NCBI GenBank assembly: GCA_965644295.1
Contig: CBFFRP010000094.1
Location: 107,008 to 171,007 of the forward strand
Direction: 5' to 3'
Source of the DNA: Paraphysomonas bandaiensis
Lineage: Eukaryota > Protista > Chrysophyceae
Length of the DNA: 64,000 nucleotides
This document shows, piece by piece, positions 1 to 64,000 of the stretch (the stretch's first letter is position 1; every line of letters begins with the position of its first letter). Below the pieces are notes generated by a model. It ran no database searches. It saw nothing but the letters and a program-made list of their open reading frames with translations, and had not been told where the DNA came from. Both the position numbers and the translations under genes were made by a program.

Positions 1-1897
1 TTGCAGCTAAACAAGAGGACCTCGCGAATGAGATATCTGGTGATGATGGGGCACAGGCAAAACGGGACGAGATGGCTGAGAGACAACGAGAGGAGTATGC
101 CAAGCGGGGCATCTCCTTAGTAGCTTTTGAGTCGGAAACGGAACACCCTTACTTTATCAATCTTGATGAGGACGCATTCCGATCGAATCGTTTGATGTAT
201 ATCATTCAGAAGGAGTTGACAGTTTTTGGAGCCAAGGGGGACATCCAGCCTATGTCTTTTCAGGTCGTTAAGGAGCATTGCTCGGTGAGGTTTGATGGGG
301 AAAACATCTATATTATAGGAGGGAGGGGAGAAACCTTTCACAATGGTCACCTTGTCCCAGAGGGTACAGAGGAAGTTATGCAGTTGTACGACCGCCTCGT
401 TCTCGGCGATCAGCTCATGCTTCTTCGATGGAAATGCAAAGAGAGTGACTCAGACCAGTGTATGACCGCCGAGGAAGCAGTGGAAGAGTTCCAAGAGGGC
501 ATGATATCCAGTCGAAGGAACCAGGCGGCTGAGGGTAGTGGGGGACAGGCTGCAGCGGACTTTGAAGAGGAGAGAAGGAAGATACTCGCCGAGCGGGAGA
601 AGTGGGAAGAGGAAAAGAATCAAATGGCAACCCAGCGTAACGAGCAAGACTATCAGCGAGCCATGGCCTCTGTTGATAATGCTATTCTTGATCTCCTTCC
701 GAAGGCAAAGGAGGCGAAGCAAACAGTAGACTTGCTAAATCGCGTTACAATGACTTTCGATGTTGTTCTTGAGAAAGGCACTGACCACGTGCCCAAAGTT
801 AAGGTAACTTTATTCCTTAATCCAATTTAAAATAATGATAAACGCCTTTAATTTAGCTAAGTGTGGAGAACAGCAACCCGAAGTTATCAATTTTAATTGA
901 GCCAACAGATTTTCTTCCGAAACTCTCATTGTTGAAAGATGAAATGATGAAGTTGCGTGGTGCTATTGAGGGGGGACGGGAGTACGAGCTACCATCACGC
1001 CACGACCCCCTCTTTCTTATGTTCGACAACGATTTCCATCTCGGTAAATTCTTTTGCGATGTGTTATATTTGCTGAAATGCGTTTGATATATAGGCACTG
1101 CGACACATTGGCCGGAATACCTTCTTTACAATCTTGAGACAGACCCGGAGGAGAAGCAGCAAGATATTAAAAATGCAGCCGTGCCATATAATACCGTCGG
1201 CCTGCTGGAGGTGCTCTGGACCCCACTAGCAGGGCCTAATGAAGAGGATTGGAGTAAAGAACCACCAGATATTGATTCTGAAGAAGATCTTCTTGGGAAG
1301 TCGTGGACCTACCGTTTAAACATAAAAACCGCCTCTAACCTGCCTGTATTCTGCGAGCAAGCTTACGTGGAATACCAGTTCTTTGGAGAGATCTTTACGA
1401 CTGAAGTCGTTGAACAATCTACATTTTCCCCGGTATTCGATTATCAATATATTCATCATGTGGACAAGGTTACTCCAGAGTTTGTAGCCTTTTTGAAGGG
1501 GAGTATGGAGATGTATGTCCATGTCACCCAACATGTAGACGTTCCGTCTGGGGAGGTGTTGGGAACCAAGAACAGTATTGTTGTTGAGAGCATTAAATCT
1601 GGTGTTCCGAAAGGATATGAGGTATGGTTGTTGTGCATGAACCTTTGAATTCTTCTTATATTGTTGTGGCGTGGGTAGGTTTCATCTGATACTACAAAAC
1701 CGAAAAGTGACGTTGAATTAATGAACGAAGAGCTGAAAAAGCGACTTGAGGAAGTAACAGAAGAGAACGTTGCCCTCAAGAAAAAAGTCGAGGAATTAGA
1801 GCTCAGAGTTCAGCATTTCGAGAACGAACATATATCGAAATCGAAAAGCCATTTGGCGGAGGCTATCATGACTGATTCCGTTGTGAATGGGGAGTGA
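1..1897 (+). CDS. Kinesin-3-type (KIF1/KIF13/KIF28-like) protein, C-terminal part: FHA domain, coiled coil, C2-like region; 5' end lies outside the window
   Basis: HPYFINLDED...HC.V...TFHNG...L..YDRLVLG matches the kinesin-3 FHA. Introns at about 804-856, 1044-1095 and 1622-1678 join the ORFs. The last exon ends SVVNGE*, stop at 1895-1897. Confidence 0.7.
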
Positions 1898-2640
1898 TAA
1901 GGTTTTGCAACTACACTCCGATCCATCGTGAGGATCTCATTGTTTTGTTTAGATATACTAAATCCTTGCTGTTAAGGTAAATATTCTTGAGTTTTAGGGT
2001 GTTGTCGCATGAGAATATGCTGTGTTTCAATTACCTCCGTCATGAATAACGACACGAAAGAATTCGTGCAGACATCAATATTATAATGTTGAAACAAACG
2101 ATTTTAATACAAAGAATTATAGCACCAGAAATGCCACGTTTCTTGGAAATACTTTCTGACTTTTAGAATTTTGTGTATAAAACTGAATTTTTGATGGCGT
2201 AAGAGGCAACTCAAGCCAATCTACAGCAAAAATAGTTCACTTGTAAGATGATGCATATGTAGCAAAATTGGGCATAACAAATATAGATCACTTAGGAGAA
2301 AGTAGTGTAGGTGTAGTAGTATGAGGAGAGATGTAGATGGTAGTTATATTCAGATTAGAAATTAGAACATATGAGTATTAAGACCAGATATAGGGTTGGA
2401 GTATGCTGGGACTATCCGTACAACCTATCGTACTACCTATTCATATATTCATACCATTTGTGTACATGGAAGAGGAAGATACAATCATTGATATTTCTAC
2501 CAGTGATGCTATAAGACACCCCTAGTCGCGTCACATATTCTAGAATGTCACAAATTTAGTTTTCGAATGTTAAGTACAATGTAAAATAGTAAAACAACTA
2601 GAATTAATTACTGGAAATACCATACATGGCGTACTCATAG

Positions 2641-2805
2641 CAAACGCAGTGAGCAAGCAGAATGTAGACACACGTGATATCAACTAACTTCAGGATTTTC
2701 CCCATCTCATGGAGTTCTGGATAAGTACTGGAGATATTTCTCCGGGAAACTAACGTTTAGGGTTAGGGTTAGGGTTAGGGTGCGAGGGCAACTTTGTTGA
2801 GGGCC
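2641..2805. mobile_element. Rearranged, decayed copy of dispersed repeat family A
   Basis: 2641-2700 resembles 62819-62878. 2720-2756 resembles 59598-59625 and the reverse complement of 63100-63120. 2779-2805 resembles 48475-48500. Confidence 0.6.
2757..2780 (+). repeat. Interstitial telomere-type repeat (TTAGGG)4
   Basis: Four perfect TTAGGG units read directly. Confidence 0.9.
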
Positions 2806-3088
2806 TCAATTCATATTCTACCAACCAGATTGCATATCAACTTATTGGTAAAATATATATAATATGTAGTAGAAATGCGAGCGCTAATAATAATAGCAAA
2901 AAATGCGAATATTATCTAATAATCAAAGTTTTCTTCAATTAGTTGTCAATTATTGCAAAATTATATAGAAATTATTTGATACTGAAAAAATAAAATAGGA
3001 ATGCATATATATGTAACTATTACACACAAATTTTATATATAGCTAGTTCATGGTTCGAACTTTCTATATAGGAAGTGTGCGCAAAACC

Positions 3089-3970
3089 CAGGGTTGCGTA
3101 ACAATTTTAATTGCATATATATTAATTGACGCAGGTTTTAGTCAATTATAGTTGCAATTATTACTTCATTCTTTCTGTCGCAGTTAGTTGAGATGCAACT
3201 AATAGCAATTTAATTGATACTAAAAACTATGTATTCAAGTAGCTATATACACATTAACAAGCTTGCTCAACTACTGTTATTTCATCCAAGATGAGAGAAT
3301 ATATTATTAATTCGATCCTTACCGTCCAGGTAAGTGAGACCTTGTTGCCACCTTGAATCTTCACGACTTCCTTTTCGAAGCAGCGTTATGAATAATAATG
3401 TTCATCTTCCTCCTGTAATTTTATTGACACTCATTGAAAGAATTTCAAGTCGTCCCGAAATTGCACTAGCATGGATGTTCACCTGAAATTTCACTTGAAA
3501 TTGGACTTAACACAGAAAAATCAAACGTATGACAGCAAGTGGCCAGATAGAAACAAATACCGGTCAATAATTACAAAAAGTGGAGTCCCTTCTGCTGGCA
3601 TTTTGATAGACTACTGTGCATAAGAGATCTTACTACGAAGAAACGTATATGTCATCTTCACTATTTATTTGTATAAAACAATTTCGATGTTAAAAATGAT
3701 TATTCACTATAATGAATGATTGATTTTTGCTTCTGCAGTTGTCTGACTTTCTCTTAGGCGTCGTCAATGAAGCATTTTCTAGAATCCAGCAAATTGTATA
3801 ATCCGTATTTCAGTTTCATAATAAATCATATAGAACTTTAAACTCTTAACTAGCTACACTCCAATTATCCCTTGCCTGTGTCAAATTGACGGCATCTTTT
3901 TATCAATTATAATAGCAACTATGATTTTCTGTCCCAATGTCAATTAATGAAATTGATATATGCAGCCCTG
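3089..3970 (-). mobile_element. Non-autonomous/decayed hAT DNA transposon
   Basis: Ends are CAGGGTTGCGTA...TATGCAGCCCTG. Flanks gcaaaacc/acaaaagt match 5/8, a possible old TSD. Internal minus-strand segment 3320-3400 matches the transposase remnant at 61985-62060 (IIHNA.FEK..KIQGG). Confidence 0.6.
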
Positions 3971-4553
3971 ACAAAAGTAAGACAGTGCCCTAAGAACTGA
4001 AACAATTGTCGCACCACTACTGCATACTTTGTACACCCCATAAATCCCAGTGCAAAAACTCTCGAAATTTTGTAATTGTATAAGGATAGAGTAAAGACCA
4101 TTGCAGGTAGGCCTTGTATTCGCTAGGTCGCTAGGTACACTGCATTCCACTCCTGATTAACATGCACATTAAAGTGAATATTACTATAACAAAGCGACTA
4201 TATTTAAAGGCTTTGGTACCACATTTCGATGTAGCGGCTTGACAAATATAAAAATGTGCCAATACGTCTTGTATAACACCAACATATATATATTTATATG
4301 AAAATTTTATTGACGATGTCTGTCATAAAATTCTAAATAATCACCATTACAATTGAATACAACCTGCGTCAATTAAATGCTACGCATCCCTGATACTAAA
4401 ACGGCTTTTCATATCAAATATAAATTTCAGTTAACTCATTATTACTTCACTGAATTTCGTTATTCTTCCATTGTACTATCACCACACAGAAATTCCAAAA
4501 AATACCTGCATTGGTGTTTATACTGCCGATAAAAACTACTCCAAATTGTCTTC

Positions 4554-7500
4554 TTAGACTGCATTTGGCGAGCTGGACCTGTCGGGAATCGTTTCTGAGG
4601 GACCAAATGACACTCGATTCGAAATCGGCTTCTTGTCCTGCACTTGATCCACTTGTGATGCTCTCTCAACAGCAAATACCTCTCCCAGGGCATGTGGAGA
4701 AGGACCTGTGCGTTTAAAAAACTGAATAGTCTCCGTTTCATCTCCTAGAACCACATAATACATTCATAAGGTCAGAGCATGGAAAATTCTACAACACCTG
4801 TCTTAAGATTCTTCTTAACGGTTACAAGTCGTAGCCTAGAGTCCTTTCGGGCAACAGTGGTTCCCCCAACAGATGGGGCATCCTCGAGATACCGTTTCAT
4901 TATGAGCTCATAATCCCTGGATTCAGGAATTCTAATTCGCACACATGGTCACCACGACGAATGCCTCGATATGTAGCATACCTTTTCTGTACTAGCGCCT
5001 CTCCTTCCCAGTAGCATCGCTCGATGAACTTACGCTTATTGACCTGAAGAGTCACAAACCGCAGTTTCAATACTGGACTGCATATATATCACCACACTGT
5101 TCTTACCACAGTTGATATGTAGTCCGCGCCAATGCGATAAGAATAGTCAGCACTTAGTGGACCATTGTTCTCCTGGACGATACATCAACACATCGATACA
5201 AGCAAACAAATAGAAATGATTTACCTGAATCCTCACGCCAGAATAGAATGGAGGATCCATTGTGATGACATGAGATACTGCAACTGAAGAAAAGCCACCT
5301 AAAAAACCTACAAGACAATGTGATACCCTATACATATGCTGGGTGGTGGTAGTACCACTGGAAGCAGCCCCCGATGATCCCATCCCATCTTGGCGGGTCC
5401 ACACACCAGATATATCCACCCTTATTTCACTAACGTCAATATTACGAAAGTGAAGTAGAGGATGCATACCGCAGAGAAGAACTAAGACTTCTCTTCTTTA
5501 AAGACCCTACGTCACCAGCGTCACCAGATTGGTTTACATCGCGGCTGCTTTGCGGAGTCCTCTCCCACTCAAGCATGCCACTGCTGCTACGCTGGTTCTT
5601 GTCTTCGCAACTCTTGTCTACATTTCCCCCGACATCACTACCAGTTGACTCGATTTTTCCTTGAGTATCATTGTCAATCTTGACAGATGGTTCTGGTGGG
5701 GAATCTACGTCGTGAAACACAATAATGGGCACATCATGAAATGACATAAAAAATTACTTGGTGAAGGCCCCGTTCGCTTAAACCACGATGTTCCCGTAGT
5801 CTCCTGGCCAGTGGCGTGATCCTTGTAGGTGGCGACCTGCGAGATGTCAGCAGGTAGTACGTATATATATTTGTATATTCTATATATATACCATAACAAG
5901 AGTAGGCTCTCCACCAGTATCTTCAATAAATCTCTTATGAATAAGCGTGAAGTCATTGTCTTCATGAACCCTGAATGCAAAAGTAAGCAATACAATACGA
6001 AAATTGCAGTGCAGCTCACCTCGTCACTTGCAGAGTAGGCGGGTTAGAATCTGTGATCCAGGTCGCAGTATCATTGAACTTTCGCTTCATGATATTCGTG
6101 GGCATGGGGGGAGTGTCAAGTGTATATAGCATATCACTGTTGAGAGGTCCACCCACTTCCTGTTCGAAGTAAAGGTGACAGCAATATCATACCCACGCAT
6201 ATCACACCTGTAGTCTAAAGGCATTTAGATCTGGTGGGTTCATGGTGATGGTGTGAGTCATTGCCATAGACGTCGCAAGCTTACGCTGCACAAACCCTGC
6301 CCCTTGAGCACCTATCCATTTTCAATTGTAGTTAGCTGAATGCGGCGCTTGCTCAGTCATAGCGATTCCTCACCAACATATGAGTCTACATTGTGCGTTC
6401 TCGTTCTTTCCCAAACTCCACTTAGGTCAGTTTTTCCCGAAACTGTAGACGGAGTTGCCGATGCAGCGGTTTCGGCGTTCTCTTCATTCGCCGCTTCTGT
6501 AGATACTCGGCGCACAGTCGCTGGTAGAGGGTTTGGAGACGGCCCAACTTTGTCGAAAATCATGCTACACTTAACCCGCTTCTCAGGTGAAAAACTGTGA
6601 TATGTTGCATCCTGATTCCAGGTTAGCACATCACAGTTGCAAATTCAATGTAATCACCTCATGAAGTACTTCGCCATTGTTCTGTAACGTACACAAAATG
6701 ATCAATTCATACTCCTTCCCCGGAAGGGCCAATCTATTCGAAGAGTTAAATTGGCGACATATACTGCGTTAAACCACCCACTCTGTGATTTGAAGCACAT
6801 CAGGGGAGTGCCATGTTGCACTACAGAGGTAGTTTTTCCCGTTTCTAACCATCTCTACCGCATCACCTCCAATAACCATGGCAATATCAGTCGTTATCGG
6901 CCCCCCTTTCTCCTGAAAAAAAGTTATAGAACATACTATAACTGTAGCAACTTACCTGGACCCTGCACACTGTGAGCTCTTTGTCCATGGTAATAGTGTG
7001 GACCATCTGGACAGACCCCGTTATCTTCCTCATTACGTAAGGCAAACCCTGAGCCGCTATACACAACATAAGTCGTGGGGAATTAGTGGACACGAATGAT
7101 GAAAATACCTGCGTAATCATCAAAATTCACGACTTTACCGCGCTTCCAAACACCAGAAAAGTTAACACTTCCCTTCACTTCACTACCAGCAACACGCAGA
7201 GACTGGCTCGATGACAGAAAGCTGCAGCGAAATTGCAATTTTAAATGGCTGCTACGCCTGATTAAACATGCTATTCTTACCGACGCTGCGATGAATCCGT
7301 GTTGGACTCGGAAACTTCCACACCAAGTGCGCGTTTCCAAGTATTCCATGTGTTTTGATCGGGGAGCTGGAGCACAAACACAAGTCCACACAAAAATATC
7401 GGGGGGAATTTAAAGTTGAGATAAATAAGCGATGCAGCAACGATCATCACAGCGGCGAGGGTTGCTTGCAGATTACTGCCAACGGCAGATATTATAACCC

Positions 7501-10387
7501 CTGTCCCTTGTTTTACAATCTCGACTAAGACAGAACCAGTCGTAGCGTCTTCTTTCACCAGTGGGGATCCAGTTGAATTAAGGCTCTTATCACCTGATGT
7601 TGTAGCTACTTCAATTCGAGGTTCTGTTGTCGGTGACTTCATTCCCTCAGATTGAGATTTCACGTCCTCGACCAGGGGCTTATAAAATGCCGTCGTTAGC
7701 TCACTATGCACAATATTTAGCACCGTATAACACATTAAAATGACACTCACTCAAAGTGGTCTCTTAGAACACGGTGGCCCAGAATGAGATAATCTTTAGC
7801 ATTGAGCTTTTTGAGGCGCTTACAAATTTCAGTTTGCAAAGGAGACGGTGCCGGCTCTGAAGGTAACACAAGCAAACCCTGGTATTATCTGTAAGAGACG
7901 CGAGTTTAATTCTGCAAACCCACAATACTTACTGGAGTGTAGACGCCTTTATCAGAAAGCTTTTTCCACACCACGAAGCTACGAGAGAAAAAACTTGGGG
8001 TACGGTGCTCCTTCTTCTTCTTTTTCGAACCCTTGGACGGCCCTTCAGATGTACCCTCAGTCTCTGAGGAGCGAACTCCTGCTTCGACATTAACTACATT
8101 CTCTGCACCCAGAAGACATTGTAAATACATGTTCGGCTGGAAAGATGAACAGGACTCTACATATGCATCAGCACAAGAGATGAACGCACCTGCTGCTGCA
8201 AATTCATCCCGGCTACTCGAATACACAGTAGCCTGCTGCTCCTCCTCAGTAGGGAATCTTACTACAGCAGAGAATTTGCTATTGTAACGCTACAGACCAC
8301 CAGGTCAGCTAACAAATATCAACAATAAGGTTATACCAGAAGTGATTCCTCCTCCATGTCTTCCATAGTTAAGTTCTTGTTCGCGCCGGCAATCTTTCCA
8401 CTAAAACTGGCGCGTTTCTCTGCCTTCATGACCACCCCAGGAGACATCTCATACGCACTCCTGCCCTGGCGCATAGGGGACAGCACTATTAGAGCAGAAA
8501 AGTGCCGGAAATCCAGCAGTAGTGTAGGATCGGTAATCCCCACAATGTAACTGAATAAATAGAATTAGCACGAGGCATGCAGATTGATCCGTCCGTACCT
8601 CCCGCGCTCTGCACTTCGAATATTATCGCCCACAGAAGCTTCTTGCTACATGATATATACACATAAACAATAGCTATACTCCAGATAAGCTGCTTCTGAT
8701 AGTGTATTACCTTGCGTTTCTTCTTAACGGCATCTGCAATCAAAGACACGTCCGAATCATGTTTGGAGATGAAGGGTCGGAGATTATCTCCGGCGTACCC
8801 ATTCAACGGGGTGAGTACCAAGGATGAAAGTGCAATCACCATCTTCATATTACCATAAGTCCACAACTTCACGACTTGTGAAACATACCTGCGAACATGC
8901 ATCTGGGGTTGAGGCGAGTACAAGAACATCTCTGCCTCCCACAAGCAGCTCCCATAAGGTCCACAGGTGTGGGATAAGGCCATATGGGCCAAACTGAGAT
9001 ATTATATTCGTGCCACTTGAAAACGAAACCGCAGGACCTAAACTGAGGGAAGAGAAGTCAAGGCTGTTCTTGGTGGCAACAGGGCGGGGAATTGCTACAG
9101 TGAACTGGAAGATCTGCAAGGGCATGGCAAACAGTCACAAAACAGTGTATAAAGGGTGCTTAAAGTCTGTATTACATCGCCGAACAAAGGTAAAGCAAGC
9201 GCACCGGAGTACGCAGTCCCCCCCCCTTCCTGCAAGATCAAGTCCAGAATTGGCCAGCTATTTATTTGCTCTAATGTCACCTCGAAGGTCTTTTGGATAC
9301 CCTCTTTGACACTATCATCTGCACACACAGAACTGAGGAGAAATATAATAAGAGGCAAAGTGGCTGCAGATATTACAACATGTAGTGCACCACATCGAAT
9401 CAGTATAAGTACCCACCGACTCCCTCCTTGTGCCTGACATGATAGAGGGTTGTCTCCAACGTAGAGAGAATGGAGTAAGCTAGACTTGGTATCGGCATAC
9501 GCGACACCAATACAAGCGACTGCTGTTGCAGCTCACTTCTGGACGCCCTCAACGCCACAGATTGCCTGTATGAGACAAAGCAGTATAAAAGCTCAGCTAG
9601 AGCACGCTCAGAGTCAGCTGAGTCGTTTCCAGGAACAGCAGTCCCCCTATTGCCGGCCTTGGTGGTGCGCACAGTGAAGCAGAAGTTGTAGTCAACTGTC
9701 TCTTCCTTTTGCTGAGACATATGGGACTGTGGTATTGACATGGAGACAATATCCTCAACCAGGCATGGCGGGAGCTGAAATAGCAATGTCAGATTGGAAC
9801 ATGTTATTAAGTTCATCGCCATAACCTGTGAAGGAAACATAGAATCCACAGCCGGCCCATTCTCACCGCTTGCCACAAGCAAAACAGCATCAACCCAACC
9901 GGAAGAGTCATCTGCATCATTCTCACTTCCCGAAAAACTCTGGCGACTGGCAATTTCCAATTTCTCCTTATCATTAAATTCCGTATCTTTTGATATACTG
10001 ACACGAGGAAGGGGTATCGTTGCAGTACCTCCGTTCATGACAGTTGTGTAGCAATCGACACAGGCCTAAATAACAAAGTTACAACCTTCTAAAAATATTT
10101 TCGATTCTTACCCTCTTAAGAATTCCATTAATAACCAGCTTGCAGTTACTGCAGTGTGTACAGAACACCTGCCCGCACTCTCTGCAGTGGTGTTTGCGGT
10201 TAGTGAGAGTGAAGGCGGCAGAGCACTTATGGCAATTCTTCACTTTAGAGCTATCGATCCAGTCGGAACGTCGTCGAGAGGCAAACTCTTGAGCATCAAA
10301 CGTGACACTTCCTTTACGAGATTTTTCCCCCTTGAGAACAGTTGCGACGAGATCTGGATTACCGGATATGCCGTACTTCTGAGCCAT
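4554..10387 (-). CDS. Multi-exon protein: FYVE + DENND6-like DENN + hydrophobic segment + three FABP/lipocalin-like repeats
   Basis: FYVE: WIDSSKVKNCHKCSAAFTLTNRKHHCRECGQVFCTHCS...ACVDC. DENND6-like: LWTLWELLVGGRDVLVLASTP, LRPFISKHDSD, VGITDP, LRDHFDELTTAFYKPL. Repeats start NFSGVWKR/DLSGVWER/DISGVWTR and end F(K/D)(R/K)xGPSP. Confidence 0.75.
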
Positions 10388-10604
10388 CTGTGTGCCCTCT
10401 GTCACAAACAACCCTCTGAGTCCTTACGATCTTTCGATAGAGTACAATTGACAAATTGCAGCTCTCACAGTGACACTGCGGTGACAGTAATCTTCAGGTA
10501 ACTGAGAGAGCCCAACACACTGCATGATATACGCCCCCACATGAATAAACACACACTCCAGATACACCATACGCATACTACTGTACTACCAAATACAGTA
10601 TGTC

Positions 10605-10873
10605 GTATGTATGTATGTATGTATGTATGTATGTATGTATGTATGTATGTATGTATGTATGTATGTATGTATGTATGTATGTATGTATGTATGTATGTAT
10701 GTATGTATGTATGTATGTATGTATGTATGTATGTATGTATGTATGTATGTATGTATGTATGTATGTATGTATGTATGTATGTATGTATGTATGTATGTAT
10801 GTATGTATGTATGTATGTATGTATGTATGTATGTATGTATGTATGTATGTATGTATGTATGTATGTATGTATG
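10605..10873. repeat. (TATG)n microsatellite, ~67 units, in a divergent promoter
   Basis: Pure array between start codons 10387(-) and 11066(+). Confidence 0.97.
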
Positions 10874-11065
10874 GGAATGGTTGTGGGTACGTATACTGCT
10901 GTAGTATGGTGTACTTGTTGTTTGAAAGTCTATCATTGTTGTTGTTGTTATTGAGGTGTGGGATATAGAAGTTACTTGTGTTAGATAATGCTCTAGTTGT
11001 GTTGCTGCAATCTGCTCCTCTAGCATTGGTCAGGGGTGGACTCGTTGCAGCTGATAATAGTTATC

Positions 11066-14000
11066 ATGAGCGGTAAGAGTTACCAGTCCTCCCTGTATAA
11101 GTATGAGCAAGAGAGGATTCGTTCTTCCCTCAAGACTCTATTCGAGTATGTGGGGGACACTGTGTACTTAAGCTTGAAATCTGAGTCGGAGATTGAGGGC
11201 ATGCAGCGTCTGGCATTCTCTCGACTGACTTCTCACAACTACACCTCTCCAGATAACAGCAGTAGCGAAAGAAGTCTAGAGGGGATCAGAGAGAAGCTCA
11301 AGATCAATGGCCGTCATAAGGAAAGGTCGATTGAGCTATTGTTGTTGTGGGTTTGAGTAACATATGTTGCAGCAAGCTTTTGGCCGACATATGGGCCTTT
11401 GTATCCAGTAGTCACGGAAGTGAACTAGATCAGCGTGCACTTACACTATCCTCAGATATATCGATTCCTCACAGAATGATAAAGCTTATGGTTTTACTGG
11501 CAAATTCCCCTTCCCAGCCTGGAAAAAGCAGTGACGTGGCATATTTCCCAAGTTTATATGTTGATAGCGGATCTGTTGCTCAACAAGATGGAGCTAATGT
11601 GCATATTGAAGGTGACGAAAGTGATGACGAGAGGATAGAGAAAGATTTAGAGGCTCTACAGGAGTGGAAAATGGAGTGCGAAGAGGAGGAGGACGAAAAA
11701 TTCAGTGACGATGAGGACGAAGAATATTGTGATGATAGATGGGTGCAAGTAGAGAAGAGTAATGGTTATGCACAATCTGTTTCTGTGATGCAGAAAGATG
11801 ATAGCACCCCCAAGGTTACAGTCGAAGTATCATGGGAAGATTATGAAGAGGATATATGGTGGTCAAAGTCTGCCACATTACAGTATGGCGTTGACCTTCT
11901 CCATCCCAGCCATGCAATATCGTACCGCCATACTACCCCTTCCTACAGCACGTCATTACTGCCTGAACTGCCAACACCACTTCCCCCTGCTGTTGTTTGT
12001 GCTGAGGATGCAATATGCCGAGAAGTGCTACACATGCTCTGTGGGGCGACTTCTGAGATGTTCGTACCGACTCACCCACAGGGAGAGGGTAGTGCTGAAA
12101 GCTCTGTCCATGTACGGTTCCGTCTCTCTCCTGCAGCCAGTCGTGCATCGCTTCTTCACATGTCTTCCCTGGCACTGAGATCACTGCTTCAGTGGTTTAT
12201 AAAGCTGGGTAACTTCGCCCAAAGTATCCGTGCATCTCTTGATTGTCAATCCCCATTCATCATATCATCTGTATCGGAACGGCAGTCACAGGATGACAAC
12301 AGTCCCCCTGCACTTGTGGAGGCTCAGGCTAGCGTTTTGCAGTCTGTGAGAGAAATTATGGAAAGATTTGATACTCATCTCGCGCAGCTTGAAATGTGCT
12401 TGACACGTACCCCCACTATTACTACTCTGATTGGGCTTCATTCTACTCTTAGACCTTGGATGAAGTTGCTGGGCTCAGCTGCAGGGTTAGGTCGAACGGC
12501 CGCCACCATGCGAGGAATTGCTTGGGAGTTCGCCCATCAGCATACGCTATCATTTCTCGCCCAACTCCAGACTGATGTGGATGCCACACAACTTATTTTA
12601 ATTCACCCCGAAGTATTAGACTCTGTGAGTTCTTATAGCTCCCACCCTGCAGAGAGGGAAATTAATATACACATTCCGATCTACAGTTCCACCCACTTCG
12701 CATACGCTCACCTCATGCGCTGTGCTCTGGCGTCTCTCTGTGGTAGATATCTGGAACAGATGCTGGGATGGGTATTTAGCGGCGGGGGAGCTGATATTTC
12801 TGATTCTGAAAGTACGAATACAGGTAATTTTTGTTGTGTCCCTTGATCAGTACTATATAAATTGCTTATATCAACTGTATCGTGTCATAGTGTCAAGCAT
12901 GAAGTATCGAAGTCGCGGCGCGGCTATTTCTTTCGATCGCTATGATATTTCTGTATCTCCACCTCCGCTTTTCACTGGTATCATACAACATGCAGCATCA
13001 AGTTCTAGTGATGCTCATATCCTCTCCAAGCATCATCACGGGCGTGAGCACTCTCGGTCGACAAGCAGGTTGTTCTGGGTGTCTTATATACTCGTTTTTG
13101 GTGACTGTTTTGCTTGTGCTCTGTAATTGTAACTAATGGTGAGTGATACAGGGACTTTCTCTCATCAGCAGAAAAGAGTATATCTGGATGGCGTCATATG
13201 ACAACAGTGTGGGAATCAACTCAAGACTTTTCAAGCCGGATGTCATCTGCAGTGCATGATGGCACATTCGATGAGAAAGATATTAAGATAGTCAACGGTG
13301 ACTGTGTTAAGTATAATTCGAGTGGTTTTATATTCGGAGATTCCGCACCCAGAACTGATGTCATTGCACGAAATTTGATCAGAATAGGCGCAACATTGAA
13401 ATCACATAGGCTTACTGCCGAATCTAAGCCTTTTGTTCCACCAAATACCAATGGTGAAGCCCGTGACTGTGGACGCGTGTCGTGTAGGTTGTTGGCCGAT
13501 ATTTTCCCTTCATGCAGTGTGCTTATGCAACATATGGTACTGCGTCCCCTACATGCGACTCTCGAATGCACTCAGCGACAATGTGTATCCCTCCTTAATA
13601 GCGATAACATCAGAATGGTGGATAATTTGGTATTTATGCAGGAGGTGTTTCTGCTTTCTGGAGCAACGGGTATATATGAACCTCTGAGGGCTCATCTTTT
13701 ACTACCCCCTGCTGCATCTAGTGCCCCTCCCAGGAGAGGAAGACAGTCAAAGTTTGATGAGACTGCAGTTATCATAGCGTCTAGTATAGAGGATAACATC
13801 TTGGGTCGGTTTCCGGGCACGTTCTCCAGCAATTTAGTCTCAGTATCTCTTCCCGTCACTCCCCGACAGACCACCTCAAGTGCAGGGGGCATGCTTACCC
13901 AGGTCATCAATGCCTTATCTATCGAGATTCATTTTCCGGCGCCTCTTGTAGAAATTCTTCCTGGAGAGGCAGTGGGCATATATAGAGAACAGCTTCGTCT

Positions 14001-14730
14001 CCTGCTGCATACCCAGTCCGGTGGCTGGGCGGCGGAAATTGCATGGAAGAAAATTACTTCCTCGAAGTCGTCTCTGCTGAGGTTCTGTTCCCGTGTATCA
14101 TCTCTTGCTGTGGGGCAGTTCTTGAATACGTGTGCCTGTGGTGTTCAATGGATGCTGCATATCTGTCAGGCTGTACAAAGTTTTTATCTACGTCATATAC
14201 ACGATACCCTGTGGGTTGACCTTGTTAAAGCTCTTGCAAGATGCAGTTCTGTGGAAGAATTACGCAATGCTCATTCAAGCTTCTTGGAGGGTGTACAGGC
14301 CTGTAGTGGATTTATACGACCATTGGTGGACCGTTTTCTAAATCTATCACTGGGCTCTATAGATAACCTCAACGAGGCCTTTTCAGCTGCAGAGGCGTCG
14401 GAAGCAGCCCTCAATGCTATGGAATGGGGGGGAGGGGAGGGGTCCCAATCAACTGATATACTTATCATCAGATCGAGACTCAGTCAGGCGACTCGTGGGT
14501 TCTCAGTTATGTTAGATTGTATAAGGGATATTGTGAGGACTCTGGATGAAATCTCTAATGAGCAGCGTGGGCCGTTTCGCAGAAGCCAGGAACCCTTCGA
14601 ACATAGCTCCATCAGTGGCCCATCGCAGTTTTTATTGTATACAGAGCAGTATTTTTCGTCGTCGCTGCGTGCACTCATCGGTGACGTTGTTCGTGACAGG
14701 CTTATTCGTGTAGAAGAGAGTGGAAATTAG
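11066..14730 (+). CDS. TUBGCP5: Gamma-tubulin complex component, GCP5-like (Spc97/Spc98 family), multi-exon
   Basis: N-terminal RLTSHNY...LEGIREKLKING; GRIP1 EDAICREVLHMLCG; GRIP2 FMQEVFLLSG, IHFPAPLVEIL...Y...LLLH, SVEELRNAHSSFL. Confidence 0.7.
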
Positions 14731-16008
14731 TGCTATGGATTTGTGTTAGTTAAGATTTTGTACATCGAAACAACTCAAAGTCCGATGAGCACATGAGACG
14801 ACGTGACATCGGTATGTTTTTTTCATAATAATTATATAGTTGAGAAGTTTAGAATGATAAACAACTGTTCTTTCTATTGAAAAACCTAGACTTGCCTTGA
14901 TACACAATTTCTTAGCTCTCAGATATCACAACTAGTACCTAATTAATTGATTCTGCTTCTCCTTAGTTAACTGCTTACCGCCATTCCATCATCATTGTTG
15001 ATCTGTACTCATGTCCCTATTTTGTTAAAAGAAGTCGGAGTCTTGCGAACGATAGAACTTATTACTCAGTTGTAAACAACAATGTAGTGACTTGAAAGAG
15101 CTAACTCTTGTAAACGCTTTAGACAAATTTCACTAAAATTATAATGACCTTTTACTATAAACAATCTGTATGGAAATGGTATTACAGTTACTAGTTTAAT
15201 ATCGTTTATTACTATCGTAATACATTATACTACAACCTACTATGTATTTTCGTACTTTGTACCCTTTATAGAAACATTTGTAGTTATTAGGGTCGCGAAA
15301 CTATTACAGACAATAATTGAAATGGGGACAGCATATAATTGTCACAAGGACATGCTACTTTCTGATGAATCTCTCACAATTATACTTTGTAATTAAAACT
15401 ATTCTATATGTAGCTGACTATTACTGTGTGGGGTATAATTATATTTAACCTCGGGTAAGAAGGAGGCTATATCGTCTCGCGCTCCAAAGAAGGAGTGTTT
15501 GATGACCTGTTTTCGAAAGTTGACTCATCATTTTGGCTTCTCTAAAATTATGTAATATATAGAAATTACTTTCTCATGACCGTCAATATCACAAATAAGA
15601 TAGATTTTTTATATTCAAACCGAATATTGAAATTGAATGATACTATGAGCGTTCTTTTACACCTCAGGCCAAAAAATAGTTTTGAGACAAAATGGGGATA
15701 AGTTAATTGTGTCATATTAGAATTGTTGTATCCAATAGTATATCATTAGTAGCTTAAATACATTACATGCCATCAACATTTAGTATGGTGTGAAGCAAGT
15801 GTCAGTGCTCAAGTTTCAGCAGTGCTAGTATGATGAAGCACGAGATATACTGCTATACTACTATATAACAGTATTGAGAAAGAGTAAGTAAAAGTAAGAA
15901 CTTAATTTGGCAAACTGTTTTTTAATTTTGCCTTGCGGCTGTACATAGCTACTCATTACTCACAATACATATTCTAGGATGAATCTTGCAATACTTGGGC
16001 GAGACCTA

Positions 16009-16389
16009 TTACTTCTTGTCAGCTGGCATTGGAGCCTCGAAGCGCAGCTCTTTACCGAATCGGTTATAACGCTTTCCCATTTTGTATCTCAGTCCACAAT
16101 ACAAGCACGTCGCGGGCTCAGAACTTACGCGGTCCAGCTGAATATACTGAATCGGGTGACCAAGGGCGCCAGATCCTCCTTCACACACAGCGAGTGTACC
16201 AGGCACCTCAATTACAGGGACCTCAGCAATGCGTGCCTGCGCATCACTCTGCCATCGCGGGTCCGGAAATTTCTATATATACAAATTATCATTGCAAAAT
16301 ATCAATTCATTGTCATACCCGTGCTGCGGCACAGAGAGGCATGGCCTGCTGCTGGTGCTTCCACACCCTGACGCAACTGTTAAACTCAT
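16009..16389 (-). CDS. NDUFS6: NADH dehydrogenase complex I 13-kDa zinc-finger subunit (zf-CHCC); 5' end uncertain
   Basis: IAEVPVIEVPGTLAVCEGGSGALGHPIQYIQL...ATCLYCGLRY; intron at about 16273-16317. Confidence 0.85.
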
Positions 16390-16876
16390 AGCACCATAAC
16401 ACTAAAATAACACGCACCGAGAGATCGATGAACGAGAAATCGATCGAAAAGCCTGCATTATTGATGCTATGATGAAAGTGATGGGGTTTATTCACCAGAG
16501 ACAAGAGTGGCTGATGCAGTCGAATTATGTTAACATAATCAGCCATGACATGCTGCTGCTGCCTGTGCTGCTGATCTCCGCTCTGGACTACAGTACATAT
16601 ACAGAGTTCTACAGCCTTCAACATACAGCAGTATATTCAGTGTAGTTGACAGTATGCCGTATATACACAGCAGTACACCACACACCACACATATAAAATC
16701 AGTTGGTGTCCAAGATGTACTACGGTGTGTACAGCAGTAGTGTGCATGGGTAGATGAGGAGTGATCGCTCACACGTGCTCCACATCACATGCATCACATA
16801 CTTATGACAAGTAAGTTAAATATCTGTCGACCTCAACTCCCTTCTCCTTGTAGATCAGCTTGATATTTTGAGCATT

Positions 16877-18958
16877 ATGGACAAAGACAGGGGGATTGTG
16901 TCGAAATCACAGTCTCAGCTGAGATGGATGATTCTCCTCCTCAACTGTATCTTGATGATTGGAAATTATTATTGTTACGACATTCCCGCTGCATTGAAGA
17001 CCCAGATGGACGATTATATGGTAGGCGATTGACGTCATGCTTGTGTTTTACTAATGTACTTTCAGGGCAATCCGGTAGACTAAATAATTACTACGATCGT
17101 TATTGTGACTGTAATGAAATAATGCGCAGGGTAATTTTGAAACACTTTTCAGCTTATTGTATACAGTGTACTCTATTCCTAATATCTTTCTTCCATTTTT
17201 TGGTGGATATTTCGTGGACAAGTTTGGAGTCCGTCTGTGCTTGCTGTTATTCGTCTCCCTCATTGCTGCCGGACAGGTCCCGTGCGAGTGATTTATTTCA
17301 TGTTTTTGATGCAGTTGTTTAGGTCATTTTTGCGTTTGGTTTGTCTATTAAGTCGTGGCCAATAATGTTTGTCGGTCGAGTTGTCTTTGGGTTTGGTGGT
17401 GAAAGTATCGCTGTGGCTAACTCTTCAATCCTCGGTAAGTTTGTGTACCCAATATTATTGCTAGGGCCTGATGAATGTAAATGCAGCTGACTGGTTTGCT
17501 GGCAAAGAAGTTGCCTTCGCATTTGGTCTTAATCTATCTGTAGCACGACTCGGCTCTGTCTTCAATAACCTTCTCTCTCCAGTATTGGCCGACTCTGCTG
17601 GAGTACCCTTCGCATTGTGGTTCGGTACCATTCTTTGTGCTTCAAGTGTTTTCTGCGCTATGGTTGTCATCCCTATTGACAAAGGCTTGGAGGAAAAAAT
17701 TGCCGCAAATAAACTTGCAGTTGAGGACTCAAACCTTGAGGTAAATAGTGTTATTCATGTTAGAGTGTGTATGATGGCTTTCAGGTTGATCTCAAACGAC
17801 CTCGGGACGAGGAAGACGAAGACATTGAAGAGGAGGTAAAGTTCAAGGATGTGCTCTCTTTCCCAAAGCCGTTTTGGATTCTCGTTATATCTTGTCTAGT
17901 TGTGTATGGTAAGATTTAACATATTATCCAAAATTCTGTGTCACCGATTATAGGATGCGTATTACCTTTCAACAACATCGCTTCCAGTTTGCTTCTTGAG
18001 AGAGACTTTTTCATGGAACCACCGAATAAGTGCGTGCTGACTATTCCCAATGAGTGTCAGTCGAGCTCAAATCCACCTATTCACTGCCCCTCGTCTGACT
18101 TTTACCAACCACCCCTGCCTATTAACATCACTATTGATGACAAGTACTATGCCGAGTTAACTCCAGATGATATTGACTGCGGGGATGACGACTGGAGTGA
18201 TGGATGTGCTAAGGAGTACTGCAACAGGCAGTCTGATGGCATCAAAGCTGCTGCCACTGTTATGTCTATCCCTTACATCATATCTGCATGCCTATCTCCC
18301 GTACTTGGAGGGTTTGTTGACAAGTTTGGTATGCGGGCGATTATCGCTACCCTTGCACCTGGCTGTCTGGTGGCTGTGCACCTCTTAATGGCATCCACAT
18401 CAGTAGACCCTATCGGTATGAATGTAAAGCTGCTACATTTCATTTTGCGTGATCGTGTAAATATTTTGTTTTATATTCCACCTTATATCACTTTCAGGCC
18501 CTATGGTCGGACAGGGCCTCGCCTATTCTGCATTTGCAGCTGTAATATGGCCCTCGGTTCCTCTAGTCGTGGAGAAGAAGTTCATTGGCCTCGGCTATGG
18601 CGCCATTACTAGTATACAGAATGCTGGTCTCGCATGCTTCCCCCTTATTGTGGCGGCCATTTACAAATCGTCGGATGATGAGTACATTCCTAACGTGGAG
18701 TTTTTCTTTGTGGCCTTGGCATGTCTCGGAGTTACAGTGGGCATTCTATTGAACGTGTACGACGTGTACCACAATAACGTTTTCAACTCCCCTGGTAAGC
18801 CAGAGGATGACGCTGTTTATGAGGCCCTGCTTGGTGTAGAAGAAGACCAAGGCGGACGTAAGCACTCAGCAGCTCTAGATGCCCCTCCACGAGCTGTTTC
18901 CAAGGGCTCATTCAGCGTGCAGGAGGAGATCTATCGTGCCAGGATGAAGTCTTCTTAA
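16877..18958 (+). CDS. MFSD1: MFS transporter, MFSD1-like (lysosomal), multi-exon
   Basis: LRWMILLLNCILMIGNYYCYDIPAAL, GRVVFGFGGES, WFAGKEVAFAFGLNLSVARLGS, SIPYIISACLSPVLGGFVDKFG, GYGAITSIQNAGLA. Confidence 0.85.
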
Positions 18959-19898
18959 GATAACATCTGGCCATACAGACTAGCTACTGTCAGCATTGTA
19001 CAGTCATTGATATCGTAACCGTTTTCAGGTTATAGTCAGTTTAATGACTCCGTAGCTTTAGTATTGAGAATGTTTTCCTTAAAACTAGTAATAACACACT
19101 TTTCAATAAACTATTTTAGTGGTATTCCTGGCTGGTTTCATTATAAAAAGTCTAGGAATATCATATGTGTGTCAACTACTATATGTTTACATACTTCAAA
19201 CATGATGGATTGTGTGATGGACTGGTGACAATAGCGCGCATTCACCATTTCACCACACAACATACTAAACAATCACAATACTGCATTTATAAAATAATAA
19301 TATATTAAGTAAAATATCTTGTGCAATCCATTTTAACGCTACGAGAACTGCTCCTTGTGCGTTGCCGCAAGCACCAAGGTGCGACCATTCTCACTATGCT
19401 GATATGATAGATGGGTAGCTGAGTATATATGATATATGGACGTTGTACAACGTACAGCATCTAAGTCTACTACTACCACACTGGAACGTGTAAGACTACA
19501 CATACATTTTGTGCAATTTGCATCGGGGACTGCCTTTTGTGCCTCACGTCAGGCACCAGGGGAAGCAGTAATATACACTTCTGAGATTGCATTCTGGTGG
19601 CCTTCGCTTAGGCATTAAAGATATGATTTGTAGAGAAAAAATTGGTGATTGATGTGTTGCTACAATTACCCTACAGCAACACAACGTTATTATCTCCTAA
19701 TATATATAATTCAGCAATACACAACCTCGACTACGATGCAAATTAATTGCATGGAGATCTGTCAGCCATAACTCATAGTCAACCGCTACGACATACATCT
19801 ACTAAGCATTTATAATACTCTACATCTGGACACAGAAGGAAACAATCAATGTTAAATGGCTGAACTTTCTAAACTTAAATGTTTGTCCCATCATTGGT

Positions 19899-19914
19899 GG
19901 TGTTAAAAAACACC
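19899..19914 (-). other. Histone 3' stem-loop (GGTGTT-TTTT-AACACC) of H2A copy 1
   Basis: 6-bp stem and 4-nt loop 25 nt after the stop, followed by ACCA. Confidence 0.85.
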
Positions 19915-19939
19915 GATTGAATTACATAACATACCACAC

Positions 19940-20362
19940 TTAGTAGTCCTGAGAAGCAGAAGCTTTGGCTTTCTTCGAAGGAGCAGAAGAAGAAGCAGAC
20001 TTCTTGGGAAGGAGCACATTGTGGATGTTGGGGAGGACACCACCCTGAGAGATGGTGACTCCGCCCAGAAGCTTGTTGAGCTCCTCGTCATTGCGAACAG
20101 CCAGCTGAATGTGGCGAGGGATGATGCGGGTCTTCTTGTTGTCCCTGGCAGCGTTACCAGCAAGCTCAAGAATCTCAGCAGTGAGGTACTCAAGCACAGA
20201 GGCAAGGTAGACGGGAGCACCAGCACCAACTCTGGGAGCATATCGACCCTTCTTCAGGTATCTGCCGATACGGCCAACTGGGAACTGAAGACCAGCCTTG
20301 GCTGAAGATGAAGTGGACTTCTTGGCAGTACCACGGCCAGATTTTCCAGTCTTAGCGGGCAT
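19940..20362 (-). CDS. H2A: Histone H2A with C-terminal SQDY (H2A.X-type), intronless
   Basis: [20 protein letters not shown]...[25 protein letters not shown]; ends ASQDY. Confidence 0.98.
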
Positions 20363-20658
20363 GTTTAGTTGAATCAACGAGAGTCAATTTCTATACTGCT
20401 AATTTCTGTATTTGAAATTATGAGACTTCCCACACTTCAAAAAACAAATCACTGCCAGCTCATGTCGTTTCAAGATACGATTTTCTAATTCAGATGCTAT
20501 TTTTCACTCACGAGCAGACCAAAGATGCAAAAAAAGAAATGCGACCACTCAAGATACGCTCTGCTGTGAGTTGTTTGAAGTGTGCTTGGGTGTGTTTTTG
20601 TTTGAGTGGGGAATCATATTTCTGATATTTGGAAGGAAACAAACACTCACTCAAGACA

Positions 20659-21012
20659 ATGGCTAAGACTCCTGGAAAGAAGAGCGTAAAGGCTCCCGCC
20701 AAGAAGGCTGCTGGCAAAGGCCACAAGAAGAGGGTAGAAAGCTACTCTTCTTACGTGTACAAGGTGCTTAAGCAGGTCCACCCTGAGACTGGTATCTCCA
20801 AGAGAGGAATGTCTATCATGAACTCTTTTGTCAACGATATCTTCGAGAGAATCGCTTCTGAGGCTTCTCGTCTTGCTCGTTACAACAAGAAGTCTACTCT
20901 GTCCTCCAGAGAGATTCAGACTGCTGTTCGTCTCATGCTCCCTGGTGAGCTCGCCAAGCATGCCGTCTCTGAGGGCACCAAGGCCGTCACTAAGTTCACT
21001 TCTTCCGCTTAA
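20659..21012 (+). CDS. H2B: Histone H2B, intronless
   Basis: [21 protein letters not shown]...[30 protein letters not shown]. Confidence 0.98.
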
Positions 21013-21049
21013 ACGTCGGCTTTGTTAGCATTCACGGGATATTTTAATT

Positions 21050-21065
21050 GGTGTTTCTTAACACC
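21050..21065 (+). other. Histone 3' stem-loop (GGTGTT-TCTT-AACACC) of H2B copy 1
   Basis: 6-bp stem and 4-nt loop followed by ACCCA. Confidence 0.85.
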
Positions 21066-21831
21066 ACCCATTATACGGAAATATCAATTGATGCAACCTG
21101 TTGTTTATAGACTATGTGAGTAATAGCTGTATATTCCCTTGATAATAGGATTAGAAGGCGCAGTCAGAGTAAGGAATAAGTTTCGCCACCGTAGTGTATA
21201 GAGTCCAGTTGAAAAATCTTTGTTAAATTGCTTGGAGATATCTGAAAACTAGTATCGTATTACGCCCCCATGGATCCAAGCTTCAAGAGGGAATGAAGCG
21301 TAATCGACCGTGCAAAGAAACAGTACCTTTCAAAATGTATAATGAGAGGCCAACCTTCCATTTTAACAGCCATTAAGGGCTATAAATCGCTGTCGTCCTC
21401 AACGTTTTCCAAGTTCTCATACGTAGTCAAATATACTATATAGCTATAACTGTGAAGCTAAATCGTTGTCAAGATACGGAAGTTAACAAGAGGTTGAAAT
21501 AAACGAAATAGTTTTCATGTTGTTGATATGTTTTACATGACAACACACTCAATTGTGTATGCAATATTATAAAAGACTCTATCTAGTTTGATTACTATAA
21601 ACTTCCCTAACGATCATAATGTGAAAATGACCAATAGCCAATAAAGACTTCAATTTTCAAATTTTACGGTTGGCATAAGAGTCAGACACCAAACAAAGCA
21701 AAATATATTGCTCCGTTACCCTGGTACATTATGCATGTTGCATCAGCTTGGAAGGTTGTAGTCAATTGTCTGGGTGAATAAAAATATAAAATATCTACAA
21801 ATGTCGTTTTGAAAACTAGAAATATATTACC

Positions 21832-22019
21832 ACTATATCAGTTTACACCACAGGTAGATTCGACAAAGCCAATGATTACTAATTACAAATATGGGTTGGT
21901 TCAAATGACTCTGTGGCTACAACTATATTGGTTTACACTTTACACAATAGGTAGATTCGACTATGCCAATGATACCTAATTACGAATATGGGTTGGTTCA
22001 TATAACGCTGTGGCTACAT
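21832..22019. repeat. Diverged tandem duplication of a ~92-bp unit
   Basis: Two copies of ...ggtagattcgac.a.gccaatgat...aattac.aatatgggttggttca...ctgtggctaca. Confidence 0.8.
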
Positions 22020-23040
22020 CTTGGAAGCAATTACAAGCATGTTCCCTGTCAAGTGGTATCAAGCGTATATATGAGAATCCATGTTCATTGAATCAACGTC
22101 GAAGATAATATATATTTATAATTTATATGCTGGAAGGGATCAAAGTAGTCATTTTTCTGGTCGATTCCGGCAAAAATGGTATAAACTATAAACAAATCAT
22201 TGGATCTTTGTTGCCAAGAAATTATATAGAAAGATGGAATCTACTCTAAAAGACTACTAGTTAGTAGACACACATAAACTCAGTGTTAAACCACAATGAA
22301 TTGGTGTGTACAATTTTTACATCTGTTCCATAAAACATGGTAGCCTGTGCACTAACACCACTAAAGCATAATAAACAGCTTATACTGCTTATAGTATATG
22401 ATCTAAGAGGTCAAGTAAGTGATAGGCTTGGCGATACTTTATATATATGCAGATTTTTAACGCCTATTGCTAAATAATAAGACTTTCAACTTTTATATTT
22501 TATATGATAGTCCCATTCTGAGGACGTTCCCAAGTGTCGTGCTAGTGCAGCTTAAACTAACCATAAGTAATAAATTGATATTTATTGAAATCCGGGTGAA
22601 TTCTTTTTGCGTGGTGCCAAGCAAGCTCCAGATAGATCTACACTATACTTGCGTGGCCCAGACATGATTATGATGTAATCTGGGGGAGCTAAGCTAATGC
22701 CTTGCTAGATCTACACAACCATACATGGTTCATGGCCATGCGTAGCTATGAGAATCCCATCGTCTTTACCAATGGTTCATCATCTTTGCCAGGGATGGAA
22801 TGGTCCTAGACCTGAACTACTAACAGGGTCATACATAGCCTCATTGAACGTGAACACGGGTGAACGGCAGGACGGCTCTGTCTACATGGTCAGCCAAGAT
22901 AGTGAACGGGTGGGATGATTGTGTAGAATCAGCATTATAGGTGGTGTATCGGTGAGTCAGCGTCCACACAATATGGCCACATGTATGATGATATACCTAT
23001 ACACACAAAGATACAGGAAGCCAAACCCCCTGAAAAACTA

Positions 23041-23090
23041 AACTCCTATAAATTCCTATAAATTCCTATAAATTCCTATAAATGCCCTAT
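23041..23090 (+). repeat. 10-bp tandem (AATTCCTATA)x4-5, giving repeated TATAAAT upstream of the sulfotransferase-like gene
   Basis: Read directly. Confidence 0.8.
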
Positions 23091-23275
23091 TTTATTATAA
23101 ATATGGATTTTCATATATCTGTGTGCAACATCTAGACATGATCAGGAATACACACTGCTGTACTTCCCCTCCTGTAACGGATTCCGGACATGTGAATGGA
23201 CTGAAGGGAACATGAACGGAGCGAAGGGCATATGAACAAGAACAAGAAGATCTGCTTAGTGGGGTGTATGCTGGC

Positions 23276-24225
23276 ATGTTATTAAGGAATCTGCTGGTGT
23301 TTGTACTAGTGCTATTGATTTCTGTATCCCCAGTGGCGTGTTATGACTGCTGGTTCGGTTACTCCACAGGTGTGTCATCATTGCAGTTGTTTACACCTTT
23401 AGAAACTGCTCGTCAATATCATGTTATCTCGTTGTAATTGTTGTTGCAGGTCATTGTGGCACCACGACTCTGTCCTCACCGCACAGTTATGAAAATGTTT
23501 CTGATGTTGGCTTCGGTTTCGAGGGAAAGTATGGCGGCACCAACATGCAAATACCAACTCACGAATATAGGGAGTTTACGTCTGTGGATGATGAACTCCA
23601 ATGGGTGAAAAATGTATTGGCCCCAAATCTGTACCAATCACTCGAAAATACAAAGAAGAAAGTATATGTAGACTTTGGGCACCACTCTCTTTATTTTTAT
23701 CGGGGACTTGCCTTGTATTTACTTGAAAAGGATCCTATGTTCTGTAGCACTCTGCATATAGTGAGGATTCGTAGAGAGAGATATGAGTTAGCACAAAGTC
23801 TCATGTATATTCGCGAATCCGAAAAACAGAAATCCTTGTCGCAAATGGTATATCGTTTCGTACCTGCGGAGCGCAAACAGGACGTCCTGCTTCCCCCACC
23901 TGTGGATTCCAGTGGTAATTCAGTATTTCAGAAACTTACCACCTACCAGCAAATGCTATGGTTCATTGATGAAACCGAAGCGAGGTGGTTACAATTCAAG
24001 TTAAATTATCAACACATATCTGGACTCGAACTGCATGAGGTTTCTTGGACAAATGCAGATAACAGCATGCCTGGAGTAGTAAAACAGATTTCCCACTGGC
24101 TCGGGGGGCACCCAAGTATGAAAATTCATCAATTGAAGAAGCACGCTGGTGATCTCACTGTCAATAAGGCTTATGGTAAAAATGCCGACATGGACTATTG
24201 GAGGATGATGAACTTTACTGAATAG
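23276..24225 (+). CDS. Secretory-pathway sulfotransferase-like protein (2 exons)
   Basis: Signal peptide MLLRNLLVFVLVLLISVSPVAC. Splicing intron 23370-23449 gives the PSB-like loop YSTGHCGTTTL. A 3'-PB-like IVRIRRERYELAQS follows. Confidence 0.6.
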
Positions 24226-26629
24226 ATCCCAAGGTTCAGAGAGCAAACAAGTTAATCATATACATACGTTTTCCATCTTTTGATTATATGTTAGTTGATA
24301 TATATGTGTAATGTCGTTTTTTTGTTTTTTCTTTCCTATGTTTTATGAACCTTTTGGAAAAGTTTGGTAAATAATATATGTTGTTTTTGCTAAGAATATT
24401 GCAATGTAGCACGCATAACACATCGACGAAAACAATATTATTTTTCAGATTTCTTCATTTTTTTCGATACTAAGAGTTCGACTTCATGCAAGCAAATACG
24501 ACGATTTATATATCTGCTTATTATTGTGTTTTAGTTATGCAAACGGTAATGAGCTGGATATTAATTATGCGTAAAGACTATGATTAATAATCGTTGCTAC
24601 TGTAATAATCTGGAAAATACACTTCAAAATAACTTAGCTGTTTTTTGCTCTGTTTTTTATTTTACTTTACATAGTAATTCTTAATAGTGCTTTTGAATCT
24701 GCATTAATATATTTTATTTTTTATCTATAACTTTAAGCCTGTTTACATCGTAGGGCATTTATGGAGGGACAGCGGAAACATTTTTGAAAGTGTTTTGTCC
24801 ATGTATGTATTGTGTTTGTACGAAATAGAAGATTATCTCATTTTCATTAATATTTCGTGAACAGCTGTGAGTGCACATCGTAGCTATGATATGATAACTC
24901 CTAAATATACGCAACTCTGTTGAACAACAAAAGATGTTAATTTATTAGCATTTCTCTGTTGTGTTATCTTTTATAGGATGTCACAGAAGCACGCTTTCTA
25001 CCAGCAACCACGTTAACTGCCCTGATACTACCACTCTGTCAACCCATTGATTATCATGAGCAACATATATGTAGTGTCCAGCAGTTATTGCCCTATTCTA
25101 ACCTACTTCTAACTACTTGTTGTGGTCTTAAATACAAAAACTTAAGTTTATCAGTACAACCATCAATATATGTGACACCATATAACTTCAGTGTTAAGGC
25201 GTACTACCTACTGCAGGAACTGACAAGTGAAGAAAGTTGCAGCAGTGATTGCGAATCGGTTCATGTGAGTAACACGACTCGAAGTCTCAGTGACGTCGAA
25301 GAAAAAGCAAACATAATAGCAAAATAAAAATGGCCTTGTATGCAGAAATTGTACTTTAACGAGCAGCGATTTCACGAGATCGAGTATGAAATTAAACGAT
25401 TTTGGGAAGGGAATATGCATTCAAAAAACAAGACTTGTCGCTTATGAAATAAATTTTGAATACACTTGTACTTTGTAGCACCATGTGTATGTACCATGCC
25501 ACAATAATACGAACAAATATGGACATATATATATATTGTAGTAATGGGTTTTTTATTTAGTAGAGTAGTGACTTGTACTTGTAAATACTCTGCGTGCGAT
25601 TCATTCAATTGCTATGTCTTGTGCGCAAACAAGAAAATTTATGGGCAAACAAAACCATAATATATATGTATGATAGAAAAGTGTTCAATAAAGTTTTATA
25701 TTTCTTTTAGCAAAAGAGTATTAATAACTTTCAGATTTCAGATACTAGCATTAGCATTAATTATCAAAATTTGCATTAATAAATATCGAGGGATTATACA
25801 TATTATTGGTGGATATTGTAGTGAGCGTATATAATCCCTCCGATATCAGATATTCTAGGTTATTATATATAATATCCTATGAAATCTTTAATTATAATTG
25901 AAACAATAATATTTGCTGTCTTTGTAATGTAATAGAACGATATATGAACTTTAGTATTCATTTAGTCCTCAGTTTCCCCACACTATGGAATAGTTTACAG
26001 GATTTTGTGCACCGAAATCATGACATTAACATATTTAAAGTAAGTGCAATATTTTCTGCTCATAATAAGGGCAACATACGGTCATACCATGATAATGCCC
26101 AAAACAATTAGAAGAAGTATAATACTACTGTGACTCAGAGTATAATAAAGTTGCTATTGTTATATACACGCTTGCTTCTTGCCATCACATCATAAGAGGA
26201 TAATATAATATTATACACGCAAGAGATAAATATCTTGCTTTAAATAGTATTGACACAATAGTATCCTGCAGCCCCACAGTATAAAAGTTGCGTTTACAGA
26301 AAGATCTACACATATTTTTTCTAAAAGCAAAGAATAATTCGTAAATGCCAAACGCTGGAAACCGCTAACAAAGTGACGACGCGTGCTACAAACTAGGGCC
26401 TGGTATCCATTATAATTATGGTAAATTGGGCACCCATTAATAGCATTTAACGGCATATATGCTGCAAGTAATAAAGTGCTTTAAAGATATAGTGTCTTCT
26501 CTATTCTCCAAGGAAACTCAAAAGATAATGTTTATGCACACTCTACAGCTATGTTGTTGTGGTATCTGTGCGCTTCATAAGAACAGTTTTAAATGTCAAA
26601 GAATATTTGGCAAAACTTGAAATATTATT

Positions 26630-26815
26630 GAGTGTTACGCTGCTTTTCAACGAGATAGTACTAATTTTTACCAAACCCGCCATATATTTGATATACTGCG
26701 ACAAGAATTTTCGGAGCTGCATTCTCATAACCTTTTGCCAAATGCAAGCAATGTTGTCAAAGCAAAATTTGCAAAAGCAGTAGCTAAAATTCAGGGGAAC
26801 GATGGGAGAGAACAA
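26630..26815 (+). pseudogene. hAT transposase fragment (central region)
   Basis: Frame reads FQRDSTNFYQTRHIFDILRQEFSEL...LLPNASNVVKAKFAKAVAKIQG, like oomycete-type hAT transposases. Confidence 0.55.
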
Positions 26816-26972
26816 GCAGGCACACTATTAATTATACGTGCAATTGCTAATGCCGGGAGTCCCTTATTTTATTACTGGACCTGGTAACCATTAATGGCCT
26901 ATTAATGATAGTCCAGTTCCCGACAATTATAAATGTCGTTAATGAAAAATCACTGATTTAGTTGTCATAAAT

Positions 26973-27697
26973 CAGGGAAAGGGAAAAATATATTGCAATA
27001 CTATTGTTAGATAGCGTTCCATCAATAGTATTGATGGATTTTTTAAACCGGCCCAACAATACTATTGCAATATTTTAGTATCTTTAATAAGTAAGTAAAC
27101 ACCTCCGTAGATTCAATTATTAGAACTTGTCATTATAAGGTCACTTGATAATTAAACCCACTACTTCTTAACTAATTAAAAGTTTCCTCATACTCATCCT
27201 CTGAGCCATCATCGGTGACGTCATCAACACCATATTCATTTAATATTAATTGAAAGATGCTTGCATCCGGCCACAACTGTCGATTAGCTTTCAGAAACAA
27301 CAGCATATATATTAAGTGTAGTAGGATGAATACGTTTGCAGAACACTGAAATAATCAGTTTTGCTGCGCTGAACAGGCGTTCACATGTACTGAAAGTACA
27401 TACTCCATGACTCGTGCACCTCTATTTAGATATTTCAACTTTCCGTTTCTAATTTTTTTGAGCTGATTGAACAATTTTTTCCGCTTAGCCAACTTCAACT
27501 TCACCATCCTCTGTATTGTTGCAATAATAACTGTCTGCACGGAGATATTGTAACGGAATCTTCTCAGATCTTGTCAACTATCATAATATTGATTGCAATA
27601 CTGTTGTGAGCTACTTAAACAGAAAAAATATTGATGGAATATTTGACCAGCCCACCAATCAATATATTGCAATACATTATATTGTTCCCTATCACTG
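26973..27697 (-). mobile_element. Non-autonomous hAT element (second family) with TIRs
   Basis: TIRs are CAGGGAAAGGGAAAAATATATTGCAATA and, read from the other end, CAGTGATAGGGAACAATAT. Internal dimerisation-domain remnant CERLFSAAKLII...FLKANRQLWPDA. Flanks tcataaat/ccacaaag match 5/8. Confidence 0.7.
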
Positions 27698-27985
27698 CCA
27701 CAAAGCGGTTGTACATGGTAGTATCAGGGCTTACTAACACCTAGAAAATTGGTTTGGTGCTAAAAGTAAAAACGACACCACCGTAATGCATTTCTGTCTT
27801 CGTGAATAGATTCCATTAATCTATAAAACAAAGATCTCTAAACTGGACTCTATACACTACGGTGGCGAAACTTATTCCTTACTTTGACTGCGCCTTCTAA
27901 TCCTATTATCAAGGGAATATACAGCTATTACTCACATAGTCTATAAACAACAGGTTGCATCAATTGATATTTCCGTATAATGGGT

Positions 27986-28001
27986 GGTGTTAAGAAACAC
28001 C
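27986..28001 (-). other. Histone 3' stem-loop of H2B copy 2
   Basis: Same 16-nt hairpin as 21050-21065. Confidence 0.85.
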
Positions 28002-28038
28002 AATTAAAATATCCCGTGAATGCTAACAAAGCCGACGT

Positions 28039-28392
28039 TTAAGCGGAAGAAGTGAACTTAGTGACGGCCTTGGTGCCCTCAGAGACGGCATGCTTAGCGA
28101 GCTCACCAGGGAGCATGAGACGAACAGCAGTCTGAATCTCTCTGGAGGACAGAGTAGACTTCTTGTTGTAACGAGCAAGACGAGAAGCCTCAGAAGCGAT
28201 TCTCTCGAAGATATCGTTGACAAAAGAGTTCATGATAGACATTCCTCTCTTGGAGATACCAGTCTCAGGGTGGACCTGCTTAAGCACCTTGTACACGTAA
28301 GAAGAGTAGCTTTCTACCCTCTTCTTGTGGCCTTTGCCAGCAGCCTTCTTGGCGGGAGCCTTTACGCTCTTCTTTCCAGGAGTCTTAGCCAT
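28039..28392 (-). CDS. H2B: Histone H2B (orphan copy)
   Basis: Protein identical to the other two copies. Confidence 0.95.
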
Positions 28393-28735
28393 TGTCTTGA
28401 GTGAGTGTTTGTTTCCTTCCAAATATCAGAAATATGATTCCCCACTCAAACAAAAACACACCCAAGCACACTTCAAACAACTCACAGCAGAGCGTATCTT
28501 GAGTGGTCGCATTTCTTTTTTTGCATCTTTGGTCTGCTCGTGAGTGAAAAATAGCATCTCATATTTTAAACGCAGTTTTTATATTAATATAGCAGTTGAT
28601 ATACAGTGTCTGTATTACAGTATAATGGGGTGTATGATATAGAATACAGTTGTACGTATTTCTATGTGTTGATATGGTGCGTGTGCATACATACGTATAT
28701 CACTATGAGATCTTACACACGCATGAATTGGTACA

Positions 28736-29720
28736 TTATGTCTGCGTTTCCTCTAGGGCAGCAGTCAATCCTTGCAAGGGGCCTTCCATTGAGTTACCAG
28801 TTTTACTAAGTTTAGTTTTTTTCTCAGCCCTCGCTTCAGCGTAACTTTTCTTACGTTCTGCATTCGCTTTTCCACACTTTCTGTGTTTCCACATAGGCGG
28901 ATGAGTCTCTTCCACGTTCACCAGCAGACCGCCCAAAGGTATTTAATTGAGACTGATCCAAGTCTCCATATGCATATGTAACAACACTGTGCGTGATACA
29001 CCCATCGCGTCTGCGTTTCTGCTATCATCGGCCTCTGACAGATCCCTATTCTTTCCAGAACGATTAAAATCCCTCAAGACTGCAGTTATAAATGACCGTT
29101 CTTGTAGTAACCACTCCTTTATCCAGACTTCATCGCGAACAATGGATGCACGCTCATGATTTGTGGGATTGAGGTCATAGCATCTCGAAGCAAGTGATTT
29201 CATATCCTGATCACTTGCAAGATACGGGTGAATAGGAACTGGCGAGCCATCATGCCCTTCTGTCGTATTCCATATATATTGAAGCCAATTATTTCCATGC
29301 GTCCGTCGTTTCCGCAATCGTAGACTTACCAGTGAGAGACGGAGCTTCACTCTTTCGGGCGTCCAAATCTCTTCTGGACATTACCCCAAGTGCAGAAGTT
29401 ATATGCGCTTGGGCAGCGGGGTAAAGGAATAGCTCTACTATTCTGCAGAGATCATCCTTCGAAGCGCTTTTGCGTTTTTTTCAAAGGATTCGACTTTCTT
29501 AGTGCCTGTTGGATCAAAGCAGCTTGAGTATCCTGTTTACATTTTATATAAAATGGTGTAATTGTAATTGAACTTATATATACCCCCGAGAAAGCTTGAC
29601 GTTTGGTTTGACGTTTGGCCACCCCAGTAATTCCCCTTATTCCTCCCCCCTAGGATAGCTATCTGGACCATTTTGTATTTCTGAGGCAATGCTTGCAGCT
29701 GGTGAACTCGATCCAGACAT
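28736..29720 (-). pseudogene. Broken coding-like region of unknown family, possibly TE-associated
   Basis: Adjacent ORF pieces (WLQYIWNTTEGHDGSPVPIHPY...EWLLQERSFITAVLRDFNRSGKNRD; lysine-rich tail) separated by stops and frameshifts. Confidence 0.35.
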
Positions 29721-29936
29721 CTTTATTGTGATAACAGTTCTTATTTAATAACATCAATGATCCATTTTTCAGCCATCTCTCAAACAACTTATAACATCAG
29801 TCTGAGGGCGTCCCTATTAAATTAACAATGACAGCTAATTCTACCAAACGTTTGAGACACTTCTTCTAAAAGTTAAGAATTTTATTCGATTAGGTTAGCA
29901 GAAACATTTGCAAAATTTAGTTAGAACAATTTACAG

Positions 29937-30780
29937 CAGGGCTGAGTATCAACTAATTGATTTTCAATTAAATGTAATTAATTGTCAATTATTGAAATTT
30001 GGACATCAAATCATAATTGCAATTATAATTGACTTCAGCTTGCTTTAATTAAAAAATACCACGTTTTTATACTTGATAAGTTAATACTTAATAAAAAATT
30101 GAAAAGTTGATAAAACAATTTGTCGTCGCAACAATCCAATTTTTACGATAAAAATTGAAGAGAAAAAACTATATTATCCATACGATTAACTCACCTATTA
30201 ATTCATTTAAATAATTAGCAATATGATCGATAAACTGATACCAGAGGTCAATGCACGAGTGTTCTTTGAGAAAATAAAAGATTATAACGAAGAGGTTGCA
30301 ATGCTTCCAATACATTTCGGTTTGATTGTTAATGGGTGGACGTGCAGCAAGGAACATTAAAATTGATGAGGATGAAGAAGATAATGACAGTGAGAGTCTA
30401 GTTCAGAATGACGACCCAGCGCAACGTAAGATTGACAGTTGCAGGCAATGGAAGCGAGCACAGCAAACTCGTTACCGCAGCATGAAACACTTACACGCCA
30501 CAACCAATAGTGTTGAAAGGTATTTCAGTAGAGAGTAGAGCTAAGTTTGTTATGACTGATATATACAAGAGTATTACTTATGTTTTTACGCATGTACCGT
30601 CGCCTGTGGAATGAAATAACAGTTGAGATAGCTATATATTGTATGTTGGCCGCAAATGTAGTTTAGTACTAAATAATTGCAATAATTGCAATAGAGACAG
30701 CAAGTAATAATTGCGATTATAATCGACTACAACCTGTGTCAATTAATTGTAATTAATTGGCAATTATTTACTATAGAGCT
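29937..30780 (+). mobile_element. Decayed hAT element
   Basis: Starts CAGGGCTG with AATTG-rich subterminal repeats. Contains YRSMKHLHATTNSVER.FSR.AK.VMTD (hAT dimerisation domain), homologous to 62080-62330. Confidence 0.7.
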
Positions 30781-31402
30781 ATATAATAGTATAAGGTATT
30801 GACAATTGGTCATTTTCACAATTATGATCGTAAGAAAAGTTTATAGTAATCAAACTAGATAGAGTCTTTTATAATATTGCATACACAATTGAGTGTGTTG
30901 TCATGTAAAACATATCAACAACATGAAAACTATTTCGTTTATTTCAACCTCTTGTTAACTTCCGTATCTTGACAACGATTTAGCTTCACAGTTATAGCTA
31001 TATAGTATCTTTAACTACGTATGAGAACTTGGAAAACGTTGAGGACGACAGCGATTTATAGCCCTTAATGGCTGTTAAAATGGAAGGTTGGCCTCTCATT
31101 ATACATTTTGAAAGGTACTGTTTCTTTGCACGGTCGATTACGTTTCATTCCCTCTTGACCTCGCTTGAGCTACATGACTAAGTTCAGCTTGGATCCATGG
31201 GGGCGTAATACGATACTAGTTTTCAGATATCTCCAAGCAATTTAACAAAGATTTTTCAACTGGACTCTATACACTACGGTGGCGAAACTTATTCCTTACT
31301 CTGACTGTGCCTTCTAATCCTATTATCAAGGGAATATACAGCTATTACTCACATAGTCTATAAACAACAGGTTGCATCAATTGATATTTCCGTATAATGG
31401 GT

Positions 31403-31418
31403 GGTGTTAAGAAACACC
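31403..31418 (-). other. Histone 3' stem-loop of H2B copy 3
   Basis: Same hairpin as the other H2B copies. Confidence 0.85.
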
Positions 31419-31455
31419 AATTAAAATATCCCGTGAATGCTAACAAAGCTGACGT

Positions 31456-31809
31456 TTAAGCGGAAGAAGTGAACTTAGTGACGGCCTTAGTGCCCTCAGA
31501 GACGGCGTGCTTGGCGAGCTCACCAGGGAGCATGAGACGAACAGCAGTCTGAATCTCTCTGGAGGACAGAGTAGACTTCTTGTTGTAACGAGCAAGACGA
31601 GAAGCCTCAGAAGCGATTCTCTCGAAGATATCGTTGACAAAAGAGTTCATGATAGACATTCCTCTCTTGGAGATACCAGTCTCAGGGTGGACCTGCTTAA
31701 GCACCTTGTACACGTAAGAAGAGTAGCTTTCTACCCTCTTCTTGTGGCCTTTGCCAGCAGCCTTCTTGGCGGGAGCCTTTACGCTCTTCTTTCCAGGAGT
31801 CTTAGCCAT
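31456..31809 (-). CDS. H2B: Histone H2B
   Basis: Identical protein; only synonymous differences. Confidence 0.98.
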
Positions 31810-32105
31810 TGTCTTGAGTGAGTGTTTGTTTCCTTCCAAATATCAGAAATATGATTCCACACTCAAACAAAAACACACCCAAGCACACTTCAAACAACTC
31901 ACAGCAGAGCGTATCTTGAGTGGTCGCATTTCTTTTTTTGCATCTTTGGTCTGCTCGTGAGTGAAAAATAGCATCTGAATTAGAAAATCGTATCTTGAAA
32001 CGACATGAGCTGGCAGTGATTTGTTTTTTGAAGTGTGGGAAGTCTCATAATTTCAAATACAGAAATTAGCAGTATAGAAATTGACTCTCGTTGATTCAAC
32101 TAAAC

Positions 32106-32528
32106 ATGCCCGCTAAGACTGGAAAATCTGGCCGTGGTACTGCCAAGAAGTCCACCTCATCTTCAGCCAAGGCTGGTCTTCAGTTCCCAGTTGGCCGTAT
32201 TGGCAGATACCTGAAGAAGGGTCGATATGCTCCCAGAGTTGGTGCTGGTGCTCCCGTCTACCTTGCCTCTGTGCTTGAGTACCTCACTGCTGAGATTCTT
32301 GAGCTTGCTGGTAACGCTGCCAGGGACAACAAGAAGACCCGCATCATCCCTCGCCACATTCAGCTGGCTGTTCGCAATGACGAGGAGCTCAACAAGCTTC
32401 TGGGCGGAGTCACCATCTCTCAGGGTGGTGTCCTCCCCAACATCCACAATGTGCTCCTTCCCAAGAAGTCTGCTTCTTCTTCTGCTCCTTCGAAGAAAGC
32501 CAAAGCTTCTGCTTCTCAGGACTACTAA
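32106..32528 (+). CDS. H2A: Histone H2A (SQDY, H2A.X-type)
   Basis: Protein identical to 19940-20362. Confidence 0.98.
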
Positions 32529-32553
32529 GTGTGGTATGTTATGTAATTCAATC

Positions 32554-32569
32554 GGTGTTTTTTAACACC
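32554..32569 (+). other. Histone 3' stem-loop of H2A copy 2
   Basis: GGTGTT-TTTT-AACACC-ACCA. Confidence 0.85.
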
Positions 32570-33845
32570 ACCAATGATGGGACAAACATTTAAGTTTAGA
32601 AAGTTCAGCCATTTAACATTGATTGTTTCCTTCTGTGTCCAGATGTAGAGTATTATAAATGCTTAGTAGATGCATGTCGTAGCGGTTGACTATGAGTTAT
32701 GGCTGACAGATCTCCATACAATCAATTTGCATCGTAGTCGAGGTTGTGTATTGCTGAATTATATATATTAGGAGATAATAACGTTGTGTTGCTGTAGGGT
32801 AATTGTAGCAACACATCAATCACCAATTTTTTTCTCTACAAATCATATCTTTCGCCTGAGCATAGGCCACCAGAATGCAATCTCAGAAGGGTATATTACT
32901 GCTTCCCCTGGTGCCTGACGTGAGGCACAAAAGGCAGTCCCCGATGCAAATTGCACGAAATGTATGTGTAGTCTTAAACGTTCCAGTGTGGAAGTAGTAG
33001 ACTTAGACCACTGCTTTTACTTGTCATGCTGTACGTTGTACAACGTCCATCATATATATGCATCTATCAACATAGAACATAGTGAGAATGGTCGCACCTT
33101 CGTGCTTGCGGCGACGCACAAGCAGTTCTCGTAGAGTTAAAATGGATTGCGCAAGATGTTTTACTTAATATATTATTATTTTATAAATGCAGTATTGTGA
33201 TTGTTTAGTAATGATGTGTGGTGAAATGGTGAAAATTCTCGTAGAGGTAAATAGTACTAGGATTTCAGAGTTCAGAGTTTGCACTAGTGAGTAAATGGTA
33301 GATGCTTACCTAGCTTCTATCTTGACTAGTGTGTTCATCTAGCTCACTCAGAGAATCGCAGAATACAAATTAGCCATGGCGATAAACATCAACAAGCTAC
33401 ACGTTTGTTGTACTTTTGAGTAGGTTGTAGTTAATGACTTAAGTACTACACACTACACATCCATAGATCGCAACAGATGCAGTATCAGTGAATGCCGCAG
33501 CCATAAGGCATAAACAATAAACAGAAGCAATTTCGAGTCATTGAGATATATCAGATATCGATTGAAATAAAATCAAACGACAAATGGGTATGCCTCGTTG
33601 CCAGAGAGAGCAAGCAGAAGCGATATATCTTGGAATGAGAGTGCACTAATGGCTTATTAAGATGGTGAGTGTCATATTGTCATGGCGATTCACCGCGAGC
33701 AAATACCTCTCCATAATTTCAAAGGAATACTAAGATAACGTAATGTGCAAGTAGAAAGTATAGAGATATATAATATATATAACACCAGTTTCCGACTAAT
33801 GCGACGGAACACTGCCAGGACTAGCCGATTTCGAGCCACTGACAG

Positions 33846-35329
33846 CTAAGGAGTTTCTTCAGTAATATGGCCGGCAGCTATTAAACTCTGTACATATTCT
33901 TTCCATTGCGCAGGTGGAGTGACGTGTCTCATCAATGATCGGTGCTCGTACACTGAACCATATTTTCCAAAGTTAACGGCATGATCAGGGGACAGATGGG
34001 CAGTTGGCTTGTACTCAAACTTACTGGCGCCCTGTAGGGTGGCGATACGGTTATACATGAAGTAAGAGAACTCCCAGCTGCTGAACTGAAGGAAAGAGAA
34101 AAGAGCATTTGTATAAGGCCACACTGACGCCATTCTCCAACGTTGAGCAATTCCAATACTCTCTTTGTCAAGGTTCTCAACCATATGCCAATTCCATGGT
34201 GGATTCAATAGCATGTCCCCCTACAAAAACAGACTTAGAACAACAGAATCAATAGAGTTGTTAAACTTACCGGCTCGAGAGTGTACTCATACTTCGGTGC
34301 ATAACGATAGAGAGGAAAGTGCTCGTCGATGATGGCGTCGGAGTTGTTTCCGTGCATCACCATCCAAGTCAAGAAGCTCTTACTGTCTTTGAAAAGACCA
34401 TTCATCATAGGATACATTAGGAAAGAGTTCGAAGGATCCACAAACGTCCACTTTTTCCGACCATGTATCATCATGAAAAGATTGTTGTAGTTGGCACAAT
34501 GGTACAGAGCGCCAGTTGTATCGAACACACTCATAAACATCTGAGAAAAGAGGTAGTTTCGAGGCATACTAGCACGAGACGTAGCAGGGATGCCACTCAT
34601 ATGTTCACTGAACCTCCACAGTTCTAACTCGTCCTCCAAAAACGGTTTCTTCTCAAAAATATTGGCGTTATTGTCAAGATAGCAAGGATGTTCAGGGTCG
34701 GATCGGCTCTGCACATATTCAGCGAGAGTCCAGTGACGAACTGTCCCATCCATACAACGTGTGGATGTATTGAAGTCACCTACCCGATCGGCTAAATTGT
34801 CAGGAGTCCAAGACATCGCAGGAATATCCAATACAGATTTTAGAATCACAGGGCGACCCATTTTAACGTAGTTGTTAAAAAAGGTAGGGCCATCTATCTC
34901 ATCCATCCGAAAATTAGGGATTTCATAGACATTATCAGCACCCTTGGGCACTCCTCTTCTCTCGAAGTCTTCAATAATATCTTTATGAATAGATGCAAGT
35001 AAATCCTCGAAGAGAAAGTTGTCTCTCATCCAGTAGCGCATGCAGTAAATGCCTTTGAGTTTCAGAGAGGTCATGTATCCAAGAGGGACATAGTCCGATA
35101 TCGGGACAGCGCTCAACGGCTCGTGTAGCAGGAGACCGAACCCATACAAGCCGTGTATTCCTTGAATCAGCTGAACACCAGCCATTGCAAGGAGAGATGG
35201 TATATGAAACCCATAGAGTTGGAGTGCAATTGCAAGCAATGCAACACCAACAGTGAGCTTCATAATGAACCCAGTAAAGATGCCCCGCTTCGTCGAGTTC
35301 ATTGACTTCGCACCACCTGACTTACACAT
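33846..35329 (-). CDS. JmjC/cupin_8 Fe(II)/2-oxoglutarate oxygenase-fold protein with N-terminal signal-anchor; HxA...H iron site
   Basis: FFNNYVKMGRPVILK, YHCANYNNLFMMIHGRKKWTFVDP, TLEP|GDMLLNPPWNWHMVEN; intron 34221-34270. Confidence 0.85.
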
Positions 35330-35553
35330 ACTCAACGGGCTTATAAGTCCCTTCGGAGGGTTGCCAACTGCACTTCTATTTAATGTGACTCTGATGGAAT
35401 CGCCTTATGGCACCCAAGAACACATACGACGATTGTCAGATCCGTCTCCACACAACTGTATAGATGAACACCCGAACTGACCATTGAAAACACAAAAAAA
35501 CAACGTGGAGAAATTCAACGTGGAGGACACACACCAACATATATGTACATACG

Positions 35554-36055
35554 TACATACATACATACATACATACATACATACATACATACATACATAC
35601 ATACATACATACATACATACATACATACATACATACATACATACATACATACATACATACATACATACATACATACATACATACATACATACATACATAC
35701 ATACATACATACATACATACATACATACATACATACATACATACATACATACATACATACATACATACATACATACATACATACATACATACATACATAC
35801 ATACATACATACATACATACATACATACATACATACATACATACATACATACATACATACATACATACATACATACATACATACATACATACATACATAC
35901 ATACATACATACATACATACATACATACATACATACATACATACATACATACATACATACATACATACATACATACATACATACATACATACATACATAC
36001 ATACATACATACATACATACATACATACATACATACATACATACATACATACATA
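35554..36055. repeat. (CATA)n = (TATG)n microsatellite, ~125 units, in a divergent promoter
   Basis: Pure array between start codons 35329(-) and ~36093(+). Confidence 0.97.
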
Positions 36056-36092
36056 GCGTGTGTTGTGGATGTTGTTTTACAGTACGGATGGG

Positions 36093-38188
36093 ATGGGTAT
36101 GATATCTGTAGCTGTGAGATGTTTGTTGGCATGTACAGCTTTTTTTCTAGTTATTGCTTCTCAGTGTGACTCATGTGGAGAGTTGTGCCCTGATTTTGTG
36201 TACTCAGGAGCAGCAGAGTCAGGGCTGTTTGTTAATCATAGTCTAGTCTCTCTGGCAGCTCTACCCCATCAGCACGACCATGAGATCTCCCCCCGGTGTA
36301 GGTCCAAGCTCTTGCGTGAGTATAGAGATATAGATGTGTACCGAACCCGCAGTCGCTGCTCGTTTGCACCGCTGGATCGGCTCTGTGTTCTCGGTCGGGA
36401 GCATATCAAGCCGGAGGATACTGACACACACACCGAACCAGTCTTCTTCGTGATGCTGAGCGGAGATCCTTTAATTGCTCTTAAGTCAGCTGACAAGATA
36501 CTTAACAGCCAAGAAGTTAAGAGTGGCTTGTTACTGGCGCGGTTTATTTTTCACATCGATTCCTCGACTGATAGTAGTGAAGTGTGGAATAATGTAGCGG
36601 ATTGGGCCTCGAATCCAACGTATGGTCGATCAGTCCATGTTATCGATCGTGACCTGGCTACAGATGTGGAATGGTGTGACATTTCTATCGTCGAGGCACA
36701 GTTGTTTGGTATGAAAAAGGCACTAAATACGTGGTCTAATATGACATCGTTTGTGACAATCTCTGATTCTCACTATCTTGTCGCCCCTGTAAGTAATCTA
36801 TTAAACTTTTTTAGACGCCACAAGAGTGAGAATTTTGCTGGAAGTCATTCCCTGACTAGAGGAAGCGATGTTTTTTGGAAGTACATCCTCAACGACATAA
36901 CTTTTATGTGTGATCGGCAAGTGGTGCATGTTGGATGGCGAGATGACCCATTCAGTAATGCCAATGAGTTATATCACACAACCAACCTCTATAGCTTCTG
37001 GTCTGTTGAGTTTGTAAGATATGCAGTGAACTCTAGTGTCGGTCTTGGTGCAGTGCAGTCCTTATTAGACAGACTTAAATACACTACCAACAGCGACGAA
37101 ATATTCTGGGGCACCCTCTTTTTCAATTCTCCATTCTGCCACACGGCTGCACACTTGGATCGGTCTATTGGGGAGGAAGTCACAGCTCTTACGTGGAATA
37201 GCCACTGCAGGACTGCCGATACGAATGTCTTTGCTCCTGACTGCACGCACATGCACATGCAGCCGCTGTCGTGGTGGTATGGACAGAGCCCAAAGTGGGT
37301 GGTGCCATCTGAAGCTCCGCTACTTATCACTCGCCAACCGCTATTTGCTCGTAAAGTGAGTAGCAATAAGAGTGGACTTGAGTTTATTAATACAATTGAA
37401 AAGTGGCAGTTGGATTTTGAAGAGAGAGACCGCATTAATAATGCCAGTAAAGCGTTTCCTTTTCTCCTTTCTTCTGGAAAAGGAAAGAAGAGGCAGTGTC
37501 TTCAGATTGTGGAGCAGCTTCAAGATAGTATTGGTGTTGGATGGAAATGGGTTCATTGTAGTAAAAGGAGGAGCGGGGAACTCGCTGACACAGATACTGC
37601 ACCTACAGAGTTTTATTTACGAGACTGCGTGGGCCCAGTGCTGAACGGTAGCCACACTATTGGCGACGACTTATGTGCAGCTGGGTCTGACAATGAAGGG
37701 TTGCCATTTTACAGCAGTATACTTCCTGGTGGATATCTTTTCGGGCACTGCAAAATCTCATCCATGTCATCTAAAAAAGCTACTGATAATATGTGCCTGT
37801 CGCCATTCCTCCTGTCCATGTCCAGCGGAATCGCAGAGGGCTCCCTTCGGTATGAAGATATATATAGTAGGAGAAAGAAAGATGAAATGATTGGATTTAT
37901 CCCATGTCAAAACATTGGCTCAGTTGGTGCTGTTGAACAACTGTTTGCCTTTCATCGTGAACGAGGTCTTATCGAAGTTGCGTCAAAACATACCGTAGCA
38001 CTAGAATTAGGTAACATTCTACATCTACGCGAGCTATGACTAACACTTTCGTAGGTGGGGTTGGGGCCGGTGTAGCAAGTGCTCCTCAATATTGCCTTAA
38101 GAGGTCTGGAGATGTGGTGTCATTGGAAGACTGCCACAATATTTCCTCTAAGTATGGATTAAAGTTAATAAAATCGGGTTCATGGTGA
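36093..38188 (+). CDS. GT14 (core-2/I-branching, xylosyltransferase-like) glycosyltransferase with a Cys-rich C-terminal region
   Basis: Signal-anchor; FVTISDSHYLV, YTTNSDEIFWGTLFFNSPFCHT and PLFARK motifs; intron 38011-38054; stop 38186-38188. Confidence 0.7.
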
Positions 38189-38949
38189 TCGAGTGAGGCA
38201 TTCCATGCAGTATTTTCACATTGCACTGTCCGGTAGCCATACTGGGAGGTGCAGAATAAGCTTCAATGTACATAGTATAATGGCGCACATAAGTACAACC
38301 TATATGCGTATTTTTGTGATTCTAACATTAGCTTCTTGAATCTGACCTCGCTGCATATACCATTGCTATTTCAGCTTTATTTTAAACCCTTGCTAAATGA
38401 TACTATCGTGTTGATTTGTCGCTTGAGTATCATCTGCATTGAATATCCCCAGTGCACAGGATATTCATCTGTACTCTGTTTTCTCTGTTTTAATATGCTA
38501 TTTTTCAACTCCCACGTGGGAAAGCTTTGACACTTCAAAAAAACATTATGATATCTATGAATCATATTGTCTTTGGTGAATACAAAAATTTCAGCGATGA
38601 GCTCATGAAATACATCCCTGAGATTGTGCCTATTAGCAGTGATGTAAATATGTAGACACCCTCCGGTATTGGGGAAGCTTTCCAAGATGTTGCAAAAAAT
38701 GTTGCGTTTTTAAACTATTAAAATTAAACTTGTAGTAGTACAGTATTGACTGAATTACGTTAAGAGAGATATAGTGAAATTATGATGTTGTAGCACTGTG
38801 ATTGAGGAACCACATCAATCACCAACTATTAAGAGTCATTGATTCACGTATATCCCTTAACACGTGAATACAACACATGTATACAATCAAATACCAAATA
38901 GACTGAATAATTACCAAACTATACATGATACGCGACTGTACAAGATACG

Positions 38950-40090
38950 CACATATGTGTGGTGCACGACGTACCTCTGATGAATCTGAATGGACATATG
39001 AAGACAAAGGAATTTACATTGCCGACGCAGTAGCAGGAGAGGACTGGCTTGAGGTAGATAGACTACCGGCCAGGCACCTGGATATTGGACAGACAGTGGG
39101 GCACTACTTCCGCGCAAACTGGCACAAGCAGATGGTGGACCATCAAAGGATAAAGTTAGTTCCCACCTGCGCCAGCGAGTACTCAATGCAGCACTGACAT
39201 GGGACAAATCTTTCAGCATAGGAAGAAACCGGGCGAAAACCAAACACGGACTCGACCTGGCTAAAGCCGCATGTTCTGACTGCGGATTTCGACTAGACTC
39301 ACTCAAGCATATGTGTCTAGACTGTACAAATGACGCCATAACGCAGATAAGGGAGCCTGCATTTCACAGCCACAAAAACGCGCTTCTAGAAGAACTGAGA
39401 AATCCGGTACTACCCCAATGGACCACCACTGTACTACAGCGGCTCTCCAGCAGGGCCTGGAATCCTTCCGTTCCACAGGTGGAGAGATTCTGGACGGGTA
39501 CCATCACAACTGCACAACTCGAGACGGTTTTTGGAGATCACATCCATGAGTCACTGACACCCCAAGGACTGCGCAGCATCGAATCAGCGGTCATCAGATT
39601 GCTTCTACCACTATTCGCTGCAGTAGACGATTCGTTACCCTATACAGAAAGGACCCCCTAGGCTACTACCGCGACCGCGTCCAAAACATAGACAGAAATG
39701 GAAACGCCCAAGGGTGCTAAGAAGATTACTAGGAATCCACAGATGAACCGAGACTGGAACACCGCCCACCGCACATATGAACCCCACCAATCATACACAT
39801 AGGACCATAGCACCGGACACATGAAACCATCAGGCCCTAGACAGCGGCGACGCCGTCTCCGGCAACTCCACCTCTGCCTGACGCCCAGACGGTGCATGGC
39901 GACAACGCCACATTCCACCACACCATCAACCTCTCAGCACACACATCTAGTGCTCGGTACACTCAGGACCTTAATGAAGAACCCTGTGCCTCAGAGCCTG
40001 GCGGAACCTTATCCCAAGGGGAGACCCCCGGACAACACGCGCCAGTGAGTCCTAAGACACACGAGCAGGGCGAAACTCACAAACAACACT
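38950..40090 (+). mobile_element. Degenerate non-LTR retrotransposon 3' portion (RNase H C-terminus + CCHC finger)
   Basis: RRTSDESEWTYEDKGIYIADAVA is RNase H end-like. After a frameshift, ACSDCGFRLDSLKHMCLDC is a CCHC zinc finger. Confidence 0.6.
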
Positions 40091-40093
40091 AAG

Positions 40094-40572
40094 AACGGAA
40101 GTGGTTGCACCTTGGTGCTTGCGGCGACGCACAAGCAGCTTCTGTAGCGCTAAATAGTAGGATAATAGAATTTGAGCTGATTAGTTATGGGTAGAGGTCT
40201 AACTAGTATGTCTAGCATTCAACTAGCCACTATATTGGCACGAGTTTTTAACGCCTATTGCTAAATAATAAGACTTTCAATATATATGTGTGGTGCTAAC
40301 GCTCTGCTCAAACGTGTCTTGCTACTATTATTATACTATTAGGCATTAGGCCTTATCATTCAATCTTTATATCTAATAATATAGTAGTGAATGTCTGATT
40401 ATTTAGCAATAGGCGTTGAGACCTTGCATCAATTAGTGGCTAGAAGAATGCTAGTCATACTAGTTAGACCACTACCCGTAACTAATCAATACAAACTCTT
40501 TTATCCTACTATTTAACGCTACGAAAGCTGCTTGTGCGTCGCCGCAAGCACCAAGGTGCAACCACTTCCGTT
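40094..40572. mobile_element. Two inverted ~185-bp copies of repeat family B (solo-LTR-like or foldback/MITE arms)
   Basis: 40094-40279 is a diverged reverse complement of 40388-40572. Further copies or cores at 19335, 22456, 33090, 59921, 62690 and 63609. Confidence 0.75.
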
Positions 40573-41660
40573 CTCTAATAATATATATATACAAGTGTAT
40601 CCTTACTAAATACCAAGACTAACCTTAAATCTTATTTCCAACATCAACATTCTGTTCTACAAATCGTATCTCTAACAGCTACTATATTTTCAGTTTCTTT
40701 GTATACTTGTAATAACTACTTCTATAGTGTAGTCATGTATATTAGAGATAGTCAAATTGGGACTCTTAAACGCCTATTTCTTACAAATAAGACATTCTCT
40801 ATAGATAGTATCTAGTCTAGCTCTTTCCAAAAAAGAGCTCATATTGAGCTCTATCAGGCCAGCAAGGAAACGCGGTCGGGCTCCAATGCAGCTTTGCCCT
40901 GATCAAGGATGAATCCGTTGATGTTATCACTGGATGCTGGATGAACACGTACCTGAATGGTGAATAGCTTGACAGAGACAGTATGAATTTTAATATCGAA
41001 CACAATAGCGTTCTTCGTTGCAAGTAATTATCAGAATTGTTCGATATTATAATAATAGATGAGCTGTGTGATTATGAAAAGCAATTTATGATTAATCAAA
41101 TATATTTTCAAAGACGCACTAGCATAAACAATATATATCAATAATATGTTGCAATATATTGCGAGGCCATATTTTGCTAAAATAATAGTAAGCATATTGT
41201 AGTCAGCAAAAATAAATAATTGCATATTTATATTTTTTTTACCCGGCCCTGGTATATATGCATGAATTACAGCGTAGTGCTAAAAATAGAAGAATAAAAC
41301 AATTTCCGTGGCAGTTCGGTTCTCTTATGCCCCTGATGACATCATTACTGATCCAAAGATTGTGGGATTTGATGTCAACAAAAAAAGGGGGCTGTGGAAC
41401 TACACCGAACTTGGTCACCGAACAAAAAAGAAACGACACGAGTGCCATTACAACTATTTCTTATGTAAGACAATTATTAAGTGCATCGATTCGCCTTACA
41501 CAGTATTCACTAGCACAGTATTCCTAATTACAACTCATTGAACATATAATAGCAGTTTTGTCATTGCTGGTCCATCCGTTCGGACTGCCACATCCACGCA
41601 TCACTCAATGAGTGAAAGAAAGGCTGTAAACAACTAGAAAACAGTCCACCTGACATTAGA

Positions 41661-44600
41661 TTATCGGTTTAGACTAGGCAAAGGCTTTCCTCTGGGAAGA
41701 TTTCCATTCCCATTGATCTGCATATCAGGAGGGGGGTAAGCAGGGGCTTTGGGTACGTGTTTTACGTTCCTGTGAACTACAAGTTAGTCGCCCACAAACT
41801 CAAATGCATAAACATGTAGTGTGTATCTTTTACTCAACAGTATTCACAGGCCAGCAACTCTATACCTTTGTTTAACTTTACTGGGGCGGGCAGCAGCATG
41901 AGCCGAGCTGTGCACATGGTCACCACCATGAGGACCCTCTTCAGCCATATTCATACGACTATCTGCATCACTTCTCATTTTCTGTTTAAGTTTTCCCAGT
42001 GCTTGGTTTTTTTTCTTACGCCGACCAATCTTTCGTCCTCCACTGATGTCTGGTGCAGTTGGCGACGGATGCTGCTCGGCTGATATATCGCTCATAATCG
42101 AGAAATCGTCGTTGTAATCCTGAGAGTCAGAAATATCATCCAGTTCCTCGAAAGAGTCTTCATACTTCGACTCCACATGGTGATGCTGATGTTTCGTCTC
42201 TCGATCAAACTTACTTTCATACACACCCTTTTTATGTCGGTCAGGATGACTTGAGCCCCGAGGAGAGTGAGGGGGGTAAGCTCGAGAGTTCTTGTCGTCC
42301 GCATCACCAGAAGCACCCCCTTCGAGCCACCTCGAATTGTTTTGAATCTGGCCTCTGCCACGACCAGCCTGTCGAATTACTCTATTCTGACTCGCCGCCG
42401 CTGAGGACAGCCCCCCGAGTCCCCCGCCAACTCTGATACCAGGTCGATTTTTGGCAGGAACATCACACGAAGTGTCGGGGTATATCATTGGAGAAGGTCC
42501 CTTGTGACCCTTTCGGGCATTAAGTCCTTGGATTTGCATGTCGCTGAACTTATCCGAGCTATCTGCCATGTCGTCTGACCCATTCGACTGAATAGTAATG
42601 TCTTGCTGAGAATGTGAGGATTTGTGCTTCCCCCCCTCCTTTCGCCTTACTCCATACTGACCTGCGCCTTTGACAGCGAAATCCTCACTTTCCTCACCAA
42701 CTTCTAAATCTCCGTCGTAATCGCCTTCACTGTGCTCTCGGCGATAGTTCTTGCGACCCGCAACCCCTCGGCCCACTTTCGAGTCGCTGTTGCGTTTGTT
42801 GCGCGGCTGTCGCGATATAGGAGGGATACGCGCATGATGATCTGTGAAAATTAACGTTACCATAAGACACTACCGAAACTTAGCTTCGCAAATAGTAAAA
42901 CATGATAGATTATACAATATTAGCGTATGCATATAGGCAGCAGAGATGTGTATGAAGACATACTTGGCGATATATCGTGTTTCTGATCAATTTCTGGCCA
43001 CTCGTTAGGGCCTCCGCGAGCTGAATCAGCGACACTCGAAAGAGGTAAGTCTCGGGCACTGCTAGGGTTCCACCCAGCATCGTGGGAGACTTCCTGAAGT
43101 GGAAGTCGTCCTATAGGATTCGCTGCAGAGTATTAGCTTCATTTGTAATAATATATTGGTGCTTAACATATATATGGAGCCGCTACACACAGGCTATCGG
43201 CAGCATAGCACATTTTAACGTACTCACCAATGCTCCTAGGAGGTGAAGGTGGTGACATGGGGCAATCAGCCTCCATCAGGGCTCTTTCCATTGCTGCTAG
43301 TTGATCATATCCAACTTTTCGATTCAAACCATTCTCTTGCAGGACACTTTTTTGTCGCTTGATGATCTTGTCTTTTACAGCCAATTGTAGCCTGAACGCA
43401 ACAATATCAGCAAGTGTGAGGTTTCAAAAGGACATACTTTAGTTTGTGGATGGTAAGGTCTTTGCCTTTCAGTATACTGTCATGCACAATGCGGTGTTGC
43501 TCCAGTTCCATATTCTCCAGTTCAAGTTTTCCAACCTGCTCCATTTTAGTACTGTTGGTGAAACATCTACAAGCATGGCATATATACACACCAGACACTC
43601 ACCTGATACTGAAGCTCCATCAGCTCTTTCCTGTCTTCTCCAGTTATTTTACTCCCTAGCTCAGTCCTAATATACATTCGTACAAAATTCAACTCACGAA
43701 ATGACGAACGCAAATTATTACTTCTTACGTACCTGAACGCCTCAGCGTCCTTTTCATTATTCCGCAGTCTCTTCTCAATGTTACGCTTCATCGCGTTGTT
43801 TTTAGAAATTGCCTTTCGCAACTGCTCGCACTCCGAGAGAGCTTCCTGCATCGCAAGAACAAAGGTAAAATATAATACGCTGTAAAAAATAGTGCACCTT
43901 TACTTCAGGAGGACCATTAGCAAGCACTTGAGTAGTTAGTTGGGCGGAATCCAGAGTTTCTGCAGGATTCTGGCAGTTCGCTTTAATAACGTTTCCGGAC
44001 CATTGAACTACAATCAACTGTCGCTTGCTGACCTGCATCGTCAACAAGAGGTCAATAGACGTCCAGAGTCATTTCTATGACAAAGCATAGTAGATTCTAA
44101 CCTCGATAGAGTTCTGTACATTCTGGTCCTCAAGCTCAATAAGAGATCGACGTAGCTGCATACGCTCTTGAAAGTTATCGACAATTTTCTGGCGCATACT
44201 GTTAACTATCTCACGGCCCTCACCGGCACTGCGCAGAGAGGCAGCTACATAAATCCAACGAGTGAGCATCCAATTCCAATAATAACAGAAATACAATGAG
44301 ATGGTAGCAAGCAGTTTTTGTATTCCCAGTATAGGTTTATAAAATAATAAAGCATAAAATATTACACATAGAAAATACTACAGTCTGTCACGCATTCATA
44401 CTCTCCGCTGCATACCTGACCGCATTGAGTCCCTTAGGGCCTGTAACGGAGTCGAGGGCTGTCTCAAAACTTGTAGTGGAGATGGAGGATGATGCTGATT
44501 TTGACCATTTCCACTTTTGGGTGACGGCGGGTCAGTGATGACCACTGGAGCCGCAGCTTGAGAGCTGATCTGATCCTTCAGAACCTTGATTTCACTCCGT

Positions 44601-46145
44601 AGATTGGTGATAAGACTGACGTACTCAGAAATATGATGATTTACATTCAAAACATTCCTCTGTACATTGGTCTTAATATTTTTAGCTCGATTCGCATATT
44701 TCAAAGTGTTCAATGTTTCTTCAAAAGAAGACTCAGCTGAACTAATATTGGCAATCATTACTGTACGGCAATTCCCACCCAATGAATCCTTCAGCAAGCG
44801 CGTCAATTTGCTGTCGCGATAAGGCACAAAGTTTCCTTTATGACCCTTCTCTCCTAATGCATTAATGCAGTTTCCTAGAGCAAGCAAAGACCGATTGATA
44901 TTCGCGCCTTCAACAAGGCGCTTCCCGCTGTTCTTAGTATTAGCAGCTCGTTCACTTCCTGCGAGGTCCACAAGAGATAGTTTTCCCACCTTGATATTAG
45001 CCACAGTGCCGGGTGCCCGGTCTTTGCATTCCACCACCACTTGTAGCACTGCGTGGGACCTGACAAAGTGTTATGCATATATCGCCACACATTTCATGAA
45101 ACTCCAATACCGCACGAATACATACATGAGATATTTTGTATGCACAGCATTTCGACACAGAGCACTATATATACATAATACACGAATTGCCATACCTTGA
45201 TGACACTTCATTGGCTGCAGTCGCCTGTTGTGTGCGGCGTTGGTTGCCCGTATGTAAGAGGTTCATGATTTCTTCACTGCTCTTCGTCTCCACTTCTGTG
45301 ATACCAGCAACCATAGGTCCTACATCACACAAGGGAATAGTAAGCCGACGAGACGGCATAACTCTTGCAATATATCAGCAATTTTAAAGAATTGACATAC
45401 CCGCAATGGGATCTTCTCGTAAATCCAAGTATTCCTCCACATCACTGAGCAAATCCTTTATATTTTCGTTGTATACCTATATAAATAAAAACTTCCATGA
45501 CCAAAAATATATGAATACTTCATAGAAAATCCTTAATATTACACGTAAATGACAACAAATATTTTATTCAGACTATTGTTGCAATTCACTAACCTCCAAA
45601 AAAGACACGGTTATCTTGAAAGCAACCCCGTCCCTTTTGCCATTCTTTTCGCTGTAGTGAAACAGGTCGTTCATCACTCGAACCATAATCCCAGGTTCTG
45701 CTTTAGATCCAATCATTGTGTGTGTCTTACCCGCACCAGTATTTCCATAAGCAAAGACTGTGGCATTATAGCCATCCAGCACTCCTTGGATGAGGAATTT
45801 CGAAGTATGGTTGTAAACCGACTGCTGAGATGAACCTGGCTCGAACACGTAGTCAAACGCATACTGCTTCTCTCTACTTCGTTTTCCTCGAAGAACATCA
45901 TTTTTATCATGACTTGGATCCATGATAATAACAACCTTGGCGTCGAGAACACGAACAATGCCATTTTTAATCACATCATGCTTTAGAATCGGTCGCACAC
46001 GAACCGCGACGAGAATATTCGATTGTCCTGCCCACATAGCCTTCATATGTTCTCCAGCAACACCATCTTCTTCCATCTGAGCAACCATTTGTGCCATATC
46101 TTCGAGCTTCCGCCCTGCAGTGGCCATCATTCCAGGGGCAGCCAT
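41661..46145 (-). CDS. Kinesin-8 (KIF19/KIF18-like), multi-exon
   Basis: SNILVAVRVRP, ATVFAYGNTGAGKTHTM, LSLVDLAGSERA, EGANINRSLLALGNCINAL, VPYRDSKLTRLLKDSLGGNCRTVMIA, FQERMQLRRSLIELE. Confidence 0.9.
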
Positions 46146-46424
46146 GACTACGCCGCTCTTTATAATATCGTGAATTTAATTATCAGATAACTCAAATGAA
46201 ATTCCCAAACTGATTTTAAAACATCAGCGTTCAATCCACCACAATAATATTCCTGTCGCCTCTGAACTTGTCTGAACAATGAGGCTGATGACTCGCAGGT
46301 TCTGAACAGACACTCGCTCGAACTGAACATACCCTCGTTTGATTTAACATACACGAACACACCAACAGCTTGATACACCATATACAACACAATACAGCGA
46401 AGTACAGCCGCTAAGAAGTTACAC

Positions 46425-46720
46425 ATGTATGTATGTATGTATGTATGTATGTATGTATGTATGTATGTATGTATGTATGTATGTATGTATGTATGTATGT
46501 ATGTATGTATGTATGTATGTATGTATGTATGTATGTATGTATGTATGTATGTATGTATGTATGTATGTATGTATGTATGTATGTATGTATGTATGAATGT
46601 ATGTATGTATGTATGTATGTATGTATGTATGTATGTATGTATGTATGTATGTATGTATGTATGTATGTATGTATGTATGTATGTATGTATGTATGTATGT
46701 ATGTATGTATGTATGTATGT
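46425..46720. repeat. (TATG)n microsatellite, ~74 units with one interruption, in a divergent promoter
   Basis: Lies between start codons 46145(-) and 46796(+). Confidence 0.97.
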
Positions 46721-46795
46721 GTATATGAACCAGCCATATCTGGGTATAGCACTCTTGTTCTTATTCTTGTAGCAGTGCAGTGCAGGCGGGAAATT

Positions 46796-47425
46796 ATGTT
46801 ACACATCTCTCGTTTGCAGCGTGTGCGTCACACATATTGTCGGTCCTTTTGTGCGTTTGATCTTCTGTTGGGTATAGGGGAGGCGCAGATAAAGGACGAT
46901 TCCATCGCAGTGGTCAACTACCCCTTCAAACCATCTCAGGTATACCCGTCCAAGAGAATATCTCCCGACCGTATTGCTGAGATTCATGTGGGACATAACA
47001 TCGTCGTTCCAACAGTGCAGCTGACGGAGCGAGATGAGCTCATATTCGTCAGCTCGGATTATAGAGCAGAGCTAAAAGAGTTTGCTGTGAAGCATAGAAT
47101 TCCACTCACTGAGAGAGAATCGAACTGGAGACTCCTCACGAAACCTTTCCTTAATGCCGAACCTAATAAGAGTGATATCGAAATGACTATATCTAAACTA
47201 CAATCCAATGGCTTTACTATAAACGATATTCAGCGTATTCGAAATGAAGTGAAAGAACAGTTGAACATATACAACTTTGACACGGAAATACTGCTCAGTG
47301 ACCATTTAGATTTGTCCGATGTGCTGCAAGCTATGACGGGAGCATATAGTGGGAGAAGATATATAAAGTTTTATTGGGATGCTATGGAAATAGAAGTAAG
47401 AACGAATAGAGAGAAACCGAAGTAA
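46796..47425 (+). CDS. Intronless hypothetical protein, bacterial-like, with a possible mitochondrial presequence
   Basis: 209-aa ORF with a basic N-terminus MLHISRLQRVRHTYCRSF; core YPFKPS...ELIFVS...PFL...YNFDT...FYWDAMEI. Confidence 0.7.
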   Translation: MLHISRLQRVRHTYCRSFCAFDLLLGIGEAQIKDDSIAVVNYPFKPSQVYPSKRISPDRIAEIHVGHNIVVPTVQLTERDELIFVSSDYRAELKEFAVKHRIPLTERESNWRLLTKPFLNAEPNKSDIEMTISKLQSNGFTINDIQRIRNEVKEQLNIYNFDTEILLSDHLDLSDVLQAMTGAYSGRRYIKFYWDAMEIEVRTNREKPK

Positions 47426-48270
47426 ATCTACTTACTGAATGATAACTGCTTCCATGGTTACTGCTCTACCCTTTGATTTTTCTTTATATTTTTCCTACAT
47501 CGGCGTAGAAAGGTGTGCGGAACTGATACTATTGTCGTAGATATCCTTGTCGGATAGTAAGCACACCAGTTGAAAAGTGGCCATCCTGACGGGATTATAC
47601 TAAGTGAGTAGCTATTGCTATTATTGCAACGGCACCATATGTAACTTTCACTTCAAATACTTTTAAAAGACAACTAATCTTCCTTTGAGAATTAAGCTAC
47701 ATTGTTTGTTACAATTCCAGAGCACAACACTGGTATTACCTAAGTTTTATACGTTTTAAATTAATAATGCCTCTGTTAAGCAACGTTATATCGTCATACT
47801 TAAATATATTGTCAGCAATCTTGACCGCAATTTTTATATTTCAAAATAATGCACTCGCTCCTATAACACTGGTGCAATATATCGCTTTTGATAATTGGTA
47901 CTGACATTTGTATGCCATTACATAATAGATAATAGTACCCTCAGGCGACATACTCGATTTCATACGGAGAGACTTTCAACTACTGATTTTTATATCAGCT
48001 ACTAAACCAGATAGCTAAGTTAAACAGTCAAACCAGGGACTAAAATGATGTGAGAGAAAAAACTCTGTCGCTCCTTGTATAATTGTCGCTAACTTTAACT
48101 GAGGTCTCCTCAGACTTGTCATCACTCTCACTGTCCAAAAATATCAAAATGTCTACTATTGGAAGGTCTTTACGCATTTCTACAAATCAAAAAATGTTGT
48201 AGATATAAAAATATGTATATACTACACTCTACAACGACATGCGAGACAGAAATGCATTGTTAGAGGGAGT

Positions 48271-48497
48271 CAGGTGGGCTCATTCCCAGATGCTTGTTTA
48301 TTCGTCAGGACCCAAAGACGCCTGCACAAGCGACATTGATATTAGTGTCCCTTGTACCACACAAGCATTGGCCATGAGTGGGCAGAAAGTTATCTGCTGA
48401 TTATATATGCGGCTCACGTTAGTTTCCCGAAGAAATCGCTTCGGTACCAATCCCCCAGAGCACCACAAAAAGTGCAAGTCCGACTTTGTTGAAGGCT
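48271..48497 (+). mobile_element. Diverged partial copy of repeat family A
   Basis: Aligns with 62946-63145 (ggtggg.ccattccc.gatgc.tgtttattcgtca...cgttagtttccc...gtccgactttgtt). Confidence 0.75.
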
Positions 48498-48963
48498 TGG
48501 GAAAATATTTAAATATAAATTGACTTTCAAGTCGCCACTTTGTTTATTAAAGTCGAGTAATATATTCCTTTTACTTCAGGTTGTGATAATAACAATATCT
48601 GGTAATGTGATTTAACCAGGGTATAAGCCTTCTGTTACGATATCTAATTGTTTGCTAAGATATACAGGAGAAGTAGCAGGAAGTACCAGAAATACTATGC
48701 AGACGAGGTAATCACGTAAAGAATAGGGATCACACTTCATTAAAATCAAAAATCAATGGATACACTTCAATTTAACATATCTTGACGATCGCAACGCACA
48801 AACTAAGATATATGGCAAGTTTCCGCTAAGAATAAAATGCGCAACTAGCACTACAGAGTTAATTCAAATATACGTGTACCTTAGCATCAACAATTATATT
48901 CGTGGGAATAAGGCAAGCAGACTATACTGCTGATTGTGAAATCAATAATCGTTGAATATTTGA

Positions 48964-51900
48964 TTAGTCAGAAGTAGAATATAGATGAACCTTTACCGCA
49001 GAAGCCCCAGTGGCCTTGCTGAGCCAAATAGCTAATAAAAAAATAGTGATTGACATCACTGCAAGTATCGTGCTCGTTGCAGGATAAGTGGTGAAATGCT
49101 GAGCCCCATCACTGGAGGATCTTGATGCCACAATACCGTCATCTATTGTCATAGAATTCAAATCTGCATCTGAAATCAACGAAGTGCTAAGCACGCCAGA
49201 CGTATATGTGCTTAGAAAATATACATCATATTGCTTAACATAAGGAAGCTTGTCATCATTCGAATAATGAAAAGGTGTGGTTAATCCACAAGCCATAGTA
49301 CCTTCTAACACTTTGGTATCGTCCACAACAACATCACGAGATTCAACGAATTCATCAGTGCAGACTATCTTCACACCGTACACAGGACATATCAGCTCAA
49401 GAGTCGAATCATAGCTATCACAACTGACGTTGGTGAATGTATATGTATATCCCCCTGTGTCATCCTCGCTGCACGTAAAATTAATTGATGCAGTGCTACC
49501 ACTACAATCTTGGTAGTATGTTGTGGGAGATAAATCTACATCAGTTGAAATATTTAACAGAGATGTCAAACTCAAATCCACATCCATGTATGGGGTGACT
49601 GATGATAAGTTGTATTTCGATGAAACAAAATACGTAATGTATACAGTTGGTGTTATTTGATGACATAACCTTTCCAATGTGCACAAACTGTGAGGTAGTG
49701 TAATGAATAAAATCAGTGCACCATAAGATGAGGAGGATAATTGAATATTTTTAGCGAGTGATGGCTCCATATGAACAGTTCCACCATGAGTGCGATTGAA
49801 ATCCACCGGCATTGCTTCATCAGGCCAGGTCTTTAAAATATTAAACCTTAAGTACGTTAAATTCCTTAAATCGCTAAAACTTTGGCCAAGTGTGAGTGCG
49901 TCAAAAGCTTGATGGGCAACATTAATAGTACTAGATATAAGTACCCTTTTCAAAGGTTCTAAATCAGAAAGGTGTCGCCGCGAAAACTCATCCTCATGCC
50001 CATTATATAGCATACCAATAGTGGAGTCAACATAAGTGAAGAAATCAAGGGAACGGTATATAGTAGCCTTGCCATCAAACGATAAAGAAGTTATCGCTGA
50101 GGCCATATCAACAGCAAATGATGTAATTAATTCTTTGTCAATATAATCTGAAACAGTACAATGGTGAATAACATGGGTTGCATCACCAACAATAGCTTCA
50201 ATAAAATTCACAGTATACTCGCCGGCACTCAACAACTTAGAAAACAATCGAAATCCAAGATCAGAAAGACCATAACAATCACTTCCGTAAGTATGCGAAT
50301 AGCTAGTCTGGCACCATGTGTTCAGGCTATTGGTAACCCTAACTGACAGCTGCAAGAGTGCGTTTGAATCCTTTCGCAACTTATCAGAAGTAAAAGACAT
50401 GCGATAAACACCAAGCTGTTCCGAAATATTATATGACGACGGGAATACCAACGCTTGGGTACTTGCGTTCGAGACGCAACTTAACGAATCCGATATTTGT
50501 AACAAGAGAATGACAGTGAAATTCTGCAGTAGGTCTCCATCGGCCAGAAAAACTATCTCATGAGAAACTTCCGAAAAATCACTAAGTAACGAGAAGAGAG
50601 ACGCTACGAGATGTCGCGAAAAAGAGTATCTAAGAGGCAGGTGATCGTCCAGCCAGTGCGATGCGACTAAAGTGAACGGACTCTCGCTGTCCCCGCTAGT
50701 TGGGTCCACCCTGAAATCCCCAGATCTCGGTGGTTCATTGAACGCAAACGAAATAGCTGCAGAGCTAACTGAACCCTCCGCACAATCATACGATTCAGTG
50801 TGAATAATAAATGTATAGGTCGCACCGGGAATAAACTCGTAGGGCTGTATTTGGTGGTGATACACTACAGTGCCTGAAAGATTAAACACTTTTGATGCCA
50901 GTGGTATGCTTGTACCACTTTCAAGCCACTGAACTTTGAAATTACATTTCGCTGACACGGTAGCTGACAGCAATGTCGGAGAAGACCAATCCACAAACTT
51001 AGAAGTGGGAGAATCGATGCTAATATCGGGGAAAACGTCGCCATATGCACCAATCGATAATCTGATCGCCGACGTCCCGACCCTGCCGTCAGATCCAATG
51101 ATGTCAACAGAAAGGATATACGTCGATGAGGGGTAGAATACATCAGATATGTTTATCATAACAACGACAGAATTCTCTTCGGATACAACGCTTCCCAGGG
51201 AATTGAAGCCGTCACAACCAGACTCATTTACTGGAAAAATTTGAACACACTGCCAATGAGTGGACAAGCCGTCATAGCTACCAGTATTGGAGTCAAAACT
51301 CGACGATGTATCAAGAACAAGAGTACTTGAATATGCCATCGTACGATGCGATCCTCCGTTAATTGTAGTCACTATATCACCCGGAACTGTATGAACATAA
51401 ACCTCTGCAGTACCGTAATTAACTCCATCAAGGGTAACTTTAGCCTGAAATGTATACGTATGTCCTGCATCTAAACTATAAGCGCCCGCAATATATCTCC
51501 TTGGGTCACGAATTGCCGAATTGTGAACCCCCAGGTACACGTATCCATCCCGATAAACATCCCACACAAAATCATAAGTCTCATTCATATCAAACATGGG
51601 TGACGTATTGACATCAGCCAACAAATTCAAAGTTGAATTGGGAGTAACGGTCCGTATAGAAGGACCTGATATTGTTATGGAGGGAATAAATACACTAGAA
51701 TTGACATGCACCGTGACCGACGACGTCGATGAAATTCCAAGGATATTCGTAAGAGACAGAATAAACACATATGTGCCATCCATTAATATTGTTCGAGGAA
51801 CCACATCACATGACACTTTACCAGGAGTACAACCAAACCAAGACAGGTTTTTGTTAAGATAATCTTCGACAATTACCTGGTTTGTTGGTTCGGGTCCACT

Positions 51901-54900
51901 AACAGTCCACTCAATATGCGCCCAACTTCCTCCCCAACTCCCGGTGGACCCCGCTGTATCTAAATGAAGGTCCATGTACGCCGTCAAGTCAGCTGCCGCA
52001 TTTATTGAAGCACGTGGCTGTGTGAGGCTGTCTGGAGGTAGGATGATATTTGTCGAAGCATTCATTTTCGGGCAGTTATGATTGATATCGCCACATTTCG
52101 CGCCAACTACTCCGCCTACTAGTCTGACGGTGCTGTTCCGGGAAAATAAAATAGAACGATCCAAATCGCTCGATAATGTCACTTGTAACACTCTATCTGA
52201 TGTAAAGACACATATACTTTCCATTGCCACCTCAAATATAATGAATTGGGAACACGTAAAAGGCAACCTTTTGATGCCGTATCCTCGACCGCGATCCGTC
52301 GCAGAGTCGAAAGTAACCAACAAGCGCGACCCGTCTGCAGTAAGCTTCACGTTGTCAACAGATGGAGCAGAAACATGTGTACTGCTTTCGATTGACCGCA
52401 GTATAACATGATCACCACTGTAACTTCCTCCACTACTAATGCCATGTACATAATACAAGTCAGAGTTATGTCCAGATACGTTCAGTGATATATGAAGACA
52501 GCCCGCCTGATGCACTCCAATGTAAAACGACTTTGTGAGTACAGTGTCCGAGTCATTGAATTTTAGTGCAGAAGGAAATACGGCTGAGTAAGGCAACAAG
52601 TTTTCACTGTTTTCACAGATTCCGCTACTTCCATAATAAATAACAGGAGTAACTATTAAAAGAGAATCTACATGACGGGCTAATCTGATGACAATCTGCG
52701 CAGCAGAAGAGTTGGCTATCAAAATCTGATCGATGGACTCCAAATATATCACACTTTTCCCTTTCGTTCTGAGAAAACATGATTTCGTACCGCTGTAAAC
52801 TGCAGGGCTTCGAAGCACAGACGAATAATGTGTATTCAAGGAATGACTGACACAAAGAACTCTATATGCGGTTTGATTGTGCAGATTTAAAAATACGATT
52901 GTATGCGTTTCGTTACGCTGACTGTAGACTGTAAGAGATTTTCCATAAGCATATATTCGTTGATAAGTAGCTTTTGGTAGACCATCAGTGGCATCAAATG
53001 CTTGACAATAATATACGCCGCTTGTGGATGTGTTCAACGTCACCGTTATCGAATTCGCGGTCGTACTCCTACAAGTTTGTGTCCACTCGGGCCAAGTCTC
53101 GGAATATATCGTGCGGAATCCAATATAAGCAGCATAAGTACTTTTTTGAATAGCTGCTACGCTTGTGGGCAACGCTAAATTACGAGTACTATTGCATGGA
53201 CTGGTACAGTTTATACATAGCCGAACCGTCCCCCAATATTCACATGACTTCACCACCCATGACGCACCATTGCAAAGTACTGATGCATAAGAGTGATTCA
53301 ATAGTGCATTCCATATCGACACAACGTGTTCCGATGTGCTACAAGAGTAATGCAAACGTGTGAAGTGGCTCATCAAGCAACTTGAATTTTCTGCAACTAA
53401 CAAAGTTGTATCCATTGAAACAGGGACGTGGGCTCCATGCAAAGATCTTATCCGCTGTAAAAAGCTGCCCCATTTATGATTCAAGGTCACCCCATTGTGT
53501 GTATCGCTAGGTAGAACTTCATGGAAATTCAATTGATAGGCCCCTCTGTTGATCTCTGATGCAATTCGCGAACTAAGATAACTGCTGATATCGCAATCAG
53601 GTTCTAATATTCTTGTCGGCACCATGGACGGGGTTGCTAACGGTAATCCAGATGGAACTTCACTTGGCACAAACGTTGGACAAGGTGTGGGACGTACTGA
53701 TGGTAATCCAGATGGAACTTCACTTGGCACCACGGTAGGATAAGATGTGGGACGTACTGATGGTAATCCAGATGGAACTTCACTTGGCACCACGGTAGGA
53801 TAAGATGTGGGACGTACTGATGGTAATCCAGATGGAACTTCACTTGGCACAAACGTTGGACAAGGTGTGGGACATACTGATGGTAATCCAGATGGAACTT
53901 CACTTGGCACCACGGTAGGATAAGATGTGGGACGTACTGATGGTAATCCAGATGGAATGTCACTTGGCACAAATGTTGGACACAATGTGGGATGTACGGA
54001 CAGGAATCCAGATGAAACTTCACTTGGCACAAACGTTGGACAAGGTGTGGGACGTACCGATGGTAATCCAGACGGAACTTCACTTGGCACAAACGTTGGA
54101 CAAGGTGTGGGACGTACTGATGGTAATCCAGATGGAACTTCACTTGGCACCACGGTAGGATAAGATGTGGGACGTACTGACAGGAATCCAGATGGAACTT
54201 CACTTGGCACAAACGTTGGACAAGGTGTGGGACGTACTGATGGTAATCCAGATGGAACTTCACTTGGCACCACGGTAGGATAAGATGTGGGACGTACTGA
54301 TGGTAATCCAGATGGAACTTCACTTGGCACAAACGTTGGACAAGGTGTGGGACATACTGATGGTAATCCAGATGGAACTTCACTTGGCACCACGGTAGGA
54401 TAAGATGTGGGACATACTGATGGTAATCCAGATGGAATGTCACTTGGCACAAATGTTGGACACGATGTGGGATGTACGGACAGGAATCCAGATGGAACTT
54501 CACTTGGCACAAACGTTGGACACGATGTGGGACGTGCTGATGGTAATCCAGATGGAACTTCACTTGGCACCACGGTAGGATAAGATGTGGGATGTGCTGA
54601 CGGCAATCCAGATGGAACTTCACTTGGTGCCACAGTAGGATGTGTTGAGGGCATAGACGACAAGACCACAGTTGGGGCCGGCGAAGGATTGCTCGACGGA
54701 ATTACGGATGGCAATACCATCGGTAAATCTGAAGGTAAAGATGTTGGGAACCCTGTCGGATATATAGTTGGAGATGAGCTTTCGAAGTTATTGTCAAATT
54801 TTACTTTACATGCTATCGGTGATGTGACATGCAATTGTTCTCCAACAACTATATATGACACGAATTCTTGAGTCGAATGATAGTGCTCCTCCGTTGTACA

Positions 54901-57172
54901 CTGGTCTTCTTGTAATGATATCTGAAAATCTATCGAGGTCAGATTCCATGCTCGAAGGCTAGTTGCGGCACTCATACTTGTCACCGACGATACCATTCCA
55001 AACACTGACACAGTACGACTATATTCACCTTCAAGGGTGATGCTTGTCGATGCACTTGTCACAGAGCTATGTTGGCCCATTTCGAATGCAATACGCTCTA
55101 AACAATTCAAAACACCACTCCCTTGAAATGCCATGTACGCAAGGCCTTCAGCCGATGTCATATTGTAATATGATAAATCTTCTGAATCATGAGGAACCAA
55201 CACAAATCTCGAAAAACTGAGGGCGTTGATTAAAGCGCGTGATGACAAGAAACGATCATATACAAGGCTCTGAATTTGTTGAATGGATCCAACTGTTGTG
55301 CCGTCCTCAAAACGACAGGACTCTGTGGAAGACAAGCATCCCGTTGGATAGTTAAATCGAATGAAATTATAATTTCCGTTTGTGTTATCTTGGCGAGTAA
55401 TATCACCGCTTCCAACCATAAAATAAAACCCACTAACATTGAAGGCACCTTTCTCAACTACCATCCAAGATACCTCAAGTGTATCGGTAAGAGCACTTGG
55501 AATGTACCAATCTTTCGCACAATACGTGTCATTAGCATGATATAACTTCATCTCAAACGAAACATACGCAGAGGAAATTATATTTCTCACTCTAGGAACT
55601 AAAGGAGATTCGCTGTTCGCATAGGGTGGAATGCTTACAAATACAACAGCGTCGTTGAATCCACTTGTTTCAGTAACCACACTCACCCAGTATAGGTCAG
55701 AAGCATTCACTCGAGACACTTCCATCCATAACTCTGTCACAAAAGACTTTGATACCATGTCAATGACATCACCTGTCAAACATTTATAAATTATGATAGA
55801 TGCATCTACATTTACACGAACCAGCAGTCCCGGATGGTTGACTTGAAGTGGATGGCGACACACTAGGGGAGTTCGTAGGCTGGCTATATGGATTTGACGT
55901 CGGAAAGGTGGATGGGATGCTAGTTAAAAAAGTAGGAATTACCGATGGCGTAGCTGTGGGTACTGTTGTTACCCTCGAGGGCTCCACGGAAGGCATTTCA
56001 GTGAGCGCCATCGGCGTCGATGTTGGGCCCACGCTCGAAATTGATAAAGCCGATGGTAATGACGTAGGATTCATGAAGAGAGATTGGTGAAAAGCTGCAC
56101 ATTGTGTACATGATGACTTACTCTGTTCGCCCACGACCAACACAAATACAACCTCCAGTGTGCTGTGCACTGTCTCTTCATCCACACACTGGTCCTCCTG
56201 TGTTATTAACCCTGCGGTATTTATGGTCCGGGAAAAAGTCCGCAACCCCGTACAATCTGACAAACTTGTAGCGGTCCCCACAGTTCCGAATATACCAGGT
56301 AATGAAGAAAATGTGTGGTTGAAATCAAGCAGCTGAGCCACATCATTAACACCTGGGATTACGAATGCCTCTAATGCCAGGCCATCACTACAGGTTAGCA
56401 CAGTGCCAGATGAAAACGACATATAAGCCAATGTTTCACCTAAACTATTCATAGAGTAATAAGATGGATCAAGCGAGTCGTGGGGTTGTAAAACCGCTCG
56501 AAAAAAGCGGAGATTAACTACCTTGGTTCGTGGAATGAGAAGTCGATTGTATACCACTGTCTGAAGCTGCAGTATGACACCCACAGTAGAACCAACTGGG
56601 TAAGCGCAGCTTGCTTCTATTGCCTCACAGCCAGTAGGAAAATTAAACCGAATAAAATTATTAGAATTGGATATGTCATTATCTTCGCGAGTTATCGGCC
56701 CAATTCCGATTAGAAACATACTGTCTGATACATTGTATGCCCCATTCTCTGCGACAATCCATGCAAGCGATACAGCAGGGGTGACAGATTTCGGAATGTA
56801 CCATTCCTTCGAACAAAAACTGTCGTTCGCCTGATATAGTAGCGTTTCGAATGATACAATACCAGATAACACTTCGACATTTCGAACCCGCGGGATAACA
56901 GGAAACCCAGAGCTAGAAGTGTTTCCACCAATGTCTGGTAGGCTCACGAATACACTTGCGTTTTCAAACACATCTGCTGAGGACGTAACTAAAACCCACT
57001 CTTGGTCATCAACAAGAGTCACCCCAATATCTATCCAGGGAGAGGTTAACACTCTCTTGGATATCATATCGACGGGTGCATTGGAGGTGGCATTGTCACA
57101 ATCAGTTGTATTCAATGAATGCACAGACACTAACAGTCGAAAAATAAACAAAATAGCAATAGAGAGGAGCAT
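48964..57172 (-). CDS. ~2700-aa cell-surface protein: signal peptide, two duplicated ~310-aa domains, PS/PT mucin repeats, PKD/REJ region, single C-terminal TM
   Basis: Signal MLLSIAILFIFRLLVSVHS. A 49-nt GT-AG intron at 55773-55821 joins the two ORFs (TAG|DVIDM). REJ motif NEPPRSGDFRVDPTSG...FTLVASHWLDDHLPLRYSF. TM TILAVMSITIFLLAIWL. Confidence 0.8.
53637..54640. repeat. Coding 60-bp tandem repeat, ~17 units (PSEVPSGLPSVRPT-SY/PC-PT-VV/FV)
   Basis: Rows align with an exact 60-bp period. Confidence 0.97.
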
Positions 57173-57759
57173 ATTGAGGGCAGTGTGGGGGTCTAGGGGC
57201 CACTGGTGTACGGGCTGACAGATAGCACCATGCAGAGAGTCTTCTGCGATATCGTGACACACTGGAGCTGTTCTCTATCTGACGCCATTATCAACAGGAG
57301 AGCTACAAAATTCGACCCACACGAAGGGGGCTCGCAGGGTGACGCTCATCTTTGAGGCAGCTGATAGATTCAACATCACTGAACAACCGCCTCACCGCTC
57401 TGTACCGTATACCGTATACCGGTGTACCGTATCATTGAGTAGGATCTGCATGCAAATATCTGAAACGCTGGACGAACTCTACATGCTGCTGTACATGTAC
57501 AGTATTTGTGTATACAAAAATACATGTTTTCTAGCTAATCTCTCTAAAATACAGCTATTTTGTGCATTGGGAAATACTGTACATACAGTATCTGTATCTC
57601 TCCACTTTTCAACATGTACAGTAGAGTACGGTGGTATACCGATACAGTGTATCATGAAAGGCTTCATTTCTGTGGGCTGTAGGCTGTAGGATACCGTACC
57701 GTACCATGCATGTACTCCACCTCTCTGTCTTGTCCACTTTAAAACCACGCCTGTCGGAA

Positions 57760-58515
57760 ATGATCAGTGATACAGAGTCGCAGCTCATGAATGCTGCGAC
57801 TATAGTCTGTCTGCGACATGTGATGTCCGGTAAATCTCAAAACAATCGTAGATGGGAGGTGCTACTGGGACAAAATGAAGTGAAGAATTGGTTACGCTCA
57901 ACACCCGAAACAACCGTTATTATGAGGTACCCAGGAGAGTGGAAACTCCCTGGGGGGGTGAAAGATGTGTCAGATCAATCATTGCGGCATACTGCGGTGA
58001 GAGAGCTATGTGAGGAATTTATTGGTATTTCATGCCCGGACGATATACTATCAACAATGCTTCTGATAAACAAAAAGATTACCATGGCAATCAAAGGCAA
58101 ACAGTACTGCATGCATAACTTTGTGGCATTTGACGAATCTTGTCTTTGGAATAATGAGGAAATTGCGAAAGTCAATTTAAATTTGCAAGTTAAGCGTAGT
58201 ATTTTCGAGACACATCTCAAGGAAGGAACATTTTGGGATTTAAGTGACGCCAGCAAATATAATATATCTCCAGAAGTTCATAGTATCGCATGGGTTGATT
58301 TAGATGATGCGATTTCAATGATGGCCTCAGCACAAGAATTTCCACTGCGCTATGTGAATGAGTGGCAAGAGCAACAGTTTAGTGAGTACAGCATATCCCA
58401 ACGAGACCCTATGTATCAAACAATGATGATACTGCAAGAAATAAAAGATCTTGGAACGATTGAGGCTATCAAGGCAAAAGCGATAGCCTTTGAGCGCTTG
58501 CAATGTGACGTGTAG
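57760..58515 (+). CDS. Nudix hydrolase
   Basis: Nudix box GEWKLPGGVKDVSDQSLRHTAVRELCEEFIG. Confidence 0.85.
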   Translation: MISDTESQLMNAATIVCLRHVMSGKSQNNRRWEVLLGQNEVKNWLRSTPETTVIMRYPGEWKLPGGVKDVSDQSLRHTAVRELCEEFIGISCPDDILSTMLLINKKITMAIKGKQYCMHNFVAFDESCLWNNEEIAKVNLNLQVKRSIFETHLKEGTFWDLSDASKYNISPEVHSIAWVDLDDAISMMASAQEFPLRYVNEWQEQQFSEYSISQRDPMYQTMMILQEIKDLGTIEAIKAKAIAFERLQCDV

Positions 58516-59562
58516 TAGGATAGAATATAAGCAGATTCGATATGTATAAAGATTGGTTAACCACTAAACTAAGAGAAAAAAGCATGGAAAAAACGTAATT
58601 CTCCGGTATGATTCTTCTGCCTTTCATCTTGACGTAGCTAAACATATTTCCATACCTTGTCTTATTATATCCTCGTTTTCTCATCTTTTCATTTCACAGT
58701 AGTTCAGCCAACCTTAATAACTCTGTTCTCTCCACACAACACACAAACATAAACGACGTCGTTGTTATGTGCCCTCTTACCTTTTTCATAATGAACGATC
58801 AGAGTGTGTCTGAACATCATCATGCGCATTAAATTAGTAGTTTTCTTTCCTTCTTTCGTGTACACAAATAACCAAAAATTACTGAATTTGGCTCACCAAC
58901 TGAATCATATCTCCTCCTTCGTAGTTCCTCAACGACTACTCGCGATGATCTCTACACCACAAATACCCAGCTTTCTATTCTAAAATACACCTTTGAAGGA
59001 AATCCCTAGTTTAATATTATTTACCTAAATATCACTTACCATTATATGTATGCATTCCACCTCAATACTGTACGAGATATCATTCTATCGTAAACATCTA
59101 TTACGGCCGTTTATGGCGGCGGAACAGTCCTGCCCCATATCTGGCTTTTATGATAATATCACTATGCCATAATATCAATAATTTTTGCTCTTGAAATTGA
59201 AATAATTGAAATTGAGACAGAAAATAATAATTGCAAGTAAAGTTGAATACAACCTGTTTTAATTCATTGCAATTAATAAGACTATTTTTGATACTATCGA
59301 TTTGAGTTCGTATATTAATACACAGTACAAACTACACGTTGCTAGTAATATGTTCAAACTTACTCTAGAATATTCAACATGTTGGGTTCAAATGTATTCA
59401 TTCTAAAACATCATCGGGCTGCTGGAAAAACGTCACTGACATGCACCAAAGAGCAAACCCTTGCTGTTTTTGTTCATGGACCGACGCCGAAGTTGTTCAG
59501 GAGGTGCTACTTTACTGTGGTGTGCAGGATTAAGATGAAAACTCGGACATGGATTCACTGCT

Positions 59563-59990
59563 GTGTCGAACTCGCACCTTTTCGTGTTGTTCTGGGGGAT
59601 AAGTATTGGAGATATTTCTCCGGAAATATACTTAGTCAGCTAATAATGCTCTGCCCACTCACAGCCTAATGCTTGTGTGGTACAAGGGACGCTAATGTAA
59701 GTATCACCTGTGTAGAGTGTAGACGTCCTTGGGTCTTGACGAAGAAATAGGCATCCAGGGCGGGCTCACCTCAAGGACATCCGGGGTATTGGGCTGCCTG
59801 CTGAAGTCAAGCATCCGGGCTGTTCACCTTAAGGACTCAAGAATCCTGAAGTCAGGAGATGTCAGGTATATCAACATTCTGCTAGCTCACTGCGTTTGCT
59901 TAGAGTGATGGAGCGTTAGGGGTTGCACCTTGATGCTTGAGGCTTGAGGTGACACACAAGCAGCTTTCGTAGCATTAAATATTAGGATAT
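59563..59990 (-). mobile_element. Repeat family A+B composite copy
   Basis: Highly similar reverse complement of about 62720-63140. Confidence 0.85.
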
Positions 59991-60082
59991 CATAGTTACG
60001 CACTAGTTCGTTAAGTCGCAATGCTAAAATAATTGTATAAGCTGCTGTGCTGTCCGTCATGCTCCAGTGCACTGGATATCTC

Positions 60083-60361
60083 TCACTCTTCTTCATTCCC
60101 ATCTTGATGTTGAAGTGCCACACGCCTAAAAAAACTCAACACACACACATGTTTTTGTTGATGTTTTTGGTGTGTGCCAAAAAACAATATCCATTCGATC
60201 CAGCAGAAAGCAAAAAAATCCAGGCTTTTTTGATGCATGTTGTTTTTTGACGAATATATTTCAGAGAAATAACGAGAAATGGTCGATTTTTTTGCTGGAT
60301 CGACATATTCCGCTGGATTGACTATTTTAGAAAGGCAGGATTTTGGGAAATGTATAGTCAA
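60083..60361 (-). pseudogene. Possible hAT transposase N-terminal fragment
   Basis: KSTISRYF...FCWIEWI resembles the (I/Y)xWxEWI motif of oomycete-type hAT transposases. Confidence 0.4.
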
Positions 60362-61562
60362 TACATGTATTACATAATACAGTGAATGAGGTTATACATG
60401 TATGATGGGTGTATTTCATAATACAGCGGTATGTATTCTAGCTGTTGATATGGTTTGATACATACATGACATTACTATGAGATTACACGCATGAATAGAA
60501 GGTCTATAGCATCAGTAAAACAATGATCTCAGCTCTTCCGTAGACGTGTTTCGACGGAGTTGTGTGTATGGATCATATCCAAGGCGAGTTGTTCCTCCCT
60601 ATGATCTCAGAGACAACCATACAAGACCTATAGAGAGGTACACACGGAAAGGCTAAGAGCGCCCTCATTGCCCTCTTTATGTGTGTGGTACGACACATAG
60701 GATGGTAGAATAAGGTGAATACAGAACTTAAGCCACTACAGCTACCAGTATGGCTATGTATGATATATATATGGGGTAGGGGATGTACGCACTATATGTA
60801 TGTATATGTATATGTATGTGTTCCATTAAATATCTCACAGGATTAACATCAGTCTGTATGTACAGGACGATGAATACGACTGAGGGTGTCATATTTAGAT
60901 ATTACAAGTATGATATTTCAGCTGTGGATATACTGTGGAGAGGAATTATCGAAGAAGTCACACCACTTGAAGTCATCCACAGAAGACATGCAATGTATGT
61001 ATAATTGAATTGTATGATGATCATATATAGCTTCTTTTGTGTGATTAGTCCTATATGTTAAGCCTTATAGAATGTATATCACCAGTTAAATAATGTATGT
61101 ATAATATATATGTATGTATGCATGTAAGTATTTGCATCACTAACTTATAGGCTAAGAGGTGCGTATTAGTTGTGGCATGATGTATGTATTATAATATAGT
61201 AATGTATGATACTATGTATTACATACTATACCATTTATATGTGATAAATATGGTATAACATATTGCCAGCAAGAAGACACTGGGTGATATGTAATTGATG
61301 TAGGATGACGAAACATCCCAGACGTTTTCTTGGCAACAAGCTTCGGATATGCTGGGAGTGGAAGTGTAATTCGCGTGTTTAGTTGTGTGTGGTGGGAAAT
61401 CTCTATTACCCCATGTGTAATATAGTTATTAGTTACGTGTTAATATATTTGTTTTTCTGTATGATGTATGCTTCGCTCCATATAGTAATAATTTACTTTG
61501 AACTGCCGAACTATACCATTACTTTTACCTTTTAATTGTCTTTTAAAAAGTAGTACACGTGA

Positions 61563-61826
61563 CGCACTGTCATCTAAACTGTTTCATACACTTTCATATG
61601 AACCGTGGTATAAATGTCATCTGAATGATTATTGCATGCACTGTCATACGAAATGCCGATTTACGATTAACAGCGTGCACTGTCATCTGAACTGTTGCAT
61701 GCACTCTCATATGAACTGCCGATAAACTGTCATACGAAATGCCGACAAACTGTTGCGTGTACTGTCATCTAAACTATTGCATAAACTGTCATATGAACTG
61801 CCAATGGACTGTAATATGAACTGCCT
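61563..61826. repeat. Degenerate ~22-24-bp minisatellite (ACTGTCATMTGAACTG core)
   Basis: About 10-11 imperfect units immediately 5' of the hAT remnant. Confidence 0.75.
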
Positions 61827-61869
61827 CTATTTTACCGGATATTGCTTACTGAGTTGTAGAAATATTTTT

Positions 61870-62458
61870 TTCATCCAGAATGTAGTCACCTCCGTTACCA
61901 ATACATATGACCAAAAACTTCAATCAAAGTATCATTCGGAAACTCTTCAGAATGATAGTATGCGTCATCTGGGCGAGAATTAAGCTATTATTCATAACGC
62001 TGTCTTCGAAAAGGCATTCATGAAGATGCAAGGTGGCAATAAAGCTTCACTTACCCGGCCAACGGAAAAAAATCGCCGTTTGATGAGGAAGAAGTTAGTG
62101 ATGACAGTGAGGGTCTAGTTCAGAATGCCAACACAGCGCAGCAAATCGAGCACGCCTTGTCAAGCAATTGATACCGCAGTATGAAGCACTTGCATGCCAC
62201 AACCCATTAGGTTGAAAGATTATTCAGAAGAGCTAAGATTGTTATGACTGATTTGTACAAGAGTATGATTTCTCGGCATTTCGAGTTACTCATGCTTTTG
62301 CAGGTGAGTCGTCGCCTCTGGAATGAAATAGCAGCTGAGCAACTCATGCATAGCTTTATATGTACACATCGTTTAGTATCAATTAATTGCAATGCCAACA
62401 ATTGGGACAGCAAATAATAATTGCAGTTAAAATTGACAATTAATTTCACGCAGCTCTG
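61870..62458 (+). mobile_element. hAT transposase 3' remnant with right TIR
   Basis: IIHNAVFEKAFMKMQGG...YRSMKHLHATTH*VERLFRRAKIVMTDLYKSMISRHFELLMLLQVSRRLWNE; ends ACGCAGCTCTG. Confidence 0.75.
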
Positions 62459-62689
62459 ATACCTATGCAAGATCACAAACAATGCCGTATTATATACAAT
62501 ATTCACCTAGTACAACTCTGCCCACGATATCTTAGCAAATCAATAACGCTACTATACCTATTCATTAGATTACGGATTGATCAACTATTACATATATTCT
62601 AATTCTGATAAATTTGTATTTGTTGAACAGAAAGAGCTGAATAAAGGCATAGAATGATTACTGCAGAGGTAGTAGTGAAGGTGTTATCA

Positions 62690-63145
62690 TTAGCAATAGG
62701 CGTTCGAGAGTCTATGCTTAACTATGATATTCTAATATTTAACGCTACGAAAGCTGCTTGTGTGTCACCTCAAGCCTCAAGCATCAAGGTGCAACCCCTA
62801 ACGCTCCATCACTCTAAGCAAACGCAGTGAGCTAGCAGAATGTTGATATACCTGACATCTCCTGACTTCAGGATTCTTGAGTCCTTAAGGTGAACAGCCC
62901 GGATGCTTGACTTCAGCAGGCAGCCCAATACCCCGGATATCCTTGAGGTGGGCCCATTCCCGGATGCCTGTTTATTCGTCAAGACCCAGGGACGTCTACA
63001 CTCTACACAGGTGATACTTACATTAGCGTCCCTTGTGCCACACAAGCATTAGGCTGTGAGTGGGCAGAGCATTATTAGCTGACTATATATAAGCGGCTTA
63101 CGTTAGTTTCCCGGAGAAATAAAAAGGTGTGAGTCCGACTTTGTT
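62690..63145 (+). mobile_element. Repeat family A+B composite copy
   Basis: Inverted relative to 59563-59990; shares the family B core. Confidence 0.85.
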
Positions 63146-63608
63146 TAGGGTTATTGCAGAGCTGCTCTCTGGATTTTTGCTGTTTTATTCTAATGTATGT
63201 GAATTATGACTATTACTTCAAGAATACAGTAGTTATGAACAGTGCGTATTACATGAGCCAGTGGCGTGATAGAACTATTATAGAAGTGAAACTGAAATAC
63301 TTTAACTGTATAAGATTGGGTCTATCTAAGCTCTAATAATATTGTTCAGAGAAGAATATAAGTGTATCAAATACAAATAAATGAGAGATTTTGTTTAGAA
63401 TTTTTCTGAAGTATTACAGTTCTTATGGTACTCCTCCATCCTACTAATATGTCAAATGTTGATATTCTCAAATTTAAGGATATGAATGGATATGTGATTT
63501 AAAATTGCTTTACTGCAGAGCCAGGAGTCATATATACATGCACCTGTGCCCCATTAGGAACTGTGATTGCGTGTACTGTAGTTATTGGGTGGGAATATTG
63601 AGTTATGT

Positions 63609-63713
63609 TGTAACGGAAGTGGTTGCACCTTGGTGCTTGCGGCGACGCACAAGCAGCTTCTGTAGCGTTAAATAGTAGGATAATGGAATTTGTACGGATT
63701 AGTTATGGGTAGT
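63609..63713 (+). mobile_element. Repeat family B copy beginning TGTAACGG (LTR-like 5' end)
   Basis: Matches 40094-40195. Confidence 0.7.
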
Positions 63714-64000
63714 ATTGACAATTGCTCATTTTAAGCTAGAGATCACAGAGAGAATTTGTCGTAAGAAGACTAGATAGATTTATTAATATCGTTTACACGA
63801 AGTTGTGATAACCAACACTAACTCATTATAATCCCTGCATAATATCCTACATATATGCGAACCTCTCGTTACTGAACATATCTTGAAAGATCAAACTATT
63901 TCAGTTTCTCAATATCATCACAGCATTTGTACATCACTATATTTCACTGTATTCTCGTACATTGTCTTCAAGTGACATACTGAATATACTAGAATAAGAT

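Follow-up and report, generated by a model that had tools for sequence, protein, structure and literature searches.

The window, i.e. the whole 64,000-nucleotide stretch of Paraphysomonas bandaiensis DNA that was analysed, carries on its minus strand a gene of two exons that encodes a protein of 477 residues (P0177), and the spliced product of the window matches P0177 exactly. The transcript, the protein segments and the residues of the iron and 2OG site map to the window as follows.

33636..35446, minus strand: whole mRNA, with its 5' end at or beyond 35446 and its poly(A) site at approximately 33636
34271..35329, minus strand: coding part of exon 1, from the ATG at 35329; its residues 1-353 agree with those of P0177 at 100% identity
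34221..34270, minus strand: phase 0 intron of 50 nt (GTAAGT...TAG), read from the sequence and spliced out in transcripts
33846..34220, minus strand: coding part of exon 2 by translation, residues 354-477 and stop codon (33848..33846)
35225..35281, minus strand: transmembrane anchor, residues 17-35, after a segment rich in Lys and Arg (Kyte-Doolittle window 2.11; modelled helix 16-37)
35129..35206, minus strand: weaker hydrophobic helix, residues 42-67, with the conserved motif TGxHGFYGLGLL (consensus of alignment A1; modelled helices 42-58 and 60-67)
34137..34879, minus strand, intron included: Cupin_8/JmjC catalytic domain, residues ~151-381 (Pfam PF13621 on P0001, and superposition)
34679..34681, minus strand: Y217, predicted ligand of the 2OG C5-carboxylate, aligned with the JMJD5 Tyr (115/127 relatives)
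34493..34501, minus strand: H277-C278-A279, the proximal iron His and the Ala that replaces the Asp/Glu of the facial triad, from alignments to JMJD5 (HQD) and OocP (HQG)
34481..34483, minus strand: N283, which matches the JMJD5 Asn (126/127)
34454..34456, minus strand: K292, the Lys for the 2OG C5-carboxylate, 15 residues past the proximal His (125/127; GRK in JMJD5, GVKRW in OocP)
34185..34187, minus strand: H365, distal His of the iron site, within PWNWH, matched to its JMJD5 and OocP counterparts (126/127)
33984..34004, minus strand: T426-A-H428-L-S-P-D432, a conserved C-terminal motif from the family alignment

The gene model rests on transcripts as well as on the genomic sequence. Transcript contig L019 aligns to the window from 35446 to 33608 with 0 mismatches and a single 50-nt gap that coincides with the intron, and the same 50 nt are skipped by RNA contigs from three further independent marine metatranscriptome studies, so that spliced transcripts from four independent studies in total remove the intron exactly as modelled. 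The intron is retained in X18, a DNA-like run, and an RNA contig of run X15 stops at 33636 and then runs into poly(T) on the plus strand, i.e. a poly(A) tail. Both GALYHCANYNNLFMMIHGRKKW and PWNWHMVEN are found in the translation, one in each exon, with the GT..AG intron between them. The Paraphysomonas locus is an expressed, spliced chrysophyte gene. Its neighbours in the window encode a GT14-type glycosyltransferase and histone H2A, none of them being a PKS, and NCBIfam has no model for the P0177 family.

From N- to C-terminus the protein consists of a membrane anchor, a linker of helices and a Cupin_8/JmjC double-stranded β-helix. The first-pass annotation had described the protein as membrane-anchored, which is borne out by a single strong hydrophobic segment (residues 17-35) behind the Lys/Arg-rich N-terminus; of the 18 closest homologues scored, 15 have an intact N-terminus, and 14 of these 15 show an equivalent segment. 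The helix that follows (residues 42-67) has a hydropathy below the threshold of 1.6 and could be either a second transmembrane span or a membrane-associated helix. The membrane topology is a prediction, and the placement in the secretory pathway that had been proposed corresponds to one of two possible topologies. The Pfam scan returned Cupin_8/JmjC models only, with Cupin_8 matching exon 1 at E=7e-12 and, at E=4e-20, residues 150-380 of P0001, the protein of a paralogous copy that is 92% identical to the window copy over exon 1. The AF2 model has a mean pLDDT of 86.6, and its double-stranded β-helix superposes on those of OocP, JMJD5, JMJD7, TYW5 and FIH.

The protein departs from the canonical JmjC enzymes in its iron site, where the HxD/E...H triad is lacking and Ala sits at the acid position. 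On the plus strand the nucleotides at 34493..34501 are ggcacaatg, the reverse complement of which, CAT TGT GCC, encodes His-Cys-Ala. An HMM alignment with crystallised JMJD5 places A279 on the Asp of HQD and H277, N283, K292, Y217 and H365 on their equivalents, in a register identical to that of the FIH-type alignment made in the first pass; N283 is the residue that we take to be equivalent to N205 of FIH (FIH numbering). Conservation was followed in two alignments, one of the closest homologues (A1) and one of 127 diverse relatives (A2). In A2 the columns of the motif are kept in 126/127 (H277), 108/127 (C278) and 115/127 (A279) sequences, and the His, the Asn, the 2OG Lys and the distal His, reported as retained on first reading, are all aligned to JMJD5 and near-invariant.

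The closest solved structure, by sequence profile and by fold, is OocP (PDB 8A82). A profile search with A1 found OocP (8a82_A) at E=2.1e-28 and JMJD5 as the next match at 6e-12, and the broader A2 profile gave 9.5e-57 (196 bits) for OocP versus 2.3e-31 (113 bits) for JMJD5. The model leads to the same protein: 8a82_A, with the entry title 'Fe(II)/aKG-dependent halogenase OocPQ', takes the top rank in Foldseek, and VIA-align gives a Z of 27.2 over 319 residues for OocP (model residues 78-415) and of 22.9 over 225 residues for JMJD5. OocP is a trans-acting Fe/2OG halogenase (PMC11260071). Because a genuine Fe/2OG halogenase is built on the same scaffold, we prefer to read the Paraphysomonas protein as a candidate OocP-like, membrane-anchored Fe(II)/2OG radical halogenase, to which the sequence and the model together lead us to give a probability of about 0.55. 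The earlier suggestion of a halogenase on a JmjC scaffold stands as the best reading, with OocP as the nearest characterised relative, while the type of scaffold is not new: with OocP on the same Cupin_8 scaffold, a JmjC-type halogenase is not new in kind.

In the mechanism that we propose for such a halogenase, Fe(II) would be bound by H277 and H365, and 2OG would bind in bidentate fashion, held by Y217, N283 and K292. The site vacated at A279 would take up a halide, probably sea-water chloride (or bromide). Activation of O2 would generate a halo-ferryl species that would attack an unactivated sp3 carbon by hydrogen abstraction, and rebound of the halogen onto the carbon radical would complete the reaction. 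With lower confidence, the membrane tether and the position of bacterial relatives beside small-molecule and lipid-tailoring genes suggest that a membrane-associated small molecule or lipid is more likely than a protein as the substrate. We know of no organohalogen compounds on record from Paraphysomonas.

The same site could instead belong to a working Fe(II)/2OG oxygenase with two His ligands and no halogenating activity, with water or substrate filling the site and hydroxylation, desaturation or some other oxidation as the outcome, which we regard as possible though rather unlikely. The intact and constrained Fe and 2OG residues would suit any oxidative outcome, and FIH, which has the same fold, stays a hydroxylase when its Asp is changed to Gly. 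Since FIH D201G still hydroxylates, the motif is by itself no proof of halogenase activity; the 2-His site is necessary for halogenation and insufficient alone. Mutants of BtnX indicate that second-sphere residues and substrate positioning set halogenation versus hydroxylation (PMC13489965). Nevertheless, a 2His-1Ala/Gly site is present in all characterised radical halogenases, and no natural characterised 2His-1Ala/Gly Fe/2OG enzyme is a dedicated hydroxylase (PMC13489965); OocP, the sole characterised member of the family, halogenates. The distribution of the motif points the same way. The motif was read in the 158 best relatives with coverage of the site: 143 carry HxA, 4 HxG, 3 HxS and 4 HxE. 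In the tree the non-HxA exceptions nest inside HxA clades. A few lineages have regained HxE, suggesting that the choice between Ala and Glu is functionally meaningful.

A second way to restore ordinary oxygenase chemistry would be to complete the triad from elsewhere, either by His428 or Asp432 folding back or by a carboxylate or sulfate of the substrate, and this we consider improbable. H428 and D432 lie in the C-terminal motif, whose pattern (hydrophobic-E/D-x-x-[S/T/A]-H-[D/S/G]) recurs in many relatives and is common in a large part of the family, with the D432 column 88% acidic across the 127 relatives, and the AF2 model is of only moderate confidence in the loop that carries H428 and D432 (mean pLDDT 62). 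The pattern is, however, also present in bacterial and HxG members, the latter arguing against a role for it as a relocated ligand, as do the many short-tailed relatives that lack the motif and still have HxA. Within the β-helix core the 127 relatives offer no conserved His or acid as a third ligand: H277 and H365 alone among the His columns reach 60% conservation, and the sole strongly conserved acid is D355, the structural Asp of a GD pair that canonical JmjC enzymes also have. A weaker argument comes from the C-terminal helices of the model, which superpose on the C-terminal helices of FIH that presumably form its dimer interface, away from the iron. A 3-His cupin iron centre was considered separately and rejected, given the lack of a third conserved His in the β-helix of the 127 relatives.

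Whether the protein is an enzyme at all is addressed by the constraint on its sequence. The canonical acidic ligand is absent and two degenerate relatives (P0018 and P0030) fall in the same clade, as might be expected of a catalytically dead pseudoenzyme whose fold is retained for binding, yet such an outcome is very improbable. P0018 and P0030 have lost both His and show how decay looks, whereas conservation across the 127 relatives is 91-99% for both His and for the 2OG Tyr, Asn and Lys, A279 is invariant in 19/19 closest homologues at 36-92% identity, and comparison of the window copy with the C371 paralogue over codons 125-400 gives a pN of 0.05 and a pS of 0.80, i.e. a pN/pS of 0.02 for the catalytic domain. 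The gene is moreover expressed in several natural communities. Conservation of HxA across the clade and purifying selection, which the first-pass annotation had put forward for checking, are both found, and its preference for something other than a dead oxygenase agrees with an Ala that is clade-conserved and selected amid otherwise intact Fe and 2OG residues.

One further reading takes the Ala for a private mutation, which had been named as a way for the proposal to fail, for an error of the assembly or for a product of misalignment. It can be dismissed, since independent transcript contigs agree in sequence, HxA is present in the paralogue and predominates in the relatives (143/158, with HxE in only 4/158), and the register is pinned by the invariant Asn, Gly, Lys and Trp that surround the motif.

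The Paraphysomonas genome contains at least seven distinct HxA genes, along with canonical HxD paralogues (one on C432 with HKD, and a JMJD6-like one on C352 with HID). The C371 paralogue has a 52-nt intron at the same position as that of the window gene. Its similarity to the window is limited to the coding sequence, with unrelated flanks, so that it represents a dispersed duplicate; an allele or homeologue was considered for this second copy and rejected on the same grounds.

Beyond this genome the family is large: a cut-off of E<=1e-30 gathers 146 sequence clusters, and one of E<=1e-10 gathers 560. It is transcribed in the sea, and its members come from chrysophytes, diatoms, choanoflagellates, giant viruses, cyanobacteria and other bacteria. 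To judge from the sequences, what they have in common is an intact 2OG pocket together with an iron site of two His in which HxA or HxG replaces HxD/E. A pattern-based scan of bacterial genomes yielded two loci, in one of which the family member adjoins two sulfotransferases, a P450, a PhyH enzyme and SDRs, and in the other a glycosyltransferase, a hexapeptide acyltransferase and a P450. Two further bacterial representatives have an SRPBCC neighbour and a DUF3419 neighbour, respectively, which are uninformative or weakly lipid-related. The surroundings of the bacterial genes thus vary from one member to another, which counts against the halogenase reading. Iyer et al. 2010 (PMC2938197) mention that FIH-like proteins have expanded in stramenopiles and that a sulfotransferase is fused to some of them. 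Identity of the present family with that expansion was considered and rejected, as Pfam finds nothing besides Cupin_8/JmjC in the ten longest proteins that represent the family.

Chlorination of unactivated carbon is a rare enzymatic ability, prized in biocatalysis and almost confined to bacterial enzymes. To our knowledge no chlorinating enzyme of chlorosulfolipids has been identified, nor do we know of Paraphysomonas as a chlorosulfolipid producer. These lipids were discovered in chrysophytes and first described in 1969, and their levels in sea water correlate with diatom counts (PMC13413282). Relatives of the family occur in diatoms. The literature searched names no halogenase for chlorosulfolipids. 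It is conceivable, at long odds, that the P0177 gene and its HxA paralogues encode the membrane-bound chlorinases of chrysophyte chlorosulfolipid biosynthesis, radical halogenases that would chlorinate long sulfated alkyl chains at several unactivated positions, with different paralogues acting at different ones. Observations that would fit such a role are the membrane tether of the enzyme, the multigene family in the genome and the bacterial member beside two sulfotransferases.

OocP, until now an isolated JmjC-type halogenase, is placed by this analysis in a large family that shares its 2-His site. If members of the family halogenate, they would constitute a major unrecognised source of marine organohalogens and provide gene candidates for chlorosulfolipid biosynthesis. 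If they do not, they would form the first natural group of 2-His Fe/2OG oxygenases with another function, and HxA/G would be weakened as a marker of halogenases.

The known systems with which the Paraphysomonas protein can be compared fall at different distances from it. JMJD5/KDM8, JMJD7, TYW5 and FIH share the fold and the positions of the proximal His, the distal His and the 2OG Tyr, Asn and Lys, but have HxD, hydroxylate protein or tRNA and score far below OocP in the profile searches. The engineered FIH variants D201G and D201A (PDB 3d8c and 2ilm) come closer in having two protein iron ligands on a JmjC fold, and the D201A chain scores above wild-type FIH against the A2 profile, but they are artificial, and D201G still hydroxylates and is not known to halogenate.

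Secondly, SyrB2, CmaB, CurA-Hal, WelO5, BesD, AdaV and plant DAH have the 2His-1Ala/Gly site in common with the Paraphysomonas protein, and belong to other branches of the 2OG oxygenases (PhyH-like and others) rather than to JmjC/Cupin_8. The 2His-1Ala/Gly arrangement leaves a site for the halide, and a halo-ferryl species carries out radical C-H halogenation (PMC13489965). Plant DAH provides the precedent for a eukaryotic radical halogenase, although it is unrelated in sequence to the Paraphysomonas protein. A recent halogenase atlas (Kipouros and Chang, Nature 2026, PMC13489965), which takes two His and an Ala/Gly with no nearby acid as its criterion, includes several eukaryotic clusters that await exploration, and its text mentions neither JmjC nor OocP, diatoms or chrysophytes.

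Finally, OocP resembles the Paraphysomonas protein in its Cupin_8/JmjC fold, where the match takes in the helical extension at the N-terminus as well as the first helices of the C-terminal part, in its 2-His iron site with a small residue in place of the acid, and in the register of the 2OG Lys and Asn, although the pairwise identity is only ~24%. OocP has HQG where the Paraphysomonas protein has HCA, is soluble and anchorless rather than eukaryotic and membrane-anchored, and forms a heterodimer with OocQ that acts on a PKS-tethered chain within a bacterial cluster (the oocydin trans-AT PKS of Serratia), whereas the Paraphysomonas gene is isolated, intron-bearing and without PKS flanks or an evident OocQ-like partner, a difference that counts against the halogenase reading. 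Precedents for its separate attributes exist, as the OocP structure was released in 2023 and eukaryotic Fe/2OG halogenases are already known from plant DAH; what is new here is a eukaryotic, membrane-anchored variant outside a PKS context, drawn from a large unstudied family.

P0177, the 477-residue spliced product of the gene studied, is an expressed, constrained and membrane-anchored member of the OocP-like two-histidine branch of the JmjC/Cupin_8 family. The gene lies on the minus strand of the window in two coding exons, in the following setting.

Features of the gene and its surroundings in the window
35329..34271, minus strand: exon 1, coding; ATG at 35329, 353 codons
34270..34221, minus strand: intron of 50 nt (GTAAGT...TAG), read from the sequence and absent from transcripts
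34220..33846, minus strand: exon 2, coding; 124 codons, stop codon at 33848..33846
33984..34004, minus strand: C-terminal motif FEYKPTAHLSPD, residues 426-432 with H428 and D432, from family comparison
35546-36055: (TACA)n microsatellite of 510 bp; 127.5 copies, 99% match
36060..38039, plus strand: GT14 (Branch-domain) membrane protein, divergent to the gene studied
32091..32528, plus strand: histone H2A ORF, recognised by eye from its translation (AGLQFPVGR...)

The spliced product is identical to a protein present in the public collection. The transcript contig that encodes it (L019, 1789 nt) aligns with 35446..33608 of the window with no mismatches and one 50-nt gap, the intron; the same 50 nt are missing from RNA contigs of three further independent marine metatranscriptome studies, a DNA-like run retains them, and one RNA contig terminates in a poly(A) tail at 33636. 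Since transcript and RNA contig splicing agree with the model, the gene model is settled, and the gene is expressed in culture-derived and environmental samples. The divergent GT14 ORF (659 residues, intronless) begins with a hydrophobic N-terminus and matches the Core-2/I-branching (GT14 'Branch') domain at E=7e-7, and the (TACA)n array occupies most of the gap between it and the mRNA 5' end, which lies at or beyond 35446.

The first-pass annotation had described an FIH-like enzyme whose iron-ligand Asp is replaced by Ala, and this observation is borne out as a whole: the codons CAT TGT GCC at 34493..34501 encode His-Cys-Ala on reverse complementation, and its FIH alignment has the same register as a profile alignment to crystallised JMJD5, a canonical HxD hydroxylase. 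Conservation at each position was counted over 127 diverse relatives.

Iron-site and 2OG-pocket residues of P0177, their JMJD5 counterparts in the profile alignment, and their conservation among the relatives
Y217: 2OG Tyr; 115/127
H277: proximal His; 126/127
C278: 108/127
A279: Asp of H-Q-D; Ala in 115/127, with 4 Gly, 3 Ser and 3 Glu
N283: Asn; 126/127
K292: Lys of the 2OG C5-carboxylate; 125/127
H365: distal His; 126/127

No third His column beyond H277 and H365 reaches 60% in these relatives, and D355 of a GD motif is the one acid in the core with strong conservation. Canonical JmjC enzymes have an equivalent of D355 alongside the HxD Asp, and D355 was therefore rejected as a replacement ligand.

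The alanine is kept in orthologues and far beyond them. A word-index search recovered 27 homologues, with Ala invariant in 19 of the 19 aligned, and in an exhaustive profile search the number of matching cluster representatives was 1634 at E<=1e-3, falling to 560 at E<=1e-10 and to 146 at E<=1e-30. The site is covered in 158 of the sequences retrieved: 143 HxA, 4 HxG, 3 HxS, 4 HxE, 1 HxT, 1 HxV and 2 that have lost both His. These two public proteins, P0018 and P0030, are nested in the orthologue clade; both of their iron-binding His are replaced (N..N and R..Y), and they are probably pseudoenzymes from an HxA ancestor. A FastTree phylogeny was computed for 147 sequences, with two canonical HxD paralogues from the Paraphysomonas genome as the root. 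HxA spans its whole ingroup, and members with HxE, HxG or HxS sit inside HxA clades, which suggests that HxA is the ancestral state of the family; support at the deep nodes is weak, and the placement of several long branches is unsure. The orthologue clade includes Dinobryon, another chrysophyte, and the choanoflagellate Salpingoeca supplies one family representative. ESM Atlas searches by language model and by structure add relatives in diatoms, Nucleocytoviricota (giant viruses) and Bacteroidota; several Nucleocytoviricota Cupin_8 clusters rank with the nearest neighbours both in features and in shape.

The family is multigene in the Paraphysomonas genome, whose 62.5-Mb assembly has 43 Cupin_8 matches. 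A second copy on contig C371 (170506-171988, L001) is 99% identical to the transcript for P0001 (MMETSP1103, taxon 36769, the chrysophyte Paraphysomonas) and has a 52-nt intron at the identical position. The two copies are 79.7% identical in nucleotides and 92% in protein, and their likeness ends at the coding sequence; the flanking DNA is unrelated, and the GT14 gene, the (TACA)n array and the histone H2A gene are all absent from the C371 locus. They are therefore old dispersed duplicates, and an allelic origin is ruled out. Non-synonymous divergence is 0.05, and synonymous sites are saturated (pS 0.80); pN/pS is 0.06 over the whole gene and drops to 0.02 in codons 125-400, the mark of purifying selection. 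HxA loci occur on C94, C371, C430, C431, C348, C167, C381, C150 and C34, and C432 and C352 carry canonical HxD genes. On C450 (23720-24385, L011) and C357 (111722-112120, L013) lie two paralogues of the same subfamily with the HxE motifs H-S-E and H-C-E; they provide natural 'revertant' controls inside one genome.

After its Lys/Arg-rich N-terminus, P0177 has one strong hydrophobic segment (residues 17-35), a weaker but conserved hydrophobic helix (residues 42-67, motif TGxHGFYGLGLL), two linker helices, the Cupin_8/JmjC domain (~151-381) and C-terminal helices. With the first segment as the sole membrane span, the catalytic domain is predicted from the distribution of charges to be lumenal or extracellular; a hairpin of both helices would place it in the cytosol. 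The secretory-pathway location proposed in the first-pass annotation is thus one of two possible topologies.

The first-pass interpretation is upheld in part: we consider a radical halogenase the most likely reading of P0177, with a probability of roughly 0.55. A 2His-1Ala/Gly site is common to all Fe/2OG radical halogenases characterised so far, and BtnX becomes a hydroxylase when its Gly is replaced by Asp or Glu (PMC13489965). In P0177 the 2OG pocket is intact and selection is strong, the sole characterised family member (OocP) halogenates, and HxE has been regained in some lineages, as expected if the residue matters. The HxA/HxG motif is by itself insufficient for halogenation: FIH whose Asp is replaced by Gly remains a hydroxylase and is not known to halogenate, and the FIH variant structures 3d8c and 2ilm are among the structure matches of the P0177 model. 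A two-histidine oxygenase that does not halogenate is the main competitor, though an unlikely one. Still less probable is a third iron ligand that is relocated within the protein or comes from the substrate. Many family members, including the P0177 clade, a Crocosphaera protein and three HxG proteins, share a C-terminal motif (hydrophobic-E/D-x-x-[S/T/A]-H-[D/S/G]) in which the D432 column is 88% acidic; its loop is modelled between confident helices at a mean pLDDT of 62, and it could serve as a lid, as a second-sphere element or, through H428/D432, as a relocated third ligand. However, many short-tailed members without the motif are still HxA and HxG members carry it too, which argues that the two-histidine site is generally independent of it, though P0177 itself may be an exception.

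Bacterial gene contexts, taxa and the N-terminal segments of relatives (hydrophobic in ~40% of full-length family representatives) lean weakly towards a small molecule or lipid rather than a protein as substrate. In a Deltaproteobacteria MAG (L010:1485-11338) the HxA gene lies amid two sulfotransferases, a P450, a PhyH-family oxygenase, SDRs and epimerase-like, enoyl-CoA-hydratase-like and membrane fatty-acid-hydroxylase-like genes, possibly a pathway for a sulfated, oxidised lipid. In a Crocosphaera MAG the family gene adjoins a glycosyltransferase, a hexapeptide acyltransferase and a P450; two further bacterial contexts are uninformative or weakly lipid-related. We know of no chlorosulfolipid halogenase, and none is named in the literature searched. 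Chlorosulfolipids, whose sulfated chains bear as many as 11 chlorines at unactivated carbons, were first found in the chrysophytes Ochromonas and Poterioochromonas, and occur in coastal sea water at levels correlated with the numbers of diatoms and dinoflagellates (PMC13413282). The Paraphysomonas two-histidine Fe/2OG family is a natural candidate for their halogenases because it is multigene, membrane-bound and from a chrysophyte, with a bacterial relative beside sulfotransferases. We regard the assignment as a long shot, since nothing ties the protein to the substrate and Paraphysomonas is, to our knowledge, not among the known producers.

The nearest solved structure is PDB 8A82 chain A, titled 'Fe(II)/aKG-dependent halogenase OocPQ', which is the top Foldseek match. 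OocP scores well above JMJD5, the next best, with the orthologue profile A1 (E=2.1e-28 against 6e-12) and above JMJD5 with the broader family profile A2 (E=9.5e-57, 196 bits, against E=2.3e-31, 113 bits), and VIA-align superposes it on model residues 78-415 over 319 residues (Z 27.2, rmsd 3.2 Å), compared with 225 residues for JMJD5 (Z 22.9). In the oocydin trans-AT polyketide synthase, OocP serves as the trans-acting Fe(II)/2OG halogenase and forms a heterodimer with OocQ (PMC11260071); it requires this partner and a carrier-bound substrate, neither of which is evident for P0177. It has H-Q-G at the triad position and, like P0177, keeps the Lys and the distal His, and P0177 is a member of its family. 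A radical halogenase on the JmjC/Cupin_8 scaffold is thus already known, and the family may already be among the predicted radical halogenases of a structure-mining atlas from 2026. The earlier proposal of such an enzyme accordingly loses its claim to be new in kind, but kinship with an existing halogenase on the same scaffold raises the odds that P0177 is one.
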